This document shows, piece after piece, positions 1 through 64,000 of a stretch of DNA of 64,000 nucleotides. The DNA is from Fimbriosthenelais zetlandica (taxonomy: Eukaryota), in the NCBI GenBank assembly GCA_977030845.1, contig OZ365110.1:38750001-38814000 (forward strand), in the 5' to 3' direction. The position numbers and the translations under genes were made by a program. Position 1 is the first letter of the stretch, and each line of letters starts with the position of its first letter. Under the pieces are notes generated by a model. The model made no database searches, was not told the origin of the DNA, and saw nothing but the letters and a program-made list of their open reading frames with translations.

Positions 1-115
1 GCGAGTGCGTCACTTCCGGAATGGTCATGAGCGTCAGCCTATTACGGTTGATGAACATTATGATTTCAATTATCAGGAAACCAGAATGACCCAGAGAGAG
101 ATCCGTGTGCTTCCG
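1..115 (+). CDS. MOXD1: MOXD-like exon (partial at the window edge)
   Basis: Frame from base 2 reads RVRHFRNGHERQPITVDEHYDFNYQETRMTQREIRVLP; donor CCG|GTACGT at 116, phase 0. Confidence 0.92.
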
Positions 116-1240
116 GTACGTTTTCTTTATTTTGGTTATAAAATCCCATTATCGTTTGATAACATTCATGTACAAATTGCAGTTAATGTTTTTTTTTCTT
201 CTCCAGGGAGATCATCTGGTCACTGAATGTTCTTACACTACATCTAATCGTCTTGTTTGGGTATGTATTCTTTACCTTTCTTAAAGTTATCGATGATACA
301 GTGAACTGTATAAATTTGCAATGTTCCATTGCCGCCTATAGACTCTTATTGATTAACTGGTTAATTAAATTTATATTTATCTATTTTTCGGTTTTTAAAG
401 GGAGGACTGTCAACCAAAGAAGAAATGTGTATAGCTTATTTATTGTATTATCCTGCAATACGTCTGACCAACTGTGATAGCAGGCCAACAAGAACATCGG
501 CCCTTAGTTTTATCGAGGCCCAATTTTCGTAAGTAGGTCAAACCATTTTATCAAAATAATTATAGAAATTATGTAAAATACATGCATGGCCAGATCCCAA
601 GAACTGCATTTTGCAGAGGGCCGAGTTTTTCTTTTTTTTTTACTTGAGCTTTATTTAAACTGGATTTTCGTCAAAGACAGTGTCTGTTTGACTTCATAAT
701 CATAATTATAACGGTAAGAATTCAATGTAACGTAAACGTAATTGGAAAATATATGTTAACACAACAGGAAGTCTGGGGAAGTAATTTGGCCTCCGGAGTT
801 CCAGGGAAAGACCTACCGTGACGTGTTGTCACAAATCACATGGGACGACGAAAAGCGGAAGGCCTACCAAACATCTGTCACTTCCGGTCAGGTACTGGCA
901 CAGTGTAAAATGGGAAGCATTGAATATCCGGTAAACTATGATTACTTCTTCCTCCTAAAATATTACCGCACTGATCGTTTTAAAACATTTTACAGAATTG
1001 TTAATTTCATTAATTAAATACAGCGTCTCTAAAATTCCATGCCTTTCTTTGCAGACAAACTACAAAAAGGTAGACATACCAAAAATGCTCACAGAGTGGC
1101 ATGACAATGCCACCAACATCTGCAAGTCAGCAAACACAGACAAAGGAACGTTGACAGCGAGTAAAGCGTCACTTCAGGGATGCTGTTTATTTAATGTAAT
1201 TTTGTTAATTACCATATTATTTATGCCAGGAATGACATGA
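1..1240 (+). CDS. MOXD1: 3' part of a DBH-like / MOXD1-type copper type II ascorbate-dependent monooxygenase (5 exons in window, 5' end upstream of the window)
   Basis: Manual GT-AG splicing of <1..115, 207..260, 401..528, 768..930 and 1055..1240 gives one frame: RVRHFRNGHERQPITVDEHYDFNYQETRMTQREIRVLP-GDHLVTECSYTTSNRLVW-GGLSTKEEMCIAYLLYYPAIRLTNCDSRP...-...CLFNVILLITILFMPGMT*. The RHFR..YDFNYQ..LPGD.L.TEC.Y..GGLST.EEMC...YYP string is the C-terminal catalytic domain of the DBH/MOXD/TBH family, including the CuM Met in EEMC. A hydrophobic C-terminal tail favours MOXD-like over DBH/TBH. The symbol is a family-level call; orthology was not tested. Confidence 0.93.
207..260 (+). CDS. MOXD1: MOXD-like exon
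   Basis: Acceptor tttttttcttctccag, reads GDHLVTECSYTTSNRLVW, donor TGG|GTATGT. Confidence 0.92.
401..528 (+). CDS. MOXD1: MOXD-like exon carrying the EEMC copper-ligand motif
   Basis: Acceptor gtttttaaag, reads GGLSTKEEMCIAYLLYYPAIRLTNCDSRPTRTSALSFIEAQF, donor TC|GTAAGT (phase 2). Confidence 0.93.
768..930 (+). CDS. MOXD1: MOXD-like exon
   Basis: Acceptor acacaacag (weak pyrimidine tract), phase-2 compatible, reads KSGEVIWPPEFQGKTYRDVLSQITWDDEKRKAYQTSVTSGQVLAQCKMGSIEYP, donor CCG|GTAAAC. Confidence 0.85.
1055..1240 (+). CDS. MOXD1: MOXD-like terminal exon with hydrophobic (TM or GPI-signal-like) tail
   Basis: Acceptor ttctttgcag, phase 0, reads TNYKKVDIPKMLTEW...SKASLQGCCLFNVILLITILFMPGMT then TGA. 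Confidence 0.85.
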   Translation, partial: TNYKKVDIPKMLTEWHDNATNICKSANTDKGTLTASKASLQGCCLFNVILLITILFMPGMT

Positions 1241-1915
1241 ACAGCCCCACCCACAGAAACACTCCTGTTTGTATAGGATACCAGAGATACCTTGTGAATA
1301 TAAATACTGTTTGTTCACCAAAGACTGAAATAACTGGTGCATCTGGGATGACCTCTGCTACTTAAATGTTTGTGTTCACCACTGAACTGAAATCTCGTAT
1401 TACCTTAGACTTTTGTAATTAAATTTTAGAGTGTGTAAGTCCATGGGTTAATGTCAGTTTGACGAATGCCAGTGAGAAGTATATTATTGATTCCCGTGAT
1501 TTAAGCCAAAGACTAGGCCATGGTAGATAAATTAATGGTGAGATCATGGGAGGTAGGTTTGTCATGGCAACCTCTTGTGGTAGTGAATTGTACTGCCACA
1601 AGAGGTAGCCATCGTGCTTCCGATGTTAGTTTCTGAAAAATCAGGCAGATGGAGCCACTGTGTAGGATGAGAGACAGTCACTTAGCAACAAAATATTTCA
1701 ATAGAACGACTATCGACTGAGACACTCTATTAGTGTGTAAGTGAATAGGAACATACAACGTTAGTTACCCGTATTTAATATTTCTTATGGGATATTAAGA
1801 GTCATAGTCTAAATCTGTAGAGTTGTCATTTAGACGGCAGCAACTACAATCAGCATATAAACGGCTGAAGCAATAGGGTAGGGATAGGGTATGACTGCTG
1901 AGTTAAAGGTCTGTA

Positions 1916-1995
1916 CAGTCTTTTCACTCTAAGTTGATCCGAAACTACAGTACATATGTATGGTGGTTTCGGATCAACTTAGAGTGAACAGACTG
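1916..1995. repeat. 80-bp fold-back (inverted repeat), MITE-like or hairpin RNA
   Basis: ttcactctaagttgatccgaaac and its exact reverse complement gtttcggatcaacttagagtgaa form 23-bp perfect arms, extended by cagtctt/cagactg, around a ~20-nt spacer. Confidence 0.85.
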
Positions 1996-2348
1996 CAGTG
2001 TGAGTGTATATAGCTACGTGTCTACATGTCTTTAAAACTTCTTAAAAATGATTATTGAAAATGAATGAAGAAAAGAAGGTTTTTAACTGTTAAATATTAC
2101 AAGTACATGTATGTTGTCTTGCTTCTATGTCAGGCCTATGGGATGTAAATATATAATATAGCTTTGCTCGGTGAGTAATATTCTATAATATACGTGTAAC
2201 TTTTTGTGAGTAATTAAAATTAAGGGTAAAGTATAGAAAGCAATAAGATTGAGGTCTACATAATACGAAACCATTAGGTAAGCATGTAGTTCCGAAATAG
2301 ATCACCAGGTGACACACTGATGAAGAAATGACCACATTTTTCATGTGC

Positions 2349-2354
2349 AATAAA
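2349..2354 (+). terminator. Candidate poly(A) signal of the MOXD-like gene
   Basis: First canonical AATAAA I found on + after the stop at 1240; ATTAAA variants occur earlier, e.g. ~1419. Confidence 0.45.
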
Positions 2355-2388
2355 ATATAGACCTACAATACTGTTATAGGAAAGGCAA

Positions 2389-2394
2389 TTTATT
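2389..2394 (-). terminator. Candidate poly(A) signal of the GPCR gene
   Basis: AATAAA on - (tttatt on +), ~200 nt past the GPCR stop codon. Confidence 0.5.
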
Positions 2395-2593
2395 CTAAAC
2401 CACAAATGTTTTTTCCTTTAACATATTTTACAATTCCATAACTACAATCCGACGATTAATTGTAGAGGTCAGATTAGTAATTTTCCCTCAGATTTTTGAG
2501 GCAGGATACTGCTGTACTAAATGACAAATTGACTGTTGGATATGTTTGATGCGATAATGATGTAGGCCTATGTAGCTTATTTATATAGCTAAA

Positions 2594-3664
2594 TCAACAT
2601 GAATCTCTGTGCACTGCATTCAACATGATCTCTACTTCTGACTGACGACGTGTACCTTTCCTCTGGGAACAGTCCAATTTATGAATCAAGGGAACTATTT
2701 CTGGCTGTAAGGCCACCCAAATGAAAGGCAGAATATTCCAGAAAGCCTCACTCAGCAATAGGAGTACTTTCCCTGTATGGGCGAACTGTTTGATCTTCTC
2801 CTCATTCATGGCACCGGGAATTCGGGGGAAGACAAGCTGGATGTAATGTGGGATGACCATAGTGACATATAGGACACTCATAGCCACGATTGATATGCAT
2901 GTATGATGGAGATCCAGCCTATCCATGCCTCCCACAGCGCCCTCCCTCATCCCTGGGTGCCGCCTCAGCCTTTGGCGCCAATGCCACACAAGCAATATTG
3001 AAATAATGACGATTCCCAGCAGGGGGAGTGTGAATCGTAGCAGCAGGATGACAGTGACATAAGTTGCTACGCGGCTAGAATCAATGGCCGGGATACAACG
3101 ACCGGAAATGAGACGCCCTCCTTCCGGCATAACGTGCAGAACGACCCCTAACGTCACTGCCACGGCCAGTAGCCATGGCACCAGCAGGGAGGCCGCTCGT
3201 GCCGGAAGTGACGTCACTTTGTTCTGGTACCACGTCGGGTCACGCACCCAAAGCAGAGTATCCATAGCAATAGTCATAAGGACAAAAGGTAGTGCAGAAA
3301 TGATGTACTGGTGGATGAAAACGTGTAAGCGGCAAAAGTTGTTGTCTGTTTGCCATGTGAATGGGTTCATCATGATGTTTTTGTGGACGTGTGGCAGTTT
3401 GACGAAGACACCGCTGATGGCAAGTAGGAGGACGAAGTGACTTGTTACCATGGTTGTCGGGCGTCTGCCTAGACGGATGATTTGCATACATGTCATGTAC
3501 ATAAACATGAGAGTGGCTGAGAGGAGCTGCCAAGCTGCCATGGCCACAGTCACAGGGCTGATCCCCTCGTTAACTGTGTCATCCTCATACCAAGCTAGGG
3601 ACGAGGGCAATGTCAGGTTCACCTCCCCAGATATCTCTCCACCCACATAAGTCCCACTGCTCAT
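2594..3664 (-). CDS. Divergent orphan rhodopsin-class (class A-like) 7TM receptor, 356 aa, CDS without introns
   Basis: The only long ORF in the window. It has seven hydrophobic segments, an N-terminal NLT sequon, ECL1 Trp (FTWQ), TM3 Cys (NFCRLH) with an ECL2 Cys (GRCIP), TM4 Trp (VPWLL), TM5 Pro (FTLPLL) and TM6 Pro (MVIPHY). The start is placed at ATG 3664 (aaaccATG) because the longer ORF runs through a splice acceptor (ctgtgtttttcag|, exon from 3677). Confidence 0.9.
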   Translation of the reverse strand: MSSGTYVGGEISGEVNLTLPSSLAWYEDDTVNEGISPVTVAMAAWQLLSATLMFMYMTCMQIIRLGRRPTTMVTSHFVLLLAISGVFVKLPHVHKNIMMNPFTWQTDNNFCRLHVFIHQYIISALPFVLMTIAMDTLLWVRDPTWYQNKVTSLPARAASLLVPWLLAVAVTLGVVLHVMPEGGRLISGRCIPAIDSSRVATYVTVILLLRFTLPLLGIVIISILLVWHWRQRLRRHPGMREGAVGGMDRLDLHHTCISIVAMSVLYVTMVIPHYIQLVFPRIPGAMNEEKIKQFAHTGKVLLLLSEAFWNILPFIWVALQPEIVPLIHKLDCSQRKGTRRQSEVEIMLNAVHRDSC

Positions 3665-3677
3665 GGTTTTAGCGCAC

Positions 3678-4200
3678 CTGAAAAACACAGAATAATATTT
3701 TTTTTAAATGTTTATTTCGACTAATGCATGAATAGGCCTAAGACTCAGAATTACGACTAGCCTATGTAGGCTACAATTCAAAAGTAGGCTACACACAAGA
3801 GGCTACGTATTTATCCGCTGAATTAGGCTTAGGCCTAAGTCAAGACATTGTATAGGCCAATAGGCGAATGGAGAAATCCACACAATCCTGTCAATAATTA
3901 GGGCCTAGACATGCTTAAGATTACTAAAGATAACTTAAGTTTAGTCATGCCTGTCATAATTTCTGATGGAGCACAACCTTCGGTATAATACTGGTCTTAC
4001 AAGAAGGGTCATTGGAGACGTTTTGCCTCGCACATTAAAACAGAGGAGTCGCTCGTCGCTGATTGGGACTTCCTGGACTTGTTTGCACAGTCACGCGCAA
4101 GTTGGCTTGCGCGCCAGAATTATTAACCGACTTTATGAAGTTTTTCAGGCATCGCCCGGAATAACTACTAGAGTGCACGGGCCACTGCTTATAAATTATT
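3678..4200 (-). promoter_or_regulatory. Probable 5'-UTR intron and promoter of the GPCR gene
   Basis: Minus-strand acceptor AG at 3679-3678 with a pyrimidine tract, 13 nt before the ATG; candidate donor CTT|GTAAGA at 4000; CpG-rich patch 4015-4180 with CCAAT (gattgg on +) and ETS-like cttcc motifs. Confidence 0.45.
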
Positions 4201-7200
4201 GTGGGATGTTTATGAGTTTTGATAATGACGAGGCAATAATGGCCAGAGCCGACAGAGCTGACTCAGATTGGATTAGTAATATTAATGGGTGAGCCTATAA
4301 CTGCCAGGATGGAGAAAAAATGGCAGGCTTATAACTTCTCTTATACAAAGCTGTAGAAGTATTAGAATATAAACAATGTCATGGAACTGTCCAATAAACT
4401 GAACTTAATTATTTGATTGCATCATTGATAATGAGTGATGGTTTCAATTGGTCTGTCCTTAATTTGACATCTTATATATAACATTTGAACAATGGGAACT
4501 CCATCGAATTGCCGCGTCACTTAAGAGTGTTCTGAATGAGGCTATGTATACAGAGTTTTGAAATAAACCAATTTATTCTAGAGGAACAATTGAATTTAAT
4601 CCTAAATCAATTCACACATCTACTTGGTTCAAGGCAGCCCAAATTCGAAAGGAACATTAACAACTAGTGTCTGGCTGATATTCGTTTTTTGGGGGAATAT
4701 GGGGAATATGCAGTACCGTAGTCCTTGTCAGTGTTTTGTAGTGCAACTCTGTTATGAAATTATGTCCCTTCTATATTTTACTCAGTATGAAAAATGGTTT
4801 GAATTAACTTGTCAACTCTTAACACTTCGGACTTTGGAAAATATATCGCCCAGCTCCCTTGACACAAAAATAGCAGATATCTGACGAGTGACTTCAATTC
4901 GAGATAATTTGACGTGGATGGTCGTGGGTGACCCTTAAATTGGTGTTGATAGGCAAGCCGTCCTATATGACCTAATGTATATATCTACCAACTGCATTGA
5001 TCGAATTTAGACATTATGTGACGTTCCACATTGGTGTACATGCCATTCAGGAGGGTTGAATTATGCATGAAAAATGTATTCACATAATGGATGACCATTC
5101 TTGCGTGTTAGTTTAGGTGCGCTCCCAGAGCAGAGAGCATGCAATTATGTTGAATGACAGTAAGTTGGCTTATGGATCCATAGAATTTATATTTATGTCT
5201 ACAGTTGTATTTATAGGTGTGGTCTTTGCCACATATATCCAATGAAACCTAAAGTATGTAATTCTAAAATATCATTTGACGTTAGTTCACAGATGTCTTA
5301 AGTAATATTACAATATCTCATGTAGGCCTATACTAAGGAATATGCATTATTGTAATGAATGCAATGGCACGAATGCAATACCTGCGTGGCTGTATTGGTA
5401 TACACAGAATAATTATGTACTGGGTTCTATTGAGTGTACATACCTGCTGCTTTTGTTTATAGAAATAAGAACTAAATTGCAATTGGATTGTTTCCTAATC
5501 CCAGATGATCAAACATATATATAGATGTTCGTATAGGCAACATTCCTTCCAATCACCATCCAGCTTTCTCCTATGCAATCCAAATAAGTAAATGGGTGAA
5601 ATCGATGGGCCTCTAAGCCATGGCGTCCAATGGAGCAAGTCTATAGGAGAGAAATATCAGAGGAGTTTCACAGGAAACAGTGAGTATCACAGAAGTATAT
5701 TATGTAGCGTTTGGAAGTCAGATGTATAATACCAATTGTAGGGTAAATCTGGTCCGAAGTCAGAGATAGAATGAGAGGACTAACGCTAGAGGCGCCGGTC
5801 ATAAATAGGCATATATATACATTCATATATGGCAGCATGTTGTGCTGGAGTGAGTGCTGTAAGCAACTACACACATACACACACTGACATGTATGAATGA
5901 CTGCCCACAACTTCTCAAATGAACCGAATAAGCCTGAACTACCACCATGAATTTGTAACTTGCTAACTTGCCATGTGTTTAAATGTCCTTAAGTTATTTG
6001 AATATGATTGGATTTTCTATGAGATGTATGGCATGATGTCGTATAGGGACTTCGTATGCATCCATCGAATGATGCAACTTGCAATGTCTTTACTATTTAT
6101 GGTTCCCAGTGCCGGCCTAGCATGCAGGCCTGTGCCGTGGGTCCAGTTAGCAATTTCCCACCTACCCGAAGAAGAGAACTATTTGTTATTCCAACCCAAC
6201 AATCAGGAAACACGTTATCGTGACATCGTGTTCTTCTCTTTTCATATCACTCATATAGACGCCCATCATATAGGCAGTGAGAGACATGGCTGACCTTTGA
6301 CGGCCAAGTAAAACATTCTGTCACCTGAGCCATTGTACCACGCCCTCTGCCTCATAAGGAAGGATATATAATTATGTGTTACCTCATACCAAATTATAGC
6401 TGCGTTGCACAACAATGCTTTAGCCTATGTTTGTACAATTGCCTGAATGTCTGCGTAATTTTTTTTCTGGAGCATGCCCCTGTAGAGCCTATTGATTCAT
6501 GCTTTTTCGTTATGGAGGACCTATAGGAGGACATATATGGCCGATTTGGCTGCACGCCCATTTAGACATTACTCTGGTCCCATTAGTCCCCCCATTTATT
6601 TCCTTTGAATTATTTAGTTTTATATCCTTGCATATTCAGTCACTACCGAGGATGATCTATTTAAAGAATTCAATATTTCTATACGACAGAGACACAGCAA
6701 ATGTGTAGCTTTTACATCACGATCACAGTCTCGGAGACTGCTTTCGACCATGTCCATGTAATTGGAGTACTAAACATCGCAGTGCCAATTGCTGTCCCCT
6801 ATTGCAGCCAGTGTATAGAAGAACATCCAATCTATATGGATTAGCAGCGAAATCTGTCATCCTGCTACATTCTTCAAAACAATTTTCCATGGAAATTGAA
6901 TTCATCCATTACCATTGAATTAGTGGACCTCCCCAAATAAAGCCTGTTGGAAGTCCAAACACCCATCGCCCTTCAATGCACCCTTACAATAGCGGGCCCA
7001 GGCCTAGCCATGCTAACCGTGGGCACAGCGCGCCCCTGGCGCCCAGTTAATAACAATATTTCCTATATTTATTACGGCCCTTTTATAACAACACCGCAGT
7101 CACAAAACAAATGCATCAATCCCCGACTCTTTCATGGATCATCAATAAAAATAGTGTAGCGCTAAACGGTTCCTGCAGCGATAGAATCGCACCCTATTCA

Positions 7201-7948
7201 TAATTCAGGCGCTCTCTGCTCGCTGGCGATTTGAAAAGTGAGGGGAGAGGGGGGTTGGAGCATTGCATGTCAGGAGTTGAATGGTTGGGTAAAGTTTTCT
7301 CCCATAATCTGTGGTTATAATATATGTGAAATAAGGTGAGTTAAGGGCGGAGATCATCAAATCGAAAAGATATTGCCACAGTTTTTGCCACCAAGTTGGT
7401 ATGAAAATTTGAAGGCGTTGTAGATTGTAATGTAATTACAATGGATCTCTGTGTCCCAGAAAGGACCATAAGTTTTATAGTTTACATTAAGAGTCAGTTT
7501 CATGAAAATAGACAATAATCATTATGCTAAATTAGTCAATGGTAAATCTGTGGACCAATACAATTTTTAGTTTCTTCTGAAACAGATTGTAGCCCCTTGA
7601 GCCCCCCTTCAGACCATTGCTTGACGTAGAAACCCACTCACTGAGCTCACCGCTTTCAGGGGAAAGAGTAGAGCAAGAGTGATGGGTGAACGTTGCTGGG
7701 TAATACGTCACCCTGGGGTAATTATAATGGTCAGATTTAGCCTGATAATTCCTGGGAAACAGCATAATGTCTACCAGACGCTGCGCTGTTTATTCATTAT
7801 TTGACTGTCCAGGAAATCGCTCCTGTTTTGCGGTGATCGCTGCTCGCGGCCATTACCGTGCTCATTTCATGGACTTAGATCCCACGACAGAAGCGTGGGA
7901 ATAAAGGAGAGAGACCACATCACATGGTCCCCTATATAGAGGTAATTG

Positions 7949-7961
7949 CCCCCCCCCCCCC
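7949..7961. repeat. poly(C) run (13 nt)
   Basis: Seen directly. Confidence 0.9.
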
Positions 7962-10004
7962 GAGTTTTATTGATCTTTCCCCTGAATATGTATTGATCGT
8001 TCACCAAGTGATTAAATGACAATTAAAGAACATATAGTGCTGATGATGCATAACATATTTTATTATGTCCGATTTACAGAGATTTATTATCGTGCAACAT
8101 GGTCCTGATTCAGAAGGAAATCCTTAAATTATGTTGTTCCCTAAATAACAGTGTTATTCTCGCCTAGCCTTTCTCTACCATAATGATTCACAAAAGTAAC
8201 TGATTCATTAGCTGATTTATTAACTGTTCTCTGCATGCCCACTGATTATGACAAACCATGTCTGATACAAATTACCAAGAGGCCCTCTTATTTCACAGAT
8301 GAGTGGTATTCCTTTATTATCCTCCTCCTTTTCGTGACCCTGTATGGCCTAGGCACCTCGGTATCACACTCTACCTCGGAGGCCAAGGTGTGTGAGGATG
8401 CTATGTCCTCAGTCATTAGCCACCCAAGTCTCTCACCCACACCCTGGGCGACAATGTGCTAGCAGTGTCAATTTCTATAGCTTCCTTCTCCTCCTCCTTT
8501 ATCGTTGTACTAAGGATAATTTGCTGTCTTTCCCTGAGACGTTTAAAAAGTACTTCGGAAGTTATTTGAAAGATTTTCTTCATTGTTTATTTCGTTAAAA
8601 TTGTTCCAAATATGCAGTAGTTGATCCATGAATTTAAGATAAAATACTCCGAATGAATTTGATCTGGAGCTACCGATCTTGTGACAAGTACCATTACTTT
8701 TAATTATAATGATAACTGTATACTGTCATGACCGTCTTTTTGTGAGCTCCCACTGAGTTATGTGGCGAAATTCAACTTAATAGGTACTTTAATTAACATC
8801 TGTACCAGTTCTACGCCATAGTATTGGATATTCTTTTCTGTCAATTTACCAAAACTATTCCTAGTTAGCGATCTTAGCAAAACGAACCCACTAGTCGCCT
8901 CTTCCCTAGAGTCATCCATATGAAATCATGCATAGCGCCTTGGGCCCCCATAGCGCCACCCCACCAATTGCGGCCTAATTGTGAAACAGCAGGGCAAGGT
9001 TAATGCGATGACATACCATTAACCCCTAAGCTTGCTCAGTGACATATCTGGGCCGGGCCTGCCAAGTGGCGAGCTTGATTACATGCTAATCAAGGCCTGA
9101 TTCTCCTGCTCCGAGCACCTCCTCACCAACTCGCCAGTGAGGGGCTAGACTAGCACCGGGGCGTCATCTATTGGACATCTGGCAATACTCATAATCTGTA
9201 CAGGGTGGTGGACAGGATCACCTCTGCTTATTAAGGGGAAAATGAAGAGACAGATTGATAGGTCCAGGAAGGTTGGTAAGAAGAGAAAGAAATGGGAGAA
9301 CAAAAATCTTTCCTAAGTTAGGAACTCAGCTTGTATATTGTGCAGGGTGTATGCTCAATTTCGCCACAGAATGAGTAGAGAAATCAAAGCATGGATTACC
9401 ATTCGCTGAGCGTAGTTTAAATAATGGTTAGTAGGCCTATCTTCATGCCAAAAAGCATTCAAAAACAAATTTTTAGAAATATCTGCCTGTTATGTTCTCG
9501 TTAATAGAATGTGATGAAGAATGCTATAGAACTTTGTATGTTGTAATGACACAAGCCTGAAATATTGATACTGTGATGTCCAATGCTCCTGGGGCATTGC
9601 AGAACACAACCCTGAAGACAGTGATCAATGTCCAGAGGTATTTTGAGAAAACATCCCAGGCAAAGATTATTTTATTGGCATGGTGAACCAGACGTTCTCC
9701 TTCCATGTTATCCATATATAGCTGATTATACTAGTTAAAGGATGTCAAAATGACCCTCACCCCGACAATACATGTCGGTATAATAATAATTATAGTCACT
9801 TAGAATAGAATACTGTAGACTTTTCTCACCTAAACTTTCCTGCCTGGAACATTATAGTATCAAAGCCAGCAATATTATCCTCCATATTATATATGGGATA
9901 AATGTTTTGCAGCCGTTGACCATAGAAAAGATATTTCACAAGGTAATTACAACATATTAGGATGACATGAAAATGTTCATAAAAATGATATTTGGTACAT
10001 ATAG

Positions 10005-10314
10005 ATGTCATGGAGGAAAAGCTTGGTTGGTATATGGATTGACGCGTGTTGCCCTAATTGGATTGTCTGCTTTGACTGTCCCTCTAATATGGGTGTGCGC
10101 ACATTCAGGTCAGTCCAGGCAATGCAGGAGATGGCCACATCTGCAGATACGGGCCACTAGCAAGGCTCATGGAATGATCGAGTTAAAACCCAAGACGGGA
10201 CATAAAAGCAATGAAGATGGTTCATCTGTTAGTCATAATGGGTCTTCAGTAATAAATAATGACCCAGCTGGCGAGGATATAAAACGTTTTAAATGCTGCT
10301 GTACCTGCATATAA
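10005..10314 (+). CDS. Possible orphan terminal coding exon (one TM-like segment plus Cys-rich C-terminus)
   Basis: After a weak acceptor (tacatatag) the frame reads CHGGKAWLVYGLTRVALIGLSALTVPLIWVCAHS...DIKRFKCCCTCI*. I could not find matching upstream exons. Confidence 0.2.
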
Positions 10315-10924
10315 CGGGCTACTATTACTTTAGCAAGATGATCAAACAGGAGGGCTTATAGACAGATAATACATGTAGTGTGATATGTTTCATAAAATTG
10401 ATATATATTAAGTAACTTATACGCATTTATGCACAGTTTATGCCCATGATTTGTTTATGCACGCTGCAAGAGACTGAATAGCAACGTTCAACTATGCCTT
10501 TTCTTTTCTCATCATTTGGATCCTTGCCCTCTGGCAACTATAGATGAGACCTAACCTTACAGCTCATGAGGCAATTACAGATAGCAATTATAGTCATTAT
10601 CAGTGGTGGCGCCACCGTCAGCTATACATGTAGTCGGCTATATTTCCGCTTCTTGTTTATCTTTTGGAATAGTTTTTATCTTTTGGAATTTTTTGTGTAT
10701 TGGGATTTGTCTCACATCCTACCTATGGCAATCCAATAAACCGGAAGTAGCCGTGTCTATAAGTGGAAGTTTTTCTTTATACACTAGATGGCAGGGCAAT
10801 CGATTTTGTAGACCAGCTCTGTTGTTTTCCTTGTTTTGGCTTTTCTCCTCATCCCGGAGCATTGCCTATACTCACAGTCATCTGTTATAAAAACTGATTA
10901 AAGTTGTTAGGATATTTGCCTACT

Positions 10925-11410
10925 GGCTTCTAGGTCACGACCGGCTCACATCTGCTCAGAACTGATTAGAGTTGTCATGAACTTCTCATGACCATGACTG
11001 CTTCTGCCGTTGAACTGAACTGCTCATGACCACTCCTGCTTTTGCCCCTTGCCATTTCCTTGCCTTTGCCTTTCCCCTCCTCCTAACGGATGATCGTTGA
11101 TCTCAAAACAGGTCTTGTTTCATAATTTAAAAATCACTGCCTCTGTCAGTGTTAAGCAAATACTGCTTAATAGCCACTACTTACATCTGCTCAGAGCTGA
11201 CTAGATGTAATCTGAACGGCTCGTAGCAACTATTATAGCTGTCACTATTTTCCTTTTGCTTTCCATTTTCACTTCATTCTTGATTCCGCCTTGGCTATTA
11301 GGTCACGAGCTGCTCACAACTGCCCCTAAGTGGTTGAAACTGCCAAGAACTGCTCATGACCACCCCTGCTCCTGCCCCTTTCCTTTCCCCGCCAGTTCCC
11401 CTTTTGCCCA
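10925..11410. repeat. Local degenerate duplication (~330-370 bp offset)
   Basis: taggtcacga at 10931 and 11299; gaactgctcatgaccac at ~11017 and ~11347, each followed by a similar C/T-rich tract; acatctgctcaga(a/g)ctga(t/c)taga also recurs. Confidence 0.75.
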
Positions 11411-14400
11411 TCAAAAAAGTATTTATACCAAAATAGGGGAATGCTTCAAGACAAAACTTGTATTGCTTCGATCAATGCTAAACCAATCCTAATTGCTAGC
11501 TAATTAGATACCTGCTCATATCTCCTTAGGGGGACAACCATGGCGGTGTAGTAGTTGTGTTGTTTGTGTTGTTTGTTGTGTTGTTGTCCCAATATTCATA
11601 TAATTATAAGCTTCCTGGCTGCTGACGTACATGGAATGATTGGATCATAAACAACACATGTTCTATAAATCTTTTGGATCCGTCTGAATGGATACGTCTT
11701 CACAAATGTTTAATCTCAATAGTGAGAATCTGTGTTATTGGAACTCTGGAATAATTCATACATAACACGTCTGATTCGGCCCATTTTTAAATCTCTTTGA
11801 ATTCTCACATTTAACAACATAATAACTTCCGAATGGTTGCAAAATTCTTTTGGTGGACAAAAATCCCGCTGGAAGTGAGTGACATTCCAGATCAGGGTTT
11901 CCAAGCCTACACTACCTCCTCTTTTCCTCGATCACGTGGTTTACAACGGATTACTCATTCCGCACACAATGGCAGCGAGGCCTCTGATTGGCCCGTACCG
12001 ATATTGAGTTTCTGTACAAGTGCTTGTGTGTGCGCTCAGCAGTGGTGATTGAAGACAGAACAAGTTCTTTATTTTCCCTTGTCATGGTACGAATTGTGTT
12101 AGAGACTTGAATACTAGTCCGTTCTTGATCCGCTTATCATTGCCTTTCAGTATGGACATTGGAATGACCAGAGTTCAGCACGTGGGGATCACAATTTCCC
12201 ATGAACAAGGCTTTCTTTGATAGAGATCCTCTGATTGCTTGACGATCGACATACTAGGCTTATTTAGAGGCAGGGGGAAGTAGAGTTCCCTTTTTATACC
12301 TCATGTTCTACTTTTGGCAAGAGCTTTATTAACAGTGAAAAATCATGTACAGTACATAAAATCGAATTAGGGTGTCTTTTCTATAGCGTAACTTGACAGG
12401 AATGCATGTGATACAATTTTGAATACGCGTAATTATTCTGAACAAATGCATAAATGAAAAGATAGCTTTCATAAATATTTCGATTTAATCTTTCAACCAA
12501 TATAAACCGTATATTTCATGATATAATCATGATGAATTATAGTATACAAATGAAAATGTCTCCGTTGGCAGTCGGCTCCTGCTGTGTCTGATTAAAAAGG
12601 TATCACTTGCGCTTTTACCGCCCAGCCACTACCATATTGGAGTACACTTTTTAAATGGGCCAAGTCTGATAGTGTATCAGGCAGTCCACCAGCTCCTGGA
12701 TTTGTTGACTGATATTGCGTCTGTCACATTGACTAAGCGTTCAATAAATATTGCGTTAGGCACGTCATCGGGTGTCCCTGCCCATTGCACTGTTGCGTTT
12801 GCTTGGTTTGCTAGCTTTGTCCTGGCCAGAAAAAGTCCAGTTCCTAAGAAATGAGGAGTTGGTACTTTGCACATAGCTGGCTGAATATCTGTGGAAGGAT
12901 CATTCATGGCATGTTTCCCTATCTTTAATGTAATTGTTACCTCCATTATTTGTGGTACACATGGATGGGCGTGGTGTCAATTCAATATCCGTGTGTTGGA
13001 TAGTGTTAATTGCTTTGGTTACACCCTGACTGTTGATCAAAACCCACTTGCTGTAGCATCATGAAGGGGAAGGCAAAGCCTTTGCCTGAGATATCGGCAT
13101 GCCTGGTAGTTTTGAGAGTAGAAAAGGTCATGAATATGTGTCGACAAGCATACCTTTCAATGCCTAAATCATTTTCTCGTCAACGTCCATCAGCAACCGA
13201 CCTTAAGGTACAACCCCTCCTATAAAGCACCACCCGTTACACCATTCAGACACATTACACTTAAGACAAAGAGAGATAATCCTATTATGTCCTATGTGTA
13301 GGATTAACAGGCACTCTAATCCCTTAGCCAAAGCCTGGACCCAGGAAAAGGTCCAAACAATTCCTTCCACCAATACTTGGGCGACACCTTCCAGAGGTGG
13401 AAGGGAAACTGGCAGACCAGCTATTGATAAAATGTCCCCGACCCAATAAGGCTTAGGCCCAACAGGCAGTTACACAGCTGTGCATGACACGCTCTTAGTC
13501 GCTTAACAATGTTTGAATTCCTATTAGAAATGCCTGATTAAAAGCTAAAACAAATGTCATTGCAGCGCTATGGGCTTGCTGAGAAAGCTCTTCTGAGGGG
13601 TGGGGTAAGAAGGGTCGTTGTTGGAAGGGGATGGGGGAGTTAGGGAGGGGTTGTTGGATTGGATTGGTGGTGTAACACAGCATGCACTCAGGAGCTGCTC
13701 AATGTGCTCTCACATCGTGATATGTTCATCAAATCTGGCACTTTTCCGTGCAGGAAATGGCTCCTTATATAGAGTGACATGCAATCCGCACTTAATATGA
13801 GAAATATCCAATGTGGGTATCTAATGTGATAAAGATACTGTATTGAAATGACTTTCTTACTTTCGGCAATGGCTATGTGGCATAAGAAACATTTCAGAAA
13901 GCATCTGCAGAGGGTACATAAATCCTTATATTATTATTTTATTGTAAAGTTGTAAGTTACATTAGCCAGTGACTTAAGTATATATATATATAGATCATTG
14001 AGTGAAGACAGGGAGAAACCTTATACAAGAGCAACAGACAGGCTGGAATGAAACTCAGCTCTTCTTTAATGAAAGATTAAGTCTGTATTAGCCCATGCAA
14101 CCACCTACATACAGTGTCTCTGTGGATTACCTTTAATCTATGGGATATGCAGCATACTGGCAGGTAGTAGTCCCAGAGTAAACGACCTATATCTACACAT
14201 CCCTCTAGGCAAAGGCCATATTCTCCTATGATGGACAACCCGTTTCATTAAGGAATTACAATGCGACAGAAGGGAAATGAGGCAAATAGCCATATGTCAG
14301 TCAGACAAGAAGGTCGTGTTGGGGGTCTTTTTTTCTCGGCTGGTTCAGAAGACCAATCAAACTTGTATGGGCCCTGCCAGGCACGCAGGGTGCCCTATCA

Positions 14401-17400
14401 TTTATTAAAGGGGTAATTCGGGTCCCCTAGCACAGCACAATAGGTTGTGTTGGACAAGGACACCACAATTTGACTACGAAGCTAATCTCTTACCTTTCCT
14501 TATTAATCCAACTCGCCATCGAGCTCTAACTTTTTCAGGAATTGTCGAATGGATCTGATAACTAGCATTGAATATTTCACCTATATTTATCGCACTGGCA
14601 ACCGATGATTTACACCACTAAAACTCTGCTGTCTCTGGTGGTGTAATTTGTGTCGGGATTTGTGTATTTGTTTACTCTGCTTGCGTAGACTGTATAATTA
14701 TGGAATTGGTGTATCCAAATACACCAATTACCACTGCAGTGGCCAATGACATCAGCTGTTGGACTTCTTTGTTATTTAACAAATCTCCAGTGTCATTTCA
14801 TGGAATCTTTTTTATGTAACGTTCATGATAATGAATGCATCCTCACCGTGTGCAGCATGCTGGCTGTTATGAAGCTAGCCAACACAGAGAAGATCCTGTG
14901 GTACTTATAAAATGCAAAGTTGCAACTGAAATGCCATATACGATTCTTAAGAGACTTTGGTTTTATATCCTACCTACACATCATACATATTTTAAAGATG
15001 ATAGTTTCTGCCACAGATGTGTCCCAGGTTTAATGACATTGAGAGCTTTTACGAGGCCTTACGTTTTAATCTATGGCATTATATACCACAATCTCAGCTC
15101 GGGCATGACCATGCATTCTTTTGGGGTCTACGTAGTACTCCAGGTATAAACCCATGTAATTATTAGAAAAATATATACATGTATAATAGTTTTATTCACC
15201 TTCAGTTGTCTGTACTTTATTTCCCTCTTACTTCGTTCAGCTGCAACATACATAGTTGTATTTTGCACTTTTAAATTGCTTTGACTGATGCCTGGCTTGT
15301 ATTCTTGAAGGTAGAAGTGGAAGCAATCTGCTGGGACCCGGAACAAGAGGGAGTGATATGCATGCATGAAGGTAAAGCCCCTTGTTCCAAAGTATAATTA
15401 GCTAATGGTAATACAGCTCCTCCCAATCATATAAAAAATTCCATGGGGAAATATCAATGCAGTTCTAACATAAAGACCTACATGTATGCGTTAACTCGCC
15501 ATTGGTCTGCTGGCAACGTTCAATGCATTTTGCCTCTTTGGGAAGCAATTAAAATACCTCAGAGGAGCGGGGGAGGATACAAACTATTCTATAAACTATA
15601 GGACATAAAGGCAGTAAACTATAATTTCATACAATATTCTATGATTCTGTCATTGCCTTTTTATTTACTATAGTACTGATGCACTATTGAAGGTCTCCCC
15701 AGTCTACTCGAGTGGACGTGTACAGAAATATAGCTGACCTGACAAAAATATCTTTGCTCCTACTTACTATATAACCTTACTCCTTAGACATAATATGGAA
15801 AGAGCATGATATTTGAGAAATATTATCTTATAGCTGCAATAATTAACCTACTCCTGCCTTTCCATAATGACTGTGGAAGTGCAATTCACAAGGGACCCGC
15901 GTGACTCATCTCAAGGTCCCTATATGTCTCTTTCAGAACACACAAAATCAAGCACCCGAGAAAAACGGCTTGTCCGCCCCACACTTTATGGCCCTTTGCT
16001 GAGGGCTCGATGCCGAGTGTACTTTATGAGTTGCTCGCATAGGTGGAACTACTCACGGCGCCAACCCTCATCAAGCAACTCACTACCCACTCAACCGACT
16101 GGTTTATGTAGCCTTCTTGATCCTACCCTATCAGCAACGGCAATGGTCACACTTAATGGTCAACACCTATATTCACCAGCAATTACTGAACATTTGGAAT
16201 TGACCTCCACATATAGTACACTGAGGACCGGGCCTTGAGTTGCGGTGCCTCAGACCCAACACCTTTCAGGTCTGGTTCAAGATAATGTCGTGGTTCTTTG
16301 TAGAGACCTTGCCGGTGAATTATCATGAGTATATTGAGAGCTATGTGCTGGTTTGAGTCACAGTGGAAGCAAGACCACATTAAACCAATGTCAGAGGACC
16401 TGGAGGGTGAGGATCTTCCCTGTGTGGGTGTGTATATGTGTTGGTAAGGTTGCTCTCTATACTTAATCCTTCCCCCAGTGGGATGGTACCACCCTGGAGG
16501 GTCAGAATGGACTAATACCATCAATAACATATAGGATACATCAAGGGCTAATGCCCCATTGGTTAGGCCCCTGCTGCCGCACACTGCCACCACTACAAGT
16601 CAGTGGAGATCATAAATCAGCCGCCTCACTTGCTGCTATTGCCTTCTGCAGGACAGGCCAAACAGGTATGTGCAGTATATAACTTAGCGACCCTCTAATT
16701 TAAAGGATCCATCTTATTTCCCCTTAAAAGCCCAAACTGGACACACCAAATGGCCTCGCTTATGATATATGAACCCCCAATTGTAATTGAATCAATAATG
16801 AACTTCAGTCAGGCTACATATCCATACATTTACTTATGGGCTGAGGTCAAAGGAGAAAGGTCAGGGGTCAGGTCAGGGTGCGGGGCTGTTGATGTAAAGG
16901 ACTAAAAAATTCATACATGAATAATGGACCAGTCATGTGCAGCACATTAATATTTGATAATTGTCTTTGATACCTTGACCCAGCATTGTGTAGTAAAATA
17001 GTCGAATATATGGAAGAATTTTATCTCTCGGTAGTATATAAAAAGATGAGTTTAACACGGGTTACAAACACCAGCCACACAGCGGCCACCTCATATCTCG
17101 TGTAAATTAAATACGATCTGTCGATTCAACATGCCCATCAATTTAACAGTTATTTTACAAATGGATTTTTACCAACGACGTTCACACTTCCATATGCCTA
17201 CATAATATTATAAGTTAGTATTGTATATTATTTGGTGATCACTAAGTCCTGTAGAGACACTTTTGTGTAGATCTGTGTTTTCTTTCGTAACCCTACTTTT
17301 TAATGTCTGCCCACATTAAATATGTTCAGACAAATTTTATACGCCCTGCTGGCTGGGGTACATCCGAGTGACTGCCTCCAATTGCATTGAGTCATCACAT

Positions 17401-18109
17401 CAATTCTTCATAATTCAAATTAATAGGTGTCGTAGGCTCTTTGGTAGGCCCAGAGTTCACACTGGCAGACAAGAACAAACATGTGTCAGGGTTGTAAAGC
17501 GTCTGGGAGGGGCTAGAGGGGACTGAACAGCCATATACATGTAATGTGTGCTGATAGAACAGTCCAATAAATGACCAGAGCAACAGGGGGATAAATCACA
17601 ACAGCTAGCCCCTCATGGGATGCCCTCAAAGCCTAGTCATAAATCACCAGCCAGACAGGCATTGCTTACAGCTTTCCTATAGCTCTAAATCCACACGTGG
17701 CAAGTGGTACACCGCCCCTTGTACTTATGTGAATATTTCTGAAAAATGTGAATCATTTATTTTATTATCCCCCTCCCCATCCCGAAAGTTTTTTGGGATA
17801 TCGGGGTTTTAAGCATAACCTTCCAGTACAATACTATATATTGCCTTTTCAAAAGCAGCTTATGCTGTGTATGAAAAGTTCAATACAGCATCTTTTGGCC
17901 ATTGACACGCTATATACAGTTGCATTTATTTATAATGCTGTTTTGTCCACGGGCAGTTTAATTCAAACATCCAGTAGCCTACTCTTTTGTGAATCTAGTG
18001 TAAACACAGTCATTCCTCTGACAGATAGCAATCTGTACACTGAGCGATCTGTGGCAATATCACCAGCTTACATAGCGGACGCCTACAGCCCCAGCTTTTT
18101 CTTGAAATG

Positions 18110-18560
18110 ACAGTCGGGCGGGATCAGGAACGAATTCCCCCGGAATTAGGCTGGAATGGGAAGGATCAGGCATTTAAAGCGAGGCCCGGCGCCGGCCTAG
18201 GCGGCACTGTCCATGCGAGGCATTTAAGTGGGCGATTTGGCCGCGTAGATAAGCCCACCCGGCACTTGGGTTAAGCTCCGATGACACTGAACGTCAGGCA
18301 GCCGTTATCCGCACGATGATTGGTTCACATCGATTTGGGTGCGTATTGATTGCCGCTGAGACTAAGATACTGCAGAGCAGACGACAAATGGTGGCGTTGA
18401 ATGCCGGAAGTGCGTGAGGGTGCAGGAGCGCAGTGTCCCAGTTTTTTCTCCCTCCGCGCAGAACCCACTTCCGCCGCGGCTGTGGTGAGCGGGCGTGTCT
18501 GGGAAGGAACCTTTCAGGAGATCCTCCCTGGGGTCTGTCTCACAGGCGCCTGTAAAACAG
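18110..18560. promoter_or_regulatory. GC/CpG-rich island, promoter- or enhancer-like
   Basis: Abrupt rise in GC and CpG against an AT-rich background; ETS-like gccggaagtg and cacttccg; possible + donor GTG|GTGAGC near 18484. Confidence 0.4.
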
Positions 18561-18734
18561 GAGTATGAAAGAGATAGCAAACTCACAGGTGACAAAAGGG
18601 GGTGTGAATGAGCTACACAGTGTCCTTAAAAAGTTCAGGGACCCCCTGTCTTGTAACTTAAATGCATGACACACTATAGTCATATGACTATATATGTATG
18701 GACTAATGGAACGAATTTAGTGAAAGTGGATTTA

Positions 18735-18809
18735 GGGGCCTGTTTCAAAATAAAAGGGTTATAAGCAATACTAAGTTTATGGCTAATATTCCTTTTGAAA
18801 CAGGCTCCC
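18735..18809. mobile_element. ~75-bp fold-back MITE-like element, family copy 1
   Basis: Termini ggggcctgtttcaaaa ... ttttgaaacaggctccc; its reverse complement closely matches the copy at 59225. Confidence 0.7.
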
Positions 18810-18945
18810 GGACACATCCCGGATTCAAAGTAGTTTATGATGCTATGAATAAGGTTTTCTAAAAGGACGATGACAATAATGGTGCTAAGTCAGCGGGACA
18901 GGACAACTCAATTTTGAAAAAAATGTAGATACTGCAGTTCTCCTT

Positions 18946-18964
18946 GGGGGGGGGGGGGGGGGGG
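18946..18964. repeat. poly(G) run (19 nt)
   Basis: Seen directly. Confidence 0.9.
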
Positions 18965-20179
18965 CAGAATTGTTATTGACGTCATGAACGTAAATGAAGT
19001 GTGCATTTTATTATAAAACACAGATTATACCTTCAGCTATAGCTGAAACCTGTACATGACCATTTTGAGCAAAATGTCATTAAACCAAATATTTAGCATC
19101 TTTAAATCCTAGATAATACATATTCATCGGATTTATTCATTCTATTATCTCCATAACTTAAACACATTAATTGCGGGCCTAATTGGAACTAAATATGAAT
19201 TTTCACACGTTCCTTTCTCTCCAAAATTGAGGTGCAATCTCACTTTGTTGTTTTGAAAGCTTTTTCCAATTTCACCAATCAACAATGGGTTGTCCCTACC
19301 TGTTAATTAGTTAAGGGAGTAACCTCACTTCAGAGAAAACTCCAGAGTGCTCCAACGTTTCTTGTAAAAGCCCAGTCCACCTCCTCTGGGGGTACTATGG
19401 GTACCCCTGGGGTGGTACCCGAGAAAGCATCGCATCGTTTCGGTCGCCATCATGGAAGACTTTTTATGCAAGTTGTCGAATGAAAGCCTTGAATGCGTTA
19501 TACGATGCATTAGAAACTTTTAGGTGGATTTCAAGGTTTTATCAGGTATCAATTCCATAAAATTTAATGAAGAATGTTTAAAGTGTCAAATAATCGACTC
19601 GATTCAAAGGAAGGTTTAAGTTGAACATAACCCAGCTGCAGATAGACAATCTTATTAGGTATTTGCATTAAACAGTTGCATTATTCTCAGGTCTTCTCCA
19701 TAAGAGTGACAAAGGTTTTGAACATATTCAAATTCTCCCTAGTCGGCCAACCGCCAAGAAGCTACAGAATGTTAGCAGATGTTGAAGAGACGCTAGGCGA
19801 TGAGAACTTCGCCGAATTTCGCTAGTGGTGTTCTCCTACACTATGTGTGAGGGCCCCATTATGATATGCAGCGTGGAGAAGGTGCAAATGATATAAGTCT
19901 CTCTGGACATACATTTAGCATGCCAAGTGATGTATGTCACAGTATCCCTACCACTAACACTAGATCCAAGTTACCAAGGCTTCACCTTCATGCACTTGCT
20001 TTAAGTTCATAAAAAAAACCTCTTTTCACTGGCAAAAAACTTTCTTTGGGCAGTACCTCGCATGAGTCGTCCCGTTTGCCTCAAGTCCACTGCTAATTTA
20101 GAAACAGAAAGCACAAAAAAGCGTTGTTTTCTTCCCTGTTTTAAGAGGGAGTAATTTTGTGTCAGATTAATAATCGACA

Positions 20180-20700
20180 GGCATGAGAAGAGGCGTCTGG
20201 TTGCTAACGTTTGTAAGACCTGGATGGCTGTCTCGGGAAGGCTCTGTCAACACTCTCCCTCCATTTTATCTACTGGTCTCGCGTGTCTAACAACGATTCT
20301 CGAGACTTGACGAGACTACGCCCCCCATCCACTTGCTCTTAGGTTCTCCAAACGCAAGCCCTTCCCGCCCCCTCCTTCTCCTCCTCATCCTCTTCCCATG
20401 CCTCTCTCACCGCCCGCGTTGCACGTCGGGAGATTAGATGACGGAAGCGGAAGTAGCAATTGTCGCAGGCTATTGAAGGGTTGGTGGATGGAATTCGCTG
20501 GCAAACTATTATAGTCAGGTTTAGCCTGGACAAACCGTGTGGGAGAGGACGAGAGAGTAAGGAAATAGGCCCCGGCCTTATGGGCGGCCTGTTGACACGA
20601 GGTATTAAAACCTCACCAAATGCCCGGATGTTGTGCTAGCCATAGGTCCACGTGATTAATGACGTCATGTGAGAAAAAAGACGGGAGGACAAGGTGGGAA
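20180..20700. promoter_or_regulatory. CpG-rich regulatory-looking patch with adjacent E-box and CRE
   Basis: CACGTG at 20649-20654 and TGACGTCA at 20660-20667; tandem cggaag ETS-like motifs near 20442-20455. Confidence 0.4.
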
Positions 20701-21169
20701 GAGTGTCCTTGCAAAGAGTTTTATCTTAAATGATGCCTCTTTCTATATTGTGTGTTCTGGTCTAATTGACTTTGAGTTTGACTATGGAAAGACATTTCGT
20801 AATGTTGACTGTCTAAGGCACTGTGATGGTGATGGCTTTTTGCTGAACAGATAAAATTCATGATCTCCTTTAAATTTAGACAATAAGCTATGGATATCTT
20901 ATAAGCTTCGCTCCACAACTTTGTGTTTAGATTTGATAGAATTGTAATCTTCCATCCAATGACAATTTTAGTTTGCCACTTCATATTTGGTTCTCAATAG
21001 AATCATTAGAGTTTCCATAATCATTTACTGAACCTTTATGACTCAAGGGCCATACATTGTCGATGTTTATATTACTATATGGGCGGACGTCGTATTACAA
21101 TGTTTGATACCAAATTATGTACCAGGATATTCCTAACGCGTCTGTGTATGGAATAGATTATAGTATTTG

Positions 21170-21899
21170 AAAGATGAATTATTCAAGAACAGTAATTTGG
21201 TTCAGGAGACTGAGCAGGAAACTGAGCTAGATGGCAGTATTGTGACCCACCTGGATGGATCAGGCGAGATCATTGTCCGGCTGAGTGGTGACCAGTTAGC
21301 CCTATTCACACTGGAGGCTATACTTCATCCTGGTCGACACCAAAAGCCATATATCACTCTGAAACCCTCACACTCCCACAGCACATTCATGATCTCCCTC
21401 TCTGCCATGCGCCTTCCTCTTGCTACTTCTGCCATTGGCACTTCAACTCCATTCTCTAATTCCTCTTCCAATTGCAGCAGCTCCTTCATGATTCCCAATA
21501 ACCTCATATATTTTGTCTTTGAGCTATATTCCAATGTCTTGCACATAAGAGACCCCTTTACATTTTAACTCTTAATTTCAGATACATTTCGGTATATAAC
21601 CCAAATAAATATAACAACTCTTCCCAATTGATCCTCTCTGTCCATTCCTCTCCGGGACATCTGGGCATACTCAGCCCGATCGCGTTCGTCTGTGTATAGA
21701 TCTGTTTTAATTTTACAATTTCTCTTTTTAATTTCTCTGATACACTAGACATATTCTGTTTTACATTGAATTTTGCCTCGATGACCCCTGGGGCATGATA
21801 AGTCAGGTTTTGTAGTTCAGGCAAACTAGGAGAATGGCTCTTGATGAATGGGGCAATAATGAGAATCTGCCTCAACTGCTCAGTCACAAATGTGATCAT
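21170..21899 (-). pseudogene. Decayed coding-like relic of unknown family (possibly transposon-derived)
   Basis: Two adjacent out-of-frame minus ORFs (113 and 73 aa) have protein-like, helix-rich composition. The second continues past an in-frame TGA. No motif recognised. Confidence 0.3.
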
Positions 21900-22121
21900 A
21901 GTAACAATGAGCCTGCAGCTGCCTCTATCGAGTCACAACCTTCAAGTTGTCCGAGAGGTCTGTCTTTGTCGATTTGGCTGCTACAAAGGCAGGTTGATAT
22001 CTGACATGTGAAATTTAATTTGCCAGACCTACGTACATTACTTACAAATTTCTAACCAAATTGAGTATGGCAAGGATAAGAACGGTAATTATATCATATT
22101 GTATCATTCTTGTGTCAAAAT

Positions 22122-22900
22122 AAGGCATCAATGAAAACTGCATCAATTCCAGTCAGAAATTAAATGATGCAAAAATTGAAGGTAAACATCAGCAAATGGG
22201 ATCCACCCCGACATAATATGGACCCCTATGGCCCATCGAAGTAGGTGACTGGCAATATGACCCGCACCCCTCCCTGTCTTTCTGCAGAGAAACTTGGGTA
22301 GGACTTGGGTAGGAAACTTTGCACGAATTGCAAATCTTCAATATCTAAGGGATATTTCTATGATTTGGTATAGCAATAGGGTTCCCTGCAGGGATAATTG
22401 CCTGCTGATTCTTGCAGTGATTCTTCCAAGTGGAACTTGTCTACAAGGCCATCAATGAAAAATGCTTGAATTCCAACCAGAAATTAAATTATGCTAAAAT
22501 TGAAGGTAAACATCAGCAAATGGCAACTACCCCGACAGAATATGAACCCCCACACCCCATTCAAGTAGGTGACTGGCAATATAACCCGCACACCTCCCTG
22601 TCTGTTTGAAGAGATATAGGACGACATGGGTAGTAAACTTTGCAAGAATTGCAAATCTTCAATTTCAGAAGGACATTTCTATGATTTGGTAAACCAATAG
22701 CGTTCCCTCCAGGGATAATTGCCTGCTGATTCTTGCAGTGATTCTTCCAATTGGAACTTGTCTACAAGGTCATCAGTGAAAACTGCATCAATTCCAGTCA
22801 GAAATTAAATGATGCAAAAATTGAAGGCAAACATCAACAAATAATTGATAATTGCCTGCTGATTCTTGCAGTGATTCTTCCAATTGGAACTTGTCTACAA
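22122..22900. repeat. Tandem array of a ~322-bp unit (two full units, a partial third and a terminal fragment)
   Basis: Unit start aagg(c)catca(a/g)tgaaaa at 22122, 22445 and 22766; shared gataattgcctgctgattcttgcagtgattcttccaa(g/t)tggaacttgtctacaa occurs three times. Confidence 0.92.
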
Positions 22901-25900
22901 TAGTACATGCCTGAGACCTGCATATGGAATTTAAGAATCTACTTAAAATGCAAATATGTTCCTCCTGATTACTGAGGATGATTCAGGCTTAATTTCATAC
23001 AACCTCATGAAAGTACACAGAGCTTAAGCTTGAATTAATGTCTTTACCCCTAACCCTCACCTCTCGCTGAGGCCTTTTCCACCTATGCTATCCCCCTACT
23101 TGCCCTCAACTTACCCCCAGCCCTTGCCTCCCCACCCACACCATGCCCAGTCCCGATCATTACATGTCGAGATAAATGTCATAAATCAGCTTCTAACAGC
23201 ACCCTGCCATTCAGCCCCTGCAAAGTACATTACTCCCTCTGACTAGGACCAGATGGCTGGGGACAACTAGTGGGCATGATCGAATTTGTGGCCGGTATGT
23301 CTGAATCATTTTGAATTGGAGGGACTGTAGAAGAGGAGGTAATAGAAGCCATGGTTGGACCTCATGACTGTTCTGGTATGGACCCAGATGTTGGTTTGAT
23401 ATTACAGGCCCTGGGATAAAGCATATTAGTGTTTGTCATTGAAGGAGAGTAGTTGTTGGCCTATTATCACTCCCTGTTCTGAACGCATATTTCATAGAAA
23501 TGAAATATGGATCTTGCATTGTGAAGATGATAATAATGTATACACTTCTGTCCGGGTAGGCTACGACTCGGCAGAGATTAAGATTTGCACAGCACCATCA
23601 TACACTACGTACGTTACATTGCATCCATTCCCACCAACAAACAAAATGTGTTGGATAAATTAGCCAGATACTAGGGCCATGTTTGAATAGAGCAATCCTT
23701 CTTGTCGTCCATGGACTGCCCTGACGGGTGTGATAATATCTTGTATATAGTACCAGAGATATCTCTGGTTCATTAATCCATGATATGATCAGTCACAAAA
23801 TATGACCAAAGAAGTACAAACAAAGCTGAGAATGAGGGGGAATAATATCCCCCCATGTACTAATAATGGCCCTACCATGACTGTAGAGACAAGATAACCA
23901 TCACCAGCAGGCCTCCAACGTCAAGTTTGATATAGTGGCCTTTCCGCTCGCCACCTCGTCTCAATATCAAGAGGCCTTCCACTGCAATCAAGTCCCAGCG
24001 TCAGAACATAAGGAAATGATCAGCCTTCTGTGAATTTGCCTTCATTTCGTCCTTTAATTAAAACATAATTAGCTACTCTTTTTATAGGTTTGGTTTGCAA
24101 AGACCAAAAGGGGAGGATGGTTGAGCTAAAGTCTTTCATGGAAGTGGGCTCACTTGAAGGTTTTGAAGCCAGAGGAATGGAGGTGATTTCCTGAAGCAGC
24201 CATGGTAGTAATCCTGATGTGTTTTTTCTCTGTCTCTTTTCTAGCCAAGCCAAGCTTTATTCTGTAGAATTATGGTGGTGTTAGGAGAGGGATAGAGGGA
24301 CAAGTAGATCTCATAGTGCGCCTGACAGGTTGGGATTTATGGCATCTGTAATTATTGTTTGAACAGGACTTCTCCGGGCAGCCATGTACTTGTAGGCACG
24401 GGCTCATGGCCTACCTTGGCAGGAGGTGAGAGGACTCAAGATTGGCATTCAGGGGATGGAAAGGGTGAGGAACCTTATGGTGAGAGAATACATCTTTACG
24501 TTAAGGCCTGAAAAGTACAGCTTAAATTATTTTGGCCTCAGCAAATATCCTGTGTACTCATTCATTGTTTCGTTTAACATGCTAAAGCATGATTACAGCA
24601 GGAAGAAGGAAAGCTTTCTCCATGTATAGGTTAGGTCAAATAATTTTAACTATTGAGACTCTCATTCATTTGAAAATTTATAATCAAACAGGACAGTCTA
24701 TAATACTGCCTGTTGTCTTCTTGGTCCTTTATCAGGATGAATATTGACAACGTCCATGCAGGCATGTGGAGGTCCTTCTGGGAGCCTGCATATGTGATGG
24801 GAGCACCTGCTTCCTTGCGCTGGCTGGAAAGGGCATATTAGGAAGCTATGTGACTCATGAGGACTTACATGATATGGAAGGAAAAATAGTTGTTTTACTT
24901 CCCATAACAAGCACATTGATAAACAGGTGGTTGCCAAATTAGTAAGAGTCAAATGGAGTGAAAAACATGTTTTGTAAAACCAGCAAAACCCAACAGCATA
25001 TTATCCCCCTCTTCTGAAGTTAGCCACCTTTCTGGATTGACTTTGAATTTCTACAATTGTAAATTTGAAGAGTTCAAAGTACATAAATATATAATATATT
25101 ATACCTGAAGCTAACAAACCCCTTTTGGGGCATACCATTGATGCGCCTCTTGTGAGTAGATAACACCCTTTTCCCATAAAATCGCCTGGGCCTTCTGGAT
25201 GACCAGATTCCAGCTTGACAAGTGAAATGCCATCAACATGACAAGTGGTATCAATTCACCTGAACTATAGCATCGCGAGATGCATCATTGAAGCACGGGT
25301 AGACTCCTGCTCTGCCACTAACAATGTCATCCAGTGACTAGGAGACAATGCTTGTTAGCAGCTGATGGTGGTTATATTGGGATAGGGCAGTTTCAATCTA
25401 AGAGCAGCCTGATGACCGACCTTTCTAACCCTCTGGCATTTTCAAGAGTCTCTGACTGGAAACATGCTAAATTGGGTTGAGAAGTATATGTACTACATAT
25501 TAAGGTATCATGTATGCACTGCCAGGTGGAAAACTATTGCATGTTTCGATGATTTAAAGATGTTATTTTTAAAACATTAGCTTTAAACATGCAATTTGCT
25601 TCAATGAAATGATGCCAATATTTGTCTTTAGCTCCCACCTCTATACAGACAATCTGAAGGCACCATTAGTCGTTATAAGGGATATCTTGAAGGCTTCTCA
25701 CACGTTTATAAATGCGTGTAGTGGTTCTAGGCCCTGTAAACAAGTTGATTTCTGGTTAGGCTGAATAGACACTGAAAGTCCCATGTTCCTTTCGAGTTGA
25801 CAAATCAGGGCAAAGGGTTTCATTAGCAGGGAATACTGTACATGAATCTTTGCAGTGCTTTCAATAATGACATTCCCCTCTGGGGAGAGGGCCCCATATT

Positions 25901-26426
25901 TACCTCCTCAGAAGGGATGAGTTGGAGGATGAGTCGCTCGCATTTTGAAGGATGAAACGCGACAGTCCTCCCCGTTAACGTGTCCTTCTCCCCTTGGTCT
26001 CACTCTCTCGCACTATTTCCCCCTCCCCCACAGCCTCTATACCATACATCGAGCAGTCTGCCTGTGATCGCATTAACTCAACATTATCTAAATGACAGAG
26101 ATAGCCTTCTGGCACTGCTTGTGTATCATAAAGCAGTAGCTGGCAAATATATACAGCTCCCGGCAGCCTGCGTCAAAGCAGTCAGTGCCATCAAACGGAG
26201 GCGAAGAAGGGTCAGTGGAAAGGAAATAAATCAAGCGCTATAGAGATTGCTATATACCTGTATGATGATCTTAAGTCCTATTTTCTCTTAACTCTGAGGC
26301 GGCGATCTATTATACATGCATGTAGGTAACATGTTTTACTTTTGTGTTTTAACCTGCATGACAGAAATCAGTAGCCTGAGATTTTCAAATAAATTGGTTA
26401 AAAAGAAAAAAAAAGTATATTGTTAC

Positions 26427-26631
26427 CAGGCCCAGATCCAAACCGATGCCACCGATGCCATGGCATCGGTCTGACTGATAAAAGCATCGATACATGTATG
26501 TATGTTGAAAAGCATCGGTCAATTTTTCAACATTTTTAGTCCCCAAACTCCCCCCACCCCTTAAATATAAAGGACCACACTTTGAACATCAAAGGAGTTG
26601 GGACATAAGCTTAGCCTTGGGTCGGGGTCTG
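26427..26631. mobile_element. Possible non-autonomous DNA-transposon relic (~205 bp)
   Basis: Imperfect 15-bp TIRs caggcccagatccaa / ttgggtcggggtctg (12/15), internal 20-bp palindrome accgatgccatggcatcggt and repeated gcatcg; no TSD found. Confidence 0.4.
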
Positions 26632-29600
26632 TAAACGTTGATTCACTAGCTTGCTGACTTTACTTGACATGTATATCCTTGAATGGAACTCGTTTGTCAA
26701 ATGAAATATTTCACTCTAGATATTATACAGTGTCTGCTACGCTTCACTAGGATATTACCTGTCATTATGTTTATTTGGCTCTTTTACACGTTAATTTGCA
26801 GCCATATTACCCTTTTGACACACTTTCACTGGCTCCTACAAAACATATTTTTCTGTACTTCTCAATTAACTAGTTAATCTAGTTTAAACTATTCGAAGCC
26901 GCGTAAATGCTACCAAAAATAGCCTTTGCTTTCCCAGAAAATCCTGGCCATGACTTCCATAGATTCAACTTTTTATGCAGATTTCTATTGTCCATTTAAA
27001 GTCCATTACAGTTCATATGAGACATTAAATTTCATTCAACGCCGTGTACAAATCTCTCACCGAATTTTGGTGGGGTTATATGGAATTGTGTTTTGTGGAA
27101 TAGTGTCTATATGTAAAACCGCAAGATCCAGGGGGCAATGATTTAACATCCCAGTATTATGGAAGTAGGATGCTTATCTTCCAAATGCATTGAAAACCTA
27201 AATGTAACCCCGGCCACTGCTCGATGTATAGTTTAATAATTTCTATTCCTAGTTTTCACTCTATACTTGGCTGCATGAAATGCCACCTTTAAAATAATAG
27301 TGTGTTGTATCAAAATTGCGAAATATCCTTTCAGATTGCTAATTAAGTTTCTTGCAATTTATTTTTGCAATCTGGCAATTCCCCACTGTCTGCAGATGCA
27401 ACTAAGCCATACACTAATTGCTGGTAAGGTATAGGCTCGCTGCCAACTTTGGCCAGTCCCTCTGGGGTTGCTGTAGCTAGAGCTTTCTCTGCCATGATTA
27501 TTTCCCAAGAACATTAGCGGCCGGTGCGAAGGTGGCCTTAAGACGATCCAACCCTGATTTAACGTTTGACTCTCAGTCGATCTCTCGGATGAACCACGGC
27601 ATGGAGCTCCAACCAAATGAGAGAATAATGCAGCCAATGCATATATGGCTGGAGCTATTATACTTACGAGTGAAGGTTATAAAGTTCCTGATGTTTCCTT
27701 CTGTCCGGGCCATGTGACATATCCATTCTGAGGTTGCCCCACCGTATTACTTTTGTCCTATATCTCATTCGATCGCAAAAGCTTTTCCCGGCAATTCATC
27801 CTTTCACCTGTATATTCCAGAGGTCTGTTTCGAAAGAAGGACAGGCTTTATCATTGACTATCGAGTGTAATTAACCTTCTTTTGAAACGGACCTCAGAAC
27901 GATAGTCAGACCTAGAAGTCAGTTAAACCATTACCTGTGCAGTGTCTTCTGTCTCAAGAGCTAATAGTGTTCAAGCCGGACTTGAATTAGACCATTGTGT
28001 GCGCCTTGAAGACCTCAAATCCTCATTTTATATACTAGCAATCAGCACTTCAGGTCAGCTTCATGGCCGTTAGTGTTCCATTAAACCAACGAGTTGCTCA
28101 TTGTGAGCTTGAGCAACAGATCTAAATGACAACACGGCCGATAAGTTGGTGGTCTTATTAGAACTTTTAATGGTCACTGCTTCTTTTATGCACAACACGA
28201 TCGTGGAGACAACAGACGGTTGGTTTTGCCGCGCAAACACAATTTGGTGACACGTCAGTTGCAGGTTGTTGGCTGCTTCGGGACTCCCGGAGTTGCCAAG
28301 TGATGCTTTCCATTGTACGTGAGCGAAGCTGTTAAGGGCAACTTGTGCTCAAGACAGGAGAAAATGTGAGCTACACATCTTGCGAATCAATTGCCTACTG
28401 AGCAATACCTTGGCATGAATACCTTGAAATGAAGGTTCTTTACCCGCATTATCGCTCATGCATGCACATTTCTAATTGTGATTGATTTCGGCAAATATTT
28501 GATTCAGCCCTTATTTTTAAGATGAAGTATTCAATAAATGGTGTCACTATACCTACTTAATCATTATGGGAGTGATATATGTAAAACATTTAAATGTTAA
28601 AATGCATCATATCTTTTAGTTAAGTTGGCCATGTTCCATTTAAGATGATAGTCCCATGTCACAGCTTTGAAAGGTTATTGTACATCTCTTCATTTCTCGG
28701 GGAGTAGCATTTTATCTTTCATGGCACAAGAAAATGTCTCATCGCAGATGTACTATTTGCATCTATTATCGCTCAGGTGTGGATGGGATGGTAATAACCG
28801 GAAACTGCGCACTCTGGATGCGCAGTGACATTCCCTTGAGGATGCGCTTCTAGAGTAACCCTTGGTGTGCAAACACTTGGGCCAAGGCAAGCAGAACGTA
28901 GTTTTCCTGACATTCATGCAAAGGAGTTTTTTTGCTATAGCCTAATTAAAGAATGCATAGCGACCGTCTGGATGATTTTGTATCACAAAGAATCATTTAT
29001 CAGAATGTTTTTAGTCCATTTTTTCTCCAGAGCTCTTGCATCTGTTGAACGTCAGGAGGAAAATTAGTTTTCTTATTATAAAATAGGCATACTTTACTTT
29101 TCGTGAATGATATTTTTGTCCTTCCTGTTCCAGAGCTTTCACAGATTGTATTCCAACTAACTAATAATACATATCATTTGTGCTGAGATCTCAAATATAC
29201 TCCGAAAGTGCAATGTGCATGGCTGGAATATAATTCTAACCAAAATGACTTCATTATGTCCATGGAAATTATGAAAATAAAGGTGTTATAAATATTGGAA
29301 GGGTATCTGATATCATATCCTATTTTTGTTAGACTACATCACTTTTTAAAGGCAGGAAGCAGGTCTAATTCCACTCTTGGCCTGCTAGGCATCACATGTA
29401 TACAGAGCATACAAGGCAGTAACTCACCATTTCCATAGACGTTCCTGTCGCCAGTGGGTCCCAGACCATGGAATATGCCCTGGTTACCTATGCAATAATT
29501 GAACGGCAAACATTAAGGTGGCTAGAATGGTAATAAAACATCATCCCATGGCCATGCATGTTGCAGGTCTTCCCTCTAATTCACAAGACCCACCGCTGCA

Positions 29601-30109
29601 TGGACTTTGCACCGGAAGGTTAATTGGTTCATTATAGACTGTGCGTGTGGATGCAAATATAGTTTCAGAGGCGCTGCCCATTATTGTAGTTCTTGTTCAT
29701 ATCAACAGAGAGGTTTTATTACATGTCATTAGAGCCAATAGGTTATCGAGAAACAGTAATTCATTCATTCGGGGCAACCAACCTGTCCTAAACATAATTT
29801 GAAGCACAATATAATAATAAGATAATAAAATGGTATAGTTTTATTCAACAAATCTTTGCCATAACATTGTCACTGTCTTTACTGTCTTACATGGGTTCAC
29901 AATCCACTTAATTTCTGATGATAATAATATTTTGATCAGGCCGATCGCCAACAGAACTACAACATCCTGGTAGTCAGTTTTTTTTGTTCTGTATCTGTCA
30001 AGTAACCACTGAATGAATTGTGATATCAGAACACACTTCATCATGGTACAAACCGCCCTCTTTCCCCATGTTGACTCATTTCATATCTAACAATGGCGGG
30101 CGAGTAGGG

Positions 30110-30343
30110 CTAGCTAGTGTTACTGTCAGTTTTACTGATCCTTCTCTTTAATCCCCCAGCCTCTGACTGACCATTCACTCGATGATCAATGTACTTGGCC
30201 TCTGGGTCCCTTGGGCTAGAAACATCATGATTGTGAACGTCAGTGCCGAGTCTGACCCAGCTTCCAACCCAGCCCATGACCTTTCCATCACCTTCCAGCG
30301 CCATCTCAAAATACCACATTGTTTGATGCCAAAATAATAGGGT
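30110..30343 (-). CDS. Possible orphan terminal coding exon
   Basis: Acceptor ttttttgccatgcag followed by an open frame TLLFWHQTMWYFEMALEGDGKVMGWVGSWVRLG...GGLKRRISKTDSNTS*. No family recognised and no linked upstream exons. Confidence 0.22.
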   Translation of the reverse strand, partial: TLLFWHQTMWYFEMALEGDGKVMGWVGSWVRLGTDVHNHDVSSPRDPEAKYIDHRVNGQSEAGGLKRRISKTDSNTS

Positions 30344-33300
30344 CTGCATGGCAAAAAATGCAGGTGATGGACACCGAATAGGGAAATTAGTTTGGGACTT
30401 TCGATCATCCCTGAAGAGGTTTAGATGACATATGTTAAATGTGAAAGTGTTGATGCTATTATGTCAGGGCCGTATGGGAAACGGGGTGCACCATGGATCA
30501 GGGAATGACAGGAAAATACTGTGGAGCTACCCTGTGAGGTTATCAGAAATGTGGATCCATGTATATCGTTGGTGCAATTTATGATTGTTGGCTTGGAAGG
30601 AGCAAACTACATAATGTGGATGTAATATTCTCTCGGTATGGCATCAAAACATATGGAAAAGGAATGGCCCATTTAGCACTGTTTCCTCATTTTACTAACG
30701 CAATAATCGAAAACAAGGCCATCGCTTGCCAATGAGAATAGGAGCTTGATTTGATCAAAGTATTGTCTACACTAATTAGGCGACATGGCTGAATGGAAAA
30801 ACATAGCGTTTCATAATCCATTTATCGAATGGCAGAGCTCACTCGTGGTAACTAGAAGGAGGATGTTGTTTCATGCCAAAATGAACCACAAAATAAGGAT
30901 TGGAAATACAATTATGTTGTTGAGCACAATTCCACTATTAGGATTCTATTGTGGTGCCACACATAAATTTGCTTTTATAAGATAATGCTAATTATAACAG
31001 TAGTCCATGACTGCCTTCTATTTTCAAATACACAATATTCTTTGTTTCTTTGCGCCTTTCATGTAGGTCATAACTGTACCTATCAGAATAGTATATTAGA
31101 TCCTAGTTCATACTCCTCCTTTGCCAAACAAAGTATTAGATTTTAACGCTGTTCATACAGACCTACTGAGAACTTCAAAAATGACACATTGGACAACTTG
31201 TTGATGGGTCTCACAAACTCTCATTGCATATAGACTGATAGCTCCACAAAACCTGGCAGAACGTAGGCGATAGCATTCTGTCACCAAAATACAAAAGACA
31301 TCAACGACGCAGCTAAAAATAAAATTATTATGTAGGCCTTTTCACCTACATATATGATACAGTGGCATTCCTCCTGTGGAGATCCGATATTAGGAGTTCC
31401 TTCAGAGAACGCACCTCATTTGTTGTGAATGAAGTGTCATGTTAGGGGAGGTTCATGAAGTTCATCTATAGAGATGGTCATATCTCAGGCTGGTGGCCTA
31501 TAGCAGGCCACCAGAGTTTGAGTGGGCTTACCCTGTAATTGCTCCTGACACAAATGGCTGCATCATCTCATAATCAACCCTCCCATCACGTCTATCCTCT
31601 CCTCTCCCCCGACGATCTCTCCCTCCCCAACCCCCACCCCTTCTCCCTCATTTACATCTCCCGCCTCTTATAGTGGCATCCAGCAAGCCACCATTTACCC
31701 ATTAGAGGGCTAAATGCAAAGTGGCATATTCAATTTTAACACTGCTGGGGTTTTTCAAATTGCACAAGGCATGAGTACACATTGGATTGCAATCTTTGAT
31801 GAAATTTGTGTAATTTCTCGCGGCTTGCGGAAGTTTCTGGTGATGGAGTTCTTTTGCAGACCCTTTCTTATGAGCTTTTCCAGGGCATATATCTTTCAAA
31901 GGACTGCCAATACGTGTTAATGTAATCGACCAAATGAGGACTGAATGGAATGTAAACGAGTGCAAGAGCATCGTGACTGATTTACAGACGCTTACCTTAT
32001 AGTCTGTACTCTATAGAATATACCTTGAAGTCATCCCAGCTATCTTCAAGTATTTCAGTTAGTACATTTTTAAATGAAAGTATTTGACATCAATGTTAAT
32101 ATTAACATTCCAGTCAAAAGCATAGACCTATATATAGGCCTATAACATAGTTGAATTGACTTTGTAGTTAGCAATGGATAATCGTTTCAAAAGTTTATGT
32201 TCATGAGAATGGTACTTCCATCACTCTTACATGTTAATCTTGGCCTGAGAAAGAATCTAAGTAGAAATTGCTCCAAATAGTGTCCAATAAAATGCCAAAG
32301 GCGGGGTTGGCCGACCTGCTTTTGCAAGTTCCGAGGTAACTTTAAGCAAAGAACCAGTTCAATGTCGACTCGTGGCACGAGATAACCTTTGTATTACTCA
32401 AGGACAATTATGTTAATTGGAAAGGTGAGTACATGGACCAAGCGGTTGCCATGGTTATAACGTGTGCATTTCATTAGTCAAATGCATCTTATTGACGTGA
32501 TTTTAAAGCCATTGTGGCAGCGCCTGTAATCGATTTTAGGGTCAGCGACAAATCGGATGTGACCGTTTTGTCGTCATTGGGTAGAGGTGTAAGTTAACTC
32601 TGAGAATGTATAATTTACATACTATACGCTTATAGTTATAGTGCCGAATCTCAGTATACATTTAATTATATTGGTCATAACCATAAGCTACTTGCGTCCA
32701 TGCCCAGTAGTATAAGGAACTGTACTTTCTATCAGGTACGTTTTATCATCGAATTTTTAAGGTAGTATATGAAAATGGTCTTAATGTCCAGGCATGTCCA
32801 CATGTTATTCAGATCATTTTGTATCATTAAATGCAGCTGGAAATAACTGGTAATTTCAATTATGCATACCGTGGGAATATTTGCTTACTAGTAATAGAAA
32901 AATTGTGGGCTATTGACTCAGGGCAGATTACCAATGATCTAAGTCATCCCACATTCTATGTTATTTAATCCGGGCGCATTCTGTATAGTATACATGCGAA
33001 TTTTAAAGTTTTTGAATTTCCTTTGTATATCGAGGTATAAAGCCAAGATGAACAAAAGAAAGATGATACATTCTATAGCAGGCTTAATAATAAAATAACC
33101 CTGCACAAATAGATATTGGAATGTGAATGGAGTCATGGTTTGACAATAAAAGAAAAGTGATGGCTAATGTGACTTTTACGTGTACTCAAATGACAGGAGT
33201 GCACATGCGGGTATATGGCATCAACACTCCATATATTCCATCTATGACCCTGTCTGCAAATAGGAATATAAATGAACCTCCTCCCTCATGCATAAATCAG

Positions 33301-33576
33301 TTAGATGGCCATCTGCATGGTGAATAATATCATGATTTTTATCCTAGTATGTATACATGTAGTTTTATAGTACACTGCCATAAATCTTATCTAATAAAAA
33401 TGTCATTATGCCTGAAGCCTGTAATAAGTTATTTTCAGCAAATTCTGATTAATTCAAATCTGCATGACCGTTTGGCATAAATGGACAGATGAATGTGTTA
33501 TACAAAATGGAACAAACCCCAAAACAAGACTCAAAAACATTGCATCTGTAATCAGTTAAAATGATCATGTATGGAA

Positions 33577-33913
33577 ACCACCACGGTGGTGTAGTGGTTA
33601 TAGTGTCTGTCCCGTGTGTGGAAGGTCACTGGTTCAAACCTCGGGCAGGTCATACCAAAAACTGACAAAAATGGGACTAGTGGCTCCCTCGCTTAAATTG
33701 GCACTCAGCAACAAAAGGACAGTACTAGGACTGGTCAACCCGTTGTCAGTATTTATGTGACTGGCTGAGGTATCATGTCATGTGCCTGTGATATATATAC
33801 CTCAGTGAGGCAGCACTATAAAAGTCTTAAAAGAGCATTGGGCTCACTGTCACAAGTAGGCACCGTCCTGATATAGCTGAAAAACTGTTCAACAACCGTA
33901 CGATACATTATAC
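33577..33913 (+). mobile_element. Full-length tRNA-derived SINE, Meta-domain type
   Basis: Pol III A box TGGTGTAGTGG (33587-33597) and B box GGTTCAAACC (33631-33640), followed by ggtcataccaaaaactgacaaaaatgggactagtggctccc...gcactcagca, resembling the MetaSINE core as I recall it. 3' part agtgaggcagcactataaa...ctgatatagctgaaaaactgtt and an (ATAC)-like tail. Flanked by a 17-bp TSD with one mismatch (33560-33576 and 33914-33930). Confidence 0.88.
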
Positions 33914-34499
33914 AATGATCTTGTATGGAATTTTCTTCATTTTTCCAAACTGATTCTCTCCCCCGCCCCCACTATTTCTTTTAGTGCAACTCTCGCGTGC
34001 ACGACCCGAGAAGAAGCCATGGAAGACCTGCATAAAATATCGATAACGTCATGCTAATAGGGCTGACCATGAGTGGGGAGTGTAAAATATGGAGGCTGGA
34101 TGTGCTGACCAGTGTCCTGGATGTTGTGTTAGTGAGCCTTGTCACCAGTGACATTGTCACTATTAGATGTGCCAGACCTTGGCCCAGTGTGAACATGGTC
34201 TGCATTTACATTGCAGAGGAGCCAGGACCTTCACTCCAGCCATTTGCCTTTTGGGCGTCCCCAGGTACCTTGGCCTATAGCATCACTCCCCAGCATCAAA
34301 AAGCGTCTTGCTATGGTCAAATGTGATGAAATTAATAGGCTACTCTTTTGTATTCTCTCCTCTTTTTATTGCATCACTTCCTAGCTGCATGTCAATTCTG
34401 GTTATTATCATGCATGCAGTCAAGAATAGCAAACTATGCAAATTTATATTAGATAATGCATAGGCTACTGCCCCTTTTCTCCCGACTACACCGGGTCTT

Positions 34500-34800
34500 C
34501 AGTTTTCCTTATCCTCTATAGATGTGTCCTGCCTTCTCAACCATGGTCTTATTCCTCCACATCCTTTCCGTATCCTATAGATCCCTTTCGTATCCATATT
34601 CCCTTTTGATTGACCTATATTGTCTAACCTTTCTATTTCCTTCCATTCCCTCCTTCCGTATTCCCTCCCCTTCCTCTCATCACCCTTTTGCCTCCCATCC
34701 ACTTCCCTTTTACCATCATCTTCCTACCTCCATCCCACTTAACCCTTTCCTGACACCTTGGACTAGGCATTGTTTCTCATTAGCACCCCCTCCTTCATCC
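34500..34800 (+). repeat. ~300-bp pyrimidine-rich low-complexity tract
   Basis: Strongly C/T-biased and G-poor on +; explains the spurious ORFs at 34499-34845. Confidence 0.8.
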
Positions 34801-35050
34801 ACCTACTCAATGCTTTTAGTCTTAAGACATAATGTATCAGTATAACTATGACATACTTATCCATAATCTACGCCAAAATGTCATGTGGATCATTTTGTAT
34901 ATTAGAGCTTCATAATGTTACTTCACTGGTATTACCGATGGTAAAATTCAACATATTGACACCTGAAAATGGTGGCACAGTAAAATTGTAAGATGTGCGA
35001 ATCAATGTCCACGGGTTGTATTTAGCCATTAGGCCGAGCCTATAAGCATG

Positions 35051-35373
35051 TCACGTTTGTATTTACACTGGTTGTAGTCCCCTTCTCACCAGGTCTATGA
35101 CTGTCTTTCACCTTTGCTTGAACACAGCGACTCCATTTAGACTCCATTAAGTCATCTTCCATGACTCTGACCTCAGTCGCGTCAACTTTCTCAATGTCTG
35201 ACTGAGTATTCAATATTAATTTTAGCGAAAAGGTCGAGTCTATGCATGAAGTCACGCTTGTATTCACAACGGTTGTAGTCTCTTTCTCACGAGGTCTGGG
35301 TCTTGCATTTTTTGCTTGAACAGAGTCCTCTCCATTCGAATCACCACTTCCTCAATCTTTGACTGAGTATTCA
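35051..35373. repeat. Diverged direct duplication (offset 201 bp at one end, 161 bp at the other)
   Basis: tcacg(t/c)ttgtatt(t/c)aca..ggttgtagtc at 35051 and 35252; tgactgagtattca at 35199 and 35360. Confidence 0.85.
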
Positions 35374-36059
35374 GTAGAATATATCCCGTTTTCAAGTTCA
35401 TCGATGACTGTTTGTACATGATAGACTACCATCAAAGTGAAATGAGAACAGTCTATGTACAGTATTATGCTGCCTATATTCAAACAAGGCCAACTCCCAG
35501 TCAGAAGGAGATCAAATACCGCTACTAACGCTGCTTGTCATGAGTTAATTTTAGGACTATAATATTAAGATCTTGCAACTATTTTTATATAAAAGAAAAC
35601 TCTGCGATCGTACAAAAAAAGTCTTAATGCTTGAGGCGACAAGCAGCCAGACAGTGACTAGTGATTGATGGTTTGTAACAGGGCTTAAATATGAAGACTC
35701 TATAATATTTGGCTAACCGTGTATTTTAAAAAAACTGCAAATCTAATCACTGAAAGTATTGCTTACGATAAATCTTGTTGGTATTAAAACATATGTGAAG
35801 GGCAATAAGCTTTATCATGAGAATGCAAAGGGCTGCATTATTTAGGAGATCATGCTTTGCGAGGAAATGTGGAAATCTTGTATTAAGATTGAAAGAGATC
35901 AATTCCATAAGCGTTGTGTCAATGCATCTCTTCTCATTTGATTTATATCTGACTTTTATGGCAAACCAAAGAAGCAGACATTCGGACCCCTGTTTATTTT
36001 GTAGGTCGTGGCCTGTTTGTATTCTTGCAATTACCCACTGGTGACGCAGATTTTCCTAC

Positions 36060-36200
36060 AGGAGTTGGCCAATCAGAGGCCAGTGTGCGAACGTGTCTCC
36101 AAGTCAGTACCTTCCCAGAGTGCAAGTGCGCGCTTCCATTGATGCTAATGACCCTGGTTCAGTAGTCCAGAGAGAGAAAGAGAGAGAGAGAGAGATGAGA
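36060..36200 (+). promoter_or_regulatory. Candidate promoter of the mir-137 host transcript with (GA)n microsatellite
   Basis: NF-Y-type ggCCAATcag at 36069-36073 in a CpG-containing patch, then (GA)n at ~36167-36200 and a long C/A-rich leader. Confidence 0.45.
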
Positions 36201-36494
36201 GCGATGAGATGAGAGTCACCCACACACCTAGACACCCATATGGAACGCATGGGTTTCTGATAGTGTGCAACCAACACCTCTTCCTCATTGCCATGACAGC
36301 CACCATCACTCACACACCCAACCCACACATACGCACATGCCTCATCATCCTAACCCACACACCCGAGCACTCACCCACAGGGCTTCCACCAGCTCATTCA
36401 CACACACTGAGCCCGCCTCAAACAGCATGTGCTTCTACTACTCACGCTCCGCTACAACCAACCAACCAACCCACCTTCTTCTCTCTCACTCCAG

Positions 36495-36627
36495 TTTTGG
36501 GGACGAACCTCTTTAAACTTTCGCCACTTAAGCTGTCTATGCCTGGCTCAGAGTACCCAAAGGCACCAGTTGCTTCAAGCACCACCTCCTGCACTACTAT
36601 GCACCACCTTGGATCCACCAGCAACCA
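36495..36627 (+). ncRNA. Predicted exon of the mir-137 host transcript
   Basis: Strong acceptor cttcttctctctcactccag (AG 36493-94) and consensus donor CA|GTGAGT (36628). Confidence 0.5.
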
Positions 36628-37868
36628 GTGAGTGTGCGCTTTTTATGATTCCATATGTTAGGATGTGGTAGCTACTATACAATCTCGACCACTACAGGTG
36701 TTGCTCTCCCCAGTACCTGATCACTGAACGATGGTCTTCAGTAGATCGCAAGGTGCGACAGGAAGCTATCGTTGTCGCCTGCAGCGATATCACAGCTAAA
36801 GCTATGAGGCACCAGCAGCGAAAGCTCTATTCCTCAATGGGAGGTGCGGAGGAGTGGCGCTGTTTGGCAATATTTTTGTATACAGAACGAACAATGTCAT
36901 GGTGTGGGCTTTCTTCTGCGGGTGAAAGCTTTTGCCTATTGGCCTTTTCTTCCTCCTCTACTCTCTACCTCCACTTCCTTGTATCTGAATGTATGGGAAA
37001 ACTGGGCAGAGGATGGATTCATGGTAGCAGCTGTTCACTTAAAACAACCTTCTCCCATATCCAAGCCTCTGCTGGTACCGTTTACTCTGAGGCCCATATA
37101 GGCTGTGAGTGGGTAATTGCTGGTATAATAAGGAGTGGGACTTCCCCTGTAGGAGTGAAGAAGAGGAGAAGGAAAAGAGATGGAGAAGAGAATTGACTGG
37201 AGGGCATGTATAAGGTAGGGCCAGATCAAATCTCCAACCATTACTGGAACCAGCATCAACTGCCATACGGACCTGCCACCAACATCTCCCACCACCACTG
37301 GCACCACATCCCTCCCACCACACCACCACTAGAGGACAAGCACCACACACGAAGGGAGAAGCTCTTGGAGGCTGGTGGTGCACACATGCACACGCTGCTG
37401 TTGTCAGCATGCATCTGTCACGCCTCCAGCGTTCCAATCAATCATTTGGTATCTGGTATTTGGTCTCCCCTTGTCCCAGCGCTGCAGCAGCCGTGCAAAA
37501 CCTAGTCCATAGACTTAGCCTTTTACACCATGACCGGATCCCCTCTTCTCTCTTCTTCACCCTTTGGTTTTGTACTCACCTTTATAAGCCATTATAGCAC
37601 AGTTTGTATGGATGGACCAACTAACTCGAAACAATCTGAAAAGCATGGATAATCCATATATCTGTGCCAGAAACAGGTGGTTCGTTTCATTTCAACATGA
37701 GGCTATACATACGTGAGCTTCCTTTCATGTCGATACGAGGAGTAGATTTAAAGTGGCAAAAGTGACCACTTGCACCACCATAGCACCACCTCTACCACCA
37801 TAGTTTGACCTAGCCATCTCTAAACTTGGTTCCACCCACCCCTGATCTAGTCAAGCCAAATGCTTCAG

Positions 37869-38145
37869 ACTTTCGGTGCCATCTTTAGATGTGAACAGGC
37901 GGCCCAGAACGCTTCCATATGGTGACTATACCCCCTGGGATGATGAAGCAGTTTCAGGGATTCGAATGGAGAGGCAGAGAAGATCCAACAGGTTGTCTAT
38001 GGGCACTTTAATGGTTTGCGCTCCAGGCTACTGCTCGCCTACCCCACACGCTCTCTCGCTCTACTCCCATATGGCCGTCTCCAGTGGTTTGTATTGGACC
38101 AGACCCCGTCTATCAGCCTTTCCCATATGGGGCACTTTTCCAGAG
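37869..38145 (+). ncRNA. Predicted exon of the mir-137 host transcript
   Basis: Consensus donor GAG|GTAAGT at 38146; acceptor atgcttcag is weak. Confidence 0.45.
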
Positions 38146-38687
38146 GTAAGTGCAGACTGCATATATATTTGTGTTAACTTATCCCATTCGGATATTCTTT
38201 CCATTCCAAGTGAGTGTACTTTATGGCTTTTTTTGATGTGGGTTTCATCTCACTTTGCCAAGATGATTGATCGAGAGTGGGTATTTGCTGAAAGGGCGCA
38301 ACTAAAAGACTCCATCTTTCCTGCACCTTGTTGTGATGGAACTTGAACCCTTTAGGGAATATGAAGGGCCTAAGTCCCTGAGAAGCACCTTAAATTGTCT
38401 GTTTGTTTATTATATTGATCAATGGTTCGATCTACAAATACTACATATTTATTGGGGAGATTGTAACGATATTGTGTGACAACTCCTCCACTGTGTATTT
38501 ACTCAATGTATATTTCAAGAGATGCCTTGAATCATTATCCATCTCATCTGTTAATGTACAATTATGATGTAGCATATGGTAACAATATGAGTTGAAACTC
38601 ACCATGGAATTGGGAGTAAGCAACGTTCAGCTCATTCTCTCTCCAACCTGGAAGATTCAGAGCCTGACAATAACGTTTCCAGGATAC

Positions 38688-38748
38688 TTCCGCGTCAGCC
38701 AATCAGCGAGAAGAAGCAAGGAGTACTCCATTAGTTCTTCTTCCCCAG
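38688..38748 (+). promoter_or_regulatory. CCAAT box and strong splice acceptor immediately upstream of mir-137
   Basis: cttccgcgtcagCCAATcag (CCAAT 38699-38703), then ttagttcttcttccccag with AG at 38747-48. Confidence 0.55.
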
Positions 38749-38787
38749 GCCGCTAGAGCGCTCATGAATCCTAATCGCCCAACTGCA

Positions 38788-38858
38788 TTGATTACGCGTA
38801 TTCTTGGGTGAATAATATACCACTAAGGATGTTATTGCTTGAGAATACACGTAGTCAA
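38788..38858 (+). ncRNA. mir-137: microRNA precursor mir-137 (5p ~38794-38816, 3p 38832-38854)
   Basis: 3p arm TTATTGCTTGAGAATACACGTAG matches the invertebrate mature miR-137 as I recall it (vertebrate form UUAUUGCUUAAGAAUACGCGUAG). 5p arm ACGCGTATTCTTGGGTGAATAAT resembles vertebrate ACGGGUAUUCUUGGGUGGAUAAU. The arms pair with one C/A mismatch, G:U pairs and one bulge, with basal stem ttgatt/agtcaa and a ~15-nt loop. Confidence 0.97.
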
Positions 38859-41654
38859 CGTTGTTAATACGACTTCATGGATTTCATCGGCATGAGAGCA
38901 GCAGGAGGCTGGAGGACATCTCTATCGTGGATTACCTTGACAACTCTTAAAAGCTTTTATGTCTGCAACCCTCAGACTTAAGTGATAGCGATCCTGAAGG
39001 CCACCTTCCAATGTCTCTTCTTATCATGTCATATTATGAGGGAATGGTTTCCGTTTTAATATCAAATTTGCATGAAACACTCAGAATATTGTCCATATGT
39101 GTACTGTTGATATCAGGGTATCTTAGCAGGCCATCCGTTCATGAAAGGAATGACTCATCATTGAATATAGTCAATTAAGCATTAAATCTTATTATGGTAT
39201 TTTGGCCTATTTGTTATATTCTCTCAACAGCGCGTCATATATCAGGTGGTTTGAGACAGGCTCGAAATGTCTTCACTAATGCCTCTTACCATTATCCCAA
39301 AGACTGCCTAATGAGTACTGCCTTGGTAATGAGCGATAATAAGGGTATGTCACAGAACATCCTGGCTTCCATGCAGGGCCTCGCTTCAATAGAATGTTAC
39401 ACTACATTATCCTACAGACTAATGCAGTGGATATTTATTTTGAAATGGACCCAAGGTATGAGGAGATTGCTTTATCCTCTCATATATTATAGCACGGATA
39501 CTACCAAAATTACCTGTACATGTAGACTACCAAACTCGTACACCTGTAGAGTACTGTTACAGTATAACTATCTTATTGTATCTTCTTACATAATGGGATA
39601 TTATTGAACATATATAATGTAGAAACAACGAAAATAGATTAGTTTGTAACAAGTTTACAATCGCCATCGACTTATTCGAAGTTCTAGGATTCTAGGAAAG
39701 TTGTACGTGAAAACTAGGCATACCTGAGTGGTTATTTCTGATCCTCTGGAGCATACGAATCACTTTTCCTAACAGGCTGTCTGTACTTCAGCTCTTTTAG
39801 TATCTCCTAAAGTTATATCTATCTATAAAAGGTGTCTAGTGATTCCCCATCCATTCACATACACGAGCTTCATTCTTGACATTGATACCACAAGGTCTGA
39901 TGCTTCTATTAGTCTTAAGTACTATTAAGTAGCATTAGTTGGACTTACTACTAGGTTGTAAACCTAAGGCTCTATTTCTGAAGTCCATTTTGTGATATTT
40001 TATCAGTTACATACATCGCTTATCAGTTTATATCATATTATTCATAGCCTGTAATAAATGAATGAATATGTATGAGTTATAATCCGTAATATGCTGCCAC
40101 TAGATATCTATTAAAATGATCAATACCCGATGAATTCAGATTTAACGCTATGTCATCAACTTATATGTCATCTTCATGATGAGTACCAAGTTTTAATAAC
40201 TATAATAGGTGGGAAAAGCTTATGATTTAAATAAGTTCAGAGAAAAAGTAAGTTCAGTAAGGTAAATATATTTTATTGCGCATTTAGGTCTATAGACTGC
40301 GTTTTTCATGTTTGAAAAGTATGGTGTCCACACTGAGGGAGCTGAATCAGTCCGCGATATCAGGCTCTCTTGATAATCCATTGCATTTTGGGCCAAAAAC
40401 TGCTTAACATTGCCTAAATCCATGCATGCCGGACAGCGGACAGTCCTTTGGTGTGGACACCCTGCTTAATGTTTTCCCATTTGCTGCCTTGGATATGAGG
40501 ATGACACCCCCTTATTTACAGCCTTCTCCATTCTGATTAGCCCCTCGGTATCAGCTTAAACCCCCATAATGAACTGTCCCCAGGTCTTCTAGCACTAGGT
40601 TTCCTCTCCTTCCTACTTTTCCTCTTACTCTATCATCAGCAGCAGTAGCAGTAAAGGAGGAGCAGCTGCTGTAGCCGGAGGGGGGTGAAAGAGGAAAGGA
40701 GCCTGTAGCTCCGGGCGGCTAGTGGTCAGGCCATATAGGAGTCCAGACAGGCGGGAGGTGGGGCTCTGAGGACCGGGGAGGAGAGATCCCTGAGCCCCGA
40801 GCCCTGCCTAACCCTGCCTCTGTCCCAGTATGGAGTGATTCACGATCTCAACTGAGCCCAAAGCAAAGGAGCAGCTCATCAGAACAACTCATCAACTCCC
40901 AGAGGCACTGAATGCTATATTTAGACGTAGATGGGTTCTTTAGAGATTTATTGCCCCTTTGAAAATGTATAGTTCCCCATGAAACGTCTTGCAGAATATT
41001 TTTGTGAAGGTTTCTAGCTGGATTCCTATTCAAAGTATATCAGTCACGGTCTTAGTCATGTAATTGTATAAATTCCTTACATGAAAATGTTTGTTATTTT
41101 GTTAATAAAGATGATGCTAAAATGGGATTAGACCCAAATTGGTAAACTACGTACCATATTTACTGTATAAATTCATTTATGTTCATGATCTATCATAATA
41201 AATGCTGTTCTGAACAGGACATCCCCTTTCCCACCTTCCTTTAAAAGCAATCATAAGGTATTTCGTCCTAAAAGGTGAAATCTCATTCATTGAATTTATA
41301 TTCTGAATCTATATAGCTACACCTCATAAAATAGAAAGAGCCTAAAAACAAACGTACAGTGTACCCTCAGCTAAATGGGTGCACATCTTAAGTCATTGCA
41401 CTAGGTTAGGGTAGTGATTTTTCCTTGTAGTGACAAAGCACTACTCTCCAGGCAATAGATCTATATAGCAACAGTTGATGGTGGGAGGATAGAGGAAGGC
41501 AACAGGTGGGAATGGACCCCTAACGTCGATACCCAATCTCGATCGAACTGACCTGGCAGGAGGCAAATTCACTGATTGTTTCCCTTCCTTTTATCTTACT
41601 GAATGGAAATTTGGTACGTTGGTCAACAAGCATGTTTTAACAGAGCATTATCTA

Positions 41655-41700
41655 GATGCACCTATAATGAAATATTAAAATATTTCATTATAGGTGCATC
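41655..41700. repeat. Perfect 46-bp inverted repeat (22-bp arms, 2-nt spacer)
   Basis: gatgcacctataatgaaatatt-aa-aatatttcattataggtgcatc. Confidence 0.95.
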
Positions 41701-44700
41701 CTGACCATCTAGATAATGAGGTATAGGCATAACTGTTAAATGTGCATCACTGCATGGCATGTTCAGCATGTGTCTCTTTCTCTCGCTATAAACTTCCAGA
41801 CACTTTATTAGGACATTCCACCCGACTCTTTCTCCGTATACTTCTAAGTTATAGAAAAAGGGATGGGCAGTTATTCAAATTTCTGAAATTATTTTGCCCT
41901 ATTAAAGCTGAGATGAGGTGTGAGGATAGGGCGTAGTCCCTTCAACAAATGAACGGTAAAGGGCGTTTACCACGGAAGTAATTAAAACAGGTAGCTTCTA
42001 TAACATACTAAGGCATACCAAGGTACGAGAGTTAGGGTATCGCGGCATAGCTTGACCAAGTTATTAATGGGTGGAGTCCCCATGAAACTGAAAAATAATG
42101 ATATGTTTCATAACACATGTGGATATGATTCTAACTCATTATTCACATGTTAATTTAGGCATCCCATAAAATGTGTGTATCAAAAAATATGGAAGGGATG
42201 TCGCGAATGATAACAGATGAAGTGGATCTAGATCTATGCATTAAAGAATTGATCTTTAAAAACCACCATATGAATCAGATTTTGTAATGGCAAGACAACG
42301 CAAAGTTTATCTGCTATTTATCTGCTTTAAATTACGTATTCACTAGAGGCAGAGATTATTCCCTCTTGAATGACTGAAATGGCGGACAATGGATGGTGCA
42401 AAGGAGGAATGGAAAGATGTTTACTCCTTACTGTTCTCATCTCTAATTGAGCTTATCTCAGTGGGCATAAGGTTGTTCTCCTTCATGAAAAGAGGACATT
42501 GCTGGAGGAAGTTTTCTTATGGAGTCCACGTAGAGGCTAATCAGCCAAACAGATAAAACCAAAGATTAACTTCCTATCTGGGCAAAAAAAGCCCTTACCT
42601 GATATACTCATTGTGTATCAATAGATAATTTGAGGATTCATGCGGATGTTCTGTTCATTTTCATCACAATAGAGCCAAAATGACTAACCAAGTATTGGAA
42701 AACCTTCCTTCAGACAAAACTGCCCGTCAACAATGGCTTCCAGTCGGCCAGATTTAAACATTGACTTTGACAAGCATTGCCACTGTTGATTATGGTAGTA
42801 GAATCATATGAGTGCACTTGAAAGGTTTTCAGAAAAACACATCCAGAAACTGGCTTTCAATAGAACATCACTAGGTAATATTACTTTGATGTTGCTTTGA
42901 AGAGGACTTCTGACAGGTGTGTCATGTGAAAGTTCATAAAGATATGATTCTAGCTCATTTTCATGTCAAAAACAATGTTATGGTTAATTCCTCTTAACCG
43001 TTTTGAGGATATATCTTGCACAATATTGAGGTCCTGATCTTTGCAACTTCCCATGCCTATATTTTGTCATTTTATTTTTCATCTATTGCCGAGCTAGGTA
43101 GCTGGAATCCATGTTTGGTATGCATCATAATGCAGCAGGCTCCTTCATGTACTATTCATAGAGATCTATTCTCTTTCAGCTAGTTGTCACATTTAATTGA
43201 GCAGGCTTTTCCCCGTAGGGAATTTGATTTTCAATTAAAAATTTGATTCGACAATAGTTGAGATATCCTGTTCCCTTGGGCTAGCAAGTACAAATTTATA
43301 CTCCTGGCCCAATACTACAATTTGCATTTTCTTCGTGTGGCAAATGAGAGAAATCTTTTGAGATTATGTAGGTAATATCCAGACGATGATGGATATTGGA
43401 CATCAATCAGAACATGTGGAAAGTATATCAAGCGTCTTAGTTCATGCAACTTCATTTGCATTGCAAATCATTCCTATTGACAGACTGGCTGGGTTACTGC
43501 CATTGTTCATCTATTACCTCATTAGAGAGGACAGTATCTGTAGGTCCTGTGCTTCTTTCAGTCAGCCACAAGATTTTTATCCCGATACAGGCAGCTTTGT
43601 CTGCCAAATTAGGAATGGCTCAGGCCTGAAAATATCAAAACCATTGCTGTCACAGCTTGTTGATTAACTATTGATCTACGGCTCATAAATGAATCAAAAC
43701 ATTGATTCGGGTTTGTGTTCTGGAATCATACATTGTTCAACAGTTTCAATCTTGCAAAAACTCTTATTTAAAAAGTTAACATGGAGGATGTGTCGACAAT
43801 AGGCTATGTTCATGTCCTTTATCCTGAATTCTAGCTCAAATGCAGCTCTGCCATTGAGCTTATGACAAGAACCAGTGAAGTTTCTGCTAAAATGACCTCT
43901 ATAATTAGAAATAATCTCAAATACTAACATGGCTAGAATGAAATGTAAATGGGTCACTGCAAAATAAAACTAGCTACTAGAAGTAGAGTAATTGAGTATC
44001 ATGCTTCCTGACATAGAGTGTTTAGTATGACGTATGAGAATCTATAGTTTAATGGCAGAAATGAGTTCAAAAACAATAAAGAGAAAGACAAGCAAAAGTT
44101 GTTCATTACTTTTAAAACGACATACTTTTATAGAACAACAAACAAAGACCATCGCCCATATAGTTGCTCTTCCCATCTAGCAAGAACATTCCAGATGCAT
44201 TTAAGCTAAATTTCAACTTTTGGCCTGCAAATAAGTATCAAATACATGATTGTATTCTATAGAAATGACAAAACGAAAAACCAACGACATGTAGCAAACA
44301 CAGTTTAGTATACTTCCAAGAGCAAGATATCGAAGACTACATTCGCCACGCTGATGCATGCCCTCCTGGCAGAGCAGCCAAGCAGTCTGACCATGCAGTC
44401 AGACCTTGGCCCTTCTCCCAGTCTGTTACCTGTTACATCTGCCATAAATCAGTCGGCACTAAGCCTCCCAGAATCACACATTAATGGCATACTAACTCTC
44501 CTGCTTCTCTGGGGGTGATTCTCTGGGGATTCCCAGCCCGTCAGGGAGCTCCGTCTGGTGGCCTGATAACTGGCTCTGGCCCATTCTAAAACCTCTCCTC
44601 CGCTCTGTGTATTTTACATCTTCAGCATGTGTTTGAAGCAGCAAGTCCAAAGCTAGGTAATTGTTACACTGAACAACCCCTGCTGAACGAATATTCTAAA

Positions 44701-45084
44701 AGCCAAAGCCAGCAGTTCATGATTAAACATTTTGTTATTGTTGGTCAAACTAGTTACTCCTTACTACCAAAAACTAATACTTCAACATCGTAATCCTCTC
44801 ACTTTCGTAGCTTTCGGCTTGGTTGGGGTATTTTCCTGTCGCATGCTTGATGCCTTTGTTGCGACCTTTTAAGTAAACCAACAGTAGTCATACGTTCAGC
44901 ACACGGTAACTCAAAATTGCTTGCCTCATGGCAGTGTGGGTCATGTACATAGCTTAATGTGAAATGAAAAAGGTATTTCCTCTAGTTATTATGGAATGCA
45001 TGTGAGATGTCAGACCATGGCATTCATAGATGAGGAATCTGTTTCTACATGCTTGATTACACCAATACGAAGAAAGACCCCTGA

Positions 45085-45230
45085 TGTTACCATGCAGCAC
45101 ACACGTGCAACAAGTCATGTGACGGTCATTTCCGTCTGTCGCCATCACTTGGTGTAATCACACTGGTGGGAAAGATAACGAATGAGCACCAAGTGCAATA
45201 TCCTTGTGGCGCGCATGCGCAGAAGGCATC
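45085..45230. promoter_or_regulatory. Housekeeping-type promoter motif cluster
   Basis: Exact NRF1-type palindrome GCGCATGCGC (45211-45220), M-box/CLEAR-like GTCATGTGAC (45114-45123), ETS-like cggaaatg and YY1-like gatggcg on -, and a minus-strand donor G|GTAACA at 45090. Confidence 0.45.
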
Positions 45231-47515
45231 AAACACACATTTATATTGATCAGGGTGTGAGTTCTCGCGCTATGACACGTGGGGGGATTTGAAGCGAGAT
45301 CTGGTGGGTGTTGGTGATTGTGGGGATGGTGGTGCCTGAACATGTCGAGAAGCCAACAGGTCCCCCCGACCATTGCCTACATGGCTTCGAAGTCATTATA
45401 GGGAAGCCAAATCCAAATGAGGCCAGGGTTAAATGCATGTGTTCATCATTACACACCCTGACATATGGCACGGGTCACAGTCACAATGACTCCTGACTTT
45501 ATAGGGCTTTTTGATTGTTCATTACCTTACACAGGAGTCTCACAGGAAACAAAATCAAGCAGACATAGTATTCTCACCTTTGTAAACGTATTTATAAACT
45601 TAATAATTATCAAATTGTCATTAATATCCAGAAAAAACTGATGGGCTCTTGTAAATGTGATGCTAATGTGTATAGTTGGATAATTATTATTGTTTGATCT
45701 GTTTTAGAACAGTCCCGCATTGCCTAATGTTGGAATGGCCTCCTTAAAGGCACTCATTGTGCCTTTAACTTGTGGCTTAAGGTTGTTAATACTTCAGCTT
45801 TTATGACACGATGAGGAGGCAAACCGTTTTATGTGTACATTGCCAAGACACAGTATTGCTTTCAACTTTCCTTTTCCGTCGAGTCACTGATTGATATCCT
45901 TCTCTTGTGAATAAGAACTCTTAGAAGAAGTGAAACTATCATCTCAGCCACTTAAAATTTCACCGACAGGTTTCTGGGTGGCAATGGGCATCAAATTACG
46001 TTTGTTTTTATGAAGCTTTATGGATAACTATTATTTACGTTTTTTACATATTGCAAACTCTGTATCCTCTGACATTTATGCCAGCATAGGCCTAAATGCC
46101 AGTAACAGTTAATTTTTGAATGAAGGACTTCTAGATTGCACTTAATATTGAACCATTCGTATATCTCCGTCTACGTATATAGGCCTAAATATATAAAGAC
46201 CAACTTTTATTTGTGAAAAAGCTACATTAATCTACATTGTGTGTGCAAATTATGCAAATTCTTCTCAGTTCCCAGTTCCTAGTGGCGTGAACATAATGAA
46301 GACAATGGTATTGCATGTCGTCTTGCCATAGTCACTGAACAGTAATTCTTCAGCAATGCATGCATTTACGCTGTAGTTCGTAGTACCAAGTCTCACTGGA
46401 AGTGATTTGATTAAGTCCATTCTCAAATTTCAGGTGCCCGTAGTCTATTATCCAATTTCAGAACTAAGGTGAGAATTTTTATAGTATTCGAGCTTCGTAA
46501 TATATGAACAAAAGACAATTATTTATGTCATAGGCTACACATCATGTATGTATTATACACTTGATAGTATAATAATACTAACACAGCTCGCCTGTACACC
46601 ATTGGACACAGAAGACTGGGTGGGTTTGGTCCGTACCATCATGGTGGACTAGGCCATATTTCTCCTGGGCTTTATGTTCTCCATCAGCATAAACCTGCCC
46701 TCCCTGAGCAGCTCATCAACTCTGCCTCTACCCCACCGCAGGATATGAGCTACTCAGGGTTCATAATTATGGACTTGTGTCAGACAATATGTCCTGAATT
46801 TTGAGAGAACTTGAAATGTTACCATTATTAAATTGGAGTCGTGTTGACACTCCTTGACAACAAGTACCAAGTCGAGGTTTAAATTCATGCTCCTTTTTAG
46901 AAGTATTTAATTGGATACAAAAAGAGATAATGTAACTTTACAAGTCACAATAAAGTTAAAGTTACAACTAATCACAATGCTATAGTAACGAATCATGCTA
47001 TAGTAACTGTTCACCTAGTTAATGTACACCCAAGTTTATCAATGATTACTCCTGTCTCTCCTGTCAGTTCAGTACTGTTTTTAGAATTTATTCGGTTATA
47101 GCAAAATTTGCTTCAACAATTGTTATTTGCAGTATGGAGTCAGTGAGTCTGTATCCCATCAATTCCCCCTTTACCATTGTCATCTCGGGTCATTGATATT
47201 TTCTGATATAATTTGCTATAATTTTTCATCACTTGTCACCTGTGTCATTTCACTCATGGCAGTGCCCACTGACATGTGCTCTAATTCCTATTACAGACAC
47301 CTCCCCCACACGTTGACTTTTCTTGCAATGAATGAATTTCAGAACGAAGCCCTGTTGCTCCTGCTGTGGATCTTGATGTTTAATGTGTCAGGCTAAGCCA
47401 GACTGCATATCAATAGGCAAGGCAGCATGTTTCATAGGTCTGGCATTTCCATAAAAGGCACAGACCAGCCGTTATGACAGCCATAATGCACATTGTTTGC
47501 TACTATCACATACAG

Positions 47516-47815
47516 TATTCATGGTCACATTCGGGCTGCCTACCCTGGGGAATGCCTTGGATGCCGCGCGAGGGACTCAGAGGCCGGGACGACATCCAAG
47601 GCGAGCGATTACCTCAGGGCCTTCAGAGACTGCACGATTTGTGGTCCCAACTGCCTGCCCAGCACAGCCCCACTCCTGTCTACAGTAACATTGTCCACTA
47701 CCCTGACCAAATCTTTGCCACTGTCAGGATGGATTTAGCAAATCCAACCCAGGCGTCTCTTCTTAAGAGGAGGAAATTTAATCCAGGCCCATGGTCCGTT
47801 GGAGAAGAAACGTGA
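47516..47815 (+). other. Possible downstream exon (coding or host-transcript)
   Basis: Acceptor ctactatcacatacag, GC-richer than flanks, open 99 codons (YSWSHSGCLPWGMPW...LLKRRKFNPGPWSVGEET*); no family recognised. Confidence 0.25.
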
Positions 47816-50800
47816 AAATCAGAAAGAAAATCCAGAGACAAGAGCAAGAATCGAGAAAAAGGAGCAAAGCAAGCAGAAAACTGAGAGAAGAGATGTGAAA
47901 GGATGCAATGAAAGAAGGGCAGGAGGATTAGTAGATATCCAATCAAGATAACCACACAATGATAAAAAAGCAGTGGAATGAGGTATTCTTGTAGCTCCGG
48001 GGGTTCACAAGAAATATGGTGGATTAAAGGAATATTGTTTGTATAAAGAAATTATTTTCGCATTGATAGCTGGTTTTCTTTCTAAGGAGAAAGTGTTATC
48101 TTCAGCAATATTCGTACTAGTACTCCTAATCTTTATAGCTCGTTCTCACGCTGAATGTGTCATCCAAGTACATGTACATGCGGCCTAGATATGCCATTGT
48201 CTATGCATCTACATTAGACTTGTAGAATGTATATAGGCCTATACATCCTTATCTAATTAACTGAAGTCTTATATAATAATAATAATAATTAATAATAATA
48301 AAGAAATACAAGTGATCCTAGAAACAGATTACAAGAAAGCTATTATTGAATGTATGCCTGCACGAAGGAAGTTATGGAAGCCCTTGCAGGAGATCTTCCT
48401 TAGTATGACGGCTGGTCGGGTCTTTTCAGACAAAAGGAAAAAGAGCTGATGTGCTGAGAGTAGGAGGGTGTGTTAGAGGAAGACACAGGTAATATGAAAG
48501 CACCTTCTGCTACCTGCCAAATATGAGACATTAAAGCAGCCTAAATATACTTCACTTAGCATGTCTGAGGGCCATAAACCTATGGGAAAGAGCCAGTGAC
48601 TCATAGAGCTTTTTCCAGGGCTGTGCTTGTTTTGCTCGCTCCGTAAACTAGATCCCTCGAGCCCAGGGCCATGATATTATGGAGACAGGGTGAGATCAAA
48701 TACAGGGCAATCAGGAAAAAAATACAGTCACCGGGCTGTGATCAGTCAGCAATTGACAAAGGCAATACATAGATTAAGGAAATTATTGGATAAGCAATCT
48801 TGACAAGAATAGAAAAATGTATTGTGTATCACTTTGAGTATTATTTTCTTATGATTTTATGTTAAGGCCCTAACCAGTTCCTATGGACCTATTTCGTTTC
48901 ATGATGTAGTACCAGACACTTGTTTGTGCCTGTTTTGCCCTTTTGGGTTTTGTTCAATATTGTTTGCTTATCCCATGATCGGTGGTAGGACGACCCTCAA
49001 CGTTAAACACCCTTCCCTATATAATCCCTCTATGTAGAGGATATCCCGGCCACTTTTCCCAGGGGTTCTATTGCTGTCAAATAGCATTTGGTGCATTGTA
49101 CATCAATAAAGATAAGCTTTACCTATTCGTCATTTCTCTGCTAACCCATGTGTCTTTCCCATCTGAACTTCATCCATAACTGTTGCAATATCCATGACCT
49201 TTTCCTCTAATGGACCATTGAGTATGTCCTTACACTCATAACAAGATAATTCACATCTCTATTTGCGTCTTATCATCCCATAGCAGAACCTTTTTCACTT
49301 CAGCAATTGTAGGTCATACAAGCTCGGGTTTGGTATTATGAACTAATGAAAACTGTCAAAGAAAAAGTAGAGTTATTAAGTTTATAATGCTATTATTCTA
49401 AAGTGCAAATGAAACAGAAAATAAGATCAATGACCTAGTTTCTCTCAACTTAATTTATACTTAAATCGCTTATTGTATTTGAACCGTATAATTGACAACC
49501 TATGCAGAATATGCATATCTGAATAAACTGCATTGACGTCAACCCTCAAAGCGTTTGATTTCCATTTAATTTTCTTACACAATCATAAAATAATTTGCAT
49601 AATGATGTTATCGTCAGAGCCTTTTTTGTTTTGCGCCTGAAGAATTTTCGTCCAACTGAATTAGTCTATTCACTCTATTCAATCACATAATATGACTGTC
49701 ATGAAAAAAGCTCTACATGTACACGTACATGTACAAAAAAGTTGGTTATTTTTCTTGGACTGGATATCCCAAGAAACTCTCCGTTCTTGAAACTAATATG
49801 ATGCAAGGGCTGCTAACTTCGTATGCAGCAGCACTTTTAATGTGAATCGAGTACAATATGTCCATGGACTTGAGCATGTCTGTTCGAGTTATCACTTGTT
49901 CGGATAGTTGTTAAAAATGTGTGTAAGTGAAGCACCTTCGTCTGTCATCAATGAAGACGAGGCAATCTTGAAGCACGTCCCAGGAGGTTGAAGAGAAGTA
50001 CGCCACTCATTTCTTGTGCATGTCCTACTGTAGAGAGTCTACTGGTCTACACATCAATATTTAGGGCCTGTAGTTAGGAAGTAAATTTCCCTCATAGGGT
50101 TTACACCAAGAAGGCTGGCCGTTTTGCTCTGAGGATTGAGGCCAGACCACCAACAGATGAGATTAGAGAAATACCTCTATCGTTGCAAGTAGATCGATAT
50201 TGTGCATGTAATTAGGTTTTTCGGACTGCCTAATTATCATGTAATCAAAGTCTCATCAGGATCATGTCATTACATGTAGGCCTTTTTCATTCAGTACGCA
50301 TATTTGCATACTTTAATTTTATGAAGTAAATGCATCGTGAGAACGAGTTTTGTGCCTTGGAATATCATTTGCATACCATTTCGTTTTGGGGTCACGTCGC
50401 GATTAGGCCCCTTATTTAGAACAAAGATGGACAGGAAGTTGGAAGTTGGTCCCAGCCCCATTTTGCATGCACACCTTACAACGGAAGTCGCACAAATTTG
50501 CCGGAAGCATTTTACATTGATTTGGTGGCAGGTCTTGCCTGGGCTGAACGCTGCAGTCTGGGATGGGGCTGGCCAAAATATCCCTGGTCAGCCCTGATGA
50601 GCATGCGCAAACCAGCAGCCTTGGTCATGTCCGGTTGGCAGTAAAAAGTGGAGCCCCCTAGAGCGTTCCGGATCTAGCTGGGTCATTGTAGAAGCTGTCG
50701 TCTTAGCGACACGTCGCCATGACAATTACGTTCTCTAATGAAGGAGGCACTCTGGAGGCAGTCAAGTGGTGCTCCGTCGGTCGCAGCTGGCCACCTGAAT

Positions 50801-53061
50801 TTCACATGGATATCAGTTTTACTTTAGACTACATCAGCTTGTCAATATGTAAAGACCACTGAACCTTGTGGGGAATTCCATTAAAGGTCATATTTCCGGG
50901 GGATTCTGAAAAAAAAATCTCATACGGTTTGGTAAATAAAGAACATGCATGCGAGGAAAGCACAGGATAGTCTCCAAGTTCCTCAGTAATTGTTATTCTG
51001 TAAAGGGGATGAGGTGGTCAGCCTGTGACAGAAAGCAATATTGACAATATATCAAATCATCTAGTCAAGATACATTTCTCATCAATACAGGCCATGCCAC
51101 AATGTCATTACGATTCACAAAAAACACTCGTCTTGAAGAGGGCGCTTCAGAGACTAGATCTCCATCAATACACTGACAATGACACATGTTCACGATTTAA
51201 GATTAAGAAGATAGCCGAAAATAACACAACTGTCTTGGAAAGTCTTGGTGGTGTTATGCACTTGAAGTGTATGCGAGAAGGAAACCCAAGGGCGGAGCGA
51301 AGCGTATAGTTTGAAAGTAGCCTACCCTATAGCTGATATGTTCGAGAGAAGGAACGCCAAGGGTAGAGTGAAGCGTGAAGTCCCCCTCATTCACTTGACG
51401 GTCAAGATAGCCGAGTAAGGTGCAGACCTAGTATTATTAAATCTCGAACAGTGATATTAAATCTCAATATTAGCCATAGTAGGCATCACCTAGCGTGAAT
51501 CCTAGCGGCAGAAACATAATAACTTCAATTATTTGTCATATCCAGTTTGTCAGTCCTAAAAACGGGGCTAAAACTAGTTCCAGTTGAGTACCAAACAGGA
51601 AAGGTTGATTTGGGATATATAGTATATCCATCCAAACAGAAACATTTGTACATTTAATGATGTATCAGACAAATAAGTCTCATTTCTCAATCAGCAAAGT
51701 TTTAGTTACACACCAAAATCACCCCAGTACCTCTTCGCTCTTCCACTCCATCAGGCCACCCCCCTCTCTGCCCACCCCGCCACCCATCCCCACTTCCAGC
51801 AGCCATCTATATAACCTTACTCGGCTCTCTCGCCAGGCCAACGTCCAGGTGACATGTATAAACGTATGACCATCCCAGCCGCCAGGCGGCGGTAATACAC
51901 GCAGGATATGAGCCTCGTTTATAAGCCATAGGATCAGCCAGAGCCCGCCTCGCAGGCCTTGATAATAACGTTCCATTATCATTCCATTCGTCAGGCGTAC
52001 ACCAGCGGTCAGGCCGGCACTAATTGATGTACTCCTTCATACGCCCAGCTAACGTCATGTTTCCACGTCACTTCCGCCCTCAGCACACCGTGTAAGGTAT
52101 GCTGGGATTGTACGCCTCCCGGAAATGGCGTGAAAACAGAGGTGACTTCCGGGCTGTTGTTGCGCAGGCGCTTAAATGGAGGCAATGTTGGCGGTGGGGG
52201 TTGTGTATGGCTGATAGTGGCTTGTGGGAGGTGGTGGATGGGGGTGGAAGCTGAAGTGGTGGCAGGCAAAATGGAACCATCAGTACCATGATAAAACATA
52301 ATGTGTTTATATTACTTTCTGATGTCACATATTACTTGTTGCGCTAAAGATTAACCAAGCTGTGTTCTTTAGTCTATGAGTCTTTCAAAAACATTGATTT
52401 TCAATTTCATTATCAGTAACACTATCCCTATATTAATGTACCAAGTAATACACCGATGCAACATAATGCTTCATATCTACAGGAATTATCCACATGGCAG
52501 CAAACATGGTTGCAACTCTAAAAAGTTCCAGACAAAGACCTAGCCGAAAGCAACGACTATAAGCTTTTACTAACTTTACGATTATGGTGAAGTCCGAAGA
52601 GCTAAAATTGCAATTACGTAAGCTCGATCATAGAAAGTCATAATACGATCACCCACACAGAAATATGCATGCACATGTGTCCGACTGATTGTACTCGGAT
52701 GGCCATAAAATAATGCAATTAACCTAACCCTGCCTAGTGGTAATGGGATCCTATAGTGAAACGAAGGATGAGGGTAGGGCGACAATTTAATGGCTACTCT
52801 TCTACATTGTAATGGTTGATAAAATAGGCCCAGATATAAAACAAAGCTCTCAGTAAATTAGCAAGTCTGGACCCCCTCATTAATGTTTTAGTCTGCTTCA
52901 TGAACATGTTAGGGTAGTGACTAAGTGCATTAGTAATTTTAGGTTTTGTAAATTCAGTGTTATCCACTATAACCTTGAAAATAGAATGGGTACTCACAAA
53001 GATATGTCAAATGCACCTAAAATGTCATATCTACCCCTATTAATTGAAGGGACATAGTAAC

Positions 53062-53809
53062 TGTTCTTAGGATGTACTATTATCTTGGTAAAGTTACGGG
53101 TTATAATTAGTAAATGTTACATTTATTTTAATTTAATTTCTGGTAATATTTCAATTCCATTGTTTCATTTGATCGTTTGATACGAATTTCCTATATTTCT
53201 AAGTTCCTATAGTAAGATCTAAAATAAGTTCATTTCTAAATACCAATACGTTATAAATAGCCCAGTCACATGACACACTCCATACACTCACCACCTCACG
53301 CACACACCAACCCAACACGCCATAGCGAGCACACCTTCACATACCTTCTAGCTTTATACCATCCAGTGTGGTAAATACCTTTTATTAAACTTTATTTTTT
53401 GTTTTAAACCATTCACTCATATATGTATATTTGTTATGTTGTGTCAGAAACCATTATAAATTCATATAACTTCATATAAATCCCTTAGATATCATACCGG
53501 TGTGTGATCTGTGTTTACCATAAAACCTCTACTACCCTTACCGTAAACCCATATGTGTGAACCTTGGCTTTTGCATTCATTTACTCGTTGGTACTTAATT
53601 CCAGTTGTATTATTGTTTATTCGAAATATTTGATGTGATTTAGTTAGAATATTTATTTTTATTTTATTTTAGTTTAACCAATTTCGAGCAACTCCAACAA
53701 TTCCAATTCAAGACCAAGCAAGTTCAAAACTACCATATTTTGTGTAAACCACTGGACTTTGAAAACCTAATAAACTTTGAAAACCTAATTTACTATGTTG
53801 AAGTCAACA
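53062..53809 (+). mobile_element. Probable solo LTR (BEL/Pao- or Gypsy-like), ~748 bp
   Basis: Begins TGTT and ends AACA; flanks GTAAC/GTAAA form a 5-bp TSD with one mismatch. Internal TATAAATAG (~53252) precedes a CA-rich R-like tract, with AATAAA at 53769-53774 near the 3' end and internal donor- and acceptor-like sites. Confidence 0.5.
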
Positions 53810-54488
53810 GTAAAATTTCATCCAAGAACCAGAACACACCAAACCCTGACACATCACTCTTCCATGTCAATTAAGTGACCATGGTAAAAGCACAAGCTTA
53901 GTGTCAATACAACGATTGTTTCATTTATCTTACAGGAGGTAAGAATTGAGCAACAGTTGGTAAAAAAAAAAATACTGGTCTGTAATTCCAGGGGGACGAA
54001 ATAGAGTAGGTTCCAGCTCCGAAGCACATAAGGCCAGGAATGGGTTTCTGGTCATCCTATCATTATCAAGGCACTAATAATACTTTTACTTTTTACTCTA
54101 GAGGGACATTATCGCAGAGCCTGCCGAAGTAATCTTATACTTTGATGTACCTGATGGCCTGCGATGGCCTGCGAGTTCGTTCAAAGTTTGGCTCCAAGTT
54201 AATGGTATTATTTTCCGTTATTGCACAAAATATGCGTTTATGTATATTTTCCAGAATGTGTGACATAATCTATTTTTTTGTCCTCTGATTTATGGAAAAA
54301 TTCATGACTTACAATTCATACCCCTGTTCTAATGCCTTCCTACACACCAGTGGACTATACTGAGGGGTGGGAAGGGTTGTCAGCCACATTCTGTCATAGG
54401 AGCGCGTCACGTCAGTCCACAATTTTCAAAATGGTCACCCCACAAATATATTCCTGCCTACAACTTACCATTTTCGGGTAGAAATTTA

Positions 54489-54655
54489 TGCACTATCAGA
54501 TGAAGGTCTTGTACACATTCTCCAATTGCAAGAATCACTGCAAGAATCACCAGGCAATGATCCCGGATAGGTATCCAATTAATGTAGCAGGTCTTTTGAG
54601 ATACCCACTAGATATTCATGACTTGCAATTATTGCAAAGTTTCATACCCATGTCC
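54489..54655 (-). repeat. Diverged inverted copy of part of the ~322-bp unit at 22122-22900
   Basis: Reverse complement contains ggacatgggtatgaaactttgcaataattgcaag and gattcttgcagtgattcttgcaattggagaatgtgtacaag, matching the array's gacatgggtagtaaactttgcaagaattgcaaa and gattcttgcagtgattcttccaattggaacttgtctacaag. Confidence 0.8.
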
Positions 54656-57600
54656 GTTAAACCTAGGTAACGGTAATCACTGACACAATATCAATCATTG
54701 GATCATGTCATTAGAAATGCGCGATCGGATGGCGACGGATTGGAGAATTGGATAAGGCCTACTAAGTAAAAATGTATGCATGGGCAACATTAGTGGAACA
54801 TGTATGCAACTGGTAGGAGCTGTGCCTCTGGTTGTTTTGGTGCTCGTCGTAGTAATAGTAGTAATATTGTCATAGTATAATAGTACTAGTATTAGTAAAG
54901 CTATTGAAGAGGCATTGGCAAAGGCAAAGTTACTCAAACAGTAATTTCAATTGCATTCAACATATAATGAATATGTACCTTATGGTTAAGTATAGTCAGC
55001 CTGTTCATTAACTGCAAGATTTGTAACAAAGCACTAAGTATCATGTTTGGCGCCTGTACAAGTAGTACTAGAATCCCTGCTGAGAAGTGTCTCTTTGCAT
55101 GCTTATATATGGTGGTTGTCTCCCCTAGCTAACAATGATAGATACCTCAGGTATGTGCCATGTCACACATCACTAGCAATTTTCATAATTGGTGCCAGAT
55201 AAAGGAAACAGCGCCAGGAAATACCTGCCTTTCCCCAGCGGTGACTCCAAGAGCTATTTATTACACCTCATTTACAAGCAGGATTCACGTGTCAGGCCAT
55301 GGCTGCAATGAGAGGTACAATTATATTATGTCTGTGTTGATGATTTTGGAGATGCATTTGCCAATCTTAAAATATTTCTTAATCTTCCATGAATATCCTA
55401 CTATATGATTTCTCAAGTTTTCATCATAATTTTCACTCAAGAAGTAATTAGCTAAAATGCAAATACCACTTAATTTTTTTTTATTCAGGTAGATAATATT
55501 GATCAAGCGCGACAATCTGGAAGAGAAAACAAGCAAACAAACCCATCACCCTGAAAGGAAAACATCCTGAAGAAAGGAAATCCTCAAACATTGGAAGGAA
55601 CAATTAGAAACTCATCATCCAACAGGTCGATAATAAAAGTCTGCCGCTGACATTCATGTTTCTTCAGGAGGACATCAGGTTCACCAGACTTTATCCGGCC
55701 CACCCTTCACTACCACCACACCCCCTGCCACTGGCAATGGGTGCTTCAAGAGAAGGATCCAAGGTCCAGGCAGAGCGATGGCAAAACGTTGTCTGGAGAT
55801 AGGAGAAGTGGCCTTGGCCGGCCCCTAAAAGCCCCTCCCTGGTGAAGAGCTCTCACCAGCCTCCAGGTCTGCCCCCCAGCTGTCACATGACCGGCCCCAG
55901 CCAGTAATGGAGGCCCGCTCTGATGTTTGCTTTTGTCGCTAGGCGGCGGCAGGATCAATTAACAATAAGGGGATATGCTAAAGTGCAGAGAGACAAATTA
56001 GCAGAAAAATATTGATGCCTTGCGAGCAAATGGCTTGCATTGAGATAAGACGAAGTGAGTTGAGCCTGGGTTTTTGGATGGTTCTTGGCGTTGACAGGGG
56101 ACAAGTTGGCCAATTTTACCCAAACCAGCCATACTGCTGATTCTCTTCGTGTTTTACAAATTCATTTCTTTGACAACTTTCTCGCATTTATGATTTAAAA
56201 AGACAAATGAACAATATTTTATTAACTTTTTTCAGGAATCCTTATTGAAAAAAATCGCAAAAAAACCTAAATCTGCCTCTTCTTCACAGGTGTTCCCTGA
56301 ACAAATTAAAGTGTCCAATAAGTACTTTGGACAGTCTTACTTACTTTTGACCATACATAAATTATATCCAAATACAACAAAAAATAAAACAGATAAACAC
56401 ACTCTGTATCCTTTTTACTGCAATACCAGATCCAGATGAATACACCTGGGAAAATTTGGAGGTATGGCAGCAGGATTCTATGTACGCAATTGTAATGTAA
56501 TTATCAGTCCCGCTACCCCAGCTGCTAATCTTCCATAAACTCTCAGAATGCAGCTATGTTTTTCCATGGCTTTCCTTAATTAAATATGCAGCAGTACTGG
56601 GACAGAGTCTGTCACTCCGTGGACGTGTGCGATATTCTCCTCTCTGGATGGGACACTGCATTATTCAAAACGCTTGGAATCCTTATCTATAGACGATTAT
56701 CACTTTTATATTATTTTGTATTATTCCCGATCAGACCATTATAACAGGGATGACTTTTTGTCTTGCAAGAATGGAATGAATATAAATAACATCTTTCGTG
56801 TCATTAAATCGAGTAGAGTGTGTTTGTGCCGAGCATCCGAGCATAAAAAGATGTTGGTAGGATTTTTGTTCTAAGTTAAATATTATCTGCTCTGATATCC
56901 ATTTCCTACTGTGGATTTGAGTCGTATAGAGAAAGGGACTTTAAAGGTATTACTAAGTCTCAAAGAATATTATTACTGTCTAAGTAGTGTACGTACCAAC
57001 TTATGACTATAATAGTCAAAGGGCATAGCCACGTTATTCTTTATGGTCATGTGTGTATTAAAGGGTAACTTTCACTGTACGATAGGCCTACTTATTGGGT
57101 GCTTTTAGTCCTATCAAATAATCGGACCTCAAATGGGCATTTAATGTGAAAAGGTACAAGAAATAAGACATGGACCGAGGGACAAACCTTTTAGAGCCCC
57201 AAGCCTCCTCCCATCACCCCACGGTTTGTTAATCATTCTTCTGGTGTCACTTACAAAACTTGACTTTTGCTATAATTGGCATACCTTCATGCCGTATCTC
57301 GTGCCATTCTTAAAGCATTGCCCGACATCTCTCAGCCTCAATCTTGCCAATTCAGCAAGCATCCTAAGATCTACCAAGAATGTTGTGAGTATGTGTCCAG
57401 GGAGGGCCTGGGGTCGTTTGTCCTGGCTCCTGGCCACATTGCCACTCCCCTGGAGCAGCTCTACGGAGCACGTCCAAGCCCACTCCACCTATTATCGCTC
57501 GACCACTTGCCCGTGCTACACTATTGGCCCAGTGTCAATAACAAGCGGGCCACACTGGGCATTGTTTGGCGTGACAACATTGCCCCATCTGCCCGCGCAC

Positions 57601-59036
57601 TAAACACACTACCTCGCATTCAAAGGGGGCATGTGGTCTTGTGGAAAATCTTTAAGGGTACAGAGTTCTGAATTATGACCAATGGAGAAAGACTGTTCCT
57701 TTATTATATTTAGTTCAGTAGATTGGTGCAAAAATAGAGCAGAATTGTTCAAATTTGGAGGAAAGGATGAAATTTGGTACAGTTCTTGATTTTGGTATTC
57801 CGAATAAAATTAGAGGTAGACACATTCTGAAAAAAACATTTCCTTGGATAGGCCTACTGTTGATAAAGTAAAATTTCAGAGTAAAATTGTTTCTTTCCTA
57901 AAATGTTGTCGATATTTTATCATATAAAGCAAATACATCAAAGATGTCTTGAATGTAGGCAACTATTTCTGACATTCTGCTGGTTGCAATGAATGGTTGC
58001 CTAGTAACAAGGCAAATCCCAACAATTGCTGCAAAATATGTTATTTTATTCAGTTTATTGGACCAATATATCAATTTTTCTAAAAAGAATAACACTTTTG
58101 TCAATATTAGTAATTATGACCCTATTCTAGCTTTTAGAGCAATTAAAGATGGCTACCATATTGTTCCCATATCTAAAATAGCTCATCAAGTGCAGCTCAT
58201 TAGTTAGCTATATTCTCTAGTTGAGTTGGCACCTTTTATATATGAGCTATAATTGTTGATTCTTCCTCACCTAATTATGCTTGACCTAATTATGATTGTC
58301 GTGATTCATGTAGGTCTCATTGCTGACATTTCTATACCATTTGTATGATTTTAGCTGTATATTACAATTTCCCAGAGGAAATTAAATTAATACGCTTGAC
58401 AGGTATGAATGGCTGAATTTGGTTCATTTTATACGACGCTATGGAATACATTTTGATTTATTACACGGTTTAAATAAATATATTTGCGCCATATTGCGTC
58501 ACTCATCAACCTTATGCACTTGTGCCCGTTGGACTCAGGTAGGCCAAGCTTCATTCTTTCTGCCAATAAATCATGCTGTCAACAGTATTTCATCAAAGAC
58601 TATTCAAAGCAAAATAAATGCACAAACAAGTTCATTTCAGCCAAATCATTCATAACCCCACTCAAGACCCCAACACTTAACCAAAATTCCCTTAACCCCT
58701 CATTTGGTCCTCGCCTTTGTGTGATCAATACTGGTGGGTGCCTTGAGGGAGGTGCTACCATGCTGGCCACTGGTTGAGCAGTAAACAGAGACAGGAGTAG
58801 ACCCAGGGGAACAAGGTGGTACACAACAGGGAGAGGCAGAGGCCCCCAGCCACAAGGTGATGCAGAGTTCTGTCTGAAGAAGGACACAACACAAGCAGAG
58901 AATTGGCAAAGGCCTTGTTTGACTTATGTTTGTAAAGCATGCTTGAAGGTTTCGGTTTCACGTACTGAAAGTCATTGGTCTGATAGGTTGCTTTGCAAAA
59001 AGCATGATAATGCAAGATATTGGCCGATAGTGGGAC

Positions 59037-59109
59037 CAGGGGCCTGTTTCAGCGTAGAAATTTCTCATAGACTTAGCATTGCTAATGGTTGTTCTGAGAC
59101 AGGCCCCTG
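59037..59109. mobile_element. Fold-back MITE-like element, family copy 2
   Basis: caggggcctgtttcag ... ctgagacaggcccctg termini and a central ttagcattgctaa shared with copy 3. Confidence 0.7.
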
Positions 59110-59224
59110 TTCATTTATAAGCTATAGATAAGAAGAGTAGAAGAGAATTCCTTCTAATTCACTTGTTACATTAATAAGAACAGCATCGATTAAATTATTA
59201 GTGTGATAAATAGCAGAAATGACT

Positions 59225-59295
59225 TGGAGCCTGTTTCAAAAGGAATATTAGCCATAGAATTAGCATTGCTAATATTCCATTTGAAACAGGTCCCA
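59225..59295. mobile_element. Fold-back MITE-like element, family copy 3
   Basis: tggagcctgtttcaaaaggaatattagc ... gctaatattccatttgaaacaggtccca; arms ~28 bp. Confidence 0.75.
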
Positions 59296-61568
59296 GGTCA
59301 ATCCAACATAGTAGTTCCACTCCTAATATCTTTCCTGTGTACGTTTATATCATTCTATTTTTCATCAAATTTACTCTTTTCAGACCAAATTTACAGAGTA
59401 ATTTCAGGACGCAGGCATTGACCCTCTTTCCTCACTCTATACATGATCAGGAAGAGTTCATGGCAAGCTGCACATGTATTCTGTCCAGCCCTTGTATGAT
59501 TAAGGCAAGGCAGGCCGACCAGCCTGATTCCCCTGCAGGCCCCTCAATGACTTAGTTGTAAATGACTAGAGCAAGAGGAATCCGGCCCTTGATTGGCTGG
59601 TGGTCATCTACTGGTGCTTGCTCCGTGTGTGTAGCAGGAATGTCTATTGGGATGTCCACAGCAGAATGACCAAACTGCTATCTTAGCAAGTCCTGCTTCC
59701 TCTCCTCTTTCTGCCAACTATAGCAGAGGAAGAGAAACGATGAAGCAATGGTCTAAATCACTGTCTAAAGGCAAGGTCTGCATGATTGCTGTTGTGTTTC
59801 CATGCTCTCCACTAGGAAAAGACTACAATTTAAATCTGAACTATTAAATTTAATATTCCTCAAAACACTTCAAAATGCTATTATTATACACATAAATAGA
59901 CCGAGACTGTTTAAGAGATCTTCAAAATTCATTTCATTCTCAAGCATATCAGAGGCAATCCCCTCGGGGGATATCATTCTATAAAATGCAAACTGTCTTG
60001 CAGCACTGTTGATACTGTTGACTTAAGTTGGCCTGTTATGGCAATATGTCATAATCAGTTTCACAGCAACTCTGAAATATGGATATAAATATTTGGCCAC
60101 GTCTAGAAACACATTGAACGGGGAATAACTCAAATGCACTCACCAAATATTTCAGCATATCTGCATGGTGAGTTGTGTACTGTTGTAGATAGCATTGATT
60201 TTCTGCCTGCAAAGCGACCCTGACTTACTCCAAATTGCGTTTACTTATATCAAGTGCAGTTTCAACTTATTTTAAGACTATTCAAACTTATTTTAAGACT
60301 GGGAATAGTGCTCTAGTTGAAGTGTCAGCCCAAGCAAGTTGCAGTGGTCTACTGTCCCCGGATGGCCTCAGATCTTCTCAGCTCATGTCAGCACTCCCCA
60401 GCATCAAAGTACTCCTTTAATTCATACATAATAGATTTGGTTTGGTTAGTCATAGAATCGCCTTGCACTAGCCAGACCTGAGGGAGAGGCCCATGTGGTG
60501 CAGAAAGGCAGACAGATACTCACTGAAACAATAAAAAAGACCACTAGCTGCGGTGAAACCAAACCCATTTAGATGAGGGAAAGGTAAGAGTGGAAGGTAC
60601 AGAAAAAGTGCACTGTGCACATGAGAGTGAATAACATAGTGAGCAAGCAGCCAGAGACCAATATTGAAAAAAAATATTTATTATTTTCCTATATAAAAGG
60701 TCATGAGAAAGAACATAGGAAGTCTAAAACCATATAGCATGCATTGTTACTGGTACCATCTGCACAAGCAGTGAAAATAATCATAAATGCCGAAGACATC
60801 CTCTCTGAACTCAAACGTACCACTTAAAAACAATACAATAAATCAATCAATGGCTTTAAATGTCTTTTTTCTCAGATCTCCAACCTGTCCTCAGCATACA
60901 GACATTTTGCCTGTAATTTGCTGTCTCTCAGTATTTCCATTCATCGCCTGATGAGCCTATTTACACCCAACACAGGCGTTCAAGCAGGCCCAGGTAAATG
61001 TGACTTAAAGCCAGGCTAATATCATTTACTTTCTTTGTCGCTGACAATTGATCGCGAGTGCGAATCATCATCAAATCAATGATTTTCACATTTTTGCTCA
61101 TCTAGTGGGTTTTATGAGCGGTGCCATCATTATGGAGCCAGAATTAATTCAGTCGGCGCTAATTATTACCATTCTACACAAGTAGGCCACAAATTGCGAT
61201 CAGAGCCAATCGACAAGACTAGGAGAGACAATGGTGAATAAATGACTTTTAATTGCTTCATAGCATCGGGATGTTTACGCATGAAGTGCCTGTATTCAGA
61301 AGAGAATATCACTGCTCTTCATGGCTAATTAATTATATGAATCGAGTATTACAAAAGAGGGTGGACTCCGATTAAAAGAAATTTCTATTCAAGAAAACTA
61401 AGTTAGGGATCAACCGCAGGGGACTCATGCAAATGATAATCCCTGCTCACATTATACAGAGAATCGAATCTTTTCAGTATTAACTATTTTTCTCATTGTG
61501 TTCCATCTCTCGTTAACACATCTCATCTTAACAGAAAGTTATAGACCTATGTGAAATCTTCATCACAG

Positions 61569-62246
61569 TATGAACAATACAAGTTGCTGACATTAAGTTC
61601 TTCCTCTGTGAAGCAAGAACTGAAATGTGCTCCTCCTGGGATGCACGGAAGGTCGTTGCTGGAAATGCTGTCAAAGTCTGAACTTGTACCGATGTAAGTA
61701 AAACCAGACGCCTTACTGACAATTCTTGGCCGGTTGATATTTCTGTCGTCCGGTGTCCTTTAGTGTGTGACAGTCAAGTCACGTTGCTCGTGACCATCTC
61801 TAGGCGTGACCAGTAGTACCAATGCTCTCAAGCTCAAGTAAGATCATACATGTGTTAACAGGCTAGGGCCAGTTCTAACCTCCCATGTCCAACTTCAAGG
61901 GGAAAGGTTTTCTTGTCCAGTTTTGAGCGCTCTGAAATAAATTTACATTGTGTTGTTGATTAACAACTTTTCTAGTGGTATACATTGTGATGTTGATTAG
62001 CAACTTCTGACGGTTTATACTTATAGTAAGTCTTTGGAAGTGAACTAATGAAAATACTACTGTGGGCTACGTATGCACATAGAAGTGACTTTGGCCCCTA
62101 AGACCTCGGCAGCAACAGGTATGCCTCTAACCAAGAAAAAAAGGAACAAAGAGAAGACTAACATATCTAACAACGAAAGTAACATTCTGTATAGGGAAGA
62201 CGTGGAAGCGGCTGCTGCTGGCATGTATGACACATCTGTTTGTTAG
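61569..62246 (+). CDS. Possible last two coding exons of an unidentified gene (61569..61693 and 62195..62246)
   Basis: Acceptor tcttcatcacag, a single open frame YEQYKLLTLSSSSVKQELKCAPPGMHGRSLLEMLSKSELVP, donor AT|GTAAGT (phase 2); joins in phase to ctgtatag|G EDVEAAAAGMYDTSVC*. No homology recognised. Confidence 0.25.
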
Positions 62247-62989
62247 TATGCCAGGTGTAGGAGGCCTGGGAGGAATTCTGCAGGCAATATTCTGTCAAAA
62301 TCAGGTCCACCACTGCTGCAAGACCCAGTAGAAGCCCAGTAGAAAATAGTACTACAATATCTTATCTTGCCGATTCATATTTCATTAAGCAAATAAGTGC
62401 AGGAATGGTGCATCTTTTCAAAATTACATTCTGCATCTAATGAAAAGAGATCATTGATGGATAACCTGCAATATTCCTTATGAAAGTTTGTGTTGACAAA
62501 TTTGATGGTAGTGCACAGTACGATTGCCCTATGATTGATGTCATAATGCACATATCATCAGGCTGCAACTAAGAGAGAGGGTGTACATTGTATATGTTAA
62601 GACTATCTCTGGGTGTGTTGGATAGAAGGGAGGATGTGTGCATCCAAGGCAACTGATTATCAGTCTGAGACCATCGCAAACACCATCACATCGAAAAATG
62701 GCTTTTTCACGATGACAAGCACATGGTTTGATGGATCCGGATTAATCATAACCCAACGGGGTAAACATAATATCTCCCGCACGCCCAACTATCGTGGCAC
62801 AATATTTACGCGCAGTAAATCATGTCGCGTTTGAATATGCAGAAGGGAAAGAGGTGGGGGAGGAGGTGGAGGAGGTAAAGGGTCCACCATCACCAACACC
62901 GCCATGCTCCAGAACTGAGATCTACTATTACAACAGCCTCTTTCTGAGACGTCACAACTTCCGCTTATTGGAATAGGATTCCTGACGAC

Positions 62990-63330
62990 AAGAGATCGTC
63001 AAGTGCCCCTTTTACATCATCCGACCGGCGAGGTACATGGGCCCGTGCAGAGAGAATGAAATGGCGCGTGCCGCTGCGAGCTGTCGTCTGGAGAGACATG
63101 CTCGAAAAGTCGTTGTTGTCACTGGTGCCTTATTTGCTGTCGTCACGCAAATGCGGGATGAGAGGTCAATCGATTTGTCATATTACGAGTCCATCTGATA
63201 CGGGCGAGCATATCGGGATGATTACATTCAACGGGCGGGGGACGGTTACCATTAGGCAAATGGGTCCCGGCTTAGGTGCCAGGATTGTGGGCGCATTAAA
63301 GGGGGATTTTTATGAGCTCCACTTGGTGTG
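62990..63330. promoter_or_regulatory. CpG-rich, enhancer/CNE-like patch
   Basis: High CpG density, TTTATG and homeodomain-type motifs, no convincing ORF. Confidence 0.3.
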
Positions 63331-64000
63331 AAGTCAACAGTTAACTTCGAAGTGGAAGCTTTTGATCTTGAAATGTAACAAGTTGGATGTGAGAATGGAG
63401 AATCTGAAGGGTCTTCAGCATGCAGGGATGTCTACATACATAAATGTCAGAAAGCAATATAAGCAGTCAAGTCCAAAAGGCAGTTACTTTCTTCACTAGA
63501 CTTCAAAACCTGTCTGATCGTTTATTGCTAATAATATTGACAGAGTTATGGCATGTCCTTGATGATGCTAATTAAAATGGTATTTATCATGTTACAAGTT
63601 CTCATGGGGAGACTCAGCAGACATAAGATGTCCCAGCACATTACATTTTCCATAATATTATTTTTTATAATTGGTGTACTTTGATGTTGAAAGATCTAAA
63701 ATAACAGTGTTTCTGACTTTTTTCAAAATTTATTTTGGGATTATTCGGATTGCTATAATTAATCTTAATGTATGCATATTATGTAGAATCGATTATAATA
63801 TGTATAGAGTGTATACAAGAGATAACTAAAAGCAGACAAATTCATCCTGCTGCATCTAGCCTATACGTGTATTTTGATCCCAATGCTGCGAACCAAATTT
63901 GCCCACAAACTGCTCATAGGATGTATAGGCAGCCAGTGGCTGACATAAAAATATGTGGTTGACGGGCCGAGGGTTGGGCTTAAGCAGAGAAGAGCGAGGA

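What the first reader, a model, noticed from the sequence alone, without database searches (positions are those of the whole stretch)
38788..38858. Complete mir-137 hairpin hidden in an ORF-free region
Seen: both arms and a pairable basal stem. Established: miR-137 is a deeply conserved bilaterian, neuron-enriched miRNA; the 3p sequence here is the invertebrate form. It is invisible to ORF-based annotation and is the likely reason for the surrounding non-coding landscape. The family is known; this locus and its context may be unannotated. I found no second known miRNA clustered with it.
Basis: partly seen in the sequence, partly recalled or inferred. Interest (0 to 1): 0.78.

Follow-up and report, generated by a model that had tools for sequence, protein, structure and literature searches.

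The report
Genuine mir-137 microRNA gene
This is a real, single-copy gene for miR-137, one of the oldest and best-known nerve-cell microRNAs of animals, sitting in a protein-gene-poor stretch of a protostome (probably annelid) genome; it is a correct but ordinary annotation.

Summary
Window 38787-38859 (+) matches Rfam mir-137 (RF00694) end to end at 76.3 bits (cut-off 56.7, E 4e-15) and is the only Rfam family found in the 64 kb. It folds at -37.2 kcal/mol (z -6). It occurs once in the 447-Mb genome.

- **Mature arm:** the 3p arm (38832/38833-38854) is letter for letter the miR-137 printed in insect, prawn, clam, sea urchin and sea cucumber papers. It differs at two positions from the mammalian form.
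- **Relatives:** fifteen metagenome loci and contigs from four further organisms carry the same hairpin. The duplex is invariant, the basal stem keeps its pairing through double changes, and a CNNC motif sits 15-17 nt past the cut in every lineage.
- **Neighbourhood:** no second microRNA-like hairpin lies within about 3 kb. Several long ORFs lie just upstream, but none shows any sign of coding.
- **Upstream blocks:** a relative's 4.8-kb contig shares five collinear conserved blocks across the 2.8 kb upstream. They may be a promoter, regulatory elements or host-transcript parts.

Expression could not be tested, because no RNA run was listed. The scan also noted this stretch and its host transcript in sibling notes on this same window. 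Verdict: already known family, low interest.

The parts
38787..38859 (+). mir-137 precursor hairpin (full Rfam model)
   Evidence: RF00694 at 76.3 bits against gathering 56.7, model 1-72/72. The minus strand scores only 41.5 bits. Single copy in the genome.
38832..38854 (+). miR-137-3p, predicted dominant mature arm (5' end at 38832 or 38833)
   Evidence: Invariant in all 16 aligned loci, though that invariance is forced because the loci were found with this 23-mer. The exact 22-mer is printed as miR-137 in 18 papers on invertebrates.
38794..38816 (+). miR-137-5p, predicted star arm
   Evidence: Pairing table: A38794 pairs U38852. A 3p end at 38854 therefore leaves a 2-nt 3' overhang, and a 3p start at 38833 pairs A38814, which puts the 5p end at 38816. 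Nearly invariant across lineages.
38781..38793 (+). basal stem, 5' strand, below the predicted Drosha cut
   Evidence: Pairs with 38855-38865. In the alignment the basal helices keep pairing through changes on both sides, at 5 pairs.
38855..38865 (+). basal stem, 3' strand
38870..38873 (+). CNNC motif (CGAC) 16 nt after the 3p end, a known pri-miRNA processing determinant
   Evidence: A CNNC starts at +15 to +17 in all 9 distinct flanks, although those flanks are otherwise unalike. The background rate for the +15..+18 window is 0.16.
38750..38890 (.). conserved block 5: the hairpin plus about 37 nt upstream and 31 nt downstream
   Evidence: Organism A contigs (runs X1, X2) align here with 6 differences in 141 nt.
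38740..38748 (+). candidate 3' splice acceptor (CTTCCCCAG) directly before conserved block 5; inference only
   Evidence: Read from the sequence. Conservation with organism A starts at 38750. No RNA evidence.
37914..38093 (.). conserved non-coding block 4
   Evidence: Collinear piece of the same organism A contig, with 30 differences and 8 gaps. The overlapping ORF has no homologue.
37385..37455 (.). conserved non-coding block 3, holds CCAATCA at 37434
36622..36814 (.). conserved non-coding block 2
   Evidence: 32 differences and 1-, 2- and 3-base indels.
36066..36104 (.). conserved block 1 with an NF-Y-type CCAAT box (GGCCAATCAGAGG), a candidate distal promoter element of the primary transcript
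   Evidence: The promoter role is inferred.

Best explanation
Window 38787-38859 (+) is the single orthologue of the bilaterian microRNA gene mir-137 in this protostome, probably annelid, genome. Inferred mechanism, from what is established for canonical animal miRNAs: an RNA polymerase II primary transcript on the + strand folds into this hairpin. Drosha/DGCR8 cuts about 11-13 bp above the basal junction, between 38793/38794 and 38854/38855, helped by the CNNC motif at +16. Dicer removes the loop. The 3p arm (38832/38833-38854) is loaded into Argonaute and represses mRNAs carrying sites for its seed, mainly in neurons. The 5p arm (about 38794-38816) is the star strand. The 2.8 kb upstream holds conserved non-coding blocks, two of them with CCAAT boxes. 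These are most simply promoter or regulatory elements, or parts of a non-coding primary/host transcript. Shown here: sequence, structure, strand, copy number and cross-species conservation. Inferred: transcription, cleavage sites, arm choice, tissue and targets.
For: Family match: Rfam RF00694 at 76.3 bits against cut-off 56.7, full length, E 4.4e-15. Fold: -37.2 kcal/mol, z -6.05. Strand: + scores 76.3 bits and - scores 41.5 bits; seven G:U pairs on + would be C:A mismatches on -, where the fold opens an internal loop. Copy number: the only copy in the 447-Mb genome by covariance model and by DNA search. Mature arm: the 3p 22-mer is identical to published invertebrate miR-137. Cut geometry: 2-nt overhangs and an 11-13 bp basal stem. 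Relatives: 15 metagenome loci hold the hairpin, and all 9 that I scanned score 68-82 bits for mir-137; only the hairpin is alignable between them and the window. Structure across lineages: 96.6% of cells are paired against 36-49% when partners are slid, and the double changes are confined to the basal stem. CNNC at +15 to +17 in every lineage against a background of 0.16. Contigs from further organisms hold the hairpin, and in organism A also five collinear upstream blocks. Literature: miR-137 is expressed in the CNS of the annelid Platynereis, of amphioxus and of vertebrates (PMC3145563).
Against: There is no expression evidence for this species. No RNA run was listed, so neither the mature product nor its 5' end (38832 or 38833, which shifts the seed by one base) nor the star strand has been seen. 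The hairpins in the alignment were retrieved with the exact 3p 23-mer, so invariance of that arm is by construction. The informative parts are the 5p arm, the basal stem and the flanks. The canonical basal UG motif is absent at -14 (read from the sequence).
Confidence: 0.95

Rival explanations
1. The hairpin is a silent relic: an intact-looking mir-137 copy that is no longer transcribed or processed in this species.
For: No RNA evidence could be obtained.
Against: It is the only mir-137 copy in the genome, and the family is almost never lost in bilaterians (established knowledge). The duplex, basal-stem pairing and CNNC motif are all intact, and the 141-nt block is 96% identical to a relative whose surrounding sequence is about 83% identical or unalignable.
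Confidence: 0.03
2. The functional product comes from the minus strand (an antisense miRNA), or from both strands as at iab-4/iab-8.
For: The reverse complement also folds well, at -33.4 kcal/mol and z -5.4, and scores 41.5 bits.
Against: The minus-strand score is below the gathering score. G:U pairs of the + strand become mismatches on -, opening the duplex. The known mature sequence reads on +, and the conserved CNNC lies 3' of the hairpin on +.
Confidence: 0.02
3. The hairpin lies inside a protein-coding host gene (a coding exon or 3' end), as a sibling note proposes with a 142-codon spliced ORF ending in the 5p arm.
For: There is an unusual crowd of 130-156-aa ORFs at 36209-38346 on the + strand. 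Good splice-site-like sequences are visible at 36628 (GTGAGT), 38146 (GTAAGT) and 38748 (polypyrimidine-AG).
Against: None of these ORFs has a Pfam domain, and the 156-aa ORF has no homologue among 5.8 billion proteins. The translations are low-complexity, His/Thr/Pro-rich from CA-rich DNA. Conserved blocks 2 and 4 differ from organism A by many 1- and 2-base indels, and block 2 lies mostly in the proposed intron.
Confidence: 0.05

Closest known systems
mir-137 of invertebrates (Rfam RF00694; for example Drosophila, mosquito, silkworm, sea urchin, sea cucumber and clam miR-137; Platynereis miR-137)
   Same: Full-length covariance-model match. The 3p arm is identical to the published 22-mer. 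It is a single hairpin without cluster partners. CNS expression is reported in an annelid (PMC3145563).
   Different: Nothing of substance. The loop and flanks are lineage-specific. The closest hairpins found (L008, L018, from metagenome assemblies) differ by one base in the 5p arm and a one-base indel in the loop.
Human MIR137 within the lncRNA host gene MIR137HG
   Same: Same family and the same arm. In human the pre-miRNA lies inside exon 3 of a multi-exon non-coding primary transcript (PMC6692358). Here a strong acceptor-like site lies 39 nt before the hairpin, and conservation with a relative starts right behind it, so an exonic position in a non-coding host is possible.
   Different: The mature arm differs at two positions (G for A at position 10, A for G at position 17 of the 23-mer). 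There is no VNTR next to the hairpin and no CpG island (CpG o/e at most 0.71). No mir-2682-like second hairpin was found. The host transcript here is unproven.

Membership tests
mir-137 (Rfam RF00694 / MirGeneDB Mir-137) | Covariance-model score at or above the curated gathering score over the whole model | tested here: met
   76.3 bits against 56.7, model 1-72/72, E 4.4e-15. Same result in the whole-genome search.
mir-137 (Rfam RF00694 / MirGeneDB Mir-137) | Mature 3p sequence and seed identical to known miR-137 | tested here: met
   The exact 22-mer is printed as miR-137 in 18 papers on insects, crustacean, mollusc and echinoderms. It has two differences from the mammalian 23-mer, both outside the seed.
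mir-137 (Rfam RF00694 / MirGeneDB Mir-137) | Imperfect hairpin with a paired duplex, 2-nt 3' overhangs and a basal stem of about 11 bp | tested here: met
   Predicted only. MFE structure and pairing table, z -6.05.
mir-137 (Rfam RF00694 / MirGeneDB Mir-137) | Conservation of the hairpin, but not of its flanks, in other species, with pairing maintained | tested here: met
   blastn aligns only 61-86 nt around the hairpin. 96.6% of cells are paired against 36-49% for slid controls, with 5 basal pairs showing double changes.
mir-137 (Rfam RF00694 / MirGeneDB Mir-137) | Small-RNA reads from both arms with homogeneous 5' ends (the expression criterion for a bona fide miRNA gene) | not testable with these tools
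   No run of this species and no RNA run was listed. Logan contigs cannot show 22-nt RNAs.
Canonical Drosha-dependent pri-miRNA | Downstream CNNC motif about 16-18 nt from the Drosha cut | tested here: met
   CGAC at +16 here. A CNNC starts at +15 to +17 in all 9 distinct lineage flanks, against a background of 0.16.
Exonic miRNA in a spliced lncRNA host (MIR137HG-like) | Spliced non-coding transcript whose exon contains the hairpin | not testable with these tools
   There is only sequence-level hints (an acceptor-like site at 38740-38748) and conservation blocks. The organism A contig is collinear and unspliced, and its library type is not on record.

The most novel reading that the evidence does not exclude
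The hairpin is exonic in a spliced, non-coding host transcript. That transcript would start at the conserved CCAAT-box block about 2.7 kb upstream (36066-36104), and its last intron would end at 38748. This would be the same 'pre-miRNA inside an exon of a lncRNA' layout as human MIR137HG, so splicing could compete with Drosha processing in an annelid as reported in human brain. The layout would then be either ancestral to bilaterians or convergent.
Probability: 0.15. Interest if true: 0.4.

Novelty: already known. Interest (0 to 1): 0.12.

Why it matters
It matters little beyond correct annotation. mir-137 is one of the roughly thirty miRNA families shared by protostomes and deuterostomes, and it is already described in annelids. 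The locus is a useful marker when annotating this genome and a clean positive control for miRNA finders. The conserved upstream blocks give concrete candidates for the still poorly known promoters and primary transcripts of ancient neuronal miRNAs in invertebrates.

Tried and rejected
- **Sequencing runs of this species:** a 901-base query listed none. The 107-base hairpin query listed only relatives and metagenomes, none on record as RNA (after two busy answers).
- **Laid contigs:** these gave conservation but no expression. Contig depths were 211 in X1, and about 9-13 for three unrelated contigs in X2, so they do not settle whether those runs are RNA or DNA.
- **Second miRNA nearby:** there is no Rfam hit at E <= 1. 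A 100-nt sliding fold over 35500-40500 gave no other window with z below -3.4.
- **Coding host:** Pfam on 18 ORFs of 95 aa or more found only a distant GPCR. A homologue search of the 156-aa ORF was blank.
- **DPYD microsynteny as in human:** the only Fer4_20 locus is on the same chromosome but 13 Mb away, so there is no microsynteny.
- **Naming the species:** relatives of the GPCR come from unnamed ENA and Logan records. Only 'protostome' could be shown, through the mir-2 clusters. 'Annelid' rests on earlier unchecked notes.
- **Christodoulou et al. 2010 (PMC2981144):** this paper is not held. Its Platynereis result is cited second-hand from PMC3145563.

Full report
**Observation**

A scan of the whole 64-kb window against Rfam 15 gives one match above any family's gathering score. 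That match is RF00694 (mir-137) at 38787-38859 on the + strand, model positions 1-72 of 72, 76.3 bits against a cut-off of 56.7, E 4.4e-15.

- **Fold:** the RNA of 38770-38876 folds at -37.2 kcal/mol. Dinucleotide shuffles average -18.0, giving z -6.05, and none of 200 does as well.
- **Copy number:** in the whole genome (447 Mb, 79 contigs; the window is C10:38750001-38814000) the covariance model and a DNA search both find this place only.

**Strand**

The reverse complement also folds (-33.4 kcal/mol) but reaches only 41.5 bits, below the cut-off.

- The + strand fold contains seven G:U pairs. These become C:A mismatches on the other strand, where the predicted duplex opens into an internal loop.
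- The known mature sequence reads on the + strand.

**Anatomy**

- **3p arm:** 38832 or 38833 to 38854.
- **5p arm:** in the pairing table A38794 pairs with U38852. A 3p end at 38854 therefore leaves the canonical 2-nt overhang if the 5p arm starts at 38794. A 22-nt 3p arm starting at 38833 implies a 5p end at 38816.
- **Basal stem:** below the predicted Drosha cut the stem continues for 11-13 positions (38781-38793 with 38855-38865).
- **CNNC motif:** CGAC starts 16 nt after the 3p end, at 38870.
- These cut sites are predictions. No reads were available to test them.

**'The invertebrate form'**

The exact 22-mer of the 3p arm is printed in 18 papers. They concern mosquitoes, whitefly, aphid, silkworm, Drosophila, corn rootworm, a prawn, the Manila clam, a sea urchin and a sea cucumber. 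The mammalian 23-mer, printed in about 50 papers, differs at positions 10 and 17.

**Relatives**

A scan of public metagenome contigs for the 23-mer returned 15 loci. All 9 that I passed to Rfam score 68-82 bits for mir-137, and no other family is found on them.

- **What aligns:** blastn of the whole window against these loci aligns only 61-86 nt around the hairpin. The best are L008 and L018, at 93% over 86 nt including the loop. The conserved island is the precursor itself, as expected of a miRNA gene.
- **Invariance:** in the 16-sequence alignment (12 distinct rows) the 3p arm is invariant by construction. The 5p arm is nearly invariant too.
- **Pairing:** 96.6% of pair cells are standard pairs, against 36-49% when the partners are slid by 1-3 columns. 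All five pairs with changes on both sides lie in the basal stem, for example G-C in five rows and A-U in five rows at columns 26/97.
- **CNNC:** a CNNC begins at +15, +16 or +17 in all nine distinct downstream flanks, which otherwise share no sequence. The chance of a CNNC start in the +15..+18 window is 0.16 at random places of this window.

**Reads**

No run holding this species' DNA or RNA was listed for a 901-base query. The hairpin alone found 11 holders in 6 studies, none on record as RNA. I laid four of them on 36000-41000 at 80% likeness.

- **Organisms B and C** hold only 38788-38854, with 3 differences and unlike flanks.
- **Organism A** (runs X1, X2) has one contig of about 4.76 kb that lies collinearly on five blocks:
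  - 36066-36104
  - 36622-36814
  - 37385-37455
  - 37914-38093
  - 38750-38890
- **Spacing:** the unalignable letters between blocks are of similar length in the two species (627 for 517, 546 for 570, 508 for 458, 667 for 656).
- **Divergence:** the hairpin block has 6 differences in 141 nt. The others have about 10-17% differences (block 3 the least) and several 1- and 2-base indels.
- **Meaning:** this is conservation of non-coding sequence in a fairly close relative. It is not evidence of transcription or splicing, because the contig is unspliced and the library type is not on record.

**Surroundings**

- **ORFs:** the region is not literally ORF-free. Five ORFs of 130-156 aa crowd 36209-39607.
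  - Their translations are low-complexity products of CA-rich DNA.
  - None has a Pfam domain.
  - The 156-aa ORF that overlaps conserved block 4 has no homologue.
  - The indels against organism A break frames.
  - I therefore read them as compositional artefacts. This also speaks against the sibling note that joins three pieces into a 142-codon ORF.
- **Rest of the window:** 18 ORFs of 95 aa or more were scanned. Only one, an intronless rhodopsin-type receptor at 2594-3688 (-), has a domain. At least the 35 kb upstream and 25 kb downstream therefore show no long coding ORF, although short exons would escape this test.
- **Second hairpin:** no other miRNA-like hairpin lies within about 3 kb. 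In a 100-nt sliding fold on both strands only the mir-137 windows reach z below -5, and the next best is -3.4.
- **Other features:** there is no CpG island (o/e at most 0.71, window mean 0.51) and no tandem repeat beside the hairpin.

**Primary transcript (inference)**

- **CCAAT boxes:** three CCAATCA motifs stand on the + strand at 36069, 37434 and 38699. The first two are inside blocks conserved in organism A. The first is part of a good NF-Y-type box (GGCCAATCAGAGG).
- **Acceptor-like site:** a polypyrimidine-AG acceptor-like site ends at 38748, and conservation resumes at 38750.
- **Human parallel:** in human the pre-miRNA lies in exon 3 of the spliced non-coding MIR137HG (PMC6692358), so a similar layout here is conceivable.
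- **Against an exon-only pattern:** block 2 lies mostly behind a donor-like GTGAGT at 36628, that is in a would-be intron.
- **My reading:** the blocks are regulatory or primary-transcript elements of unknown kind. I put the spliced-host idea at about 15%.

**Organism**

Clusters of mir-2, a protostome-specific family by established knowledge, are present on another chromosome. Earlier notes of this scan call the genome annelid, which I did not verify. miR-137 is reported in the CNS of the annelid Platynereis, of amphioxus and of vertebrates (PMC3145563).

**Verdict**

This is a correct identification of a well-known gene. The family, its invertebrate sequence form, its presence in annelids and its neural role are all established. 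What is new is at most the annotation of one locus and a set of candidate regulatory blocks. Expression in this species remains untested.

Noticed in passing
window 36066-36104, 36622-36814, 37385-37455, 37914-38093: Four non-coding blocks upstream of the hairpin are conserved and collinear in a relative's 4.76-kb contig (runs X1, X2). Two of them carry CCAATCA motifs on the + strand (36069, 37434). They are candidate promoter or regulatory elements of pri-mir-137.
   Followed up: partly
window 36209-39607: Five ORFs of 130-156 aa lie within 3.4 kb, far above expectation. They have no Pfam domain, no homologue (only the 156-aa ORF was searched) and low-complexity translations from CA-rich DNA. 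Probably a compositional artefact rather than a gene.
   Followed up: partly
window 2594-3688 (-): An intronless 364-aa rhodopsin-family receptor (7tm_1, E 5.5e-11). Only two relatives were found, at 74% and 48% identity, so it appears to be a lineage-restricted GPCR.
   Followed up: partly
G000 C19:26618391-26619505 (+) and C19:19186297-19191356 (-); loci L022-L024: Two mir-2 clusters. One has four hairpins, three of them over the Rfam cut-off. The other is a tandem array of at least 12 hairpins about 160 nt apart, four of them over the cut-off. This shows the genome is a protostome. The large array may be the macro-repeat of hairpins noted elsewhere in this scan (s1-200427).
   Followed up: no
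G000 C10:25820166-25820828 (-); loci L002, L003: The only Fer4_20 locus (of the type found in dihydropyrimidine dehydrogenase or glutamate synthase) lies on the same chromosome as mir-137 but 13 Mb away. From memory, DPYD is the neighbour of MIR137HG in human. This is no microsynteny, at most shared linkage.
   Followed up: no
L008:2986-3057 and L018:161-232: Metagenome-assembly contigs (JAAUYG..., JAAUXT...) carry a mir-137 hairpin almost identical to the window's, including the loop (93% over 86 nt). They probably come from related worms in those samples.
   Followed up: partly
window 36169-36215: A (GA)n / GAGAGAGAT microsatellite lies about 65 nt downstream of the conserved CCAAT-box block.
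   Followed up: no
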